Shown here: one piece after another, positions 1 to 64,000 of the stretch
Layout: every line of letters starts with the position of its first letter
Position numbering within the stretch: the first letter of the stretch is position 1
Assembly: GCA_946965045.2 (NCBI GenBank)
Contig: OX337237.1
Location: 930,001 to 994,000, forward strand
Direction: 5' to 3'
Length of the DNA: 64,000 bases
Source: Epithemia pelagica
Lineage: Eukaryota; Protista; Bacillariophyta
Position numbers and translations under genes: made by a program
The notes under the pieces: model-generated
Told to the model about the DNA's origin: nothing
What the model saw: only the letters and a program-made list of their open reading frames with translations
The model's database searches: none

Positions 1-800
1 CACCATCATTGTCCCTTCGACAAGTAGATTGTTCTTGTGTTTCTTGTTGATTCCCGACCCTTTCTTATTGTTGTATTTACTTGGAGCATAGTGTTTGATT
101 GCTGTGCCAACAGGTTTGCCCTTGGAGCCGTGGGCTTTCCGGACCTGTGCACCTTCGATGCTCACGATGCCCTTGATGTGGGAGGAAATGAACCGATATA
201 ATTCGGTTCTTTCCTCCAAAGTACCTGATCCATACAGGCCTTCAAGCTTGGCCATGAGATTCTCCGCCTTCACTGCCCGTGGCGTTCTCGTTGTTGCAAT
301 CTTCTTCCTCGCTCGTTGTTTCTGATTGAGCTCATCCATTTTGTATTTTCGATTTTGCTGCATGCGACGAGGCGGCTTTGCTGCTCTTGTTCGTGTTCTT
401 GCGGAACTCGCCTGTTGCTTTGTAGCGGAACGTGTCTGTCGCTTTCCCATGGCTGTTGCAGGCTGCTGCACTTTGTCGCTGTCGAAAAATTCTGACTGCT
501 GCACTTTTATGAACTTGGGCTGCTGCACTTTTTGGAGAAGGCGCAGAAACGCCAACCCCTTTGAGCTTCCGAATGAGAGTGAAAACCGCATTGACAGTCA
601 TCAGACTGTCGTTTGTACACTGTGGACCAGTCTATTTTTGGTGTCACCAATAAACTTCGCAGCACTTGAGAGGTACAAAAAAGATTCTCTCATAAAATTT
701 GCTTCTGGAAAAAGTGAAACAGAGTCTCGTGCATGACAAGCCTACAAGTATGAAGATGAAGAGTAGTTCTATGGTACGTAAATGTGTTACAATATGAATT

Positions 801-3800
801 TCAGCGTTCTGCTTCTTGTGCCTCCTTCCAGACTTGCTGGATGAACGAGTGCTCTTGATCGAGCGTGCACCGGTGAGTCTTCATACTCACATTCACATAC
901 TTCTCGATTTCGACAAACAGGATGTCATCTGTTGCACTTTGATTCCTGCTGTCAAACAACAAATAGGTAAGCATGTACCGCCTTGCTTTCGCTGAGAACC
1001 TGCGAACGGTTCTCAGCGAAACTTTCCCCATACTGTCTCTCACCACTTGCATGAACTTCGTCTTGTTGCCTTTCTTGTTTCTTGTCAAGCGTCGGAAGTA
1101 TCGCTTCCCAAGACCCCATGCGTACTCGATCCCTTCACCCGCCAGTTCGCAGTGGTATTTTGGTGTGACGAGGATTTCAAGGTTGCGAGAATATCGCTGC
1201 GAGAGATCAGCCGCCAGTTGTTCGAGGGCTGATCTCTCATTCTTGAAGTCCTCGCACGATCCCATCAGGTAAGTCAAGGAATACTTCTTGTATTCCTCCA
1301 TCTTGTCCTCACAGACCTGTCCTGAACCATCCAACCATGTCTTACTCATGTCCTTGCGGTATTCCTGGAGCTTGGTGGTGTCAATGAAACCACGCTCGCC
1401 CAGAACTTGGAAGAGACCCTTTGGTTGCCCGAGCCAGCCCTGCTCCATGACAACTCGGTCTACCTCGGTTGGTAGCTGCCTTGCTGTCGAAATTGCCTGG
1501 AGCTGGTCAAGGGATTTGGAATGGTAGGCTTGAAGTGCCCTGTCGCCATGTTGAGCTCCTTGTTGAATGTCATGGCGAATGAGCTCACCAATCAATTCTT
1601 TCTTGGACAGCTTGTGTTTCTTTGTTTGATTGGTTGGGTGGTCGAACTTCATTCGTTGTCGTTGCTCCTCAGTGAGAGGAACACCCTTATAAGCAAATGG
1701 GCCAGGGTCCGCATCCGTGTATACCATGGATTGCTTCGACCCTGGCTGAAGACGATGAGGGTGTGGATATGGACCGATGCACTCAACAATTGTCTCATGC
1801 ATTTTGGGTACCACTCCACCCCAATCCTTGTTCATGGTCTTCTCGTTGAGCCCATCCTTCTGTTTTCGTCCATGACCGCTACTGTTGTCAAAGAGAAAAG
1901 CAAAATCAAAGGATGGATAGAGGACCATCAAACAATCAACCAAGTCCTCAAATTGGAGGGCCATGTGATCGTAGTTCCACCAGCCATCATTGTTGGATCC
2001 ATAGTCAAAATACGTGCAGAACGCACTGGCATCCGTGATCTGCCGGATCCGCTTGCTGCTGCCACCAAGTACTTGACTGGCAGAGTCCTCGGCCAAGTAC
2101 GTCTGCGCTCGACGAGATTGATTGATTGCCTCAAGCTTCTCGGGGGTGAGCAGGACAACTTCGCCTGAGTTGTCTGAATAGAACCCCCATGCGCGACTCA
2201 CGAATGCACTAAGCATTAAACCGTGCCCGTCGTCTTTGGGCAAAAGAACTCCACGCCCTTTGTGGTCCCCCCAACTCTTCTTCGAGAAGGACCATTGCTT
2301 GAAAATGGCTTCATCTTGGCCAACAAGCACAACAGGACGACGCTCAGAAGGGAAACGATGCGACAAATTTCCTCCCAGCAGCTTGTTTTCATCTCTAATG
2401 TATGATGAAAACACATCAGGAAAACAATCTACATGGTATTCTCGCATTGTTTGGTTCCTCGAAGGGTCTCGAAACTCGAAAGCCCAAACATCCTTCATGA
2501 GCTTTTCGGAGACACCCTCAATCTCCCCGTTTTCTAGTTTGATTGCTTGGTCGGATGGAATCTGAATCCATCGATGCGCAAGCTTTTCCAACTCGAAGTA
2601 TTTCGAGATGAACTGCTTCCGGGCTTGAACATTGTCGGCGTCCTCGTGACGGTCCGTGTAGTATGTCTTCTTTGTTTCAGAGAATCGAAACCCAGCATAG
2701 GTGAGAATCTTCCATGCCGCACCGACTGAAACACTGGGGAGATTCACTTTTTGACGGAACTCGTCCAACGTGAGCGGCTCTGTGGATGGCTCCCCATCTT
2801 CGGTGTCCGTCTGTTGCTCTTTTTTATATATCAATGGGATCAAACTGTCTCGAATGTACATGGCTGCCATCTCGCAGGAGAGGGTCTCCAGATGTTGGCT
2901 CGCCCACTTCTGCAGCAATGGGAGTGCTTCTGGATATTGAGCCAGAAAGCATGGGCACGGCTTCTTCCCAATCTGGATGTACCAGTTTGGATGCGGGAAC
3001 TTGCCGCTGACCCGGAATGCAACGTTGGCTCTTTGCACAGTCCGCCAATTCTGCAGACCGCTTTTTGTGATTCTACTCCGTTCGGTTGCATATTTGCAAC
3101 ACGAAGTCCACGTGGCACCATCCTCCATGGTGTGCAGGGCTCGCTCATACGCAAGCCTCAGCACCCGCATCCTCATAAGCATCTTTGGGACACAAGAGTT
3201 TGGCGGTGGCTCATCTTGGCCCTTGTTGACAAGAGTCAAAAAACAATCAAACCGTTGTTCCGCCATTTCAAGTGACTCAATCCACCGTTCCAGCTTCTTT
3301 CTCGTTGTCTCCCCATTCACTCTCGGACCAAAGATTTTGCTCACAACGGGCCGGTCGAAGAAATCTACGGCAGAAGAGTCACTGGAGGCATTGGAATGCT
3401 CGTTGTTGTTGTTGTTTCCATTGTCGTTTCCTGTGCCTGTGGTTGTTGTTGTTGTGGTGGTTTCCAGTGCCTCTTCCAAAATCTGCTCTGGGCTTGGTGG
3501 TGATGACGCTGCCGTTGTGGCAGTTTCATCATCCTTGATTGGTGTTTTGTTCCTCCCTCCAATTCGAATCCGATTGTGGCTTATGAATTTAAGCCACTCG
3601 TCAATAGTGTGGTTGAATTGAGGTGGTGGATCGGTCTGACGAGCCGAAACATAGTAGAATATTTGTTTCCCACCTCGACGTCGCACCTCGTGGCGGTAGA
3701 TACCCTTGGGATTCCACTCTTGCGATAGGAAATGGAGTCGCCATTCACTACCTGAGCGCATTAAAGATCGATTCATCATTGTTGCGTCGGATAATTCCGG

Positions 3801-3986
3801 AATCCACTGCTTCAAGAAGACGGCAATCTCAGCGTCAATAATCCACCGGTTTGTCCAGAGGAAGCGTATTGGATGGCATCTGAAGCCAAATTCGTCGCAT
3901 ATGGTTGTGTATGGCCCTGTATATGATTGAACCATTTTGTCTGTTCGGGCACAGGCAGAGAGATGGAGGATGAGGGGACTGCCCAC
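801..3986 (-). CDS. Large DDE transposase (IS630/Tc1/mariner-related, long insertion in catalytic domain)
   Basis: Intact 1061-aa ORF with motifs TYYTDRHE, VGQDEAIF, LPKDDGHGLMLSAF, FLFDNSSGH, KGLFQVLGERG and TPKYHCELAGEGIEYAWG. These are typical of eukaryotic ITm-like transposases with PKxHCELxxIExxW. No terminal repeats identified. Confidence 0.75.
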   Translation of the reverse strand: MGSPLILHLSACARTDKMVQSYTGPYTTICDEFGFRCHPIRFLWTNRWIIDAEIAVFLKQWIPELSDATMMNRSLMRSGSEWRLHFLSQEWNPKGIYRHEVRRRGGKQIFYYVSARQTDPPPQFNHTIDEWLKFISHNRIRIGGRNKTPIKDDETATTAASSPPSPEQILEEALETTTTTTTTGTGNDNGNNNNNEHSNASSDSSAVDFFDRPVVSKIFGPRVNGETTRKKLERWIESLEMAEQRFDCFLTLVNKGQDEPPPNSCVPKMLMRMRVLRLAYERALHTMEDGATWTSCCKYATERSRITKSGLQNWRTVQRANVAFRVSGKFPHPNWYIQIGKKPCPCFLAQYPEALPLLQKWASQHLETLSCEMAAMYIRDSLIPLIYKKEQQTDTEDGEPSTEPLTLDEFRQKVNLPSVSVGAAWKILTYAGFRFSETKKTYYTDRHEDADNVQARKQFISKYFELEKLAHRWIQIPSDQAIKLENGEIEGVSEKLMKDVWAFEFRDPSRNQTMREYHVDCFPDVFSSYIRDENKLLGGNLSHRFPSERRPVVLVGQDEAIFKQWSFSKKSWGDHKGRGVLLPKDDGHGLMLSAFVSRAWGFYSDNSGEVVLLTPEKLEAINQSRRAQTYLAEDSASQVLGGSSKRIRQITDASAFCTYFDYGSNNDGWWNYDHMALQFEDLVDCLMVLYPSFDFAFLFDNSSGHGRKQKDGLNEKTMNKDWGGVVPKMHETIVECIGPYPHPHRLQPGSKQSMVYTDADPGPFAYKGVPLTEEQRQRMKFDHPTNQTKKHKLSKKELIGELIRHDIQQGAQHGDRALQAYHSKSLDQLQAISTARQLPTEVDRVVMEQGWLGQPKGLFQVLGERGFIDTTKLQEYRKDMSKTWLDGSGQVCEDKMEEYKKYSLTYLMGSCEDFKNERSALEQLAADLSQRYSRNLEILVTPKYHCELAGEGIEYAWGLGKRYFRRLTRNKKGNKTKFMQVVRDSMGKVSLRTVRRFSAKARRYMLTYLLFDSRNQSATDDILFVEIEKYVNVSMKTHRCTLDQEHSFIQQVWKEAQEAER

Positions 3987-4366
3987 AATGTTCGACAGTA
4001 GCTACTTTCACTGCTCCTGGAGACTGAACCACAGGTCGAAATGCGCGACACCCCTATGATTTTCTACTACTTTTATATCTATCCTATCGATTAGGTTGGG
4101 TGGTGTTTCGCATTTCGACCGGCGAATGGCCATCGTCGCATGAAGCGGTCACTAGTCGTTATTGCATTTTGCATTTTTCAATATGTGCGTGACAAAATGT
4201 GAGGAACACGAAAACCGTAAGTGATCCGAAACGCTGGGGTACTGTGGGCTAAAGTGTAGTATACAATTTCCCACTATGAAAAACTCATGCACTCCGCAAC
4301 GTGAACCAGCTTGTAGTCGCATTTATACCTTTCCCCTTCTGCTTTTCTGTGCACTCGACCTCGACC

Positions 4367-5674
4367 ATGGTGTCGTTTGTCACTGGAACGCCGTCGGGCG
4401 GAATGTCTTCCAGCCCTGCTGCTACTGCCGCTATATTGGATTCGATGCACAATGATTACATTTTCCAAATAGTCTTTGATTCGTACGGCCGTCGCATGGC
4501 TACTTGTTCGGCCGATCGGTTGGTTCAAGTCTGGGAGTTGCAAGATTCGGGCGAATGGAGTTTGGTGGCCCAATGGCAAGCCCATCGAGGAGCGGTAACA
4601 GGCTTGGCCTTTTGTCATCCAGAATTTGGACATGTTCTGGCCACGTGTGGGAGTGATCATCATGTCATGGTGTGGGAAGAAAAAACAAATCTGACCACAT
4701 CCTCCACCCACCCAACAACAACGCCCTCCTGCAAGGTGGTACCCACCACTCCCCTGACAGCGACAACGACGACAACGACTGCCACCAAAAGCAACGGCAA
4801 CACTGCCACGAATTTTCCGTCGCGGTGGATGAATCGAGCGTCCTTGACAGATGCTCGTCGTGCCACGACCTGTTTGGAATTTGCCCCCAATCATTTTGGA
4901 TTGCGCTTGGCGGTCGGATCGGCCGATGGATGTGTTCGTATTTACGAAGCGGTGGATACCATGAATTTGGCGCAATGGTCGTTGGAGGCCACCTTGCCTC
5001 TTGTTTCCACCAGTACTACTACGACGACGACTCTTTCCAATGCAAACAACAACAACAATAACAACACCCCGGGCCATGCTACAACAACAACAGCTCCTCA
5101 CGTGTCGTCCTTGTCCTGGTGTACGGGACGATTCGAACCGTTGACCTTGGTGGTGGGTGGTAGCCAATTGCGAATTTTTCGATACATGGAAGGGACCACA
5201 CATGCGTGGCAATCCATTCTCCAATTGGACACGACTACCTGTTCTACAATGGCCACCTCCATTCCCTCCATTGTCAAGGTGGCCTGGGCTCCCAATGTGG
5301 GACGACGCTATCATTACGTTGCGGCGACCAATACCAAGGAAGAATTGATGGTGTTCAAATTGACGCGGGGAGATTTACTGCCCAACAAAAACAAGAAGAA
5401 CAAGAACACTACAACGCCAAAGGAGAATACTACGTCCACACCATCCGCACCCTTGACCTTGGAATGGATGCAAGGATTGGAGGATCCTTCCAGCAAACAC
5501 CACAACAAGGCATGGAATTGTCAATGGAATGTCACGGGGACGGTCTTGGCTTCGTCGGGAGAAGATGGAGTCGTTCAATTGTGGAAATTGCAAGATACGA
5601 CACGCGACCAATTTGTCCCCGTGGCCAAGGTGCCGGAACCATCCAGCACGACCACAGCCATGGAAACGAGCTAA
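4367..5674 (+). CDS. SEH1: WD40 nucleoporin Seh1
   Basis: DYIFQIVFDSYGRRMATCSAD, AHRGAVTGLAFCHPEFGHVLATCGSD, FAPNHFGLRLAVGSADG, WAPNVGRRYHYVA and WNVTGTVLASSGEDG match Seh1. First ATG at 4367; the ORF track starts at a GTG at 4301. Confidence 0.9.
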   Translation: MVSFVTGTPSGGMSSSPAATAAILDSMHNDYIFQIVFDSYGRRMATCSADRLVQVWELQDSGEWSLVAQWQAHRGAVTGLAFCHPEFGHVLATCGSDHHVMVWEEKTNLTTSSTHPTTTPSCKVVPTTPLTATTTTTTATKSNGNTATNFPSRWMNRASLTDARRATTCLEFAPNHFGLRLAVGSADGCVRIYEAVDTMNLAQWSLEATLPLVSTSTTTTTTLSNANNNNNNNTPGHATTTTAPHVSSLSWCTGRFEPLTLVVGGSQLRIFRYMEGTTHAWQSILQLDTTTCSTMATSIPSIVKVAWAPNVGRRYHYVAATNTKEELMVFKLTRGDLLPNKNKKNKNTTTPKENTTSTPSAPLTLEWMQGLEDPSSKHHNKAWNCQWNVTGTVLASSGEDGVVQLWKLQDTTRDQFVPVAKVPEPSSTTTAMETS

Positions 5675-5838
5675 TCACATGGTATATATATGTAGAGGGA
5701 TTGTTGCAAGTATATCTGAATCTAAACATCGTCCATTCGTGCTTCGCATGGGACTCGCCAATTCTCTTGCTCCATGGTTTAGAACGTAGCAAGTATGACT
5801 TGCACTATCCTCTAAAACGATACGTTTGGCTGCCTGTG

Positions 5839-7125
5839 CTACAATCGTGCCTTGTTGTGTAATGGGACGTCCCCCACGGATGGTTCCAGAACCGCCACTC
5901 CACGCGACAGACAAATTTCGTTGGAGGCCACATGAACCACATCAAACCCAATCACCGCCCTAATGGGTCGTTTGATATTCGGGTCGTGTGGTTGCTGCAA
6001 CGTCATTGTCGATGTGGTTGTGGCAGGGTGGTGCAACGATTCGGGGGTCCACCACAATCGTGCCTGGAGTGCATCTCCCACAAAGACGGGTTTGCGAAAG
6101 GAAGCTTCCATGTAGCAAAATTCAAAATTCTCTCCCAAAACGTTGTCCAAACCCTGTTCCAGAATGCGCAGCGTCATGGCCAAGGTGGCCAATCCGTGTA
6201 AAATTGGTTTGCGGTTCGTGTTGGCCTCCTTTTTACTGTCGTCGTCGTCGTCGTGACCACCCACAAAGGCTGGAAGCAGCGAGGCATCGACATGAATGCC
6301 ATTGGAATCTCCACTGGCCAATCGATACAACAAGGCTTGATTGGTGGCCACGGAAAATTCTTGTTGGTAACAGGGAGGTCCTTTGGGCGTGCCAAAATAT
6401 CGTTGCCAGAGGGAGCCTCCACTGGTGGTGTTGTTGTTGTTGGTGGTGCTGTTTGGTTTCATGGGGACTACGACATTTGGATCCAGACCCAAGATGAGCG
6501 CCGTGGATTGGAGCGTGTAGAGGGGTGTCCGAGACGGAGTGACAATTTGTGTTTCCGTCGTGACAAAGGTCCCCACCGATTTGGGTTGCACGGCACAAAA
6601 TCGTCCCTCCAATCGACACCACGACGACATATCTGTGCCGCTCGACTTGGAAACCAGTTGGTTGGTCAAGGACGACGAAGGAGCATGCCAGGCAATGGAT
6701 TGCCACATGTGAAGGACGGGGTAGTCATCGAGAACCAGGTCGTTGTTTTTCTGATTGGACAGGCAATGTCGAGGAATCAACCCCATTTGCTTCATCATGG
6801 GTGGAGGAAAGTCTGGGAGAGACGAGATGGGATTTGACAACGTCGTTGTCTTTGTAGGACAATCGTTCGGTATAGCCCAAAAGGACAAGCATACGGCCAA
6901 GCTGGGAACCACGGTAAACTGGGGATGCTGTTCCCAGACATGACGCAACTCACGATCGTACCAGGTTCCCCACGTGGAACCATACCCCACCGATACGGCA
7001 AACAAACACGCGTCTCGGCATGTCACGGTGCAGGTCGCTTCATACACCCGCTTCTCCTCCTCCTCGTCTTCTTCGTCGGCGGCCTGGAATAATGTCGTCA
7101 TCGTCATCGTACATTTTTGCGACAA
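5839..7125 (-). CDS. MaoC/hot-dog fold enoyl-CoA hydratase 2-like protein, probably peroxisomal
   Basis: Hydratase-2 motif LYRLASGDSNGIHVD, plus PILHGLAT and FRKPVFVGD. C-terminal ARL fits a PTS1. Confidence 0.8.
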   Translation of the reverse strand: MSQKCTMTMTTLFQAADEEDEEEEKRVYEATCTVTCRDACLFAVSVGYGSTWGTWYDRELRHVWEQHPQFTVVPSLAVCLSFWAIPNDCPTKTTTLSNPISSLPDFPPPMMKQMGLIPRHCLSNQKNNDLVLDDYPVLHMWQSIAWHAPSSSLTNQLVSKSSGTDMSSWCRLEGRFCAVQPKSVGTFVTTETQIVTPSRTPLYTLQSTALILGLDPNVVVPMKPNSTTNNNNTTSGGSLWQRYFGTPKGPPCYQQEFSVATNQALLYRLASGDSNGIHVDASLLPAFVGGHDDDDDSKKEANTNRKPILHGLATLAMTLRILEQGLDNVLGENFEFCYMEASFRKPVFVGDALQARLWWTPESLHHPATTTSTMTLQQPHDPNIKRPIRAVIGFDVVHVASNEICLSRGVAVLEPSVGDVPLHNKARL

Positions 7126-7424
7126 AGAGTGATGGGCACAACTCCGCGACCGAAAAGATCCCTAAGAGCGACCTCGAATTTCGGGTCGCGCTTGGGGAGT
7201 CCGGGGCGACCGTTGAGTCGTTTGGGGACGCCTGGCGAGTCATCTAAGCAATCATGTTGACGGTCTCGTCACCACACAGACCGACCGAACGACCGAGACC
7301 CACGGCAATGAATGTGAATTGTGAAGGAACCATAATTCATAATCTATCTTCTCTTCTATCTCCTTGTGTGGACTGAGTTTTGAGGCTTTACCACAACCGA
7401 GGCCACTGCTTGTTGAGCTCAACC

Positions 7425-8656
7425 ATGGCGTCGTCCTCCGAACATTCTGACCTGAAACAGGAAGGCACACCCATCAGTAGTGGTGGTGAGTTTCCAACAA
7501 CGGATCCACAGGCCGTGGATGAAATTCCCCATGTCGTCCACCACGAACCACAACGAACCTTTCGACGTGCCTCGCAATTCTTGTCCGGCCATGCCCCCAC
7601 AACGAATAATGAAGGAGCAACTCCGGAAGAAAAATGGTCCTTCAATGCCTTTGAAATCATGTTTCATTGGTTCTCCTTGCCCTATTCCATTTTGGGTCAT
7701 ATTCTCAGTGTGGACTTGACGGGCCAGTATCGGGAACACTTTGTGTGGGCCTGCGACGATGGCGACAAGTTGGTCCGCACCGTCACGTCGCGCTTCCAGA
7801 GTTCCTCCGTCTTTTTATCGTTATTGGTCAGTACGACCCTGGGAGTCTTTTTCAATTCGGCCGCACCCGTGCAACAAGTGCGGGTGGCCCTCTCGGAGGA
7901 AGACTATGACAGTGTGAAATTTGCCACGGGCGTTGTCATGTGCATTTCCACATTGTGTTCGTTGGGAGCTCTTATTGCCAACTTTACCGCCTGGTCCATT
8001 TTTGTCGTTCTGAGTAAAGAAAATGCCGCCATTATTCTACGCTCATCCTTGGGACTCTACGCTGAACAATTGCCCAATCGACTGGTCGTCCTTGCGATTT
8101 ATCTGTTTTTGGTTTGGGTGGGTAAGTCTGTCCCTGTCACATGTTTCTATGGTGGACATTTGATTTCGTGTTGCATATCTTACCTTCTTGTCGCTGTTAT
8201 TTGGCATTGTCGTCGTTTTGGTCGCATTGGTGTCCAACCACAGTCATGTTTTGGTACATTTTGGTGCCCAATCTCGGTGCCGCACTCTTGACGGCAGCCG
8301 GAATTGTCGTGGTGGGTCACATTGCCTCGACCTTTTCCGCGATTGGACAAATTATCATGGCCACCAGTGCCATGTCTTCGCAACGGATATTGACCGTCCA
8401 AGAAGAGGAACAATTGTCTCCCCAAGAACTCTACCATGTCTTGTACGTGTCATGAATGGAATGTGTACTGAACATACACTCCAAGCTCTCACGTTTGTGT
8501 TTTTGTATCATGGACAGGCTGCACAAGACGGTCTTGGCCAAAAAGGCCAAGATTCCAGTGAGTCAACAATACCGAATGAACTACCAGGACTTTATACGAG
8601 ACTTTGAATCCAACGAGCTGAATCGAACGTCTCCTCCACCGTCGGAGAATCAATGA
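7425..8656 (+). CDS. Multi-pass membrane protein of unknown function, 3 exons
   Basis: Several hydrophobic segments. Intron 8122-8243 (GTAAGT...CAG) joins the 7380 and 8141 ORFs in frame. A second intron (GTACGT near 8443 to CAG near 8517) leads into the 8456-8656 ORF. Confidence 0.65.
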
Positions 8657-9731
8657 CAAAGAAAAACAAAACATGAAGACGGACATTCCAGAGAAAGGAA
8701 CAGGAGAGGTTGGTTGACGACATGTTCGAGGTCCCTGATTTCGCCCTGGTATATACCTGCACAAGAGGCAATGACAAGTCTCCTGCAGAGCTTTTCTGTA
8801 GATTGGTGGATGCGGCGGTGCAGTGTCTTGGCAAAGAAGTCGATCTCCTTCTAGCTTGGACGTTTGAAGAAGCTACGGCAAACAGGGATGTCAGTCTCGT
8901 CATGTCAAACTATTCGCTGAAGCAGTATATCCCTCGATGATTTGAAAAATCACACCACTCAACAACCTCCAGAGAGACGGGATATTCGTTAAGGCCTGTC
9001 CTAGGAAAAGCAACTCAGAGTATGAAGAAAATAAAAGCTGGACAGGCCGAAAAGAATCTCTATCTGTTGTGCTCATGAGTCGTCCTGAGAGATGGTGGTT
9101 CGAGCGCAGGCTGTGCTTGAACAATAGTAGCAGCGACAACGAGGATCAAACCAGAACGACATCCATTCAAACCTGCCGGTGTGATGGATTTGCAGCCATC
9201 GTCGGATAAGGTTCGACCGAGCAAACGATTGGCCATGTTTCTTGTTCTTGTTGTCACTGTCAAAACAGCGATGGACCACCTTTGTCTGTGGCTGGTAGTA
9301 CGGAGGAGGAACTCGGAATTCCTGCGTAGAACTGGGCAGTGCCACGCACTAGCACGTCACGCTTTGCTAGGGTTCAGCACCTCTTCTTCTCTCGCGAAGT
9401 TGCTCTCTCAACTGGTCTGCATGTTGCGCACGACATCGAATCCATTCTATGAGATGGTATACAGAGAGATGATGCCATCCACTAGAAAGAGTGTGTACAG
9501 CGTCCTTTCCTTTGCAAATCGACCAAAACATCATGTGTGCTCGATCAAGAATGAGCATACAATTGAGTCGTGGGAACAACAAAATGGAATGCGGGCTTCA
9601 CCGGAAAACTACATGTCATTCATTGTGTGCTTGGTTTCGCTGAACAAATGTTGCCTTAGGAGAGGTCACAAAAAACCTCGTATTGTTCAAATCCTTTTGA
9701 CCTGGACAAAGAAAATACACTTGTCCATAAT

Positions 9732-10889
9732 ATGAAGATCCACGAGCAAGCGTTCTCATCTGGATTGATCTTTTCCAATGACAAGGACAAAATAGAACCG
9801 CATTGGAGGCCACCCACTTGGCCTCCACGTTTGGGATCGTTTCGGCATGACCACGCATCGGTCGTTGTGCGTCACCCGGACACGAAACACGACGAGATGG
9901 TGGTCTTGTTGGGAGGATGGACAGAATCGACAGAAGCTCTCTGCGCAACCAATTCGGTTATTTTTCTCAACATTGAGACTAACAGGTGGCAAGAGGGACG
10001 TCCCATGAAAGAAGAACGACAACGTCTTGCTTCTGTGGTATGCAATCGTGCTATTTATGCTATTGGCGGAGAAAACAGATCAATCGCCAACTCATTTCTG
10101 TTGGATACTATTGAATTCATACATGTCGATGATATGCTTAATTCTTCGTCCTCAACCAGCAACAGCACCACTGGATGGACGACTTTGAATTGTCGCTTGT
10201 CTACGCAACGAGAGAAATGCGCCGCTGCTGTAGTATATGAGAGATTCATTGTGGTGGTGGGGGGATCCAATGGATACGAAGATTTAGCATCGGTTGACAT
10301 CATCGACACAGTATCCGGAAATCCTCAGCCGGTTATGTCTGGACCATCGTTGAGAAAAGCTCGACAATGTTTGGGAATGGCTACCATTGGTAATCGCTTG
10401 TATGTGGTTGGTGGGAGGCGGGAACATGGTAGGAAGCATACTAGACGGGACGATGGTTATTTGAGTTCAGTCGAATTCCTGGAGTTTGATGACTTACTTG
10501 ACAATACAGCGAAGAGCGCAACATCTTGCTTCCCATTATCCAGATCCAAATCATGGACGAGGCAAAAGAATCTCATCCTGAACATGCCTCGAAGGGCTCA
10601 TTCAGTTGTCCCAGTGGGTTCGTGTCTTATTGTTGCAGGAGGATACACAGTCGGCTCTAAAAGTCCACGTTCTGTGGAAGTTCTAGATACTATAGGAAAC
10701 ACGGTTTGGGAGCTTCCCAAATTGAGTGTGCGGAATCTTGGAGAAACCATGGTTTCGTTGTCCAATGCTATCGCTGTCATTGATGGTCTTGGTTGTAATT
10801 CGTATAAAACATTGTCGCTTGTGGACAAGAACAGTTGGCTATTTTCTCGTTTGTTGGGTTCCATTCCGACGAGAATCAACGACTCGTAA
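9732..10889 (+). CDS. Kelch-repeat protein
   Basis: Repeated Kelch signatures: VVLLGG...W..GRPMKEER, IYAIGG, IVVVGG, LYVVGG, LIVAGG. Confidence 0.85.
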   Translation: MKIHEQAFSSGLIFSNDKDKIEPHWRPPTWPPRLGSFRHDHASVVVRHPDTKHDEMVVLLGGWTESTEALCATNSVIFLNIETNRWQEGRPMKEERQRLASVVCNRAIYAIGGENRSIANSFLLDTIEFIHVDDMLNSSSSTSNSTTGWTTLNCRLSTQREKCAAAVVYERFIVVVGGSNGYEDLASVDIIDTVSGNPQPVMSGPSLRKARQCLGMATIGNRLYVVGGRREHGRKHTRRDDGYLSSVEFLEFDDLLDNTAKSATSCFPLSRSKSWTRQKNLILNMPRRAHSVVPVGSCLIVAGGYTVGSKSPRSVEVLDTIGNTVWELPKLSVRNLGETMVSLSNAIAVIDGLGCNSYKTLSLVDKNSWLFSRLLGSIPTRINDS

Positions 10890-11266
10890 GGAAACTCCTC
10901 GCAGTACCTAACACTTTTTACTTTAATAATAGACTTTCCAGTATTGGATACTCTAGTTTGTTCTATCTCTCTCTCGCTCTTGTTGAATTTCTTACTGCTT
11001 ATCTTTGCCGATGCACTATCAAGTATCAGTTGGTTCCAAGCTGCAAACAGTTCTTTTGAGAGGGGAATACCCCATCGATGGATTGCATGGGTTGTATTTC
11101 ACTATCCGTTCGCATGACCAAATCACTGTTGATTTTTGCACAGAAACACACAATATCGAGCGAGCAAGGTGTCGCCATGACTGTTTTCCTCAAGCCTTGC
11201 CAATGTAGGGATATGTGAACTCGTTTATGCATGGACACACACCTACCGGCACGTACAGACACACAA

Positions 11267-12310
11267 TCACGAATGATAATGCGGTTCATGCGGTTGCAAA
11301 GTGACACCATCTTCAAAACAAATGGATCGAAAATGAAAGTCGGGTGCCAGGACATCGGCCCACATTTTGAAGTCACACATGGTGGCGACGCGTCGACTGG
11401 CGACATAATAGGGTTGAGCATCGTCCTCATGGTCGTTCTCGTCGGGGTGGACGGTATCAACGGCATAATCGTACACCAAGGTTTGCATAATTTGTCCCAC
11501 TTCGGTCAAACCCAAATGAACCTTGCTGATATTTCCTTGCTTAATCTTTTCCAAAATTTCGGCCAAGGTTACTCCCCGCCCTTGATTCAATTTGCGAACG
11601 CATTGCATCAAGAAGTTGCGCAATTCGGTAATAAAGCCAAAATCAAATTCCAAATCGGAATACCAAATGCCACCCGTCAATTCGGTCGATGGCGTTAATT
11701 CAAACAACATGTACAATTTCTTGGCCTTGGCGGCAATGGATTTGACTGGTTTGATTAATCGACGTGACTCCAAGGTTTTGAAAATTTTGTTCAAGGCTTG
11801 ATTTTGAATATTGGTTTCCTTTTTGATATCCTTGGTCCAAATTCCCATATTGCCCGCCTTTTCAATGACTTGATAGACCAACCGGGCCGAAACATCCAAA
11901 CCAGCAAACTTGGAGGCGGTTTCGGATGAAACGAGGGTATAAAACAATTCATTTTTGCCTCCCCCTCGGCTCATGGTCAAACGTGAATCGGCCAATAAGG
12001 AGTTGATAATGGGAGCCAACCGAACGTAGTCAGTTTGACCAAACTGAGCTTTCAACGCCGAATTGGAAACACCACTCGATGTATACGCCGATTCGGAAAA
12101 CATGGACAAGAAGCGTTCTTGCAATTCTTCCTTGGTTTCGGTCGTGTTGTTGGTGGTGCTACTACTTGTTGTAGCGGATGGAGCACGACGGGCCACCTTG
12201 GACGGACGTGCAATCGATGTTGCTGTGGCTGGCGAAGCGCCTGCCTCAATCTTGACCGCCACAGCTCTTTTGCGCGATACCGAAGAAGACGGGGAAGGTG
12301 AAGGCGCCAT
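11267..12310 (-). CDS. POLR3F: RNA polymerase III subunit RPC6 (RPC34)
   Basis: LVYQVIEKAGNMGIWTKDIK, KTLESRRLIKPVKS, KLYMLFELTPSTELTGGIWYSDLEFD are characteristic of Rpc34. Confidence 0.92.
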   Translation of the reverse strand: MAPSPSPSSSVSRKRAVAVKIEAGASPATATSIARPSKVARRAPSATTSSSTTNNTTETKEELQERFLSMFSESAYTSSGVSNSALKAQFGQTDYVRLAPIINSLLADSRLTMSRGGGKNELFYTLVSSETASKFAGLDVSARLVYQVIEKAGNMGIWTKDIKKETNIQNQALNKIFKTLESRRLIKPVKSIAAKAKKLYMLFELTPSTELTGGIWYSDLEFDFGFITELRNFLMQCVRKLNQGRGVTLAEILEKIKQGNISKVHLGLTEVGQIMQTLVYDYAVDTVHPDENDHEDDAQPYYVASRRVATMCDFKMWADVLAPDFHFRSICFEDGVTLQPHEPHYHS

Positions 12311-12661
12311 GATTGTGGTAACTTTGAGACTCGAATCTAGAAAGTGAGATGATATGAAACTTCGAGATATTTTGATTTGTTCTCTGTCGCAAAAAAATGT
12401 ATGGTGATGGCCCCCCGGATGTACAGATCGAATGATGTGACAAAATCAGAGGGTCATTTAGTACCCGGATATACATCTTAGAGTTGTGACACATCTTGAA
12501 AGGGTCATTCTCACTTTTTCGGCTTTCCCATCTCTCCTCCCCACATTCCCCTCGTTTGGATGGAGTGCGTTCCTTGTGGGCAAGAGACAAGGCATAAAAC
12601 TCGGTTTGACTTTTTGAATTGTCCGTGGTGTTCTCCTCCTCCGACCAGTTCGAGTATTATC

Positions 12662-13786
12662 ATGGATGCCGATTGGGATCGCAACAATTTATTGGCCTTG
12701 TTGCAGGCCGAGACGCCCGATTGGGATCGCATCGTCCAACGTGTCAGCAGTACCTGGGAAGAAGCCTTTTTGACGGATCCCTTGACCAAAATGAATGCAG
12801 TCCATTACATTATTTTGCGTCGTCGAACCTGTCCTCAATTCGAAACCGTCATTTCCACCGTACGATCTATTTTGGCCCAAAATGCTGAAGCTGCCGTGGC
12901 CTGCGATGCCGAACATGGCTTTACCCCCATGGCGTTTGTATGTGATACGGCACCCGAAATCTATCTCAATGCCAACAATCAAGTCGTCGAAGAATATCTG
13001 GAACAAGATGCCTCTCTCATTGCCGCACTGCATGAAGAGAATGATATCGCCATGGACATTGGAAGCAAACGAGGATTGACACCTCTCGCCGTGCATGTGG
13101 CAGCCTTGTCACGCTTTATGCGTAAACGAGAATTGTTGCAAAAGAAACGAGAACAAGAGGGCAGTGGAGAAGAAGAAATGTGTACCGTAGACATGTCCAC
13201 GTCGCCCCTGTTGGAAGTCCTGCTGCAAAAGTCGAGTTTGGAAGATTGCAGTCGCGCGCTCAATACCTTGTTCTTGTGCAATACCAAGGATGTCATGAAC
13301 CAATTTATGCAGGAAGAAGAACGCGCTCGGAATGGCGAAATGTCAGAGGGACTGGAAAACGATTGGTGGTTGTTGGATTTGATGGTCCAAATCTTGTTTG
13401 CGGCGCACAATCAATTGTATCGGGGACAGACCATTACCAATTTTAGTCCTTTGCATACCTTGACAGCGCTGCAAGATTGTCCCATTCCCTTTCTCATGTT
13501 GGCGGTTCGAGCCAGTGTCGAAGATTTGCGCAAACCCGAAAAGGTTTCGGGAAATTTACCCGCGCACAATGTCGCTGGATGGCAAGTCCCCCATGGCGAT
13601 CCCATTACACGCAAACGCATTGCCCTCGATACCACTCTACTCATGTACCCCGAAGCGGAAGCGGAACAAAATAAGGAAGGAGAAACAGTCTCGTACGTAC
13701 AACAATTGTTTGTTGTTTGGAATTGGTGGCTCTCCGTTCTTGACACTCTCTCACCCACTTGTATTTGTTGTTGTTTTCAACAGTGA
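12662..13786 (+). CDS. Hypothetical protein (possibly degenerate ankyrin-like); 3' end may be spliced
   Basis: Long ORF with ankyrin-like segments (GFTPMAFVC, GLTPLAVHV, GNLPAHNVA). No confident family assignment. Confidence 0.5.
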   Translation: MDADWDRNNLLALLQAETPDWDRIVQRVSSTWEEAFLTDPLTKMNAVHYIILRRRTCPQFETVISTVRSILAQNAEAAVACDAEHGFTPMAFVCDTAPEIYLNANNQVVEEYLEQDASLIAALHEENDIAMDIGSKRGLTPLAVHVAALSRFMRKRELLQKKREQEGSGEEEMCTVDMSTSPLLEVLLQKSSLEDCSRALNTLFLCNTKDVMNQFMQEEERARNGEMSEGLENDWWLLDLMVQILFAAHNQLYRGQTITNFSPLHTLTALQDCPIPFLMLAVRASVEDLRKPEKVSGNLPAHNVAGWQVPHGDPITRKRIALDTTLLMYPEAEAEQNKEGETVSYVQQLFVVWNWWLSVLDTLSPTCICCCFQQ

Positions 13787-14127
13787 TATTTATTATAGAA
13801 CCACAAACACGACATCATCCGAATAGATGGTGCAGGGAAGGCGAGTAGATCCTTTCATGGATCTCAGCTAATTTATATTTATATCGATGAATGCAAAAGT
13901 CTGATAAGGTTAATAGTGAGGGTGTCACTATACATCTTATTATGCCTAAAACTACATACAGAGGACACTGGAGTGTTTCAGGTGTCGTTCGGGTGACAAC
14001 CTGGATTTTAGCAGTCGAGTCTTTTTCTTTGCATTGAGTAGCGCGAGCCGCTCGGAGAATAAACGAGAAAGGAATAGGTTGCTTTAGTCATGGTCACTCT
14101 TCATTCTAGAAGCCATTCTTCCAAGTC

Positions 14128-16551
14128 TCATGGTCCTTTCAAGGTCGCCCTACGACTTTGCGCTTCCAAAGCTTGAATCATGTCTTCAATCTCATCGTAT
14201 TCCGCTGTCATTTGTTCAATTTGCGCTGGCGTCAACGACAAGGGTTGTCGTCCTCCGCGAGCTGGTGCTTTCTTCTTTTGACATGAAGCCTGTGTCTCGT
14301 CTTTCACTTCAGAGTTCATGGCCCTTTCCACTCGTTCTCGCTGTTCTTCAGACAAGGTCATTTGGAAGTAATGTTCCAACATGGCAATCACATCCGCAGC
14401 GGCCATGTATCCCAAAAACAGTTTCTTATCAATACGACCAGGACGAATCAAGGCCGGATCCAAATGCTCGACATGATTGGTTGTCATGATAAGGATCCTG
14501 CCGGGAGAATCCACAACGCCATCCAACACGTTCAGCAACCCACTCAAATTCAATTGGTCTCGTTCGGGCTTCCACAACGAAGCCATGGACCCGGATACAC
14601 CAGTACCTAGTGTAGAAGAACTGGTTGCCATCTTTGCGGCTGCTGAGTACGTAGTGATGCTTTTGCCAGTTTGAGGTGTCGCTGAATTGGGACCGGGAGA
14701 ACTTGACCGTGTTGATGTGGTCGTGGTTGGTGTACTGGAACCATGTCGGTGTCCAACTTGTTTTTCCATGAGTGCCCTGGCAAACACATCATCTCTCATG
14801 TTTGCAACCAAAGCAGATAAGTCTATCGAACCATTGAAATGTTCTTCGTTGGAATCATGGAGATTGGATGTACGTGAAGTGTTCTTGCGATTCAGCGCCG
14901 AAATATCATCAAAGGAGGTCTCCCCCAGCAGAGCATTCACAAATTCATCATCAAGTTCTGCTCCTTGCTCAATGTGATTCATGAGAAGCCTAGCCTGAGA
15001 TCCGAGAAAACGGTCGACGGTTTCAGTATCTTCTGTGATTTGCGTCACGGCAGCCAAGGTCTTTGCGCTGATTCGTTCCATCGATGAAGTTTCATGGTCA
15101 CTCGCGTTGTCACCGATGGTCGGTTCTCCGACCAAACCCAATCCTGGTAAGGCTCGTAATTTCTCTACCGCCTGTGTAAGCACATGGGACTCCGCAAACT
15201 TCTGTTTCAGACGGTCTGATTTCTCAATCAAGAGTTGAATGAGATCCTTACACTCTGAGTCATTGCTTTCCAAAAACATTTGCCAGGGCGATTTGGGTTT
15301 GGGAAGCTCATCCATAGAAAGAACCATGTCGCTGGCATCGTGCTCATCGACATGACAAGTCTTGCCATCTCGACGTCGTACCGCGTTGGATGCAGCATCC
15401 ACGTCTTCCATGACAAAAATGACATCTTTAAAGTCCAGCTTTTGTGGCATGGATTCTCCCTCGACGTACTTCTTTGGATCGTTGAAAATGGTCATGAGTT
15501 CGGCATTGGTTTGGACACGTGCCAAGGGTACATTGATAATGGATCGGCCTGTATGTTGGGCCAAAGCCTTGATAAAACTAGTCTTTCCAGAACCGGGACA
15601 TCCACTCAAGAGTAGACCCAGCTTGTGCGGATAGCCCGGAATTTGATACTTGCCCGTTCGTTTCGTAAAATGCTGAATCAGTTTCAACAAGGACTCTTTT
15701 TGCCGAAAAAAGAGGGAAGCAAAGGTTTTTTCTTCCGACAATCGGTATCGTGTGTAGAGACGGCCGGATGGTCCTTCGTCATCATCTTGCTTGTCGTTTC
15801 TACTACTTCTCGATGACTTGAGTTCGTAAAAGTAGCGCGAATTGTCACAGGATTTCCGCAGCTGCTCCAAATAGTTCCGATAAGCCTTGTCAATGAAATC
15901 TTCAATTGCAAAACTAGAATCTGATTGCAGAACATATGTTCGGACCCACTTACTTTCGTCGGTTTTTCTCATTTCAACCTGTTCCATAAAAATCCATACC
16001 TTTGCCTTTTCCTCGCCACAAATACCCTCTGTTGTACCGTAGTTACCAATATCATGCCATTCTCCTTTGGGAGGTTTGAGAAGGACGTGATATTTGGATA
16101 AGACGCCGGCCAGCGTGGTATGTTGCTCATCTTCGCCATTATTGCTGCTTTGCTGCCCAACATCAGCGTTCTTGTCTTCAGTGGAAGTGAGATCGACATC
16201 TGCTTCAATTAAATCCATTTTGACATGGGAGTTGAGATACATGTCGATCGCTTTCATGAGGATACTGTTCTGTGTATCTTCGTCGTCGTTGCGGTAATCA
16301 CCCCACTTTCCACGTCGGCTTTTGTGGACAATTCGACGTTCTTGTGTACGAACTTGGCGCCTCATACGAAACAGTCTTTCAATGCAGCGAAATGCCTCTT
16401 GACATCCCTTCAGTAGCACTTTTAGAATCAGAGGGAAGAGCAACGCCACAAGCATATCAATATGGGGATTGCCGGTGCGAAGAGCATTCAGAATCCCCAT
16501 GGATTGAATCCCATCCATGTCAAAGAGATCATTTTCATCACCCTCAGACAT
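14128..16551 (-). CDS. BCS1-like AAA+ ATPase, copy 1
   Basis: Walker [10 protein letters not shown], Walker [26 protein letters not shown] and [12 protein letters not shown]-terminal hydrophobic anchor. Confidence 0.85.
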
Positions 16552-17371
16552 GACAGGTTCAGATAGCCCACAGGTTTTGAATTATGAGCTCTGGGATCGT
16601 AATTCACATTGCTGCACGTTTCGTCTGAGACAAACACATCCGGTCCACGACCCACGAGCTCTCGTTCGCGACTAAAAACTGAAATTGTCAGAACTCATGC
16701 GACTGGAAATGTGAGGGGGCGAAGGAATGAATTTGTGGGGGTTGAATTCGGGAGCGCGCAAAATGCTTCCGGATCGTGAACGGTGAATAGAAGAAAGAGA
16801 TCTACAAGGACATACTTCGACGAGCTCTGGGAGTGACTAACGGTGAATCCATCGCAACAATTCTGTTCCTTCCAGCTCCCTCGGGGTCAAGGTTTGAATG
16901 CTTCACAGTCCCAAGACTTGCCGAACTACCTTGGCATTGGGCAAAAGCCTGCGACGCACAGGACGAAGCTTCATTTCAGGACTGAACTCCATCCGGTTTA
17001 CCTGGCCGTTATCAAAGCATCCCTTTCGGTCATATTCTTTCAAATGTTCAAGATTCCGAAGCAAAGTAGTTTCCCACATTGACATGTCTTTCGTCCGGGA
17101 AACAGCATCAGCGATATCCTCCAAACTGAATGTATCAACACGTTTCAACATTCCATTATCAGTTCTTCCTAGATACACAGTGGTACATCCCGATCCGACC
17201 ATCTGGAAAAAGAAATTGGTATTCTGTTTCTTTTTCGTGTTCTTGAATTCTACAGGATTTCCGTCCATATCTGTTCCATCGGCTTCTCCCGACATCAATG
17301 TTCGAAACGGTCCAACTTGCGTTAGTTGAACATGTTCTGAAAAGCCAATGTCATGAAGATCTTCTAGTCTT

Positions 17372-17664
17372 TGTTGGAAATAATGAGACAAACGGAAAAA
17401 TGATTCACGAGTGCTCGGCATCGCCCGGAGTGAAGCATCAAACAATGACGGGAAGTACATATAGAAACAGTCACGAACACACGCGCGAGCCAGAACGGAA
17501 ACGCGTAACGTTCGCTGACGTAGTGAGATTTGGAAAAGCAAAGACGAGCAAGGCGAAGAAATCCTGTGCTCATTCTTTGGAGATAATCAAGGCAGTAAAG
17601 TAAAACGACGTTTGATTTACAACGATAGTGCTTAAGCTGACGGCTCTGCACCCATCGTACAACA
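17372..17664 (+). repeat. 5' LTR (293 bp)
   Basis: TGTTGGAAAT...CGTACAACA. By eye it differs from the 3' LTR at one position (A17621 vs G22376). Confidence 0.95.
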
Positions 17665-17678
17665 TTATCTCCAAAGAA
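17664..17678 (+). promoter_or_regulatory. Primer-binding-site position, complementary to the element's own LTR (candidate self-priming site)
   Basis: ATTATCTCCAAAGAA is the exact reverse complement of TTCTTTGGAGATAAT at 17573-17587. There is no TGG-starting tRNA-type PBS here. Confidence 0.7.
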
Positions 17679-17711
17679 AAAGATTTGCTTTCTACCCAGT
17701 GTCAAAGTCCA

Positions 17712-18395
17712 ATGCCAAACGCGCGAGATATCGGTCAAGAACGTGGAAATCAAGAATACAACGAGTTGGTACAAGAGCTCATCAATTTGTCCATCCGACA
17801 ACACGAAATTGCGCAACGACTGCGAGATCTCCGACCGGCCAATCCCCAACGGCCACCAGTGGCCGTCTCTGTGGCCCAACAAGTACAAGCTGGTTACGAG
17901 ACGGGAGACAGCGAAGAAGAGTTGACCCCAAGAAGCAACGAGACCTCTCACGTGGGTGCCAGTATCGCAAGTTCGTCTGTTGAGGTTGTGGGCGTTATCC
18001 GTCGAGTTGAGAGAGAGAGACAACAAGACCCATCCGAGTACACGCCTGCCGAACTCACTGCACTCCAAAGTGGATGCACGTTGTGGACGTCCGCGACAAC
18101 AGGGAAACGGTACATCATTCATCCCAGTCGACGCTCTTTTGCCATCGGGGATATCGTCAAGACTTCCAACCCTGCCAATCCGGGAAACGACCTGGCGCCC
18201 TCTCGACGAGACGGAACAGGCGTGATTACCAAGGTGCAGACTGTCCAAGTGTCGCTTCGTACTGACAGTGGACAAGAGATAAGGCGAAGCAAGAACAACG
18301 TTCGGTATCTCTCGGCCGAACGAGATGAGCAGTACGCCCAATTCGAGCCCGTCGAACCAGGCCGGCGCCCCAACTACGCCAAGTACCGCGCCTAA
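17712..18395 (+). CDS. Accessory ORF upstream of gag (coiled-coil plus KOW/SH3-like C-terminal domain)
   Basis: Intact ORF inside the element. Contains YNELVQELINLSIRQHEIAQRLRDL (heptad-like) and FAIGDIVKTSN...GTGVITKVQTVQVSLRTDSGQEIRRSKNNV (beta-rich). Its stop is 1 nt before the gag ATG. Confidence 0.65.
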   Translation: MPNARDIGQERGNQEYNELVQELINLSIRQHEIAQRLRDLRPANPQRPPVAVSVAQQVQAGYETGDSEEELTPRSNETSHVGASIASSSVEVVGVIRRVERERQQDPSEYTPAELTALQSGCTLWTSATTGKRYIIHPSRRSFAIGDIVKTSNPANPGNDLAPSRRDGTGVITKVQTVQVSLRTDSGQEIRRSKNNVRYLSAERDEQYAQFEPVEPGRRPNYAKYRA

Positions 18396-18396
18396 C

Positions 18397-19974
18397 ATGG
18401 AAGGAAACCAGTCCAACGGTGGACGTGGAAGGCGTGGAGGTCGTGGCAGAGGCCGTGGTGGTCGTGGTGGTAGAGGAGGACGAGGTGGTCTACACAACAG
18501 TGGGACAACATTCAAGGGTAACACAGAAGGTATGAACGGTCATATCTTCCAAGAGTTCTACGAGTGCAATGATAAGCGCCAGTTCGCACGAACGCTGGAG
18601 GCGCTGGAAGAATACATCGCCAAGAATTACAAGCATGCGGGTGACATGATGCCTTTGACGAGGGAATTGAAGAATCCGGAAATTGCTGAACCAGCCGACC
18701 TTCCAGAAGGAGAGACGAGTCGCGTGAAGACAATCCTCCTCGAGAAACAGATCGCCGCCTATGTTACACGATGTGACATATTGGAAAGCAACCTCCAGGC
18801 CACATATGCAGTGATATGGGGGCAATGCAGTGAAGCAATGCGCGCCAAATTACAAGGATTAGAAAAATACAACGACGCCCGAGACAAATGTGACTGTGCT
18901 TGGCTCCTAACACAGATCAAGGCAATACGATACAAGTTCGAAGAGAAAAGATATGGGTACGCGTCTCTGAATGACGCTTATAACAATTTTTATTCACACC
19001 GCCAACAGAATGAAGAAGCCCTGGCGGATTATCTGCACCAGTTCAAGGAGAACGTCGATGTTCTGGAACATTATGGTGGTGCCGTGGGAGTCGACAAAGG
19101 TTCTCAAGAGCTCATTGAGAAGTATCTAGAGCCTGGAGAGACCGTGTCCTCCGAAACCAAGAAGAAGATGAGTCGTGATCGCGCTCTGGCGATCCAATTT
19201 CTCAAGGGTGCCGACCGCAAACGTTATGGAAATCTGCTGATTGAGTTAGAAAACCAGTTTTCCAGAGGAACTGACCAGTATCCTCCTGATTTGACGGCGG
19301 CATACGGCATGCTCGTCAGCTACCGAGGCGCTAAACAGTCCGCACCACCATCCTCTCCCTCGCCCTCGCCCAGTCCAGGCTTACAGTTTGCTCAGACTGC
19401 TGATCCCGTGCCCGGTCTTGATGGCGTTCTTCATGAAGGCATTACTTGTTTTCACTGCCGTGGGCCCGGACATTATGCAAGTCAGTGTCCCCACCGACAA
19501 GATGGGACTGAGGGTAATGCCGGAGTCACCATGCTCCACCATCACCAACCCTCCTCATACAATTTCACCTTCGCTCACGTTGATTGTTGCCTCTCCCAGT
19601 CACGTGTCGCCATCCCATCCACCTGGGTGCTTCTCGATAGTCAATCAACTATCTCGGTCTTTCACAATGCCTCCCTGCTCCGTAACATTCGGCCATCCTC
19701 CCATCCGTTGACGGTTTACACTAATGGTGGTAAACAAGTTTCTCGTTTGGTAGGTGACATTCCCAACTTTGGAGAAGTGTGGTACAACCCACAGTCTTTG
19801 GCCAACATCCTTTCTTTGGCCGCTGTTCGGCAACAATGTCGCGTCACAATGGATACCTCTGGTGATCCATCCATTGCGGTCCACCGCCGGGATGGAACGG
19901 TAATGCTTTTCAAAGAGAGTCCCATGGGTCTATATTATTTCGATGTCAGTGACCACTCTAACTTTACTAGGTAG
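18397..19974 (+). CDS. Copia gag (RGG box, CCHC zinc knuckle) plus aspartic protease
   Basis: RGG-rich N-terminus, YAVIWGQCSEAMRAKL, CFHCRGPGHYASQC, and protease WVLLDSQSTISVF...WYNPQSLANILSL. Confidence 0.9.
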   Translation: MEGNQSNGGRGRRGGRGRGRGGRGGRGGRGGLHNSGTTFKGNTEGMNGHIFQEFYECNDKRQFARTLEALEEYIAKNYKHAGDMMPLTRELKNPEIAEPADLPEGETSRVKTILLEKQIAAYVTRCDILESNLQATYAVIWGQCSEAMRAKLQGLEKYNDARDKCDCAWLLTQIKAIRYKFEEKRYGYASLNDAYNNFYSHRQQNEEALADYLHQFKENVDVLEHYGGAVGVDKGSQELIEKYLEPGETVSSETKKKMSRDRALAIQFLKGADRKRYGNLLIELENQFSRGTDQYPPDLTAAYGMLVSYRGAKQSAPPSSPSPSPSPGLQFAQTADPVPGLDGVLHEGITCFHCRGPGHYASQCPHRQDGTEGNAGVTMLHHHQPSSYNFTFAHVDCCLSQSRVAIPSTWVLLDSQSTISVFHNASLLRNIRPSSHPLTVYTNGGKQVSRLVGDIPNFGEVWYNPQSLANILSLAAVRQQCRVTMDTSGDPSIAVHRRDGTVMLFKESPMGLYYFDVSDHSNFTR

Positions 19975-21709
19975 TTCTCCCTCTGCTCCTTACCTTTTTC
20001 TCAATAACGCGACCGGATATTCCCCTCGGGAGGTCGAAGGAGCGGATCGCGCGCGGATTCTATACCGACAACTCGGTCGACCCTCCCAACGCGATTTCCT
20101 GGACGCTCTCGCACACAACGTGATTCAAAACTGTCCCGTCACCGCCGAAGACGCACGCCGCGCCCTCAAAATTTATGGGCCCGATCCCGCAACCCTCAAA
20201 GGCAAGACCGTCAAGCGACCAACACCAGCAGTCCCACAACTCATCCCAACGGACATCCCTACCAAAATTAAACAAGAGCACCAGCGCGTGACGATATGCG
20301 CCGACAACTTCTATGTACAAGGTCACATTTTTTGTCATACGATCAGCCGTCACCTACATTTCCGCACAGTCGCCGCCATCGAGAACCGACGCAAGGCGAC
20401 CCTCGAAAAAGAAATCAAGGACGTAATCCACATGTACCAAGCGCGTGGCTTCGAAGTGACCGACCTGCATGCCGACAACGAGTTCGCACCAATCCAACAG
20501 AACATCCTGCCCGTCCTGTCAAATATTGTGGCGGCCGATGACCACGTCGGCCAAGTCGAACGTTCTATACGAACAATTAAGGAGCGAGTCCGTGCTACCG
20601 TCCATGGCTTACCGTACCGCCGATATCCTACACTAATGGTAAGGGAAGTGGTGGCCCACGCTGTCAGGACGCTCAACCAACTACCGAGCAAGAAAGGTGT
20701 TTCTGCAACAATGAGTCCGAGAAAAATCGTGACTGGTCTTCCCGACCCCGACTACAACAGCATGAAAATTGAATTTGGGCACTATGCCCAGATCTTCGAG
20801 GAACGACGACGAACGAATACGACGGCCCCAAGAACAATCGGAGCCATAGCACTCAATCCCACGGGTAACGCCCAAGGGAGCTATTTCTTTTTGTCACTCG
20901 CCACAGGAGCGCGGGTATCGAGACAGCAATGGACGGAGCTTCCCATCACACAAGCAGTTATTGACCGTGTCGAAGAATTGGCCGAACAACAAGAACAGCC
21001 CCTCATAGATGGAGAACTGGTTTTCGAGTGGGCCCCCGATATACCAATCCACGACGACGCTGACGGCGAGGACGGAAATAACGAGGAGCCTGGACCTGAA
21101 ATAGACGAAGAGTCCAGCCAAGACGAGATACCTGCATCGGACGAAGAAGAAGAAGAGCCACCCGTCGTGTCAACAACAGACGAAGACGACACCGTCGACC
21201 CAGTCATCGATGACGAGCCGGAGATGGAAGTCGAGGAACCATCGGAAAATGAAGGAGCGACGGAAGATGAAGGAGCGACTGATGAAGGAATGGATGAATA
21301 TACCGCGGGATATGACGACGAAGTCGTGGACGTCGACCATGAGGAAATGGACCCAGAAATGGCGGATGAAGATTTGGACGCTCCACAGCATACATACAAC
21401 CTCCGAGGTAATCGCGAACGGTCCTACGAACACCGACTCGATCATCAAATGGACACTGCTGATGGCAGTATGTCCTACATGCATATGCAATTCCTCCAGC
21501 GAGCAATCCGCCATGCGACAACCAACGTGAATGAAAGAAGGCCTATACATTCAATCGTGCCTGAATTCATGTTCACCCAGATGTCGGCGCAAGCAGGTAT
21601 CAAGAAGCACGGACAGCGGGCAATAGACGCACTGCTCAAAGAATTCACCCAATTGGATGGACAAGATACATTCGATCCACAGGACGCCTCAAAGCTCAAT
21701 CATCGCTAA
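19943..21709 (+). CDS. Copia integrase, acidic linker and first residues of RT (truncated)
   Basis: GADRARILYRQLGRPS, TICADNFYV, LHADNEF, HVGQVERSIRTIKER, RTIGAIALNPTGNAQGSYFFLSL. Ends FTQMSAQAGIKKHG...KEFTQL then stop. Confidence 0.88.
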   Translation: MSVTTLTLLGSSPSAPYLFLNNATGYSPREVEGADRARILYRQLGRPSQRDFLDALAHNVIQNCPVTAEDARRALKIYGPDPATLKGKTVKRPTPAVPQLIPTDIPTKIKQEHQRVTICADNFYVQGHIFCHTISRHLHFRTVAAIENRRKATLEKEIKDVIHMYQARGFEVTDLHADNEFAPIQQNILPVLSNIVAADDHVGQVERSIRTIKERVRATVHGLPYRRYPTLMVREVVAHAVRTLNQLPSKKGVSATMSPRKIVTGLPDPDYNSMKIEFGHYAQIFEERRRTNTTAPRTIGAIALNPTGNAQGSYFFLSLATGARVSRQQWTELPITQAVIDRVEELAEQQEQPLIDGELVFEWAPDIPIHDDADGEDGNNEEPGPEIDEESSQDEIPASDEEEEEPPVVSTTDEDDTVDPVIDDEPEMEVEEPSENEGATEDEGATDEGMDEYTAGYDDEVVDVDHEEMDPEMADEDLDAPQHTYNLRGNRERSYEHRLDHQMDTADGSMSYMHMQFLQRAIRHATTNVNERRPIHSIVPEFMFTQMSAQAGIKKHGQRAIDALLKEFTQLDGQDTFDPQDASKLNHR

Positions 21710-22358
21710 ATTGAGGAAACAAAAGCTCAATACGAAAAGCTCTACAGAAGCTGAAGTAGTCGGAGCAAGCGACTACCTCCCAAATTCAATATGGGCAAGG
21801 AGATTCCTCGAAGCACAAGGATATAGAATCCCAGGCACAAAATTTGCCCAAGACAACCAAAGTGCTATCAGATTGGAGAAAAACGGAAGAGCATCCGCAG
21901 GCAAGCAATCACGACATGTGGACATTCGATATTTCTTCATAAAAGACAGGGTCAAACAAGAGAACATCAAAATCCACTATTGCCCAACGGAAGAAATGCT
22001 AGCGGATTTTTACACAAAACCATTACAAGGGGGTCTCTTCAACAAATTTCGAGACGTCCTTCTTGGACACAAACCACTCAGTTCCCTCCAGAACCCCACG
22101 TGCGATTCCTCCACTCGCGAGGAGCGTGTTGGAAATAATGAGACAAACGGAAAAATGATTCACGAGTGCTCGGCATCGCCCGGAGTGAAGCATCAAACAA
22201 TGACGGGAAGTACATATAGAAACAGTCACGAACACACGCGCGAGCCAGAACGGAAACGCGTAACGTTCGCTGACGTAGTGAGATTTGGAAAAGCAAAGAC
22301 GAGCAAGGCGAAGAAATCCTGTGCTCATTCTTTGGAGATAATCAAGGCAGTAAAGTAA
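21657..22358 (+). CDS. Copia RNase H C-terminal fragment, reading through the 3' LTR
   Basis: KQKLNTKSSTEAEVVG, QDNQSAIRLEKNG, RHVDIRYFFIKD, MLADFYTKPLQG. The N-terminal catalytic segment is missing. Confidence 0.85.
   Translation: MDKIHSIHRTPQSSIIAKLRKQKLNTKSSTEAEVVGASDYLPNSIWARRFLEAQGYRIPGTKFAQDNQSAIRLEKNGRASAGKQSRHVDIRYFFIKDRVKQENIKIHYCPTEEMLADFYTKPLQGGLFNKFRDVLLGHKPLSSLQNPTCDSSTREERVGNNETNGKMIHECSASPGVKHQTMTGSTYRNSHEHTREPERKRVTFADVVRFGKAKTSKAKKSCAHSLEIIKAVK
22117..22126 (+). promoter_or_regulatory. Short polypurine tract candidate
   Basis: GCGAGGAGCG immediately precedes the 3' LTR. Confidence 0.5.
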
Positions 22359-22419
22359 AACGACGTTTGATTTACGACGATAGTGCTTAAGCTGACGGCT
22401 CTGCACCCATCGTACAACA
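22127..22419 (+). repeat. 3' LTR (293 bp)
   Basis: Direct repeat of 17372-17664. Confidence 0.95.
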
Positions 22420-23278
22420 GTCTTTTCCCGGTCATGAGGCGTTCAAACTGAAATCCTGGAAGTGAATAATCTTGTCGATAAATATGTTCATATCGGACCA
22501 TGATTATAGAAGTCCTTGGTACCTTCAAGACAAAAATTGGAAAGTTGGAGAACCTACCACCATTTGTCCATTTTTCAGTAGCAAGGAATTGGAGAGGTTT
22601 AGAACCACTAAGGCAAAAATCCAACGTATCGAGATCACATTTCGACTTTGCATGCAAAAGCGTCCCAATTCCAGTGTTTCCACACGGGTACGTGTTAGCC
22701 ACAAATTGTTCCGGGAGATTCGTTCGAAATTTGATGGGAAACTGCAGGTTATTGATATCAATGACCGTATCCGGTGGCTGATCGGAGGCGAAAAGTTGGT
22801 GAATTTCGTTGGCTGTTGCCTTTCCAATGTTCTTGTAGTACAACGGATATCCACCCAATCCCCAGTCAGGATGACCCCACCGGAAATATCCCAGATCACA
22901 AATCAAGTGCACGTTCGATAGACCGGGAATCTTTCTCATAGAAGTAACAACTTCGGTGCAGTTCGTGATCTTTCTACTCCTACACTTCTGAAGCTAAAGA
23001 GTCGGTATATTCGGTATCTTTTTCTCGAACAATTAGGGGGGGGGGTTCTCTGGGGAGCGAGAAAGACGAACAGCGACAGGGAGAGCCCTTCCCAATTCCC
23101 AAGTCCCGAATGCAGTTCTGGTTACAGAGCCTTGAAATTGGCAGAACCATAAAGCGACTGAAGAACAATGGAAATGCTGTCTAGATACACTGATTACGGA
23201 TAATGTTACAACCCAATGGCAAATTCATGTTATAAAGCAACCGCCGGTCAATGATTCAATTCATTGGGAGACACCATT

Positions 23279-24317
23279 CTAGACCAGTCCCAAAACTTGC
23301 CGAACGACCTTGGACGGTGGCAACAAAGATTCATTAACACGATGAAGCTCCATCTTTGGATTGAAATCAATTCGGTAAACCTTCCCGTAGTTAAAGAGTC
23401 CCATTCGATCATATTCCTTCAAACGTTCGAGGTTCCGAATCAGCGTAGCCTCCAAGCTGGCAATGTCGTGGTTCTGGGACAAACGCTCCGCCATGTCCTC
23501 TACTGTAATTTTGTCAATCCTCGTCAAAACTCCTTTGCAATTTCTTCCACGATACAGAGTAACACAACCGGTCCCGACCATTTGAGACCCTGGTGCTTCC
23601 GAATGATTCCGGTTTCATGAGCTTGAACTCGACAGCATTTCCTTCTGAATCCATTCCATCAGCTTCGCCGGATATAACTGCTTGAAAACGCCCGATTCGC
23701 ATTAGTTGAACATGTTTTGTCAAACCAATATCATGGTGATCTTCAAGTCGTTTGCCAGTCAAAATCCGTTCGAATTGAAATCCTGGAACTGAGTAATCTT
23801 GGACATAATTGAGTTGGTATCGGGCCAATATCATACGTGTTCCTGGTACCTTCATGACAAGAAAGGGAGCCGTTGCACCCTTTCCGGTCTTGCGTTCCGC
23901 CGAAAGGATTTCCAGGGCTGGGGACCCCAGGCAAAAGTCAAACGTGCCGAGATCGCATTTCGATTTTGCATGTAAAAGCGTGCCAATTCCACTGTTTCCA
24001 AAGGGGTACTTGGAAGCGACAAGTTGTTTTGTAAGGTTCGTTCGGAACTGAATAGGTAATTGTAAATCATTGACATCAATTACCATATCTGGAGGGCGGT
24101 CGGAGATGACCAATTGTTGAATATCGTCGACCGTTGCCTTTTGAATCTGTTTGGATCGCCACCGATCACGCCGCCCGTTCGGTGGACCCCACCGGAAATA
24201 TCCCAAGTCACGTATCAGGTGAACATTCGATAGACCCACCTTGGTCAAAGCAAGTTCCAAATGACTTTTCGGTGTGTTTTCCTTCTTGGTGGAGCTGTCG
24301 TTTTTCGTTTTCACCAT
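23279..24317 (-). pseudogene. DXO/RAI1-like PD-(D/E)XK nuclease, copy 2, with one frameshift near 23585
   Basis: PGFQFERILTG, ISGEADG, VEFK. The (Q)MVGTGC...VVRQVLGLV tail that matches copy 1 lies in another frame. Could be a real lesion or an assembly error. Confidence 0.7.
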
Positions 24318-24478
24318 GATCACATGCTTGTGCACTTGTTGCAATGGGCTGTCAAAAATCAAAACCAGATTTTCCTGGAAAACCCCCACGCTCTGCAATG
24401 CAAAAACTAGAGATACGCGCTAAAATCTTCCAATTCTATTCATTTTCATTCTAGCCATGCCATTAGTCTATTGCGTGT

Positions 24479-27043
24479 TCATCTCGTATTCTTCTTGCGA
24501 CTTTGCGCTTCCAAAGCTTGAATCATGTCTTCAATCTCATCGTATTCCGCTGTCATTTGTTCAATTTGCGCTGGTGTCAACGACAAGGGTTGTCGTTGTC
24601 GTCCTACGCGAGCCTGCGGTTTCGTTGGTTGTTGCTCCGCATCCACCACTCCCTTCATGGCCTTTTCGACTCGTTCTCGCTGTTCTCCTGACAAGGTCAT
24701 TTGGAAATAATGTTCCAACATGGCAATCACATCAATCGCCGCCATGTATCCCAAAAATAGTTTCTTATCAATACGACCAGGACGAACCAAGGCCGGATCC
24801 AAATGTTCGACATGATTGGTTGTCATGATAAGGATCCTGCCGGGAGAATCCACAACGCCATCCAACACGTTCAGCAACCCACTCAAATTCAATTGGTCAC
24901 GTTCGGGTTTCAGCCAAGACGACGGTGAGGAGGACAAGGATGCCGGTAAACCCCCCACAAGAACCGAACTGTTTGTGGCTCCTGATTGGGAGGCTGGACT
25001 TTGAGATCCTGACGATGTCGTTGAGGTAGGCACTGTTGGGGGAGTGCTAGATCCTCCATTGGCTTGATTTTTCAAGAGTGCTTCCGCCAATAGACCATTC
25101 GTACCCATGTGGCCCGTCAAGGCCGACATGTCCAGGGATCCACGGGGAATTGTGCGGTCCATTTCATGTTCCGACACTCGTTCCAGCTGCATGGTGGTCG
25201 CAGCAGCATGTTCCAAGGAATTGGTTCCCAACATGGCATTGACAAAGCTGTCATCCACTGGAACTCCTTGTTCGATGCGAGTCTTGAGGAGTCGTGCCTG
25301 TGCTCCCAGAAAGCGATCCAAGGTGGACGTGTCATTCATGACTTTTTGGACGGTACACAACGCGTCGGAACCAATCTTTTCCACCGCCTCACGATTGTTA
25401 TCACCGGAAGGGTGGCTGTCACTGGTCGATGGTCCTCCTCCCACCAATCCCAAACCAGGCAAGGCTCGCAATCGCTGCACGGTACCCGTCAAGATTTGCG
25501 TGTCAGCTGCTGTTTGTTTCAAACGGTCCGACTTTTCAATCAGCAGTTTGACAAGCTCTTTGCAGTCCGAGTCGTTGCTTTCCAAAAACAAGTGCCATAC
25601 CGATTTGGGTCGAGGCATGGAGTCCTGACGACCAGTCGCAGTTTCGTCGTCGTTGTCGTCATGATTGGGATTGCTCGTGGGTTCGTCCCACTCATTGCCT
25701 ACAGGAATTTTGCCATCGCGGCGTTTGACAATGTGCGAGGCGGCATCGACATCTTCCATGACAAAGATAACATCCTTGAAATCCAACTTTTGCGGCATGG
25801 ATTGTCCTTCAATCTGCTTTTTGGGATGATTGAAAATGGCCATGAGTTCGGCATTGGTTTGGACACGGGCCAAGGGGACATTGACAATGGACCGACCGGT
25901 ATGTTGTGCCAAGGCCTTGATAAAACTTGTCTTGCCCGATCCCGGACATCCACTCAAGAGAAGGCCCAATTTGTGCGGATATCCTGGAATTTGATACTTG
26001 CCCGTGCGTTTGGTAAAGTGTTCAATCAATTTCAAGAGAGATTGTTTTTGTTGAAAAAAGAGAGACGCAAAGGTTTTTTCCTCGGACAATCGGTATCGTG
26101 TGTACACACGGTTGGAACTGGCCGAGTCACTGTCCTTTTTGTTACTACTGGATGATTTGAGTTCGTAAAAGTATCGGGAATGATCTTCGAGTTTGCGCAG
26201 TTCCGTCAAATAACTTTGATAGGCCTTGTCCAAAAAGGCATCAATGGCGGCTCCACTGGTGGACTGTAAAAAGTACGTCTTGACTTGTTGTTGACTTGCT
26301 GTCATATCACTGTCCGGTGTCTCATTGCCATCCTTGGTCACACCATAATATTCCATGCGGAGTCGAACCGATGCCGTTTCGTTTGCTTTGTCATTGTCCT
26401 TGTTTGGTTTGGTCCGGACAAGCCCATTCTGGCCCGGTGAGCTCTGTGTCTGGCTCGTGGTTGTTGATGTAGCATACTGGCCCAAATCGTGCCATTCATT
26501 AAAAGGTGGTTTCTGAACCAGTTGATACTTGGCCAAGGCTCCCACCAAGCTATTGTCCTGGTTGTCGTCATTGTCATCATCTTCATTGTCCGAATCGTAC
26601 CAATAATAATAATCGTCATTGTTTCCCTGACCAATGGTGGCATTTTGATCTTCGGTCGAGGTGAGATCAACGGTTGCTCGCGTCAAGGGCAATGAGACAT
26701 GTTGATGGAGATACAAGTCAATGGCCTTGATGAGAATGCTATTTTGCGTATCCTCGCTGTCATTTTCCATATCGCCCCAGGCATCACGATAGGTCTTGTA
26801 CACGATGCGCCGTTCATAATACGCGTCGTCGTCACTGTCCTTGTTCCAAATGTGCGACCATGCCTGGTGCAACCAGTGGCCCACGGTGGGAAGAGACGAA
26901 AGGACGAACTTGATGAGCAAGGGAAGAAGCAACGCCAAAACCATGTCGATTTGTGGATTTCCAGTGCGGAATCGTGCCATGGAGGACAAGGGGTTCATGT
27001 CATTCATTGTACCATGAGTGTGGTGGTTCTCGTCGTTCGACAT
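24479..27043 (-). CDS. BCS1-like AAA+ ATPase, copy 2
   Basis: Paralogue of 14128-16551 with the same Walker A/B and DPALVRPGRID motifs. First ATG at 27043; the ORF track starts at 27124. Confidence 0.85.
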   Translation of the reverse strand: MSNDENHHTHGTMNDMNPLSSMARFRTGNPQIDMVLALLLPLLIKFVLSSLPTVGHWLHQAWSHIWNKDSDDDAYYERRIVYKTYRDAWGDMENDSEDTQNSILIKAIDLYLHQHVSLPLTRATVDLTSTEDQNATIGQGNNDDYYYWYDSDNEDDDNDDNQDNSLVGALAKYQLVQKPPFNEWHDLGQYATSTTTSQTQSSPGQNGLVRTKPNKDNDKANETASVRLRMEYYGVTKDGNETPDSDMTASQQQVKTYFLQSTSGAAIDAFLDKAYQSYLTELRKLEDHSRYFYELKSSSSNKKDSDSASSNRVYTRYRLSEEKTFASLFFQQKQSLLKLIEHFTKRTGKYQIPGYPHKLGLLLSGCPGSGKTSFIKALAQHTGRSIVNVPLARVQTNAELMAIFNHPKKQIEGQSMPQKLDFKDVIFVMEDVDAASHIVKRRDGKIPVGNEWDEPTSNPNHDDNDDETATGRQDSMPRPKSVWHLFLESNDSDCKELVKLLIEKSDRLKQTAADTQILTGTVQRLRALPGLGLVGGGPSTSDSHPSGDNNREAVEKIGSDALCTVQKVMNDTSTLDRFLGAQARLLKTRIEQGVPVDDSFVNAMLGTNSLEHAAATTMQLERVSEHEMDRTIPRGSLDMSALTGHMGTNGLLAEALLKNQANGGSSTPPTVPTSTTSSGSQSPASQSGATNSSVLVGGLPASLSSSPSSWLKPERDQLNLSGLLNVLDGVVDSPGRILIMTTNHVEHLDPALVRPGRIDKKLFLGYMAAIDVIAMLEHYFQMTLSGEQRERVEKAMKGVVDAEQQPTKPQARVGRQRQPLSLTPAQIEQMTAEYDEIEDMIQALEAQSRKKNTR

Positions 27044-28940
27044 TTGGTAGAGTTTTTGCCGTGTCGGTCGAGTGCGTGGTTGTGCGTTTGCCAATCGGCA
27101 AGTGGTGAATATTGTGACCCCCAAGCTTCATGTTCGACGAGAGGTGCGTGTGGGTGTGCAGGTTTCAGTTTTCGTATCCGTATGGTACGATGGAGACCTG
27201 CGCAGTTCCAGTCGTCCTCTCCTCTCCAATCCTGAGTTTGGAGATGCCAACGATTGGGGTGCTCTCGGTTTGCTCCCCCCATCGTTTGTCTCGTGAGTTG
27301 TGATGTTTTGTGTCGTGTTTGTTCTGGTCGCGCGAAACGTCACGATCGGGAATCGGGATCGGATTATGTAGATGAGTTGTCTACGCCCTTTTGCTGTAAT
27401 GGTAGGGGTCCTTTTGCTTTTTTCTGTTATACTTGATGGAAAATTGTGGCTATAGATCCTATTACTGCTGCTGTTGCATGAGCTAGGATTCTTTCTGCAA
27501 TGTGCGCAAGTGCCAAGGTGGAATGGACATTGCCTCTTTCTGCTGGTTCCATCTACTGGCAGGGAGGAGAACTGTCGTCTAGGTAGTAGTAGCGCGCTAT
27601 CAAGCATACCATGAGTAATCATCGGTCGAGTCCTCCGGTTCTTGTTTCGTCCACAAATGATACGGTTGGTTCCTTGGAGACTTTTATGGAGCCAACGTGT
27701 CCACATTGGGAGGTCACTTTACCTGTGTACAGCACCCAAATGGAGAGATTCGAGTGGGAGGGGTCTCAATCTGAAAAGATTTTCAGCCTGGCTTGTAAAG
27801 ATGAAGAACACTGGCACTTGTCCGATTCATTGTCGGTTGCTTCTCTTAATCATCAAAAGTTCAAGAGGCCAGGAGGATCCGAGTTTGATTTGACGCTTGT
27901 CATGATTTGTTTCTGGTAAGACATTTCCTCTACTGCACCACTTCAATGGTGGTGTCCGTGTCTGTATACGGTTCACAATAACAGACAATCAGTGTCATGA
28001 GAAGTTGGTTTCGCGGTGACCAACAACAAACCATGCCCGTCACAACAACATACCTGGAACAGTTTTGGGTTGGCCTCGTTTTCGTGTCGCTTGAAAGGCC
28101 CACCACAAGAGTCCCACCTGAAGGACTGGTTCGGCATAATGCGTCGCAAAAAAGGCCGTCACGGCCACAAGGTCCAGCATGGTGACGATTATACTACTAG
28201 AATGAGAAGCAACCAAATCAACAATGGAACGATGACAAGAGAGTGAATCCTTGATCCAAACAAATCTTTTTTGTTGTGTGCTGTGAGAAAGAGATGCAAC
28301 AGACCCCCAATCAAACGTGTTTAGCGATGGGGTGCGATTTAGATTGACACCCGAAAGCTGTTCCAGTTTTAGATCTCATCTCATTCCATCCATTCTTGTC
28401 AACGAGAAGGGAAACTGCTGTTCCACAGACGCAAACGGATCCGAAGACGAAAACTCCCCGAGAATTGAGAGACGTCGTCTCCTCTCGCTAGAAAGGTGCC
28501 ATTGGAGGGAATTTCTCCCTCCAACCTCGTCAGCCATACACGCCACCTCTGTCAAAGTTTTCAGGCAATAGTAATAATTTCGATGGTATCGGATTTCCAG
28601 CTTCCGAGGTTTCTCGATTATTATTGCCTTAGGTCGATGTGCGTGTCACACGTCACACAGATGCGCCTTGACTGGGACACCCAGGAAAATTGTAGAGAAC
28701 AACAAAAATCCAGAATGTCCATGATGACGAGATGACAGATGTTCGTGTACGGTATTTCTGTGCTGTCAGTCTATCGAGGATGCCATCCTTTAGCGAAATG
28801 GTATCACGACTCAAAGCACGTGCGTACTCGATCGGTACTTAGGGAAAATGTTGTTGGCGATGCGTGCTTAACGTCTTTGTACATCAATTCAATTTCAATA
28901 CTGTAGAGAATTTCAATAATTAATTTTTGTACAGTCAAGG

Positions 28941-29213
28941 TGTGGGGCTTTGTGGATCCACTGTGGATGTTTGTGGACCCACTGTGGATGTTTGTGGACG
29001 CTTGTGGGTCTTTGTGGATCCACAAACGTCCACGTGGACGTTTGTGGACGCTTGTGGGGCTTTGTGGATCCACAAACGTCCACAAACATCCACGTGGACG
29101 TTTGTGGATCCACATTCATCCACTGTGGATGTTTGTGGACGCATGTGGATCCACAAACATCCACATTGCACGCGTGCATCCACAAACATCCACAAACATC
29201 CACAAACATCCAC
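28941..29213. repeat. Array of 9-10-bp GTGGAY / RTCCAC units in both orientations (left)
   Basis: Directly visible, e.g. GTGGATGTTTGTGGAC, GTGGATCCAC, CACAAACATC x3. Confidence 0.9.
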
Positions 29214-29809
29214 GCAAGAATGCTAGAATTCTCTCATTACACGCAAGGGTATCGTCAGAGCACGAGGATCACAACAACAATCAAACAACGACAGAACAAC
29301 GACCACCACCAATCTACATAGACAAGAACACGAAAGCTCCGCGGAACGAACCAAGTGTACCGTGAGGGAATGGACGGGCCGGGATGAGTTGGCTAGTTTC
29401 ACAGACGTACGGCAAGTTTGGGAAGTCAACAACTTTTTGGTTGGAACGAAGCAACAAGAGGATCAAGACTGGAGTCGAATGATGATGGAATAAACGAAGA
29501 TTGCAGGCAGTGACGACAATGGAAGATTCGACATGGATGGGTAAGGCATGGGAGGGCAACGACAAGGACACACGGCAACCAGACTGATTGTTTTGACCCA
29601 ACAACGAAACCAACCACAACAAGAAAGCAACAAACAACCACCTCCCAAACAACAAGAAGCAACATGAATGCAACAAAGTGATCTGATTGTCTCGGATCTG
29701 GCCTTCTCATCTTCTTGTCCTCCTACAACCAGTGTTGCGACATCTCCAAACGCAACAATCAACCTTCTTTCGACAACGAAACAATCCGCGGTCAACTCCT
29801 CGTTTCGCC

Positions 29810-30200
29810 CGAACGAAACAACAGCGACAACAACAACGGCAACAACAACAACACCATACTCAACAATCAATCGAAATCGTTGAGAAGGCAATAGTAGTGG
29901 CGATGGCGACAACCAGACGCGACAACGACAACATACGGCAACAACGACTAGCGGCAACAACGACAAGCAGCGACAACGACTGTCGCAGCAACGACAACGA
30001 CGGCAAGCGACTAGCAGCGACAACCACAACCACAAGTGGCAACAACGACAGCGAGCGAAAACGACAACGACAGGACTCGGTGAGAACGACAACGAGCGAA
30101 AACGACAACCATAACCACAACGAGCGACAACACAAGCGGCGACAATGACAACGAACGAAAACGAGCGACAACGACAGCAAGTGGTGACAACGAAAACAAT
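29810..30200 (+). repeat. Degenerate (CAA/CGA)n low-complexity tract
   Basis: ACAACGACAACGAC-type repeats, bracketed by a ~55-bp imperfect direct repeat (CTCCTCGTT(T/A)CGCCCGAACGAAACAA at ~29796 and ~30330). Confidence 0.8.
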
Positions 30201-30814
30201 ACCACATCCAACAATCCGCTCCTCCTTTCGGTCGAGCGAATTAATCCGTGACAATGACACTATCCGCAACAATCAAATCCTTCTCCTTCTTTCTCACGGC
30301 CTCGGTAGCAGCACCATACTAAACAATCAGCTCCTCGTTACGCCCGAACGAAACAAAGGCAACAACACCACAACCATACTCAACTAGACGCAAACTATTC
30401 GGACGAGCATCATGCCAGCGACAACACTGCAAACAACATTCCTGTTGGACTTGAATGGATGTAACAACAATCAACTAAGGCAAACGGATTGACGACAAGA
30501 TTTTGAGCATCGGGTGGATGAACGTGAACGATGCACATTTAAGCTAGATTTCCTATGCAACTCGTAGAGTAGAGGGGGCGATTTGTACTGTTTGAGCTAG
30601 TTGTAGGATAGGATTGCTTCGCCATATCCCCTGTGAAATCTTGTTGCCCAACACCTGTCAGCGGTAGCTCCGCTTTAGGATCATGGGACGCATCATTTGA
30701 CAATGACAGAAAAGAACGAGAATGTTTGATTATTGCGTTCACAGTTTGTAGAGGGGTCGAAACCAACCCGAAACCAACTCGAAACCAACTCGAAACCACA
30801 GTTGAATCACGATA

Positions 30815-31120
30815 TTCCGGCGGCAACAACCGCCGATCGTGAGCACAAGCATCTTCATCCCTCGATGCTAGTTCGTGCTTCTTCCAAGACTGCTTCCGAT
30901 GGTCAGCAAGTCTGGCCTTGAACTGGTCAAACCCGACGTCGTTGAATTGCGGCATTAATTTGTAGAAATGGAACAGGACGTCTGCTCCGACATGGTCCAT
31001 GTCGTGAAGCAGACCCCCTGGCTCCAGGTCCTGAAGGAGGACCTCCCGTACCGGACAACTTCGCCAATTGACCCACCCACTTTTCGCCTCCGTCTCGGTC
31101 TCGGTGGTCTTCTTGATCAT
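30815..31120 (-). pseudogene. Truncated ORF fragment of a repetitive, uncharacterised family
   Basis: WVNWRSCPVREVLLQDL...FNDVGFDQFKARLADHRKQ...AHDRRLLP reads as real protein, then breaks at an (AAACCAACTCG)n repeat. Confidence 0.45.
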
Positions 31121-31157
31121 GGTGGTGCGAGTTCTGAGTTCTACTTCGGCGAGTCTT

Positions 31158-31467
31158 GTGTGGATGATTGTGGCGATGAATGTGGATTTTTGTGGATATT
31201 TGTGGACCACAAATATCCACAAAAATCCACATAAATCCACAAAAATCCACATGTGGATCCACGTGGACGTTTGTGGATCCGCAAACGTCCACGTGGATGA
31301 ATGTGGATCCACAAACGTCCACGTGGATAAATGTGGATATTTGTGGATAAATGTGGATCCACAAATATCCACAAAAATCCACAGTGGATGTCAGTGGATG
31401 TGTGTGGATGTCTGTGGATGCGTGTGGATGTGTGTGGATCCACAAACGTCCACAAACATCCACACAC
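31158..31467. repeat. Array of 9-10-bp GTGGAY / RTCCAC units in both orientations (right)
   Basis: Directly visible; inverted relative of the left array. Confidence 0.9.
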
Positions 31468-32433
31468 AATATTAGTGTACTTCTACTCTATAATGGAAAT
31501 TATTCTACACTAATTTATAGACTATATAGATGTAAAAAACTGTAAGATATCTTGATTTAACGTGTAAGTAACGGTTAAAGTCGATTGGCAACATCCAACG
31601 GATGATTCAAGTCGTGTTAAGAAATATTTCGTATCGGACGGCGTTCATCATACCGGTAAGTTACCATTGGTAGGATGTCGGACAAGACAGAAAACTGTGG
31701 ATCACCACAAAAATCCTGGGTGTCCCTGAATAATCCGTAATTACCCCCAGACAGATTCTCGCTAGCTACCACAAGCGCGCGTAGAGTCGATAGATAATAT
31801 AGGGATGGGAATGGGAAGGACACGAAGAAAGATACGGATATCATATGAAGGTCCTACTAGAAGAAGGAACTTATTTTAGATGATGCTCTGTTATTAGTGA
31901 TCGGGGAAATGCAGTTGACGTCGTTACCCACTAAACGTGAGATTGTTTGATTGAATAGACTCTCAAAGCATGCAAAAGATATTATAGTCCATACCCTCGG
32001 ATGTCGCCGAAAGATATGAATATACAAAGGATGGTTTATCTTTCCATCAAACGGAAATACTAGAGAACAATAGCTTGATGGTGAAATTTCTTGAATCTGG
32101 ATCCACGAAATGCTTCTCCACACATTGTCGCGATGAAGCATGTAATCTGTTGGAGAGAATCCAATCTCAACAGCATAGAGCTCGACCAAGTACATACCTC
32201 AAGGTGAAGAATCGGATACTGCTTTACGCTGCCGAAGCTCTGTAGCGACATGGGTGAGGCTGTCTGGAAAGGGGCCTTTCGCAGTCGTGCGTGTCCAGTT
32301 TAGTTTCAAATTCTTCAATCCATTGATGAGAGACCGGCGACCACTCATCGTCGTGGGAGTATAATTGCGTGTCATCGTCCGTTTCTTCCATTCATCGAGT
32401 ATGAGTTCCATCGCACCGCTTCTTGTGCATGCC

Positions 32434-34453
32434 TTACACTCGTTGAGCGTGCCGAGCGGCCGCCTTGGCTCTCCATTGTTGCACAAAGGACTGAATCCGT
32501 TCGGCATGATCGTAGTCCAAAAAGAGAAGCTTCTTTCGTTTGGAGGACCAAACTAGACCATTGTTGTGCGTACATTCTTGGTAGACGGCTTCGTATTCCC
32601 CGTCCATGAGACACTGATGTTGGAACACAAGAGTCGTTTGGACACGACTCCGTTCTCGATCCCACAGCCATATTTGATCCACCACATTGGAGGGAATCGG
32701 AGAGCCAGTGGACAAACTGCTGCTGGTGGTACTTTGAACACGCAATTTGGGATGCGCATGTTTCTCCAAAAACCTCAGAATTTGACGGGCTTGAATTCCC
32801 AAATGAAAGGCCGCCTTGACCGAATCACGCGTCATGCGCAAAAAGACAACATTGGGTAACCGACGAATGGTAGCAACATCGCAAAAGAGGGCCAACATGC
32901 TCACGTGCAATTCACTCGTCGTGTAGGCACACACCTGAAAGTTGGTTTGCACAATCACGGCCAAATGCGAAGAATCATGCGGCGTCGGGTGTGCCAAGGC
33001 GGCCTCCAGGGCTTTGGAAGATAAGGACCATTGTGCCGAAGATGGAATGAGATTGTCATCTTCCTCCATCATGGCTTGATCGGCGGCTGTGCCTGTTCCA
33101 ATGAGTGATATTGCCACACGTGTGGGATAGAAAATGACCTTTGTGGTCCCTTCGTCATCAATGGTCAATTCACGTACGTAGAGCAATCCGAAATGGGCCA
33201 AATCTTTGAGCATCCGTCGTCCTGATTTGTTCAAGGCGGATGCGAGATAGGCTTCCCCCACATTCCGGCAAAAGCTAAGACAAATCAAGAGCAACAAACA
33301 CTCCTTGACCATCCGTTCTCCCTTTTCCTTGTTTTGTGAAACGACTTGCAAATACTGCAAACAAAAATGCCACACTTGTTCGTAATTGTCCTGTAACATA
33401 AAGTCGTAGCCTTTTTCTGTAATTACCAGCGGTGCTTGTTCTTGTGCGTTCGGTCCCTTGTAATCAGGATCGGGCTGCATCAGACCTATCACCAATACGA
33501 ACGAAAAAATAGAAACACCAAAAATATGACGGAAATGGAAGACAAATAGAACATATGAGTATTCCTGCATGTTCGTTTTCAGCACCATATATTTCCCCTT
33601 TCATCGTACCAGTTTGCAGTAAAAAGTGTACTACGGCAGCCGGAGGTTCCATACTTTCGGTTCCCACCAAAAAGTGCAGGACCGAATCCCATACCGTTTG
33701 GGTATACCGTTCCAAATCTTCAGGTGTTACAGCACCCATGGGATCCGGGGTAGAAAGATGCGGTTGTTTGCGCTTATTACTTCCAGAAGACAATTGTTTG
33801 AGGGCCGAGATACGTTCCCAGGCCTGCAATTGATCCTTGGCAATGGGTTGCCAGGGCGAAACGTGCATACGACACAACGAGGCGGTGAAACCAACACGAA
33901 ATTCCGGAGTCAATGAGAGTTCGGCTGTTTTCTTGGGTGGCGGAGCTTGCTTATTAGGTGTTTCTCCTCCTTCTTTTGGTGGTGGTTGTTGTTGTTCATT
34001 TTCGTCCGCATCGTCGTCTAGAACAATAGCCCATTGACGCAATTCCGGAAGAATTGTCTGCCGCAATACCTTATCACCATTCGACAACCAATGTTGGACA
34101 CCGGCCATGGCAAAGGATCCTCCCGTACATTGCAATCGAATCAATATTTGTTGCGCCGGTAAGGACAGTTGCTGCACAATGGCACGGCATACAAAGGGTC
34201 CGCGCTGTTCGTCCAAATACAATTGTCGCAGAGTGGATTTGGGTACCTTGAGACGCAAATAGTCCAAGACACCGCGGGTTCGAGATAAGGCAGCGGCTGC
34301 GGCGGCTGCGGATTTCTTGCTTCCTTTGCCTCCTGGCGACGACACTGTCGTTCGTGATGCTTGTTGTTTGTTGCTCCCTTTGGAAGCGGTCGATTTGTCG
34401 CGAGACGTGGAAGGAGCAGCTTTATTGCTCGAGGAAGGCGCCGCCGATGACAT
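32434..34453 (-). CDS. GTF2H4: TFIIH subunit p52/Tfb2, intron 33486-33609
   Basis: YTQTVWDSVLHFLVG; spliced FLLQTG|LMQ; ITEKGYDFMLQD, FYPTRVA, IVQTNFQVCAYT, GIQARQILRFL, VVDQIWLWDRER. Confidence 0.92.
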
Positions 34454-35005
34454 AATTGCTTTCGACTTGTCTTACACCGTATTCAAATGATGACTCTTTT
34501 AGAGAAGGAATGTTGGATTGGTCATCAATGTCCCCTCTCCGTGTTTTGATAGATGTTTCTTATCCTTTGATCTCCGCTGTTGTGGCCCCTCTGCGTGTTT
34601 GGGTTTTGGGTGCGGTCGCGGCCGCGGCATCTGGTAGTGGATCGCCGGAAGGAGCGTGACACGGTATGGGGTCGTCGCATCGACGACATCGGGAAGGCTA
34701 TCAGCACTAGACGAATCGGACTATTTCCTCTCCAATATTGACTTTCCTCCGTTTCACCTCCGTATTGACTCACATCTAGCTAGGGACATGTTATAGACAT
34801 TGCTGAAACATGTTCACAAGCAGAATAGAGCTAATAATATTGGTATCTTCTGATGCGTTGTTTGGTTTCTAAGGCGTTTGTTTTGCGTTGCTTTTGTGGT
34901 CATGCATTGGTAATCGCTTATTCAACTCTCGGTCACGGTCTCATACCACATTTGCCACACCGCAATGGAAAGTGAGTTTAGCAATGTCGTATCTGCAATG
35001 TTGCG

Positions 35006-38000
35006 TTATGTTTGCCATTTGGACATTGTGGCGCCATATTTCCCTTGACTACCAAATGGATCACTCGTCTTCTTGAAATCGCCTGGTACTGTTGCACTTC
35101 GCATTGTTCCTTCTTTAGCTGCTGCGGCAGAGGGAGAAGCTGATGACATGACAGTCGTATCCATCCCTCCTATTCTTGAGTCAGCATCGACGGATGCTGT
35201 TGCTGGGGGCACAGAGTTAGACGATTGCTGTGGTCCTCCCGATATAAGTGGCGGTGGATTGGGTGGTAAAAAGCTGCCGGGTCCGGCCATGGGTTCTTCC
35301 ATGTCCTCGATCATCAAACCACTTGTCTCTCTTTCTGCACTCACTTCCTTCACAATGCTTCCACCCAGAGAATTCCGACTGGGCCGATGTCCAGAAGAAG
35401 ATGGAATGGGTGATGCCACCGGTGTGTTGTTAAACTCTTCGGTACTGCTCAACATTCCAGACATGTCGGAGATGGTCTTTTTCCGACTGCGACGACCACG
35501 TCCGCCTCGACGAGTAGCAATTTCTACCAACGTCTGTTGTTCTGCTCGATCTCTGGCCAACATGGCCCGAATGGCTTCGCTGGACACCTGTTTGGTGTGT
35601 CCATGCCTCATGACTAATCCAGCATGAATGACCGCAGATGCACCGCCACCATTCTGTTCTTGGTTTTGCTCCCGTTGTGCCAGAATCACGTCTCTCGCAT
35701 GTTCGGCCTGCTGTTCTTCGAATCGCTTGGACGCTTCCAGAACTGCCAGGCGCATTTGTCGGTGGGCACGGTACAGTCGCCGATTGACGACCAAGGCCGA
35801 CTTGGTCTTGTCTTTGACGACTTCCTCCAGATCAGGAGGAACATGCGCACCATGGTCGGCTTTTGGCAAAATCAAGTCACGCACCGCATCTGCGACAGCA
35901 TGCAAGTCGCCCACTGCCTCGTTCGGCTCTTCCGCGATACGAGCAACCGATGGGTCCTTGGATCGTTCGGAATCGTCCTTGCGTGCTTCATCATCCTCAT
36001 GTCCATGTTCTCCCAATGACCGAGACCTTCTGCGGACATAGGGTTGACCCACCGGAAAGGATGGGATGAACAAGGGATTGGAGGGAAGTGCACCTCCTGA
36101 TGGGGATAAGATCACCCGATCTTGTGCATTGCGAGGAGACAAATAATCGCTCGGTCCTCGTTCTGGTGTCATGGGGGGAGTCAGTGACGAGGCTGCCGGG
36201 AGAGCGTCATCCATGGACAGAGGCGAATCTTCTCCAAAGTCCTCTCCATCAATATCAATCAGTTTCTTGTGATCCGCTGGTGTCACTGGTGCGGATTGAG
36301 AGAGCATAGGACCAGAAGGACCAAAGAGGTCCGAATGCTCGGTGGATTCTTGAGTGATAGCGGTCATGGCCGCCGTGGCTTCGGGTGCATGGTTTTCCAG
36401 CGTTCGACTTTCGGGCACGGCTTGGAGGCCGGTCAGCGAAGCTCCCAGTGTCACCAAACTGGCATCCATGCCGACCTTGGCGCGCTGTTGCAAATGATCC
36501 GTGGGATTTTCTCGAGTTTGGCCCTTCATGAGCAACAAGAAATCATCGTATGTGATGCGGGCATGTTGGCATTTAACAGCCTTGATGGAATCTCCCCACA
36601 TTTGCCGCATGGCATCCTCACTTTGTAAGGCATCACTTCCCATGAGATCCATAATATCATCTAGAATAATATACTGTCCAAAACAGACAAGAGCACACAC
36701 ACAAAAGTCAGCAACCACAGACAGCGAGAACAAACATTCCAGATACACTTAGACAACAACAACGTACACCCTTGTGATCGGAATCCAGTCGTTCAAAGGC
36801 CAATCTCAAATTGCGGTCATCCACCGAACATTGACTCAGACCGGCCGCAATGAATTCATGCCAATGAATTCGTGTTTCGGTTTTGCGAACTCGCATGGCA
36901 TCAAATATATCCGTCACTTCTTCTTCCGTCAAGGCTCCGAGCGACCCCGCACCGGCATTTTGCATCAAGACTTGTTTCAAGGCCGTCAAGGAGATTTCGC
37001 CCGATCCATCCGTATCCATTTTTTCAAATTCTCGGCGCAAATCGCGAATTTGATCCGGCAAGAGTGTAAAACTCAAGACTTCGCACAAGAGTTTGCGCAT
37101 ATCGGAGAACTCTTTGAAATTGACCAAGGCCTTGACCACATTGGCACTCAGCGCATTGTTTCCATTTTGACGCGGTTCCCATTCTTGGAACCATTCGTGT
37201 TGTTGCGCCTGTTGAGCCGTGGGACGGGCCTTGGGATCCGTCACCAGCAAGGAGCGGATAAAGGACAAGGCTCGCGTACTGACCAATTCCCAAATTTCGG
37301 CAGGTTCAAAGGCATATCGTCCTTGCAAAATGTTGCCTCGCACCGTCATGAGAGGTTCCGGACCTCCGCATCCTCCAAAGGGTGGTTCACCCGACAGCAA
37401 CAGAAAACTAATGACACCAATCGCCCAGATATCGCATCGTTCATCGTAGGTTCCCCGAATTACTTCGGGCGCTACCGTGTAGGGCGTCCCCACCGCTTCA
37501 TGGTGGACTTCGCCGTACCGAAAATGCTTGGACAAACCAAAGTCAATCATTTTCAATTCCGAATCGGGATGGACGGAGGAAAACAAAAAGTTTTCCAATT
37601 TCAAATCGCGATGAATAATTCCCTTGGAATGCAAATACCGGACGGCACTCAACATTTGTTTCACCAACCGGGCACATTCGGCTTCCGTGTAATGATAATC
37701 GGGTTGTTCGTCGAGACGATCAAACAATTCGCCACCCAAACACAATTCCTGAACCAAATAAATTTCCGTGTGACTTTCGTAGACTTCTTCCAATCGTACA
37801 ATATTGGGATGATCCAATTGACACATGATAAAAATTTCTTCGCGCAATTGTTGCAAGCCCGTCGGGGTTTCGACCAAGCCCAAATCCAGTACCTTGACGG
37901 CATACTTGAGACCCGTGGCCTTGTGAGTGACCAATCGGACCATACCGGCAATACCACTGCCCAGGACGGGTCCGTTGTGGACGCCATCGTAGACTTCTTC

Positions 38001-38828
38001 AATGGGTTTGCCAAAGGGTACTTCAATATGGACGACATTTTGTCCCAAATCGCCGCCCACCCGTCGATCTTCAATCATTTCATCCAGGCCAATGGCCGAT
38101 GTGGAATGACTCAACATTTTCGGATTGGAACCTGTACTACAGGAACGACGCAAACTTTCCTTTTTGAAACTATTCGCCTTGTTGTACGGGTGCATGGCAT
38201 GAGGATTGTTGGATGCACCGTACCCGGTCGATGAGGTGGACAAACCTCCGGTCGAAGATTGATCATTGTGACTGGAATCGTCACCTCCATGATCCCAGGA
38301 AGAGGAGGGATCGACGACACTGTCAATCGTTTGCAATTCCGTCGGTGGTGGTGGTGTCGTCCCTCGCGGCGGTGTCTTGTTGTTGTTGTTAGTGTTATGA
38401 TGATGATGGCCCAACGAGGAAGCTGCCGAAGAAACGGACGAATCAGCCGAGGATAAAATGGCTTCGGGATGCCCCGGTTGAACCTGATGTTTGGGCGGTT
38501 CAGGAGCTTGATGCTTTTGTTTCTTTTTCTTGTCTTGAGCCGTCTTTTTGTTGTTGTTGTTGTTTCGTCGCGAGCCTTTGCTGCCGGCACTGGATACCGA
38601 AGAGGCTGACGAGGCCGCAGCCGCCGCCGACGTTGTTGTGGTGGCTTTTTTGCTTCCACGTCGTAAAAAGCCACCCTTTTTGGTGCCATTGGTGTTGTTG
38701 GGAGTAGTGGACTTTGATTGACGATGATTGGTCAAGGGTGGTTTGCCCGGTGTCGGAGGAGTGGAAGCAGAAGGATCCACCACTTCCCCCAAGTCTGACT
38801 TTTCCTTTTTGCGTTTAAAGAGCGGCAT
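35006..38828 (-). CDS. Calcium-dependent protein kinase (kinase + EF hands) with long C-terminal tail, intron 36674-36767
   Basis: LGSGIAG, YAVKVL, IIHRDLKLEN, DFGLS, YTVAPE, junction LRKLL-like segment, EF hands MDTDGSGEIS and LDSDHKG|YIILDD (spliced). Confidence 0.88.
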
Positions 38829-40482
38829 ACTGGAGAGAGTCTGTTTCCAATCGACAAGTGGATGGAAAGCACAGAACTCCGAACAAGGTTGTTCCAACTG
38901 GAATCCTTTTCGGGGTCAAGGAAGTAAAGTGATGCAACGAAACTGCAGCACTGCTTGTTTGTGAATCAAATCGAGTTCGCAATACGTCCCTGCCTCCGTT
39001 GTGGGTTGATAACTTTGCCCACAAGCCAAGAGACGAACGCAAATGACCTCTTTCAGTGATGGTTGTTGGTTTCGTCCTTGTTGTTGCAACCAAAAGGTTT
39101 GTGTTACAACAGTTCAAGGGGCAGATAGTTCAATTGAGGAGTTGTTTATTCTTGACACTCAATGCGGTAGGAACAAAACAGTGTTCTTCTCTTGCTGTCC
39201 TCAAGCGAGTACTGGAGTGGCGGCAGGTTGCTGTCGTTGTGGTTGTTCCTGTGGCGGTGCGCAGGCATGCAACCACAGCGTTTGTTCAAACAAGAGAGAG
39301 CAGAGAACTCTTTTTTGGACTTGACGCGACTCTCTGGGCCTAGCACGCACAACGAGTACGTAGGTCCTCTCTTTCTTGTCGCGCAGTGAGAGAAGGGAAT
39401 GATGTATGCACCGAAAAGAGAGGCGATGTGTTGAAACGAGGTCGCTCCAACGCCAAAGACAAGCAAACACCACCACAGAAACCAGAGAAAGGAAGGCTTG
39501 TCGAAGGGCAACTCAACTTTATGCCACCGCAAGAAGAGAACAACCCGAAAAGACACGACCCTGTTGGGAAATGTCAGAGGACAGCTGTGATGATGTGTGT
39601 GTTCCCGTGTACGATATCTACGTGACCCGAAGAAGAGAAAAGGATGATGTGTTTGGGGTGTCTTTGGTCAGCTTGTTGTGCCTCTTTGTTGTGTGTCTTG
39701 TAATAGAGGAGGTCTTAGCTTGCCACGACAACGGGTCGTCGCGCAGAGGAATCTCACAACTCACGAATCGTTCTACAAAAATACTCTATAGTAGTACTTC
39801 AAAAACCATAGTAAAACGTGTTGCCACGCAGGCAGATGGCAGGGGCAGCGGCGAGCAGTCGCCGATAAGCATCGAGAGGGGAAAAAACGTCACTCCCGCA
39901 TCGCCTTCGTCGGTAGTCGGAAGAAAGGGGTCAAGCGGGCCGTGTCAGAATTATTGTCGAGAGTCCCTACAGGTCCAACCATAGCTCATGTGACTGTAGG
40001 TTGAACAGTACCTCATCTCCGTCGTGGTCACCCACTCAAAACACTCTCACGCTTTCACTCTCTCAAAAGCTCACGGCACACACCACCCACACATCCATTC
40101 GTCTATTGGGTCTCTTGTGAATGTCCTATCTGTCCCATCGATTCCATCACCAAGAGTTGTGTTGTATATTCCAGGAAGGCAATTGCAATTCTCTCCAACA
40201 CTTGCGCAACGAGAACGGATCAACGCTCGATCCAATCTCGTTTGTGTTGTGTGTGTCTTTGTGTTGATTGATTGGGTGGTGTTTCTCGTTGTTCCCTTCC
40301 AGTAAAACAGCTCTGTGACGTATTGGGCATTCCATTCTTCGATTTGGGTTTTGTGGCAAACAAAAGAGTGTGGCTTGGCTTTCATCACTGCTGCCAATTT
40401 TGCTGCTCGTTCTTGGATTGACCTCAATCTACCACACTGGAATCGTTTCACGGAGGATCAAAATCTCTACATTTTTCTCAGA

Positions 40483-41592
40483 ATGGGCGTGGAAAAAATT
40501 CCATGGGAAACCAAATTGGCCATTCTCCAACGGTACAAGGAAACCCAAGGGACCGCCGTCGTACCGACGCGGTACATTGATCCCGATTCGGGGTTTCGAT
40601 TGGGTGGATGGGTCCATCATTTACGACAAACCAGGAGCAAATTAACGCCGGAACAAGTCCAAATATTGGAAGACATTGGGTTTGTGTGGAATGCCAGCAA
40701 GGAACGACCCTGGGAAATTAAATTGGCGGCCCTTCGGCGCTTTTACGAACAACATCACCATTTTCGAGTGCCACGATTTCACGTCGATGAAGTTAGTGGA
40801 TTCAAATTGGGACAATGGATTCCTAGTTTGCGACGAAAAGATGCCGCTCTCAAACCCTCACGACGACGAGATTTGGAACGATTGGGATTTTTTGCTCCCG
40901 AGAGCTCCTCCCACCAAGAAACACAGCAGCAGCAGCAAGAGGATTCCGACTTTTTGACGGATCCATCTGCCTCGCAGACAATGGAATTTGCGTCTCCGAT
41001 ACCATCACAATTAGAATCCCTGTATCAAAACAGCAATCTCAATCATCCGGGTGCGACTTGGAGCGACTATGGTCTGACGACCTCTTCTCTGTCTCCCTTT
41101 GCTGCAGCAGGTGGATTGTCCAATGCGTCCTCGACGACCACCGCCACGACTGCGACATCGACAACCTGTTCCACAACCGAAGTTCCATCGTTATCCCTCC
41201 TCTCTCAACATCAACAACAACAACAACAACAAGGGGAACTGGATTCCTCCTCGGTATTTTTGCCCACCTCCTTGGTGGATGACTCCTCCTCACAACCACA
41301 ACATAAACCCTATGCACCCTTGTCTCTGGTATCGTCCGCTTTACCACCATCACAACCGGCCAACCGGTCTCCGCCATTTCACCGTGCGACAAACGCTACG
41401 ACGACGACGACGACCAGTCGCAGCCTGTACCATCCACACAACACTAGTGTACGAGCCACGGTGGCACAGGGAATGGCATTTATGCGGCAACCCTTGGAAC
41501 AGTTGAAAACGCAGTCCTCGTCCGTTCCCACAGCTGCCGGAGTGGCCACCAACGCCACGAGCGATCCCCATGTGCAAGTGATTGAATTGTAG
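40483..41592 (+). CDS. Helicase-associated (HA) repeat protein
   Basis: Two HA repeats (WETKLAILQRYKETQGTAVVP...LGGWVHHLRQ; WEIKLAALRRFYEQHHHFRVP...LGQWI) followed by a low-complexity tail. Confidence 0.8.
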   Translation: MGVEKIPWETKLAILQRYKETQGTAVVPTRYIDPDSGFRLGGWVHHLRQTRSKLTPEQVQILEDIGFVWNASKERPWEIKLAALRRFYEQHHHFRVPRFHVDEVSGFKLGQWIPSLRRKDAALKPSRRRDLERLGFFAPESSSHQETQQQQQEDSDFLTDPSASQTMEFASPIPSQLESLYQNSNLNHPGATWSDYGLTTSSLSPFAAAGGLSNASSTTTATTATSTTCSTTEVPSLSLLSQHQQQQQQQGELDSSSVFLPTSLVDDSSSQPQHKPYAPLSLVSSALPPSQPANRSPPFHRATNATTTTTTSRSLYHPHNTSVRATVAQGMAFMRQPLEQLKTQSSSVPTAAGVATNATSDPHVQVIEL

Positions 41593-41873
41593 GAATACAC
41601 CATCAATCTACGTACTATATACCATTCTTGGGAGCGGGGGTTGCCACCGTGCTCCTTTGGACATTCTTGTACGAGTATTTCATATCACAGTATTATACTC
41701 CCAGAAAGTATAGATGCACACTGTTCTGTTATCATTGTGAAAGAGAGAGGATGTAGATGCTAGAGTTCTACAAATTCGTCGCGGTCTCTTTTCGGTCGCG
41801 TGTATCTCGGCGGTATCTTCTCGGAAGATCCATTTCCAAGTTCTGCCAAGGTGACAAAGGAACAACATTCCCC

Positions 41874-42986
41874 ATGACAACAACGACACCGTCCGATTCA
41901 CACTGTATCAGCTTTTCCGATGTCGAGGAAGCGGCTCGTAGGATTCACGGTGTGGCGCATCGGACGCCCGTCTTGACATCCTTGTCCATGGATCGAGCAG
42001 CATCGGCTGGACAAGCCAGTTCGACCGAACATCGCTTGTTTTTCAAGGTGGAAGCCCTACAAAAGACGGGGTCGTTCAAATTTCGTGGTGCCTTGAATGC
42101 GATACAATATTTAATGGAACAGAAACGAGCAACAGCCAGCGACCAAGGTGAACCAGAAGCAGCAAAGAAGGAGGATCCCTGCTTGCAAGTGGTGACCCAT
42201 TCGTCCGGCAATCATGCACAAGCACTGGCCTTGGCGGCCAAACTGTCATCAGCTCACGCCACCATTGTCATGCCTCGCAATACACCCCTTGTCAAAAAGA
42301 ATGCCGTCCAAGATTTTGGGGCCACCATTGTCCTGGTAGACAATAGCAACGAAGCGCGAGAGACAGAGGCTGAAACGATTCGACAACGAACTGGTGCGGC
42401 CTTTGTCCATCCCAGTGAAGATCCCAAAGTCATTGCGGGACAAGGGACTGTCTGTCTGGAACTGGTACAACAAATGCGAGAATTGTACGATGGAGCCAAG
42501 CCGGATGTCGTGATTATCCCCGTGGGAGGAGGAGGACTTGCGTCGGGAAACTTGATCTCACTGCGAGCCTTGTTGTCTTCCTCCGTCAAAATTGTCCTGG
42601 CCGAACCCAAGGAATTGGACGACGCTTACCGATCCTTTACATCGGGAACATTGTTGAATCATGCTCCGGACAATCAACTCAACAGTGTTGCCGATGGCCT
42701 CAAAACCACACTGGGTCCCAATACATGGCCCATTGTTCGAGACTTGGCGGACGAAATCATTGTCGTGGATGAAGAATCCATTTTACGGGCCACCCTCTTG
42801 GCCTGGCAACGCCTCAAAATCTGCATTGAACCAAGTGCCGGAGTGGGATTGGCCGTGGCCTGTTCGGAAACCTTCCGTCAGCACTATCCACCTTCCGAGT
42901 ACAAAAATGTTGGTGTTGTTCTCTGTGGAGGAAACGTGGATGTTGTAGAGATTGCGGCCAAGATGAAAGCCATGGGAATATCCTAG
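41874..42986 (+). CDS. PLP-dependent serine racemase / threonine dehydratase family enzyme
   Basis: FKVEALQKTGSFKFRGA (PLP lysine), SSGNHAQA, PVGGGGL, SVADGL, IEPSAG, VVLCGGNVD. Confidence 0.9.
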   Translation: MTTTTPSDSHCISFSDVEEAARRIHGVAHRTPVLTSLSMDRAASAGQASSTEHRLFFKVEALQKTGSFKFRGALNAIQYLMEQKRATASDQGEPEAAKKEDPCLQVVTHSSGNHAQALALAAKLSSAHATIVMPRNTPLVKKNAVQDFGATIVLVDNSNEARETEAETIRQRTGAAFVHPSEDPKVIAGQGTVCLELVQQMRELYDGAKPDVVIIPVGGGGLASGNLISLRALLSSSVKIVLAEPKELDDAYRSFTSGTLLNHAPDNQLNSVADGLKTTLGPNTWPIVRDLADEIIVVDEESILRATLLAWQRLKICIEPSAGVGLAVACSETFRQHYPPSEYKNVGVVLCGGNVDVVEIAAKMKAMGIS

Positions 42987-43131
42987 CGATTATATTAGAG
43001 TCTGTTGGATACGGCGTCTCATGTAGTGTAGCAGTTGTTGGTCATCCACGAGATTTGGCACGCATATAAAGTGCGACTGCCGTTTTCCCCAGCAGTGTCA
43101 CTGCAATAAGTAGAATTTCTTCACTCTCGCG

Positions 43132-44243
43132 ATGGGAAGAATGACCTCTGTAGACTCTGGTTTGTTGTCTGAAGCAACGGGGTCAGGAAAGGGACAAAAG
43201 AAAAAAGAGGGTGACGGTCGAAAGGAGGGACCAAAGGAGAAGTGTATAGTCGAGGACAAGGACCCCAGAAATACAAGTGAACCGAATTGTGGTACTAGCG
43301 GTGCTAGTGGTGGTGGTGTAGGCGCTGCTGCTGCTGCTGATGACGATGATCGGGACGAGGAAGGAACAGAAGAGGATCTGGAGACGGGATCGTCATGGCC
43401 ATTGCGGCAAAGAAGCAGATTTCGCGAACTTCCAAGCCATTTGACCGACCCTCAACTTCTTTCAGATCGAGTTTTCAAGACGAGGACGAACTGGAATTGG
43501 TACTGGACGAGTTGAAAATTGCTGACGAAAAAATTGTCCTGGACGACCACGGGAAAGCTTGCTACTACCTGCCGGGAGACGAGCACAACGAGGCAACCCG
43601 GTTTATTGTAAACCTTTTTTCTCAGTGGGCGAACAAGGTAAAAGGGATTGCTGGCGAGAATACCAATGTCAGACTTGGACCTCGACTCCCTGGGGCACCG
43701 CCACCACGAAAGCGACGCAAGCCAAAAACGAGACTACCCGACGTTGCAATATGGGGTCGATCAAAGTGTGATTTGTTCCCGGATGGAAGAGTCAAAACTC
43801 CTATGCGAGCCTCACCGGGGATTGCACAACCCAAGGTTCATCCCCACGTGGTTATCCAGGTCAGTGTCTTCAATGATGAGGACTATGAAGTCGATGCCGT
43901 GAATGATCTCTCGTCTCGCGCAGTTGCTGGGCAGGGAACCCAACCTCGTCTGTCGGTCCTGATCAAAGAACGCCGGGCTGATCCTTTGCAGAGTGTGCAG
44001 GCTGCTGGCTTTGACATTTACTATCTTCCAAATGGAACTTATTTTCAAGACGCGCAGAGCGGAATCAACAATGCAAGACATGTTGTTTATAACCATGGTG
44101 GACCCGATGTTGTTGTGACCATTACGGAGGGGGACCTGGGAGGCTTCCATCTGAGTCTTTGGCAGTCGTTCAAGGACTACATTCTGGGTGGTGGCACGGA
44201 CTTTGAGATTAGCATGGCGGAGCTCTGGAGCTGTATGTACTAA
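43132..44243 (+). CDS. Uma2-like PD-(D/E)XK endonuclease-fold protein; one T in the run at 43472-43475 would fuse the two ORFs
   Basis: RLPDVAIWG and PHVVIQVS resemble Uma2 motifs. ORFs 43132-43515 and 43395-44243 join as ...SDRVFQDEDEL... with a +1 T. Confidence 0.5.
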
Positions 44244-44267
44244 ATTTTCGGATTTAGAAATTGTTAA

Positions 44268-44592
44268 TGGGTGGATGGGTCCATCATTTACGACAAACCA
44301 GGAGCAAATTAAAGCCGGAACAAGTCCAAATATTGGAAGACATTGGGTTTGTGTGGAATGCCAGCAAGGAACGACCCTGGGAAATTCAATTGGCGGCCCT
44401 TCGGCGCTTTTACGAACAACATCACCATTTTCGAGTGCCTCGATTTCACGTCGATGAAGTGAGTGGATTCAAATTGGGGCAATGAATTCCTAGTTTGCGA
44501 CGAAAAGATGCCGCTCTCAAACCCTCACGACGACGAGATTTGGAACGATTGGGATTTTTTGCTCCCGAGAGCTCCTCCCACCAAGAAACACA

Positions 44593-44634
<42 letters not shown>

Positions 44635-45660
44635 AGAGGATTCCGACTTTTTGACGGATCCATCCGCCTCGCAGACCATGGAATTTGCGTCTCCGATTAC
44701 ATCACAATTAGAATCCCTCTATCAAAACAGCAATCTCAATCATCCGGGTGCGAATTGGAGCGACTATGGTCTGACGCGGGGATGCGTCCTCGACGACCAC
44801 CGCCACGACTGCGACATCGACAACCTGTTCCACCACCGCAGTTCCATCGTTATCCCTCCTCTCTCAACATTATCAACAACATCAACAACAAGGGGAACTC
44901 GATTCCTCCTCGGTATTTTTGCCCACTTCCTTGGTGGATGACTCCTCCTCACAACCACAACATAAACCCTTTGCCCCCTTGTCTTTGGTATCGTCCGCTT
45001 TAGCACCATCACAACCGGCCAATCGATCTCCTCCATATCACCGTGCGCCGAACGCTACGACGACGACGACCAGTCGCAGCCTGTACGATCCGCAAAACAC
45101 TAGTGTACAGCCACGGTGGCACAGGGAATGGCATTCATGCGGCAACCCTCGGAACAGTTGACAACGCAATCCTCGTCCGTCCCCACAGCTGCAGGAGTGG
45201 CCACCAACGCCACGAGCGATCCCCATGTGCAAGTGATTGAATTGTAGAAATACACCATCAAGCTACTTACTACATACCATTCTGGGGAGCAGCGACACCG
45301 TCCGATTCACACTGTATCAGCTTTCCCAATGTCGAGGAAGCGGCTCGTAGGATTCACGGTGTGGCGCATCGGACGCCCGTCTTGACATCCTTGTCCATGG
45401 ATCGAGCAGCATCGGCTGGACAAGCCAGTTCGACCGAACATCGCTTGTTTTTCAAGGTGGAAGCCCTTCAAAAGACGGGGTCGTTCAAATTTCGTGGTGC
45501 CTTGAATGCGATACAACATTTAATAGAACAGAAACGAGCAACAGCCAGCGACCAAGGTGAACCAGAAGCAGTGTCCTTTTGTACCTCTACGTCCGTAGAT
45601 GTATAGGGAAAGGTAGTGTAGTCCACGAGATTTGGCACGCATATAAAGTGCGACTGCCGC
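44268..45660 (+). pseudogene. Degenerate, internally deleted copy of 40601-43085 (HA gene plus racemase 5' part)
   Basis: Starts mid-gene. TGG>TGA stop at 44483-44485, expanded CAG run, frameshifts and several deletions. Ends in a copy of the 43022-43085 sequence. Confidence 0.9.
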
Positions 45661-45739
45661 TTTCCAGCTGCTATTGAGAGATGGCATCATGAGAATCTTT
45701 TTTGGGCCTAGAGTCCACGTCTCTCATCATTGACACAAA

Positions 45740-46903
45740 ATGAAGTCCATGTATGGGTCGACGATTGTTTCATTCGTCATTGTTCAGACTCTTGCTTTGG
45801 TCTCATCTCTGCAAATGTCTGCATCCATGAATTCTCCCTCTTCGAAAGCTGTGCTCTATGACATGCCTGTCAGCAACAATGGGGCACGGTGCCGAGCCAT
45901 TATTTACAAAAAGGGCTTGTCCGATTCGGACGTGGCGATCGTGAAACCAGCAGACATTGGTGGTCTCCGCTCCGAAGAATACTTGAAGATCAGTCCGCAG
46001 GGTAAAATGCCATGTCTCGTGTGTCACGATACTGGCATGAACCTGGCCGAATCGGATACCATTGCGAGATACCTTCTCTCCAAATACTCACACGTCGGAC
46101 CTTCGTTTCAACCAGACAACCCGAAATCAAACCTCATTGCTCGCTTCAATGACCTGTACTTGACGACAATCCAAGGCTGTATGTATAGAGCCTCTGGTCC
46201 TTTTGGCATGTTTGGTACGAGAAAGGATGCAATTGCTGAGTACACCAAACAGCTCAACGTGATTGAAACTATGATCGATGGAAATGACGATGAGGGGATC
46301 TACCTTTGTGGATCGGAAGTTTCCTTGGCGGATGCGACGTTGTTTCCCTCGTGTGTTTTTGCGGCGTACATGCTATCCAAATTTGATGTCAATCCACCCC
46401 TTCCACCAAGAATGACGCAGTGGTTTAATTTGCTAAAAGAACAGGATGCTACTTTTACCAAGATATACGACGAAATTATGGATGCATTCAAAGCATGGGA
46501 AGAACGAGAACGATGGAGTGCCCTTTTGGGGGCAGGAGTGCGAGACGAGGATCCAGCCACACTCTTTGATAAGATTATTGCGGGAGATATACCAGCAACA
46601 GTTGTCAAGGAGACGGACAAGGCTCTGGCGTTCAAGGACATCAACCCTGCTGCCCCAGCGCATGTGTTGGTGATTCCCAAGGACCGAAACGGCCTGACTC
46701 GCTTGGGCAAAGCGACCAACGAACACGCGGACATTCTTGGTCATTTGATGGTCGTCGCTGCGGAGGTTTCCCGAGACAAGGAGCTGGGATTTGGAGATGG
46801 AGCGAGAATCGTTATCAACGACGGTCCCGATGGAGGCCAAGAAGTAATGCACCTCCATATTCACGTGATTGGCGGTCGCTCGATGCAGTGGCCGCCGGGC
46901 TAG
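45740..46903 (+). CDS. Glutathione S-transferase-like domain fused to a HINT (histidine triad) domain, with N-terminal signal peptide
   Basis: GST motifs SPQGKMPCL, AESDTIARYL, SLADATLFP. HINT motifs TLFDKIIAGDIPA, FKDINPAAPAHVLVIPK, HLHIHVIGG. Hydrophobic N-terminus. Confidence 0.85.
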   Translation: MKSMYGSTIVSFVIVQTLALVSSLQMSASMNSPSSKAVLYDMPVSNNGARCRAIIYKKGLSDSDVAIVKPADIGGLRSEEYLKISPQGKMPCLVCHDTGMNLAESDTIARYLLSKYSHVGPSFQPDNPKSNLIARFNDLYLTTIQGCMYRASGPFGMFGTRKDAIAEYTKQLNVIETMIDGNDDEGIYLCGSEVSLADATLFPSCVFAAYMLSKFDVNPPLPPRMTQWFNLLKEQDATFTKIYDEIMDAFKAWEERERWSALLGAGVRDEDPATLFDKIIAGDIPATVVKETDKALAFKDINPAAPAHVLVIPKDRNGLTRLGKATNEHADILGHLMVVAAEVSRDKELGFGDGARIVINDGPDGGQEVMHLHIHVIGGRSMQWPPG

Positions 46904-47527
46904 CTGGAGTGATCGATGTTTCGGTTTGATTAGTAGGACATGTAGGTTTGGCCATTGCTTCAATCTAATCCGCCCCTACCAATGCATGATACAAAATACA
47001 AACGCCATCGCCAAAACATGGTTGTACGTTGCAGCTTGTAACTTACAGCGTTCTAATAGGAGCAGGAGGGCTACGTAGTCTATTCTTCCAGCTGCCGCAC
47101 GCACGCCGCAACGTGACGCGGCTAGAGTTTCTTGTCGCATAGCAAGTCAATCGGTCGCATTTCATATCAGCAGCTCGCAACCCCAGTCGCATATCAAGAA
47201 CAGCTGTCGTCGTCTGCTGTCGTCGTTCGTCTCTTACTGCCACTGCCACTCATGCAATTTGCAATAATTATAATGAAGATATTTTTCGTTTATTGGCCAT
47301 TCCGCTTATAAGAAGTGTGGAACTGAGGTGGACGAAGAGAGAACAGCTTGTCGCTGTTCGTGGTTTCGTTTCTCGCGTCAGTCAAACACCAACACGCGAA
47401 ACACGAAACACATCTTGTGTCAACAAGATCGATGGCAAATTACATTTCTCTCACAATTTCAAAATCTCCGGAGACATCATTCTGTTCACTATATCCGAAG
47501 TCAACTCTCGAACATTGAAAGGAAACC

Positions 47528-48238
47528 ATGGCCGACAAGGTGTTGATGACAAACGAGAAGGCGATTGGATTCATTCACACAATGAACTACAACGCGGCTG
47601 CCGCACTTCTTGCTGAAGGGATGGCAATGATTGAACAAGAATACCGACGAAATGATGGCCTCGTGACAAGATCTGACGTCGATCTAATGGAATGCGACAA
47701 ATACCCAAATCTTCACACAGTGAACTTTGACTCAATGTCCCTTGGTCCATCAATAAAATGCGAAAATGGGGACGTCGTCGTTGGAGACAACGTGAATCCA
47801 TTTGTCATGTACCCAAATGCTTTGATGATTCCACATGAAGTGGCGTCATCGACAAGTGAAGAAGACTATCATTTCGTCTGCAGCATTTTGCTGTACAACT
47901 ACGGCCTAAGCCTTCATTTACATGGTCTTTCACATGGCAGCGAAGAATATTTGGAAGACGCTCTCTTGTCGTACGAGATGGCTTTGGGTTTGGTGGCCTT
48001 GGCTGGCAAAAGACCTTTGGTCAGCATGCTTGAACTGGCGCTGCTCAACAACTGTGGCCACATACACAGCTTCTTCATGACTACAAATCAAGTACATGCT
48101 TGTCTGGAACGGATGCAATTATTGCTCCAATCGCTTACCAATGGTTGGTCGCAAAGTCTTCCGGAAGCGCTGGCCTCATTTGCATTCAATTTGGTATACA
48201 ATGCCCCTCAGTATGCACGACCTGCTCCCGCCGCATGA
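47528..48238 (+). CDS. Hypothetical helical (TPR-like) protein
   Basis: 236-aa ORF with ILLYNYGLSLHL...ALLSYEMAL...ALLNNCGHIH helical-repeat pattern. Confidence 0.55.
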   Translation: MADKVLMTNEKAIGFIHTMNYNAAAALLAEGMAMIEQEYRRNDGLVTRSDVDLMECDKYPNLHTVNFDSMSLGPSIKCENGDVVVGDNVNPFVMYPNALMIPHEVASSTSEEDYHFVCSILLYNYGLSLHLHGLSHGSEEYLEDALLSYEMALGLVALAGKRPLVSMLELALLNNCGHIHSFFMTTNQVHACLERMQLLLQSLTNGWSQSLPEALASFAFNLVYNAPQYARPAPAA

Positions 48239-49239
48239 CAAACTACTCCAACCAATTTTGATTCTTGACGCGAGACAAAGTTTTGTCCCGCTCTAATTTT
48301 CCTGTAAACACTGATGTAAATAGCTAGAAAGCAATAGACTACACGTATCGAAAATCGTTGTTTCACTTGTGTTTTTCGATGATGCCGATGCGAAGCAAGA
48401 ACTTGTTTGAGAACATGTCCAGGCAACAGCCAACAGCCTCTCTAGAGAGAGACTCTGTTATGTTGGTATTCCGCGTTCCGGAATATCCGAACCCGTAGAC
48501 ATACACGCTTGTAGGAGTAGCTCGTTCTCGAAGTAGCCTACCTGGGTAGGTGTAGTGATAGGAGTAGCATGTTCCTTATCGAAGACCATAGACCATAGAT
48601 CATAGATGTCTGACTCTGACAGTGTTGTGCAAGATTGACATCTGCAGAAACCACCCCCAGTTCCCTTTCCAGGTCAGAGAAGGGGCTATCTGGGGATAGT
48701 TCGCATTGGTGCATAGCACTGCCAACAGCCACCTCCGCATAAGATGCTGAAGAGTGAAGAGACGCCGTCACGCAGTCGCAGGGCACCCCTCGACCACGCC
48801 ATACACTTTACCCAATAGTATCGAGCTCTCGAACAAATCCGAAATCCGAACCGCAGCATGCAGCACTCGCGTGGCAAAAAAAGGACACAAGCCAAATCCG
48901 AACCGCGATCAGGTATGTGGTGGGGCTTAATTAGAGTGTTACGCTTACATTCTCAGTTAACTGACAATTAGTCAGTAAAGAGAAAGTAACACACCTCTAC
49001 CTATGCACTCTCCACCGACATCAAAGCCATCCGAGTTGTTGTTCTGCGTTGGATCTACTTTCCAACCGAAAAGTCAGTTGGAACAGTCGGAGACGGAAAG
49101 GTGGTTGCCGTATCATCCAGTGACGAGGAATACCGAAGAGCTGAGGCAACCCGATCTTGAAAGGAGTTCCTTGTCAAGTGAACACAACAAACAGCTCCAT
49201 TCAGTTCTTATAGCATGTTCCGAGGACTTGGCCATTCGA

Positions 49240-51190
49240 TGACTTCCGGTTGGTTTGGGTCGTCGTCGTTGGGTCCAGCCTTGGTTTCCAGGATGCTTTG
49301 GATCCTCGTCGTCGCCACTAGGTTTCCACCACATTGGTAGCTCTACAGATGCCATTTACAACAGGGACCTTATGGGGAATGGCACCAACCAGTCCAATCG
49401 AGGAATGGCAATCCCCATCCGAAACCACGACGACACCAGAACCCATCCAAGATCAAAAACCCTTGACAGTTGACAGGCTTATTGTCGTACAATCCTTCCA
49501 AATTCAAGGCGGGTGCTTTGATTCGCAAAACAATTATGCGCAATCACTGGCATTCCACTCCTCCGCGACAATGGAATCCGGCACAAGATGACCATGACAC
49601 CTCCAATTCCACGAATACGGCTTCGTCGTCTCCACCACCGGCCATTGTCTTGATTGATGTCGGAAATTTCCGTGGCAAATCTGGTTTTGCCCTGTCGCAT
49701 GCCGAATTGGTTCATGGCCTATCGGTATGGACCGGAATTTGTCAACTCTCCTTAATTGTCGATCATGGCAATGTCGGAGCGGCCAATTATATACCCACAT
49801 CACAATTGGCCATTGTCTTTGCCGGACGACGGTGCAAGGCGGACGATGTCATTGCCCATGACGTTCACGACTTTTTGGCCACCACGTCCACGGTCATTCG
49901 GACCAATGTCGTGGTGGTGGTTCTGGCCGATCCAGGATTGATCGATCGATGTCGTCGACGAACGGGATTGCGAAAAACTGTCACCATTGTTCAACCCTTG
50001 ACACTTTTGGAAGATTTGGAGCATATTTTAGAAGCGGTGCCCATGCCAAAGGAACCACACGACACGACCATGACACACGATGGAACCACGTCGGTGGACT
50101 CCGCATCCTCCTCCTTGGAACCGGAAATCAAGGCCATGGATCATGGAATTAAATTAGGTACCGAATTGTTGGAAGCGGAAGCCATACTTCGAACCAAGTG
50201 AGGGATCAAGCACAAACGCAAGGGCAAACTCAAAGCCAAGGTACGATCCTTGCGAGAAAAATTGCTCAAATCCTCATTGCCCTTGTTGAATCAAGTCGTG
50301 GCTGATGTCTTGAAACAAGGACCGCAACAAGCCTTTGGCGGTGGTCATCATCATCCACAACCACCAACGGAATCCTCCTTGCCACGACCAGCACCACGAC
50401 TGTCCCCGGAACAACAAAGGGGAAAAATTGCGCAAATCCATGAGTCGCAAAGAAAAGACGGGTGATCGCGTCATTTTGGCCGAACAATGGCGACGTGAAC
50501 TCAAAGAACAAGTCGCTGCATGTCCTCCTACGGCATGGATCAATGCCACTGACCTTTCCAATCACAATCTCAATATCACCAATGGTACAACTGTGTCCGA
50601 TACCAACACGACCATGACAACAACATCAACCAACACCAACACCAGGATGTCAGCCAACATGGCCATGGCTCATGTATTTCAATACAATACCAATCATTAT
50701 ACTCCTCGACCTGGAGCATACGGACAGACATCGTGGATTCAGAATTCCGTGCCCTTGTCGTCGTTGTCGTCTCCCTCTGTCGTGGATGGCCTGATCTCGT
50801 CGTCGGCAGCAACGGCCGATTATGTCCTTCCCAATTCCACGTCCTCGGGATTGGTGGTGATTTCCGATACCCATGGAGTTGAAAAAACCTTGGCCAATGA
50901 AGAAGACAGAACAAGTCTACCGGATGGTGATGTCTTGTTGCATTTGGGTGATTTTGCCATGGATGGGAGTCAGAAAAAGAGCTCGGTGGTTCGATTCGAT
51001 CAATGGCTGGCCCAACAACCACATGTCCACAAAATTATCGTTCGTGGCAATCACGATCCTTGAACCTGGTTCCCCGAAACCTCCGGTGCCACTTTTGTCA
51101 CGACACCCAAAACGGTCATCATTGGAGACTTTGTCTTTGCTCTTGTACCACACTTGTCAGGAAGCAAATTGTCATATCGACTCTAATAGC
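49240..51190 (+). pseudogene. Disrupted NYN/PIN-like plus metallophosphoesterase gene
   Basis: LIDVGNFRG...ADDVI...LADPGLIDRC, then VISDTHG, LHLGDF, VRGNHD. In-frame TGA at 50199-50201 and frameshifts near 49470, 50440 and 51060. Confidence 0.6.
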
Positions 51191-52788
51191 TAGAAATACA
51201 ACACTATAGCGTATGCATAATTTTATTACTTCTTTGCATTAAGAGAAAATACGGCTTGGCGTCGGATGTGTTTCGATCGATACAACGGGACGGGACGCGA
51301 CACTCCATCCAACCATCCCACGCAACGCACCACACCTTGTACACAATATCGAGTAGAAAATGAAGGTCAGAACATGTACCTTTTTCCATTCGAAAGGTAA
51401 CAACCAGTCCAACCATGGTCATAGGGACGATTGTAAGGTTTCGAATGGAAAAAGGTACATGTTTAGGGTTTCGGACCGACCTCTGAAGCACCATGGTTTT
51501 CCACGATAACCCGTGTTGCATCCGACGAATTTTCTTTTTGCGCGCGGGCGCGCGCCAGCCCGCTTTCTGGACAACTGACACATACCTGATCGTGCGCTGT
51601 GTCCGGCGTTTGTCGTTTCTACCACACTGTAGGAAAGACAGTACTAGGTAGGGCGTACAATGGGACATCCTGAGGACAAGCGGGGAACGAAGACACCTAT
51701 TCTCGAAGAAAGGTCCATGGAAAAACCGACATGGGAGATGGGAGACATCATTTCGAGACGCAGAATGAAAAAAATGAAACCTAAACTCCACATTTTATCT
51801 GGGGGTGAAATGATGTGCCCCCTTGTCTGCTAGGAGCTGAATGCCATGATTGCTACATGAAACGTCATTGCCGGTAAGTCATAACAAGGGGTAGAAGTAC
51901 CGTTAGTGGGGGTCCTCTTATGCCAAGAAGGTATTAGCGTCTACTCCTATTTACTCCTAAATCTTATTGCGAGAGGCCGTAAAGCTACGTGGCCATGAAC
52001 GAGGACTCAAATCCGAACCTCGGATCAACGCAAGCGATGAAGAATGAAGAAGTAACAAGCACCAATCAATCTCTTTCTCCATGTTCCGTGTCTGATGTCT
52101 TTTACATTCGTTCTTACAAGCTTGTATCCCATGTCCCATGTGTTTTGTGCTCGTGGGGCTATGGGGTCCTAATTGTTGTTATGGCAAATCACAGAATGAT
52201 GAGCGGAAAGGCCGTTGCGTCCTACGGAGACGTGGCATGACGGGCAACTGTTTGATTGGCAGGGAAATGCCGGGACAAGATCGTCCACCAACTTTAAAGT
52301 CGGTAGCAAGAAGTGCAAGCTTCATTGCCACACGACCGAATGATGATGACGACATCGATGGACCGGAGATCTTTCGGTGAAGAAAAATGCAGGAGGAACT
52401 GCAGATCTGGTAAATTTGACAGCACGGATCGTTGCTAGCACGTTCATGTTTTGTCTCTTCAATCTACACTTCTCAGGAAACAATAACCAATTACTCTTAA
52501 AATTTGGTGCTTTGACTGGCCTCAGTCGAAGCTTTGAATTCTGGATGTTGCCATGATTGCCGTGGTTTTATCAAGCACATGTAGTGTGCAGCAGTGTTAA
52601 TTCGCCACTGAAAGAAAATATAGCTTTGTCTACACGAATGTGAAACCATGCACGTTGGGTCAACCAAAAGAGAATGCTTTTGCATGTAACTCTCTCTTTA
52701 TATATATGTTGATGATGGCTTATCTAGTCTGTATGTAAGTAAGTTTCTTGTCGGAAATGATGAGACACAACCTAGCCGCCTTTGTGAT

Positions 52789-54189
52789 CTAGTTGGTGGG
52801 ATTGTACAACTGACCACAGGGGACTGTCTTCCTCACCATCTTTTGGTAGGCTTTCTTGAAGGCCTTAAAGAATGCCTGTTTATTCTGAGCAAACTCGACG
52901 GTAGCTCGGAAAACAGCGCCCTCTGGATTGCGGAAAGGGCAGGGGAAGGGAGTGAAACCGGGGGGAAGGGGACCACCCTCCGGAAAGGGTCCTCCATTAA
53001 GAAGATTACAAACGGACGCATCGAAGTTCGGGGGCAAGTTGCTAACACCACCAAAGACATTACATTCCTCCAGGTTAGTAAAGGCCAAAATAGTATCAGT
53101 GTTCAAGAAAGTGACGTCGCCAAACTGGGGGTCGATTATCCACTCGGTCAATGGCTCATTATTAAACGTTTTGGAAATCTTGAGCCAAGGGATGCAGAAT
53201 TTGGCTTTGAAGTACATGTTGCTGAAAACTTCTGCGTCCGCTTCAAGAACCCAAGTTCCGTCATATCCAGTGTTTGCTGGATTGAGTCGTCCAAGGGTAT
53301 GCGCGCCCATGAGAGCGACCATGTCTCGACGGTTGAGCCCAAGCCGCCCGGCAAGCTCAACAAGTGTGTTCTCGGCGTCTCCTGGGGCTTCGGCCGATGG
53401 GAAGACGTCGGCCTCGCAGCCACAAGGCACGTCCCATCGCCCAAGAGGAATTCGGATGACTGGACCCCCAGTCGCTCGGACTGCGGCACTCCCTCCAATC
53501 GCAATCAAATCAGCCATGGAGATGGTCTTGCCCCTCTGCTCGAGGAAACCTTCCTGGACAGTCTTCAGGAACTCAATGGAGTTTTCGAGACCAAAATTCG
53601 CTGGCAGACTAGTGTCCACGCAACCATTGGCGCCGCTCAAAGGCTTCGTTGGTTCCCCATTGAAAGGTGCTACGTCATGAAAGGCAAGGCGAAGGAGTTC
53701 GCCTGCAGAATCCGTAATCGATCCCGAAAAACTTGTTTGGTTCAGTTGTATTTCGTCAATAATGTACTGCCAAATTCCGCGTGCCTCTTTGAGGGTGAGT
53801 CTCTCGTGGTTGTTGTCGTCCGCATATGCTTCGCATGTGCACTGGTTGTTCAACTTCCTCAAGGAGGAGGTCGTGTCCATGGTGCTCTCGTTGATGGAAA
53901 GTCCAGACGCATGTGTAGAGCTGTAGGCATGAATCTTGATACCATCCAGAGCACTGATCTTGTTTTTGTCTTGTTCACTACCGAATCGAACCAACAATCC
54001 ACGAGTGCAGGAAAGCTGCTTCTCGAGCTGGGCATCCGTCCCTTCAAGAACGTCAACTAGATCGGACAGTGTCATACTGCGAGAGTATGTAACCACATAC
54101 AGATCTTGGTTTTCTTGCGGAGAATTCTCATGGCCAAAGGTCTTTACGAAGAAGGCACTAAGGATGGTAGCAACAGAGATGAGTTTCAT
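52789..54189 (-). CDS. Secreted class I-type heme peroxidase, copy A
   Basis: Distal LLRLAFHD, GANG, ISMADLIAIGG, proximal ALMGAHTLGR, FSNMYF, FFKAFKKAYQKM. Signal peptide at the N-terminus. Confidence 0.88.
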   Translation of the reverse strand: MKLISVATILSAFFVKTFGHENSPQENQDLYVVTYSRSMTLSDLVDVLEGTDAQLEKQLSCTRGLLVRFGSEQDKNKISALDGIKIHAYSSTHASGLSINESTMDTTSSLRKLNNQCTCEAYADDNNHERLTLKEARGIWQYIIDEIQLNQTSFSGSITDSAGELLRLAFHDVAPFNGEPTKPLSGANGCVDTSLPANFGLENSIEFLKTVQEGFLEQRGKTISMADLIAIGGSAAVRATGGPVIRIPLGRWDVPCGCEADVFPSAEAPGDAENTLVELAGRLGLNRRDMVALMGAHTLGRLNPANTGYDGTWVLEADAEVFSNMYFKAKFCIPWLKISKTFNNEPLTEWIIDPQFGDVTFLNTDTILAFTNLEECNVFGGVSNLPPNFDASVCNLLNGGPFPEGGPLPPGFTPFPCPFRNPEGAVFRATVEFAQNKQAFFKAFKKAYQKMVRKTVPCGQLYNPTN

Positions 54190-55773
54190 TTCGTCTGATA
54201 TCAAGGCCGTGTAACCAAAGAAAAAATAGAAACAGGGACTTGTGTCTTGGTCTTTTCAACTTTTTGAGATTGTGAACATGATTGAGAAAACTTGACGGAT
54301 CCATCCATGTCCAAAAAGTCCCTCGATATTGTTCAGTCTTGCCGTAATCTTTGTCTATCGAGCTACTCCCACTACAATTTGCCGTTTAAGTTCGTTGATA
54401 TCTTGGCCTAGGTTCCAGTAAGAATGAATTGGCCAGTCAGAGGTTGGAGTAGCTCAAGGATGTTGAGAAAGCGATGAAAATGATCGCGGCCTTTTAGGCA
54501 AAGCGGAAAAGAGTCTTTCGATTTGCTCACTGGAAAATGTGAGCGGTTAGAAAAAGATACCTGTACGAATATGACCATTGATAGTTAATCGTTATAATGG
54601 CCCCTTCGCTCCGTTCTATACGATTGTGTACTAGTACTCGTATAGCACATAGCAACTGTACTGTAGAATTGTAGTACAATCAACAATCACACATCACACA
54701 TCTTTTTTTGGTTCTTGGGTCTCGAATCTTTTCACAGGCACCGGGAACCGGGAACCGTGAACGGGGAGATCGATTCTCAGACAATGCCCAATGACAAACC
54801 GAAAGCACTTTTCGTTTGCCCCTTGTGTACTCCCATCGTTCGTGAAGGAGTCGAGCTTATTTTGAACATTCCTACTGTTGCTGATATTTCTTTTGTGTTC
54901 CAGCAAAAGACGAAATACACGATAATCGATAAAACATCATCTCCCGCTCATCGTTCCCCCATCCTCAAACCTGGTCGTGGTGGTTGGTGGTTGGTCATCG
55001 AGAAATGGCGAGCGTCTCGTCACGACGTCCTCCTACAAGTCCTACACAATCACATCATGAAGATCATGCCTTGTTCTACTACAATGTGTACTCCACATTT
55101 TTTCATGTGAGCAATACGACCTCTGGAAGCAAAAAAATCATCGTTCCGTCAGAGATCACCCTATCCCTCCCACACATCGATTGAGTCATGCAAATGTCAC
55201 TGGAACATGAAAATAACGGCCAAACTTATCCAAAAGATTCCATGACCATTTCCACCCGTGAAACAGATCCGAAAGGTACGTTTTTGTTTCCCGCGGTGTG
55301 TCGGTAGGATCAATTGGAGCGATGCAGTACGCGGCACCGGTTCGAGTTTATCTTCCTTCACCTTTTGCTTCGGCGTGAAATACTTTTGCTCAGGCTCTGC
55401 TTGTCCTCTCCTGCTGATAGGAGTGCGACACTAATGCTTCACACTACCACAACCGTTGCCGCTGTGTTGTCTTCTTCAAAAGCCCTACAGCAAACAAGCA
55501 ACATCAAGACTAGTCTTCACAACTCCTACCAACCAAGGAGTCGGTTATCTACTCAAGACTCCAAGCTAGTAACGATGTAACATGAACCAGTTAAAACGTT
55601 TTTTATTCGGATTTGTTTGTTGTCGATCTCAACATCCAGTCTTCATATTTCTTCCAGGAAAACTTGCACCAAGGTAAGTGTAGTCCAGTCTACTTCATGG
55701 CTGCCTTACCAGCCCACTTCTATCTTAGCATCTCATATCCTTTATTTGTGACAGGAGACCATCAACAATAACC

Positions 55774-57030
55774 ATGATTTCTCCCATCTACTCATTCAAG
55801 GACAAGAACTCGACCAGCATGTCATCCAACCCGTCCTCTAGTAGCATGCTTGCAGACCCGAAGAAGGATGAACCATTTGTAGCGAGTTCCTCGACAAAAA
55901 CTAACATGACTTTGCATGGCCTCTTGCAACATCGAGGAGGTGGCAATAATTTAGCGAACGACAGCACACCGACGCTTCGCAAACGCCTCAGTGCTCTCAA
56001 GTCGAGCGGTCAAGAGGTGGGATGGGCCAATGTCCTAGTCGCCCTTGTCTTGTTGTGTATTGTGACAAACCTTGAATTCACGGTGGTTGACAAGTGGTCC
56101 TCAGGTGAACAACCACATGTTCCTTCGCTAGTAGGAATCCCGTCATGGACTGAACATTTCTTGGGTCAGGCACAAGATGTCATTTTTAATCCGTTTCATG
56201 TCTTATATCAACCCACAACGAATGATACCGAACAAGATGCAGTCTTACGAAAGAGTCTGCTTTCATACCGTGAACGTGCCTCACTGCTCAAGTTTGAAGC
56301 AGATCTTGGTGTGGACCCTTCGTCGGAACATTTCACCAAGCGAACCAAAAGTATTGCTTTCATGATCAAGCTGGATGGCCAGTGGTTCCAGTTGAACCAA
56401 AACTTTTTTAATCAAAACGCTGACTACAATGACTTTTCCGGAGGCTACAAACGATTCTACGACACTCTCCCGCCTGAGTTTGTGCGTGAACCAGCCACAA
56501 TCAAACTCATGGATGCCTTTCAAGCCAAATACAACCTTCCTGATGGCGAGTTGATTCTATTGCAAATGCAAACCAGTTGGGTCTTTCCGGGAGACGAAGA
56601 TCGGTGCTTGACCGGACAAGGTATTCATACCGATGGGGCCGATCGGGCCATGTTGGTTGTGTTGAATCGAGACAATATTGAAGGTGGTCGGAATGCCATA
56701 TATAAAGATGTTCATGGCCAAAATGCGGTCATCAAGCCGTTTGTACTCAAGGAAGGTGACTCTCTTTTCTGGAAGGACAATCAGGTCTTTCACCATGTGG
56801 AACCGGCACAAGTTAAGGATACTTCCAATGTGGAAGGCCCGAGTGGTACTCGAACTGTCATTATTGCGCACTATCCGGCTATGCACTACATTACGGGTCA
56901 CCAGAACTGGAACAATCGTCTTGTTTACGAGCAGGAGAGCATGGTAGGCAACACCACGGATGATGACGAGTTAGTAGGCGTTGTCACGACAGCCTTGGAG
57001 AGTATTTATTCTTGGACCAAAGGGTTATAA
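55774..57030 (+). CDS. 2-oxoglutarate/Fe(II) dioxygenase (isoleucine-hydroxylase/BsmA-like), single TM anchor, copy A
   Basis: GQGIHTDG (HxD), NIEGGRN, VFHHVEP (distal His), RTVII (2OG-binding Arg). Hydrophobic segment WANVLVALVLLCIV. Upstream intron GTAAGT...ACAG ends near 55754. Confidence 0.75.
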   Translation: MISPIYSFKDKNSTSMSSNPSSSSMLADPKKDEPFVASSSTKTNMTLHGLLQHRGGGNNLANDSTPTLRKRLSALKSSGQEVGWANVLVALVLLCIVTNLEFTVVDKWSSGEQPHVPSLVGIPSWTEHFLGQAQDVIFNPFHVLYQPTTNDTEQDAVLRKSLLSYRERASLLKFEADLGVDPSSEHFTKRTKSIAFMIKLDGQWFQLNQNFFNQNADYNDFSGGYKRFYDTLPPEFVREPATIKLMDAFQAKYNLPDGELILLQMQTSWVFPGDEDRCLTGQGIHTDGADRAMLVVLNRDNIEGGRNAIYKDVHGQNAVIKPFVLKEGDSLFWKDNQVFHHVEPAQVKDTSNVEGPSGTRTVIIAHYPAMHYITGHQNWNNRLVYEQESMVGNTTDDDELVGVVTTALESIYSWTKGL

Positions 57031-58945
57031 GTGGTAGACCGGACGTAGATCCTCCACAGAAGGATAAGTTTTTGAAGAAATAGAAAACTAACCGATTCCT
57101 AAATAGTCAATGCGCGTTTTAGCATGTTAGACTTCTTGTCGTGTCATTCTAGGCCGTACGATTGATACCATAGTTCAAGTCTTTGATAGTCCAATAGGCA
57201 TAGCCAACAAAGTCTGATTGTACGCTCTAGCGTTATGATAGCTTGAAAGCGGTCGCGAAAGCAATTTAGCAGTATTGCTTTTTATGGAAAAAGATATCAC
57301 AATAACGCTAGACACTCTTTTGGACGTGATCGAAAAAAGATTCGATCACTCTCTCCTTCACCATGAGATGACCTTTTGAGCGTATGGTGTCGATGCGTCC
57401 TGGCAAGAACGAGGAAATGATCTTGTTGGAAGTCTACAAGGTGATTCAACTAGTCAAAAGTTTGTTTTTGATGGTTTTCCTTGGCTCACTCTACATCATT
57501 GGGCCGTTCGATGAATCGTCCATTTCCTCGGGCCAGTACAAGCTTTTTATTCATCATGACTGGGGTGGTTGCGATGCAAGTCTGTTCAGTCAAACCGTTC
57601 AGGGGGCGACAATGCCTGACATCCTTGGCCTACAGCAAATCTTTATGGATTCCACGACAAAAGAAGTACGAACTGTGGTCCAATCACACACCTCATTCAA
57701 CAGCAAAACACCAGCTTTCCAATTCATCCATAGTTTGTACGACATTTTGGGCGTTTCAGCCAGTCCAAGACACAAGGCCCACTTGATGAATATATCCGAC
57801 TTTGATCCTCATTCTCTGCAGTGGAATGCATCAAGTAGCGTTAGTGAAGGCACAACAGAGGATCCCTGTGATCAAGACGAGATGGCATTGCAAGAGAAAG
57901 GCAGTGCTTTGTTTTGATATGGTGATTTCCAATCCTCCCTCTATACCCAGGGAAATGGCTGTCTTAGATTCCACCGTTCCAGACTATGAAAGTCACGTGG
58001 CTCTGCCAGGTGTGGATGCAGATGGGATGCAAGTGATTCGTGAGATTGTCCACGTGGTTCAATCCGGGTGCCATTTGTTGAACGGCAGTGCATCCTACGC
58101 ATACGGTCTTGAGTCAAAAATGGCTGTCGTCCTCGTCCTCATTGGTAGATCCAGAGGAAGGCAAATCTCTTACATCAACGTCTCCTAACTTGGTGCAGGA
58201 TTCAACGGTCACAAGAGCACCCCAAGGTGTGTGGAATTCGTTCAAAACGTGCAAGACTTTGCGGCCAAAACCGATTTGTACAGCTGGGTGTCGACCGGGA
58301 TGCGAGCTGCAACGATTGAGATTTGAGGCAGTAGGAAATATATACTTCGATTGATGCCTGGGACCTTCTTTGCCAGTTTCGTCAACTTCAAACATCAGAC
58401 ATATACTGTGAGGCTACTGCATGATGGTCTAATGAATCCTTTGAGCTGCCTGGGCAATACCACTTCACCTTTTCGTTAGGAAAAAATCAACAAGAAACTC
58501 GAGATCTGGCAAAATTGCCAACGTGGATCGTTTCTAACACGTTCAGGTCTTGTTCCTTCCTGGATGGACATCTACAACAAGTGACAACCACACCTCTCAG
58601 GAAACAACCTCCGACATGTCACCCATTACTGCGCAGATATGGTGCTTTGACTGCTCTGTCGAAGCTTTGGATTCTGGATCTTGCCATGAATACTGTTATT
58701 TCTTTCAAGCCGATACTTTGTGCAACAATGCCAATTTGCCGCTGAAAGGAAAGATGGCTATGTTTACACGACTATGAAGTCATGCAAGGTGGGTTTAGAT
58801 CTATCGAAATCTAGCCGAACCAAAAGAGAACGCTTTTCCATGTAACTCTCTCTTTATATATATGTTGATGGTGGCTTTATGTAGTATGTTTGTAAGTTAC
58901 TTCCGTCTTGACAATGATTAGACACAAAAAGGCCTCCTTTGTGAT

Positions 58946-60355
58946 CTAGTTGGTGGGATTGTACAACTGACCACAGGGGACTGTCTTCCTCACCATCTTT
59001 TGGTAGGCTTTCTTGAAGGCCTTAAAGAATGCCTGTTTATTCTGAGCAAACTCGACGGTAGCTCGGAAAACAGCGCCCTCTGGATTGCGGAAAGGGCAGG
59101 GGAAGGGAGTGAAACCGGGGGGAAGGGGACCACCCTCCGGAAAGGGTCCTCCATTAAGAAGATTACAAACGGACGCATCGAAGTTCGGGGGCAAGTTGCT
59201 AACACCACCAAAGACATTACATTCCTCCAGGTTAGTAAAGGCCAAAATAGTATCAGTGTTCAAGAAAGTGACGTCGCCAAACTGGGGGTCGATTATCCAC
59301 TCGGTCAGTTCCTGATTATTAAACTGTTTGGTGACCTTGAGCCAAGGGATGCAGAATTTGGCTTTGAAGTACATGTTGCTGAAAACTTCTGCGTCCGCTT
59401 CAAGAACCCAAGTTCCGTCATAGCCAGTGTTGTCTGGATTGAGTCGTCCAAGGGTATGCGCGCCCATGAGAGCGACCATGTCTCGACGGTTGAGCCCAAG
59501 CCGCCCGGCAAGCTCAACAAGTGTGTTCTCGGCGTCTCCTGGGGCTTCGGCCGATGGGAAGACGTCGGCCTCGCAGCCACAAGGCACGTCCCATCGCCCA
59601 AGAGGAATTCGGATGACTGGACCCCCAGTCGCTCGGACTGCGGCACTCCCTCCAATCGCAATCAAATCAGCCATGGAGATGGTCTTGCCCCTCTGCTCGA
59701 GGAAACCTTCCTGGACAGTCTTCAGGAACTCAATGGAGTTTTCGAGACCAAAATTCGCTGGCAGACTAGTGTCCACGCAACCATTGGCGCCGCTCAAAGG
59801 CTTCGTTGGTTCCCCATTGAAAGGTGCTACGTCATGAAAGGCAAGGCGAAGGAGTTCGCCTGCAGAATCCGTAATCGATCCCGAAAAACTTGTTTGGTTC
59901 AGTTGTATTTCGTCAATAATGTACTGCCAAATTCCGCGTGCCTCTTTGAGGGTGAGTCTCTCGTGGTTGTTGTCGTCCGCATATGCTTCGCATGTGCACT
60001 GGTTGTTCAACTTCCTCAAGGAGGAGGTCGTGTCCATGGTGCTCTCGTTGATGGAAAGTCCAGACGCATGTGTAGAGCTGTAGGCATGAATCTTGATACC
60101 ATCCAGAGCACTGATCTTGTTTTTGTCTTGTTCACTACCGAACCGAACCAACAATCCACGAGTGCAGGAAAGCTGCTTTTCGACAGTAACATCAACCCCT
60201 TGAAGGACGTCAGCCAAGTCAGACAGCGTCATGCTATGTGAGTAGGAGACGACGTATAGATCTCCATTGGTATTGTCTCGGAGAGAGTTCCCGTAGCCAA
60301 AGGCATTTGCAAAGAAGTAGGTAGTGAGGAGGGTGAGGGCAAATGAAAGCTTCAT
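58946..60355 (-). CDS. Secreted class I-type heme peroxidase, copy B
   Basis: Near-identical catalytic region to copy A, with a divergent signal peptide. Confidence 0.88.
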   Translation of the reverse strand: MKLSFALTLLTTYFFANAFGYGNSLRDNTNGDLYVVSYSHSMTLSDLADVLQGVDVTVEKQLSCTRGLLVRFGSEQDKNKISALDGIKIHAYSSTHASGLSINESTMDTTSSLRKLNNQCTCEAYADDNNHERLTLKEARGIWQYIIDEIQLNQTSFSGSITDSAGELLRLAFHDVAPFNGEPTKPLSGANGCVDTSLPANFGLENSIEFLKTVQEGFLEQRGKTISMADLIAIGGSAAVRATGGPVIRIPLGRWDVPCGCEADVFPSAEAPGDAENTLVELAGRLGLNRRDMVALMGAHTLGRLNPDNTGYDGTWVLEADAEVFSNMYFKAKFCIPWLKVTKQFNNQELTEWIIDPQFGDVTFLNTDTILAFTNLEECNVFGGVSNLPPNFDASVCNLLNGGPFPEGGPLPPGFTPFPCPFRNPEGAVFRATVEFAQNKQAFFKAFKKAYQKMVRKTVPCGQLYNPTN

Positions 60356-60810
60356 TTCGACTTGTCGCTGAAAGCTTATCAACTGTAGAATTTATGAGAA
60401 ACGTATTGGCTTCTGTGAGTTTTCAATTTTTGAGACCACATGGTCTGCAAATCAACGTATCTGTCTTGATCATGCACATCCCACCCACCCAATAAAGTCG
60501 AGTGTGAGCTCTCCCAACAGTTGGCGTTGGCAGTCATTTTATATCTTGGTCATTCGAAATGTCTCCATTGAAAGGTTCCAGTAAGAATGAAGTACTCGAA
60601 AGAAGTTGGAGTTCATCATTATATTGGAGCTTTACAATTTCCCACGGGAAACTTGATGAAATTGTGAGCACGGTATTGCGCTACTCGTATTGAAGATGAC
60701 TACAATCTCTAAAATATGACCACCACTCTATATAGATTAGTACGAGTACAACTCCGACCTTTTGACAAGCTTTTAATATAGCCCTGGCTAGTCACTCACT
60801 TGACAGTTTG

Positions 60811-61713
60811 TAGAGCTCTGACCCGCGCTAAGGATCAGCTGATCCGAGGATCCGCACCGACTGACCACGGCGAATCCGGTGAGCAATTGTTAGCGCCTAC
60901 TACGGACCAGACCACAATCAAAGCTCTTTGAGCATTGAACGTCTAAGCCACAGACAATAACCATTAGCGCCATGGAATGTGACAGTTATTCGGAACAAGA
61001 TGATGGCAGTGAGGACACAGCTGTCATTATGACAAGAATTATCTGTCCTTCGAAGTCTGGATCAAGAAAAATGGATGATGTGGTCAACAGTTGATGTATT
61101 GGATCCGAGATCCAAGAAAATGCCTTGTCTTACAGAAGGTTGAATGGCAAGAGTTTGGAGTGCAGTTTTGAATGAGCTTGTCGCCCTCCAGAAGGAGGGG
61201 AAACAACAATGCCAACAAACTAAGTTAAGCAGGAAAAAATTGTGGCCGTCTAGCATCACCACAACAACACCAGAAACAAGCAGTGACCATGGAGGATACT
61301 GATTGGATGGACAAGTTTGATTACAGGAGTGTTGAATCTCCCAAGACAGTTCATTCCTCAGTTTTGTTGACGACTAAAGTCCGAATTGAGTTACAAGGAT
61401 ATCAAGAAGCTCCCAGCTTTTCCATACAAGACTTCCTGAACCAAAATTGGAATATTGTCTTCCAGAATAAATCATAGCTTTATTTAGTATTAAGGTTTCT
61501 TTATGCATACTTTCCTTTATGGGCATGCAATGGGTCCATTGTCTGTATATCTATGTTGCCTAAGCTATTCTAGGGCTGAGACTACCTACGCTATGTTGCT
61601 TCGTATCGCATGCGCTGATCGTGCTCACCCACATGCTCACCCAATGACTTTCAGGGTGAGCGATCAGCGCTGATCGGGTTCGCGTCGACCAGTCACGGAG
61701 GGTCAGAGCTCTA
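60811..61713. mobile_element. Non-autonomous hAT-type element (903 bp)
   Basis: Perfect 14-bp TIRs TAGAGCTCTGACCC / GGGTCAGAGCTCTA; 8-bp TSD ACAGTTTG at 60803-60810 and 61714-61721. Confidence 0.9.
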
Positions 61714-63320
61714 ACAGTTTGATGTTTGATCTCTCCAACTTTTACGAGTACACTGACAATGACCGGAGAAGCACGATCATTTTAAAGGTTTTAAGTGTGA
61801 CCGGTGGATGACCAGCAGAGAAGAGAGAAGAGAGCCAAGAGGTTAGTGTTGGGGTAACGGTCTGATTCTGATGGGCACGAGGAACGCTCCCATCTAGGAA
61901 TGATGGTAGCGATCCCATTACCCAGGCATGCCTTTCAAGGATGGTTGCAATGGGAGCGTTCCCATTAGCACGCAGGGCACGTTATGTTACCCCTAGATTA
62001 CCCCTAGGTAGATAGCCCCATTCCTAGGGCATGCCCTTGCTCATTCTACGGAAAAACCAAGATCTCATGCAAAATGAGTGCACTTCGTGCTTGTATTCGC
62101 TCCTGGGAATGCCCATGGTCATTTTGACAGCAATGGGCACAGGGGTATCGTGCCCAACTTGCCCATGACCGCGGGCATTCCACGTGCCACATTCCCCCAA
62201 CACTACAAGAGGTGCAGCCCATAATGAACTCATTGAGATGCAGGGCTTACTTGTATTTCGAAATCCAGAATCCCCGAGTGAAACGCTGTAACCTCTTGGG
62301 CACAGGGCAAAGCGATTTCACGACTACGACCACAAGACGGCAAGACCGGACGTTCAAAAGAGTCGGTCAACAGAGCCAAGAGCTGCAATCACCAAAAAAT
62401 CAGCAATCACCACCTTTCATCCAATGAACAATGAACTCGTTGAGATGCAGGGCTTATTTGTAATCTGAAATCCGGAACCCCCAAGTGAAACGCTGTAACC
62501 TCTTGGGCACAGGGCAATAATCTCGAACATCTCCCTCTCATCTTTCCCCCGTCCTCAAGCATGGTCGTGGTGGTGAGTGGTTGGTCATCGAGCGAGGGCA
62601 GAGCGTCTCGTACACGACATGCTCCTACAAATGCTACATGATCACATCATGACGACCATGCCTTGTTATGATACACGATATCTCCAACATTTTTCAAGAG
62701 CAATACGACCTCTGCGAACAAAGAAAGCCTCGGTCAGCACTCGGTAAGAGATCGAGCTTTCCTTTTTCCCACACTTCGATAGAGTCATGCGAATGTCACT
62801 GGAACATGAAAATAACGACCAAACTTATCCAGCAGATTCCATGACCATTTGCAACTGCGAAACAGATCCGAACGGTTTTTTCTTTGTTTCCCCGGTGTGT
62901 CGCTATGATATACTGGAACGTTACGGTACGCGCAAACGGTTCGTATCTTCCTGACCCATCTGCTTCGGTTGGCTTCTCCTGTTGATTGGAGTGCTAATGC
63001 TTGACACTTGACACTACCGCAACCGTTGTCGCTGTGTTGTCAGTTGTCATTCTTCAAAAACACAACATCAAGACTAGGATTTGCTACTCCTAGTAACTAT
63101 GTGACCCCGCACATGACCTAGCTAAAAATAGTTTCCCTGATTCGGAGATTTGTTTGTTGTCTATATCAAGAACATGCAGCCTTCATAATTCGTCCAGGAA
63201 AACTTACATGCACCAAGGTGAGTGTAGTCCAGTCTTCTTCATTGCAACCTCACCAGCCCGCTTCCATCTTAGCATCTAACCTCCTGTTTTGCTTGTGACA
63301 GGAGACCATCAACAATAACC

Positions 63321-64000
63321 ATGATTTCTCCCATCTGCTCATTCAACGACAAGAACTTGACAAGGATGTCATCCAATCCGTCCTCCAGCACCAAGCTTGC
63401 AGACCCAAAGAAGGATGAAACGTTTGCAGCTAGTTCATCGACAGAAACAAGCATGAGTTTGCATGGCCTCTTGCAATATCGAGGTGGTAGCAATCGTTCT
63501 AAACCGAATGCCAGAACACCAACGCTTCGCAAACGCCTCAGTGCTCTCAAGTCGAGCGATCTAGGGGTGGGATGGGCCAATGTCCTCGTCTCCCTTCTCT
63601 TGTTGTGTATTGTTACGAACCTTGAGTTCACGGTGGTTTACAAGTGGTCCTCAGGAGAACAACAAAATGTCCCTTCACTAGTAGGAATCCCGTCATGGAC
63701 TGAACATTTCTTGGGTCAGGCACAAGATGTCTTTTTCGATCCGTTTCATGTCTTACATCAACCCACCACGAATGATGCCGACCAAGATGCAGTGTTGAGA
63801 AAAAGTCTGCTTTCATACCGTGAACGTGCCGCACTACTCAAGTTTGAACCAGATCTTGGTGTGGACCCCTCTTCGGAACATTTCACCAAGCGAACCAAAA
63901 GTATTGCTTTCATGATCAAGCTGGATGGCCAGTGGTTCCAGTTGAACCAAAACTTTTTTAATCAAAACGCTGACTATAATGACTTTTCAGGAGGCTACAA
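63321..64000 (+). CDS. 2OG-Fe(II) dioxygenase copy B (runs off the window)
   Basis: Open frame from ATG 63321 to the window end, collinear with 55774 onward. Confidence 0.8.
   Translation, partial: MISPICSFNDKNLTRMSSNPSSSTKLADPKKDETFAASSSTETSMSLHGLLQYRGGSNRSKPNARTPTLRKRLSALKSSDLGVGWANVLVSLLLLCIVTNLEFTVVYKWSSGEQQNVPSLVGIPSWTEHFLGQAQDVFFDPFHVLHQPTTNDADQDAVLRKSLLSYRERAALLKFEPDLGVDPSSEHFTKRTKSIAFMIKLDGQWFQLNQNFFNQNADYNDFSGGY

Follow-up and report, generated by a model that had tools for sequence, protein, structure and literature searches.

Results

Structure and coding content of the element

The window, by which we mean the whole stretch of 64,000 nt that was analysed, contains an LTR retrotransposon whose features are collected in Table 1. 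The two LTRs are identical at 292 of 293 positions, with one mismatch and with TG..CA ends, and the insertion is bounded by a 5-bp target-site duplication (TSD). Between the LTRs lie a primer-binding site (PBS), a first open reading frame, a gag-pol region that is broken into three frames, and a polypurine-tract-like stretch, and GGAG(C/T)G is found directly 5' of the 3' LTR in all families of related elements.

Table 1. Features of the retrotransposon, with the counterpart of its first open reading frame in a sister copy. Positions are those of the window except in the row for L031.
Feature	Position	Strand	Remarks
Left copy of TSD, GTCTT	17367..17371	+	identical 5 bp at 22420-22424
5' LTR, 293 nt, TGTTG...CAACA	17372..17664	+	direct repeat with 22127-22419
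Initiator-like TCATTCT	17570..17576	+	predicted transcript start A17572 or T17573
Predicted self-primer (left arm of duplex), TTCTTTGGAGATAAT	17573..17587	+	complements 17664-17678 exactly; covaries with PBS
Remaining R-U5, 76 nt	17588..17663	+	two hairpins within the closing stem, from the predicted fold
PBS (right arm of duplex), ATTATCTCCAAAGAA	17664..17678	+	begins on the last LTR base
ORF1, 5' of gag-pol	17712..18395	+	without Pfam family
ORF1 counterpart in L031	857-1603
Broken gag-pol, three frames	18325..22358	+	18325-19974 (zf-CCHC), 19943-21709, 21657-22358
Polypurine-tract-like GCGAGGAGCG	22117..22126	+	adjoins the 3' LTR; read directly
3' LTR	22127..22419	+	primer segment repeated at 22328-22342
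Right copy of TSD, GTCTT	22420..22424	+	matches 17367-17371

Comparison of the open reading frames of the window with Pfam returned zf-CCHC only. A non-copia nature of the element was ruled out as the reason for this poor result, which is accounted for by a deletion of the reverse transcriptase (RT): the window copy has no RVT_2 because it has lost about 1.09 kb. RVT_2 is matched at residues 1193-1435 (E = 2.8e-20) in L031, a sister copy of a related family on contig 5. L031 encodes an ORF1 of 248 aa followed by a 1769-aa ORF, which contains a zinc knuckle at residue 398, a DSQ protease-like motif, and an RNase H-like tail after RVT_2, with only about 330 residues following the RT. Upstream of the RT and after the zinc knuckle, residues D683, D740 and E776 (D..D-35-E) are invariant in an alignment of 20 proteins. 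The region from the zinc knuckle to the RT gave no match to Pfam rve, even at E <= 10, and searches of PDB sequences returned only a marginal match to RSV integrase (E = 0.97) with a single protein and an irrelevant low-complexity match with a profile. In a language-model Atlas, the stretch at the integrase position lies near clusters with rve, SH3_retrovirus and gag_pre-integrs, which we take as a lead only. Together, the DD35E invariants and the Atlas leads are the grounds on which we assign this stretch to an integrase. The initial annotation had classified the element as Ty1/copia, and this classification is upheld by the TSD, the TG..CA LTRs, RVT_2 in L031, and the integrase motifs before the RT. 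On these sequence characters, and in particular on RVT_2, the placement of the integrase before the RT, and the 5-bp TSD, we identify the element as a Ty1/copia LTR retrotransposon.

Among the best 120 of 2287 protein homologues (E <= 1e-20), identity ranged from 53 to 100%, and every homologue in that set with a named organism came from Nitzschia inconspicua, Fragilaria crotonensis or Chaetoceros tenuissimus. The nearest named relatives are copia polyproteins of these three diatoms. Judged by its diatom host and the clustering of its homologues, the element is a CoDi-like diatom copia. Such elements are numerous in the genome, with 958 first-look candidates.

Deletions and recent insertion of the window copy

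Compared with a copy on contig 16 that is 96-97% identical to it, the window copy is missing approximately 70 bp at 21059/21062 and approximately 1.09 kb, RT included, at 21697/21698. A 4-nt indel is located near 19968, where 4 nt that are present in the window copy are missing in other copies. These indels split the reading frame of the window copy into its three pieces. The window copy is RT-deleted and non-autonomous, so that its own enzyme cannot prime, and it presumably moved in trans, by means of sister copies that would have to supply the RT.

Three public DNA runs of this organism yielded contigs with an empty-site junction, in which 17365 is joined to 22419, at approximately the depth of the flanks, which indicates that at least one haplotype or strain does not carry the insertion. 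The insertion is therefore polymorphic or hemizygous, and the near-identity of its LTRs and the presence of the empty site show that it is young. In all families checked, the two LTRs of an element share 98.4-100% identity, and to judge from their sequences the elements that carry the duplex described below have been recently active.

A 15-bp duplex between the LTR and the PBS

The 15 nt that begin on the last base of the 5' LTR are an exact reverse complement of 15 nt within the same LTR (Table 1). Both this complementarity and the start of the right arm on the last LTR base had been proposed in the initial annotation, and direct reading gave the same positions, with the LTR ending at 17664. 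The TCATTCT that it described is likewise present, with the left arm directly after the TCA, and the polarity is as claimed, for the 3' end of the left arm is extendable into U5. The duplex itself cannot be lengthened at either end, where A17572 faces A17679 and C17588 faces C17663. No TGG follows the 5' LTR.

We considered whether the complementarity could be due to chance or a by-product of LTR composition, given that some arms in related elements look AT-rich and of low complexity (e.g. TTCTTTTTAAAATA). However, when up to one mismatch is permitted, the 64-kb window contains the 15-mer at three sites against 0.01 expected, namely in the 5' LTR, the PBS (on the minus strand), and the 3' LTR. 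None of 100 shuffles reached three occurrences. The arrangement also recurs with different sequences in 17 elements, and the covariation among them, which is described below, was reached in 0 of 500 shuffles. The window count and the covariation shuffles exclude chance as the explanation, and we regard its probability as negligible.

Folding of the RNA from 17572 to 17690 yielded a minimum free energy of -33.3 kcal/mol (z = -4.35), and in this structure the 15-bp stem is the closing helix that encloses two small hairpins. The stem likewise closes the minimum free energy fold in family D (z = -3.63).

Recurrence and covariation in related elements

Pairing between the LTR and the PBS was present in all 17 elements compared. 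This set comprises 11 elements from the same genome, one each from N. inconspicua, F. crotonensis and C. tenuissimus, and three from metagenome contigs. The elements from the same genome include close families with LTR identities of 97%, approximately 79% and approximately 72%, as well as distant ones, namely L039 at 68% RT-RH amino-acid identity and six elements at 44-48%, which contribute four distinct duplexes. C. tenuissimus (L057) and contig L080 contribute the signature only, with both LTRs not seen, and for L078 the contig holds just the 3' 141 nt of the 5' LTR. No LTR pair was found at L057 or at the metagenome locus L077, which is cut at the contig end, and L057 still carries the signature upstream of its ORFs.

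In every element, the complement is perfect over 14-16 nt, and the LTR segment lies 71-144 nt upstream of the LTR end; a spacing of 91-93 nt between the arms is kept in families A-C. The left arms themselves vary between families and include, in addition to that of the window (TTCTTTGGAGATAAT), TTCTTTGGAAACAAT, TTCTATTGAGTTAA, TTCTTTTTAAAATA, TTCTAAGGAGATTA, TTCAATGGAGAATA, TTCTATCAACAATA, CTTTCTTGATTTAAT and TTCTCTCGAAGTAAT. With Chaetoceros excluded, there are 13 distinct duplexes with a total of 191 bp, and all 191 are Watson-Crick pairs, with zero G-U and zero mismatches. When arms of non-cognate families are set against one another, only 59% match.

Covariation was quantified in an alignment of the 17 R-U5-PBS segments (A1), in which 97.6% of cells are paired and the only unpaired cells are at the fifteenth position of the families with 14-nt duplexes. 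Compensatory two-sided changes were observed at 12 of the 15 pairs, which amounts to 58 double-change cells, and there were no one-sided changes. Sliding the partner by 1-3 columns reduced pairing to 42-54%. The expectation in the initial annotation that related elements would keep the complementarity through compensatory changes is thus met in many families and several diatom genera. The perfect pairing and its covariation in related elements point to strong selection on the pairing across diatoms.

The boundaries of the duplex and the predicted transcript start

The right arm always adjoins the LTR end. In the families with 14-nt duplexes, CAACA is directly followed by the T that opens the arm, and in those with 15-16-nt duplexes there is an overlap of one base. 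The duplex of the families nearest the window takes in the last LTR base, whereas that of the 14-nt families starts one base later, which makes the exact priming nucleotide uncertain.

At the other boundary, an unpaired (C)TCA directly before the left arm is kept in 12 of the 13 distinct families, with A at position -1 in 12/13, C at -2 in 12/13, and T at -3 in 11/13. The initiator-like context that had been noticed in the window is therefore conserved across families. In Phytophthora infestans, TCATTCT is the commonest form of the INR (YCAYTYY), and its A was taken as the start by analogy with mammals (PMC3599244). The Inr-like motif proposed for Phaeodactylum tricornutum is TCAH(+1)W (PMC4686930), by which +1 would fall on the first paired base. 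By sequence comparison CTCA matches these stramenopile initiator motifs, which suggests that the complementarity starts at the expected transcript start; its other end is the end of U5. The left arm would then be the first ~15 nt of the transcript and the start of R. Conservation of CTCATTC could in part reflect coding constraint instead of initiator function, as the copy of the motif in the 3' LTR falls within the open pol frame.

These boundaries bear on an alternative in which the duplex has a structural role and closes the 5' leader of the RNA, for instance for packaging, dimerisation, translation control or PBS presentation, while some other primer is used. Stems of this kind would be comparable to retroviral U5-IR or U5-leader stems. 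The stable fold closed by the stem is in keeping with such a role, as is the precedent of the fungal GalEa copia elements, which have a conserved hairpin of unknown role at the PBS position (PMC5445492), and covariation alone proves pairing and not priming. However, in 17/17 elements the right arm occupies the priming position directly at the LTR end, and there is no alternative PBS nearby (no TGG and no tRNA complement). The boundary of the left arm also falls exactly at the initiator-like motif. Furthermore, a structural stem would be expected to contain G-U pairs and occasional mismatches, whereas the arms described here are Watson-Crick paired throughout with no one-sided changes, which is the outcome expected if the primer is copied into the PBS as a template. 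We therefore regard a purely structural role as unlikely.

Comparison of the PBS with host tRNAs

Most Ty1/copia elements use tRNA-Met or half-tRNA primers, according to Neumann et al. (2019; PMC6317226), and a host tRNA, half-tRNA or other cellular RNA could likewise be the primer here, with the LTR complement being incidental or an annealing aid. We compared the PBS region with 14 nuclear tRNA genes of nine amino-acid types, an incomplete sample from among the 63 best tRNA matches that does not include tRNA-Met, and found complementarity of at most 6 nt, compared with 15 nt for the LTR. A Phe tRNA gene that is possibly organellar also gave at most 6 nt. Moreover, the 13-mer CTTTGGAGATAAT has 29 exact copies in the genome. 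One of these is in a non-tRNA context, the others belong to LTR-PBS-LTR triplets of families A and B, and 0 of the 29 coincide with a tRNA locus. Finally, 9 of 14 PBS positions vary between families and each PBS matches its own LTR, which indicates that a single tRNA would be unable to serve all of them. The claim that the PBS is not of the tRNA type is in agreement with these results, given the missing TGG and the failure of the sampled nuclear genes, tRNA-Met not among them, to match. We conclude that priming by a host RNA is very improbable.

Discussion

A model for self-priming

The explanation that we favor is that the element primes reverse transcription with its own RNA in the manner of Tf1, and we put the probability of this at approximately 0.8. 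According to this model, transcription would begin at the initiator-like TCA|TTC of the 5' LTR, at 17572 or 17573. The first ~15 nt of the transcript (17573-17587) would then fold back over the 76-nt R-U5 loop and pair with the PBS at 17664-17678. The RNase H of the element would cut past the paired stretch, which would leave a free 3' OH, and RT would extend this end through U5 and R to yield minus-strand strong-stop DNA, for which 17588-17663 would be the template. During plus-strand synthesis, the attached RNA primer would be copied, and its sequence would thereby be written into the PBS, much as tRNA sequences are written into the PBSs of retroviruses. Templated copying of this kind would explain how the arms remain perfectly Watson-Crick paired despite their fast divergence between families.

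Relation to other self-priming elements

Self-priming is established for Tf1 and Tf2 of Schizosaccharomyces pombe, and the Tf1/sushi group of Ty3/gypsy elements is inferred to use it as well (PMC7175516, PMC6317226). The primer of Tf1 consists of the first 11 nt of its RNA, which anneal to the PBS and are released by an RNase H cut between nt 11 and 12 (PMC7175516). The diatom elements resemble Tf1 and Tf2 in that the PBS after the 5' LTR complements the start of the element's own transcript and not a tRNA (PMC7175516), with the transcript start and the RNase H cut being predicted in the case of the diatoms. A fold-back over R-U5 likewise sets the geometry for extension into U5 in Tf1. The duplexes differ in length, at 14-16 bp in the diatom elements versus 11 bp in Tf1, and the elements themselves differ in type. 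Whereas the Tf1/sushi elements are Ty3/gypsy chromoviruses with the order PR-RT-RH-IN, the diatom element has RVT_2 and an integrase before the RT. Because RT type and domain order differ, the element lies outside the Tf1/sushi clade, although its sequence suggests that it works like members of that clade.

The initial annotation knew of no self-priming in a copia element and raised the possibility that the case was novel in this respect. This does not hold, since Neumann et al. (2019) predicted self-priming for the TAR lineage of plant Ty1/copia elements and cite an earlier proposal of self-priming for Houba and Osr-1 (PMC6317226). TAR elements, Houba and Osr-1 included, are also Ty1/copia without a tRNA-type PBS, and for them too self-priming was predicted from sequence. 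TAR is a lineage of land plants, whereas the elements described here come from diatoms. In published trees, CoDi-like elements fall in a different major copia branch, together with Pseudovirus and GalEa, from that of plant Tork/TAR (PMC2774666). Given these separate branches, self-priming in diatoms probably arose independently of TAR. An analysis of covariation across TAR families was not found in the accessible text of PMC6317226.

Among other copia elements, the CoDi-like elements of Maumus et al. (2009; PMC2806351) and Llorens et al. (2009; PMC2774666) are also diatom copia with an RT of the RVT_2 type. In the diatom copia literature that we searched (PMC2806351, PMC2774666, PMC8147415 and one 2025 preprint), neither a PBS nor priming is mentioned. 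Full-text literature searches, in which subscription papers are under-covered, returned no description of self-priming in diatom or CoDi elements. The fungal GalEa elements are also copia without a tRNA PBS and have a 'Conserved Hairpin Site' at the PBS position (PMC5445492). However, no LTR segment of GalEa is complementary to this site, and its authors excluded the Tf1 model (PMC5445492), in contrast to the perfect LTR complement in every diatom element. On the sequence evidence presented here, diatom copia elements are probably a third, independent lineage of self-priming LTR elements.

Implications

We further propose that tRNA-independent self-priming is general in a large and old radiation of diatom Ty1/copia elements that spans centric and pennate hosts, a proposal that we hold with only slightly more confidence than doubt. 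It includes the suppositions that the primer consists of the first 14-16 nt of the transcript and is set by a stramenopile-type initiator, that the system is independent of Tf1/sushi and TAR or was kept from a self-priming LTR ancestor, and that primer and PBS co-evolve by mutual copying in each cycle. If self-priming is general in diatom copia, the priming of each family would be private and free of the host tRNA pool, and a third, well-separated lineage would stand beside Tf1/sushi gypsy and plant TAR copia. The comparative support is unusually clean, with 13 different duplexes that are all perfectly paired. Templated copying offers a mechanism for the joint drift of primer and PBS, which would lead to family-specific pairs.

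The arrangement also bears on whether LTR retrotransposons were first self-primed and adopted tRNA primers later, as discussed in PMC3601003, where Pseudoviridae are regarded as the oldest group. For annotators of diatom genomes, the complementarity provides a simple diagnostic, as LTR finders that demand a tRNA PBS miss or down-rank these abundant elements. The model also yields an exact prediction of where transcripts from the LTR promoters start and where the boundary of R lies, which is significant because diatom copia elements are stress-activated (PMC2806351).

Additional observations

Several further features were noted in the window and in related elements. The pol frame is open across the polypurine tract and the entire U3 of the 3' LTR in 8/8 families checked, and the pol stop lies inside the primer segment or at most 24 nt after it in all eight. 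This survey covered the window (22113-22358), L031 (6539-6770), L040, L042, L044, L048, L050, L052 and L054. In the window, the frame stays open through U3 and the stop is at 22356-22358. The promoter region of the LTR therefore also codes for the tail of the polyprotein, in which the conserved CTCATTC is translated as ..HS.. A CRE/bZIP-like TGACGT is present at 17516-17521 of the window, approximately 55 nt before the predicted start. Families A and B keep it (CGCTGACGT[A/G]GTG) and family D does not, and the stretch is translated as A-D-V-V in the pol tail. The ORF1 of approximately 230-250 aa, for which Pfam has no family, lies ahead of the gag-pol ORF and overlaps it in a different frame, both in the window and in L031.

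Direct repeats that are 72-99% identical and 10.31-10.35 kb apart flank the copia element (14153-15909 versus 24498-26248 of the window). Either another repeat is present here in two copies, or a segmental duplication hosts or brackets the insertion. ARAGORN reported a 'tRNA-???' at 18302-18388 on the minus strand, within the coding region of the element, which we reject as a probable false positive on account of its two-base anticodon. A scan for bacterial promoters and terminators, a method unsuited to a eukaryote, gave nothing useful.

A genome-wide search with the primer core returned 247 matches, exact ones included, versus approximately 39 for a reversed control pattern. The variant CTCTGGAGATAAT, which differs from the core by one mismatch, makes up the majority of the one-mismatch matches listed, and its abundance suggests another large family with its own pair of primer and PBS. 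In the metagenome (JGI) contig L079 (1-9616), a 3.9-kb stretch recurs with a period of 5.67 kb and 99.98% identity, which suggests tandem copia elements that share LTRs. Lastly, L057 of C. tenuissimus contains a perfect inverted repeat of more than 20 nt at 4188-4503, with arms approximately 290 nt apart, in an ORF upstream of the RT.
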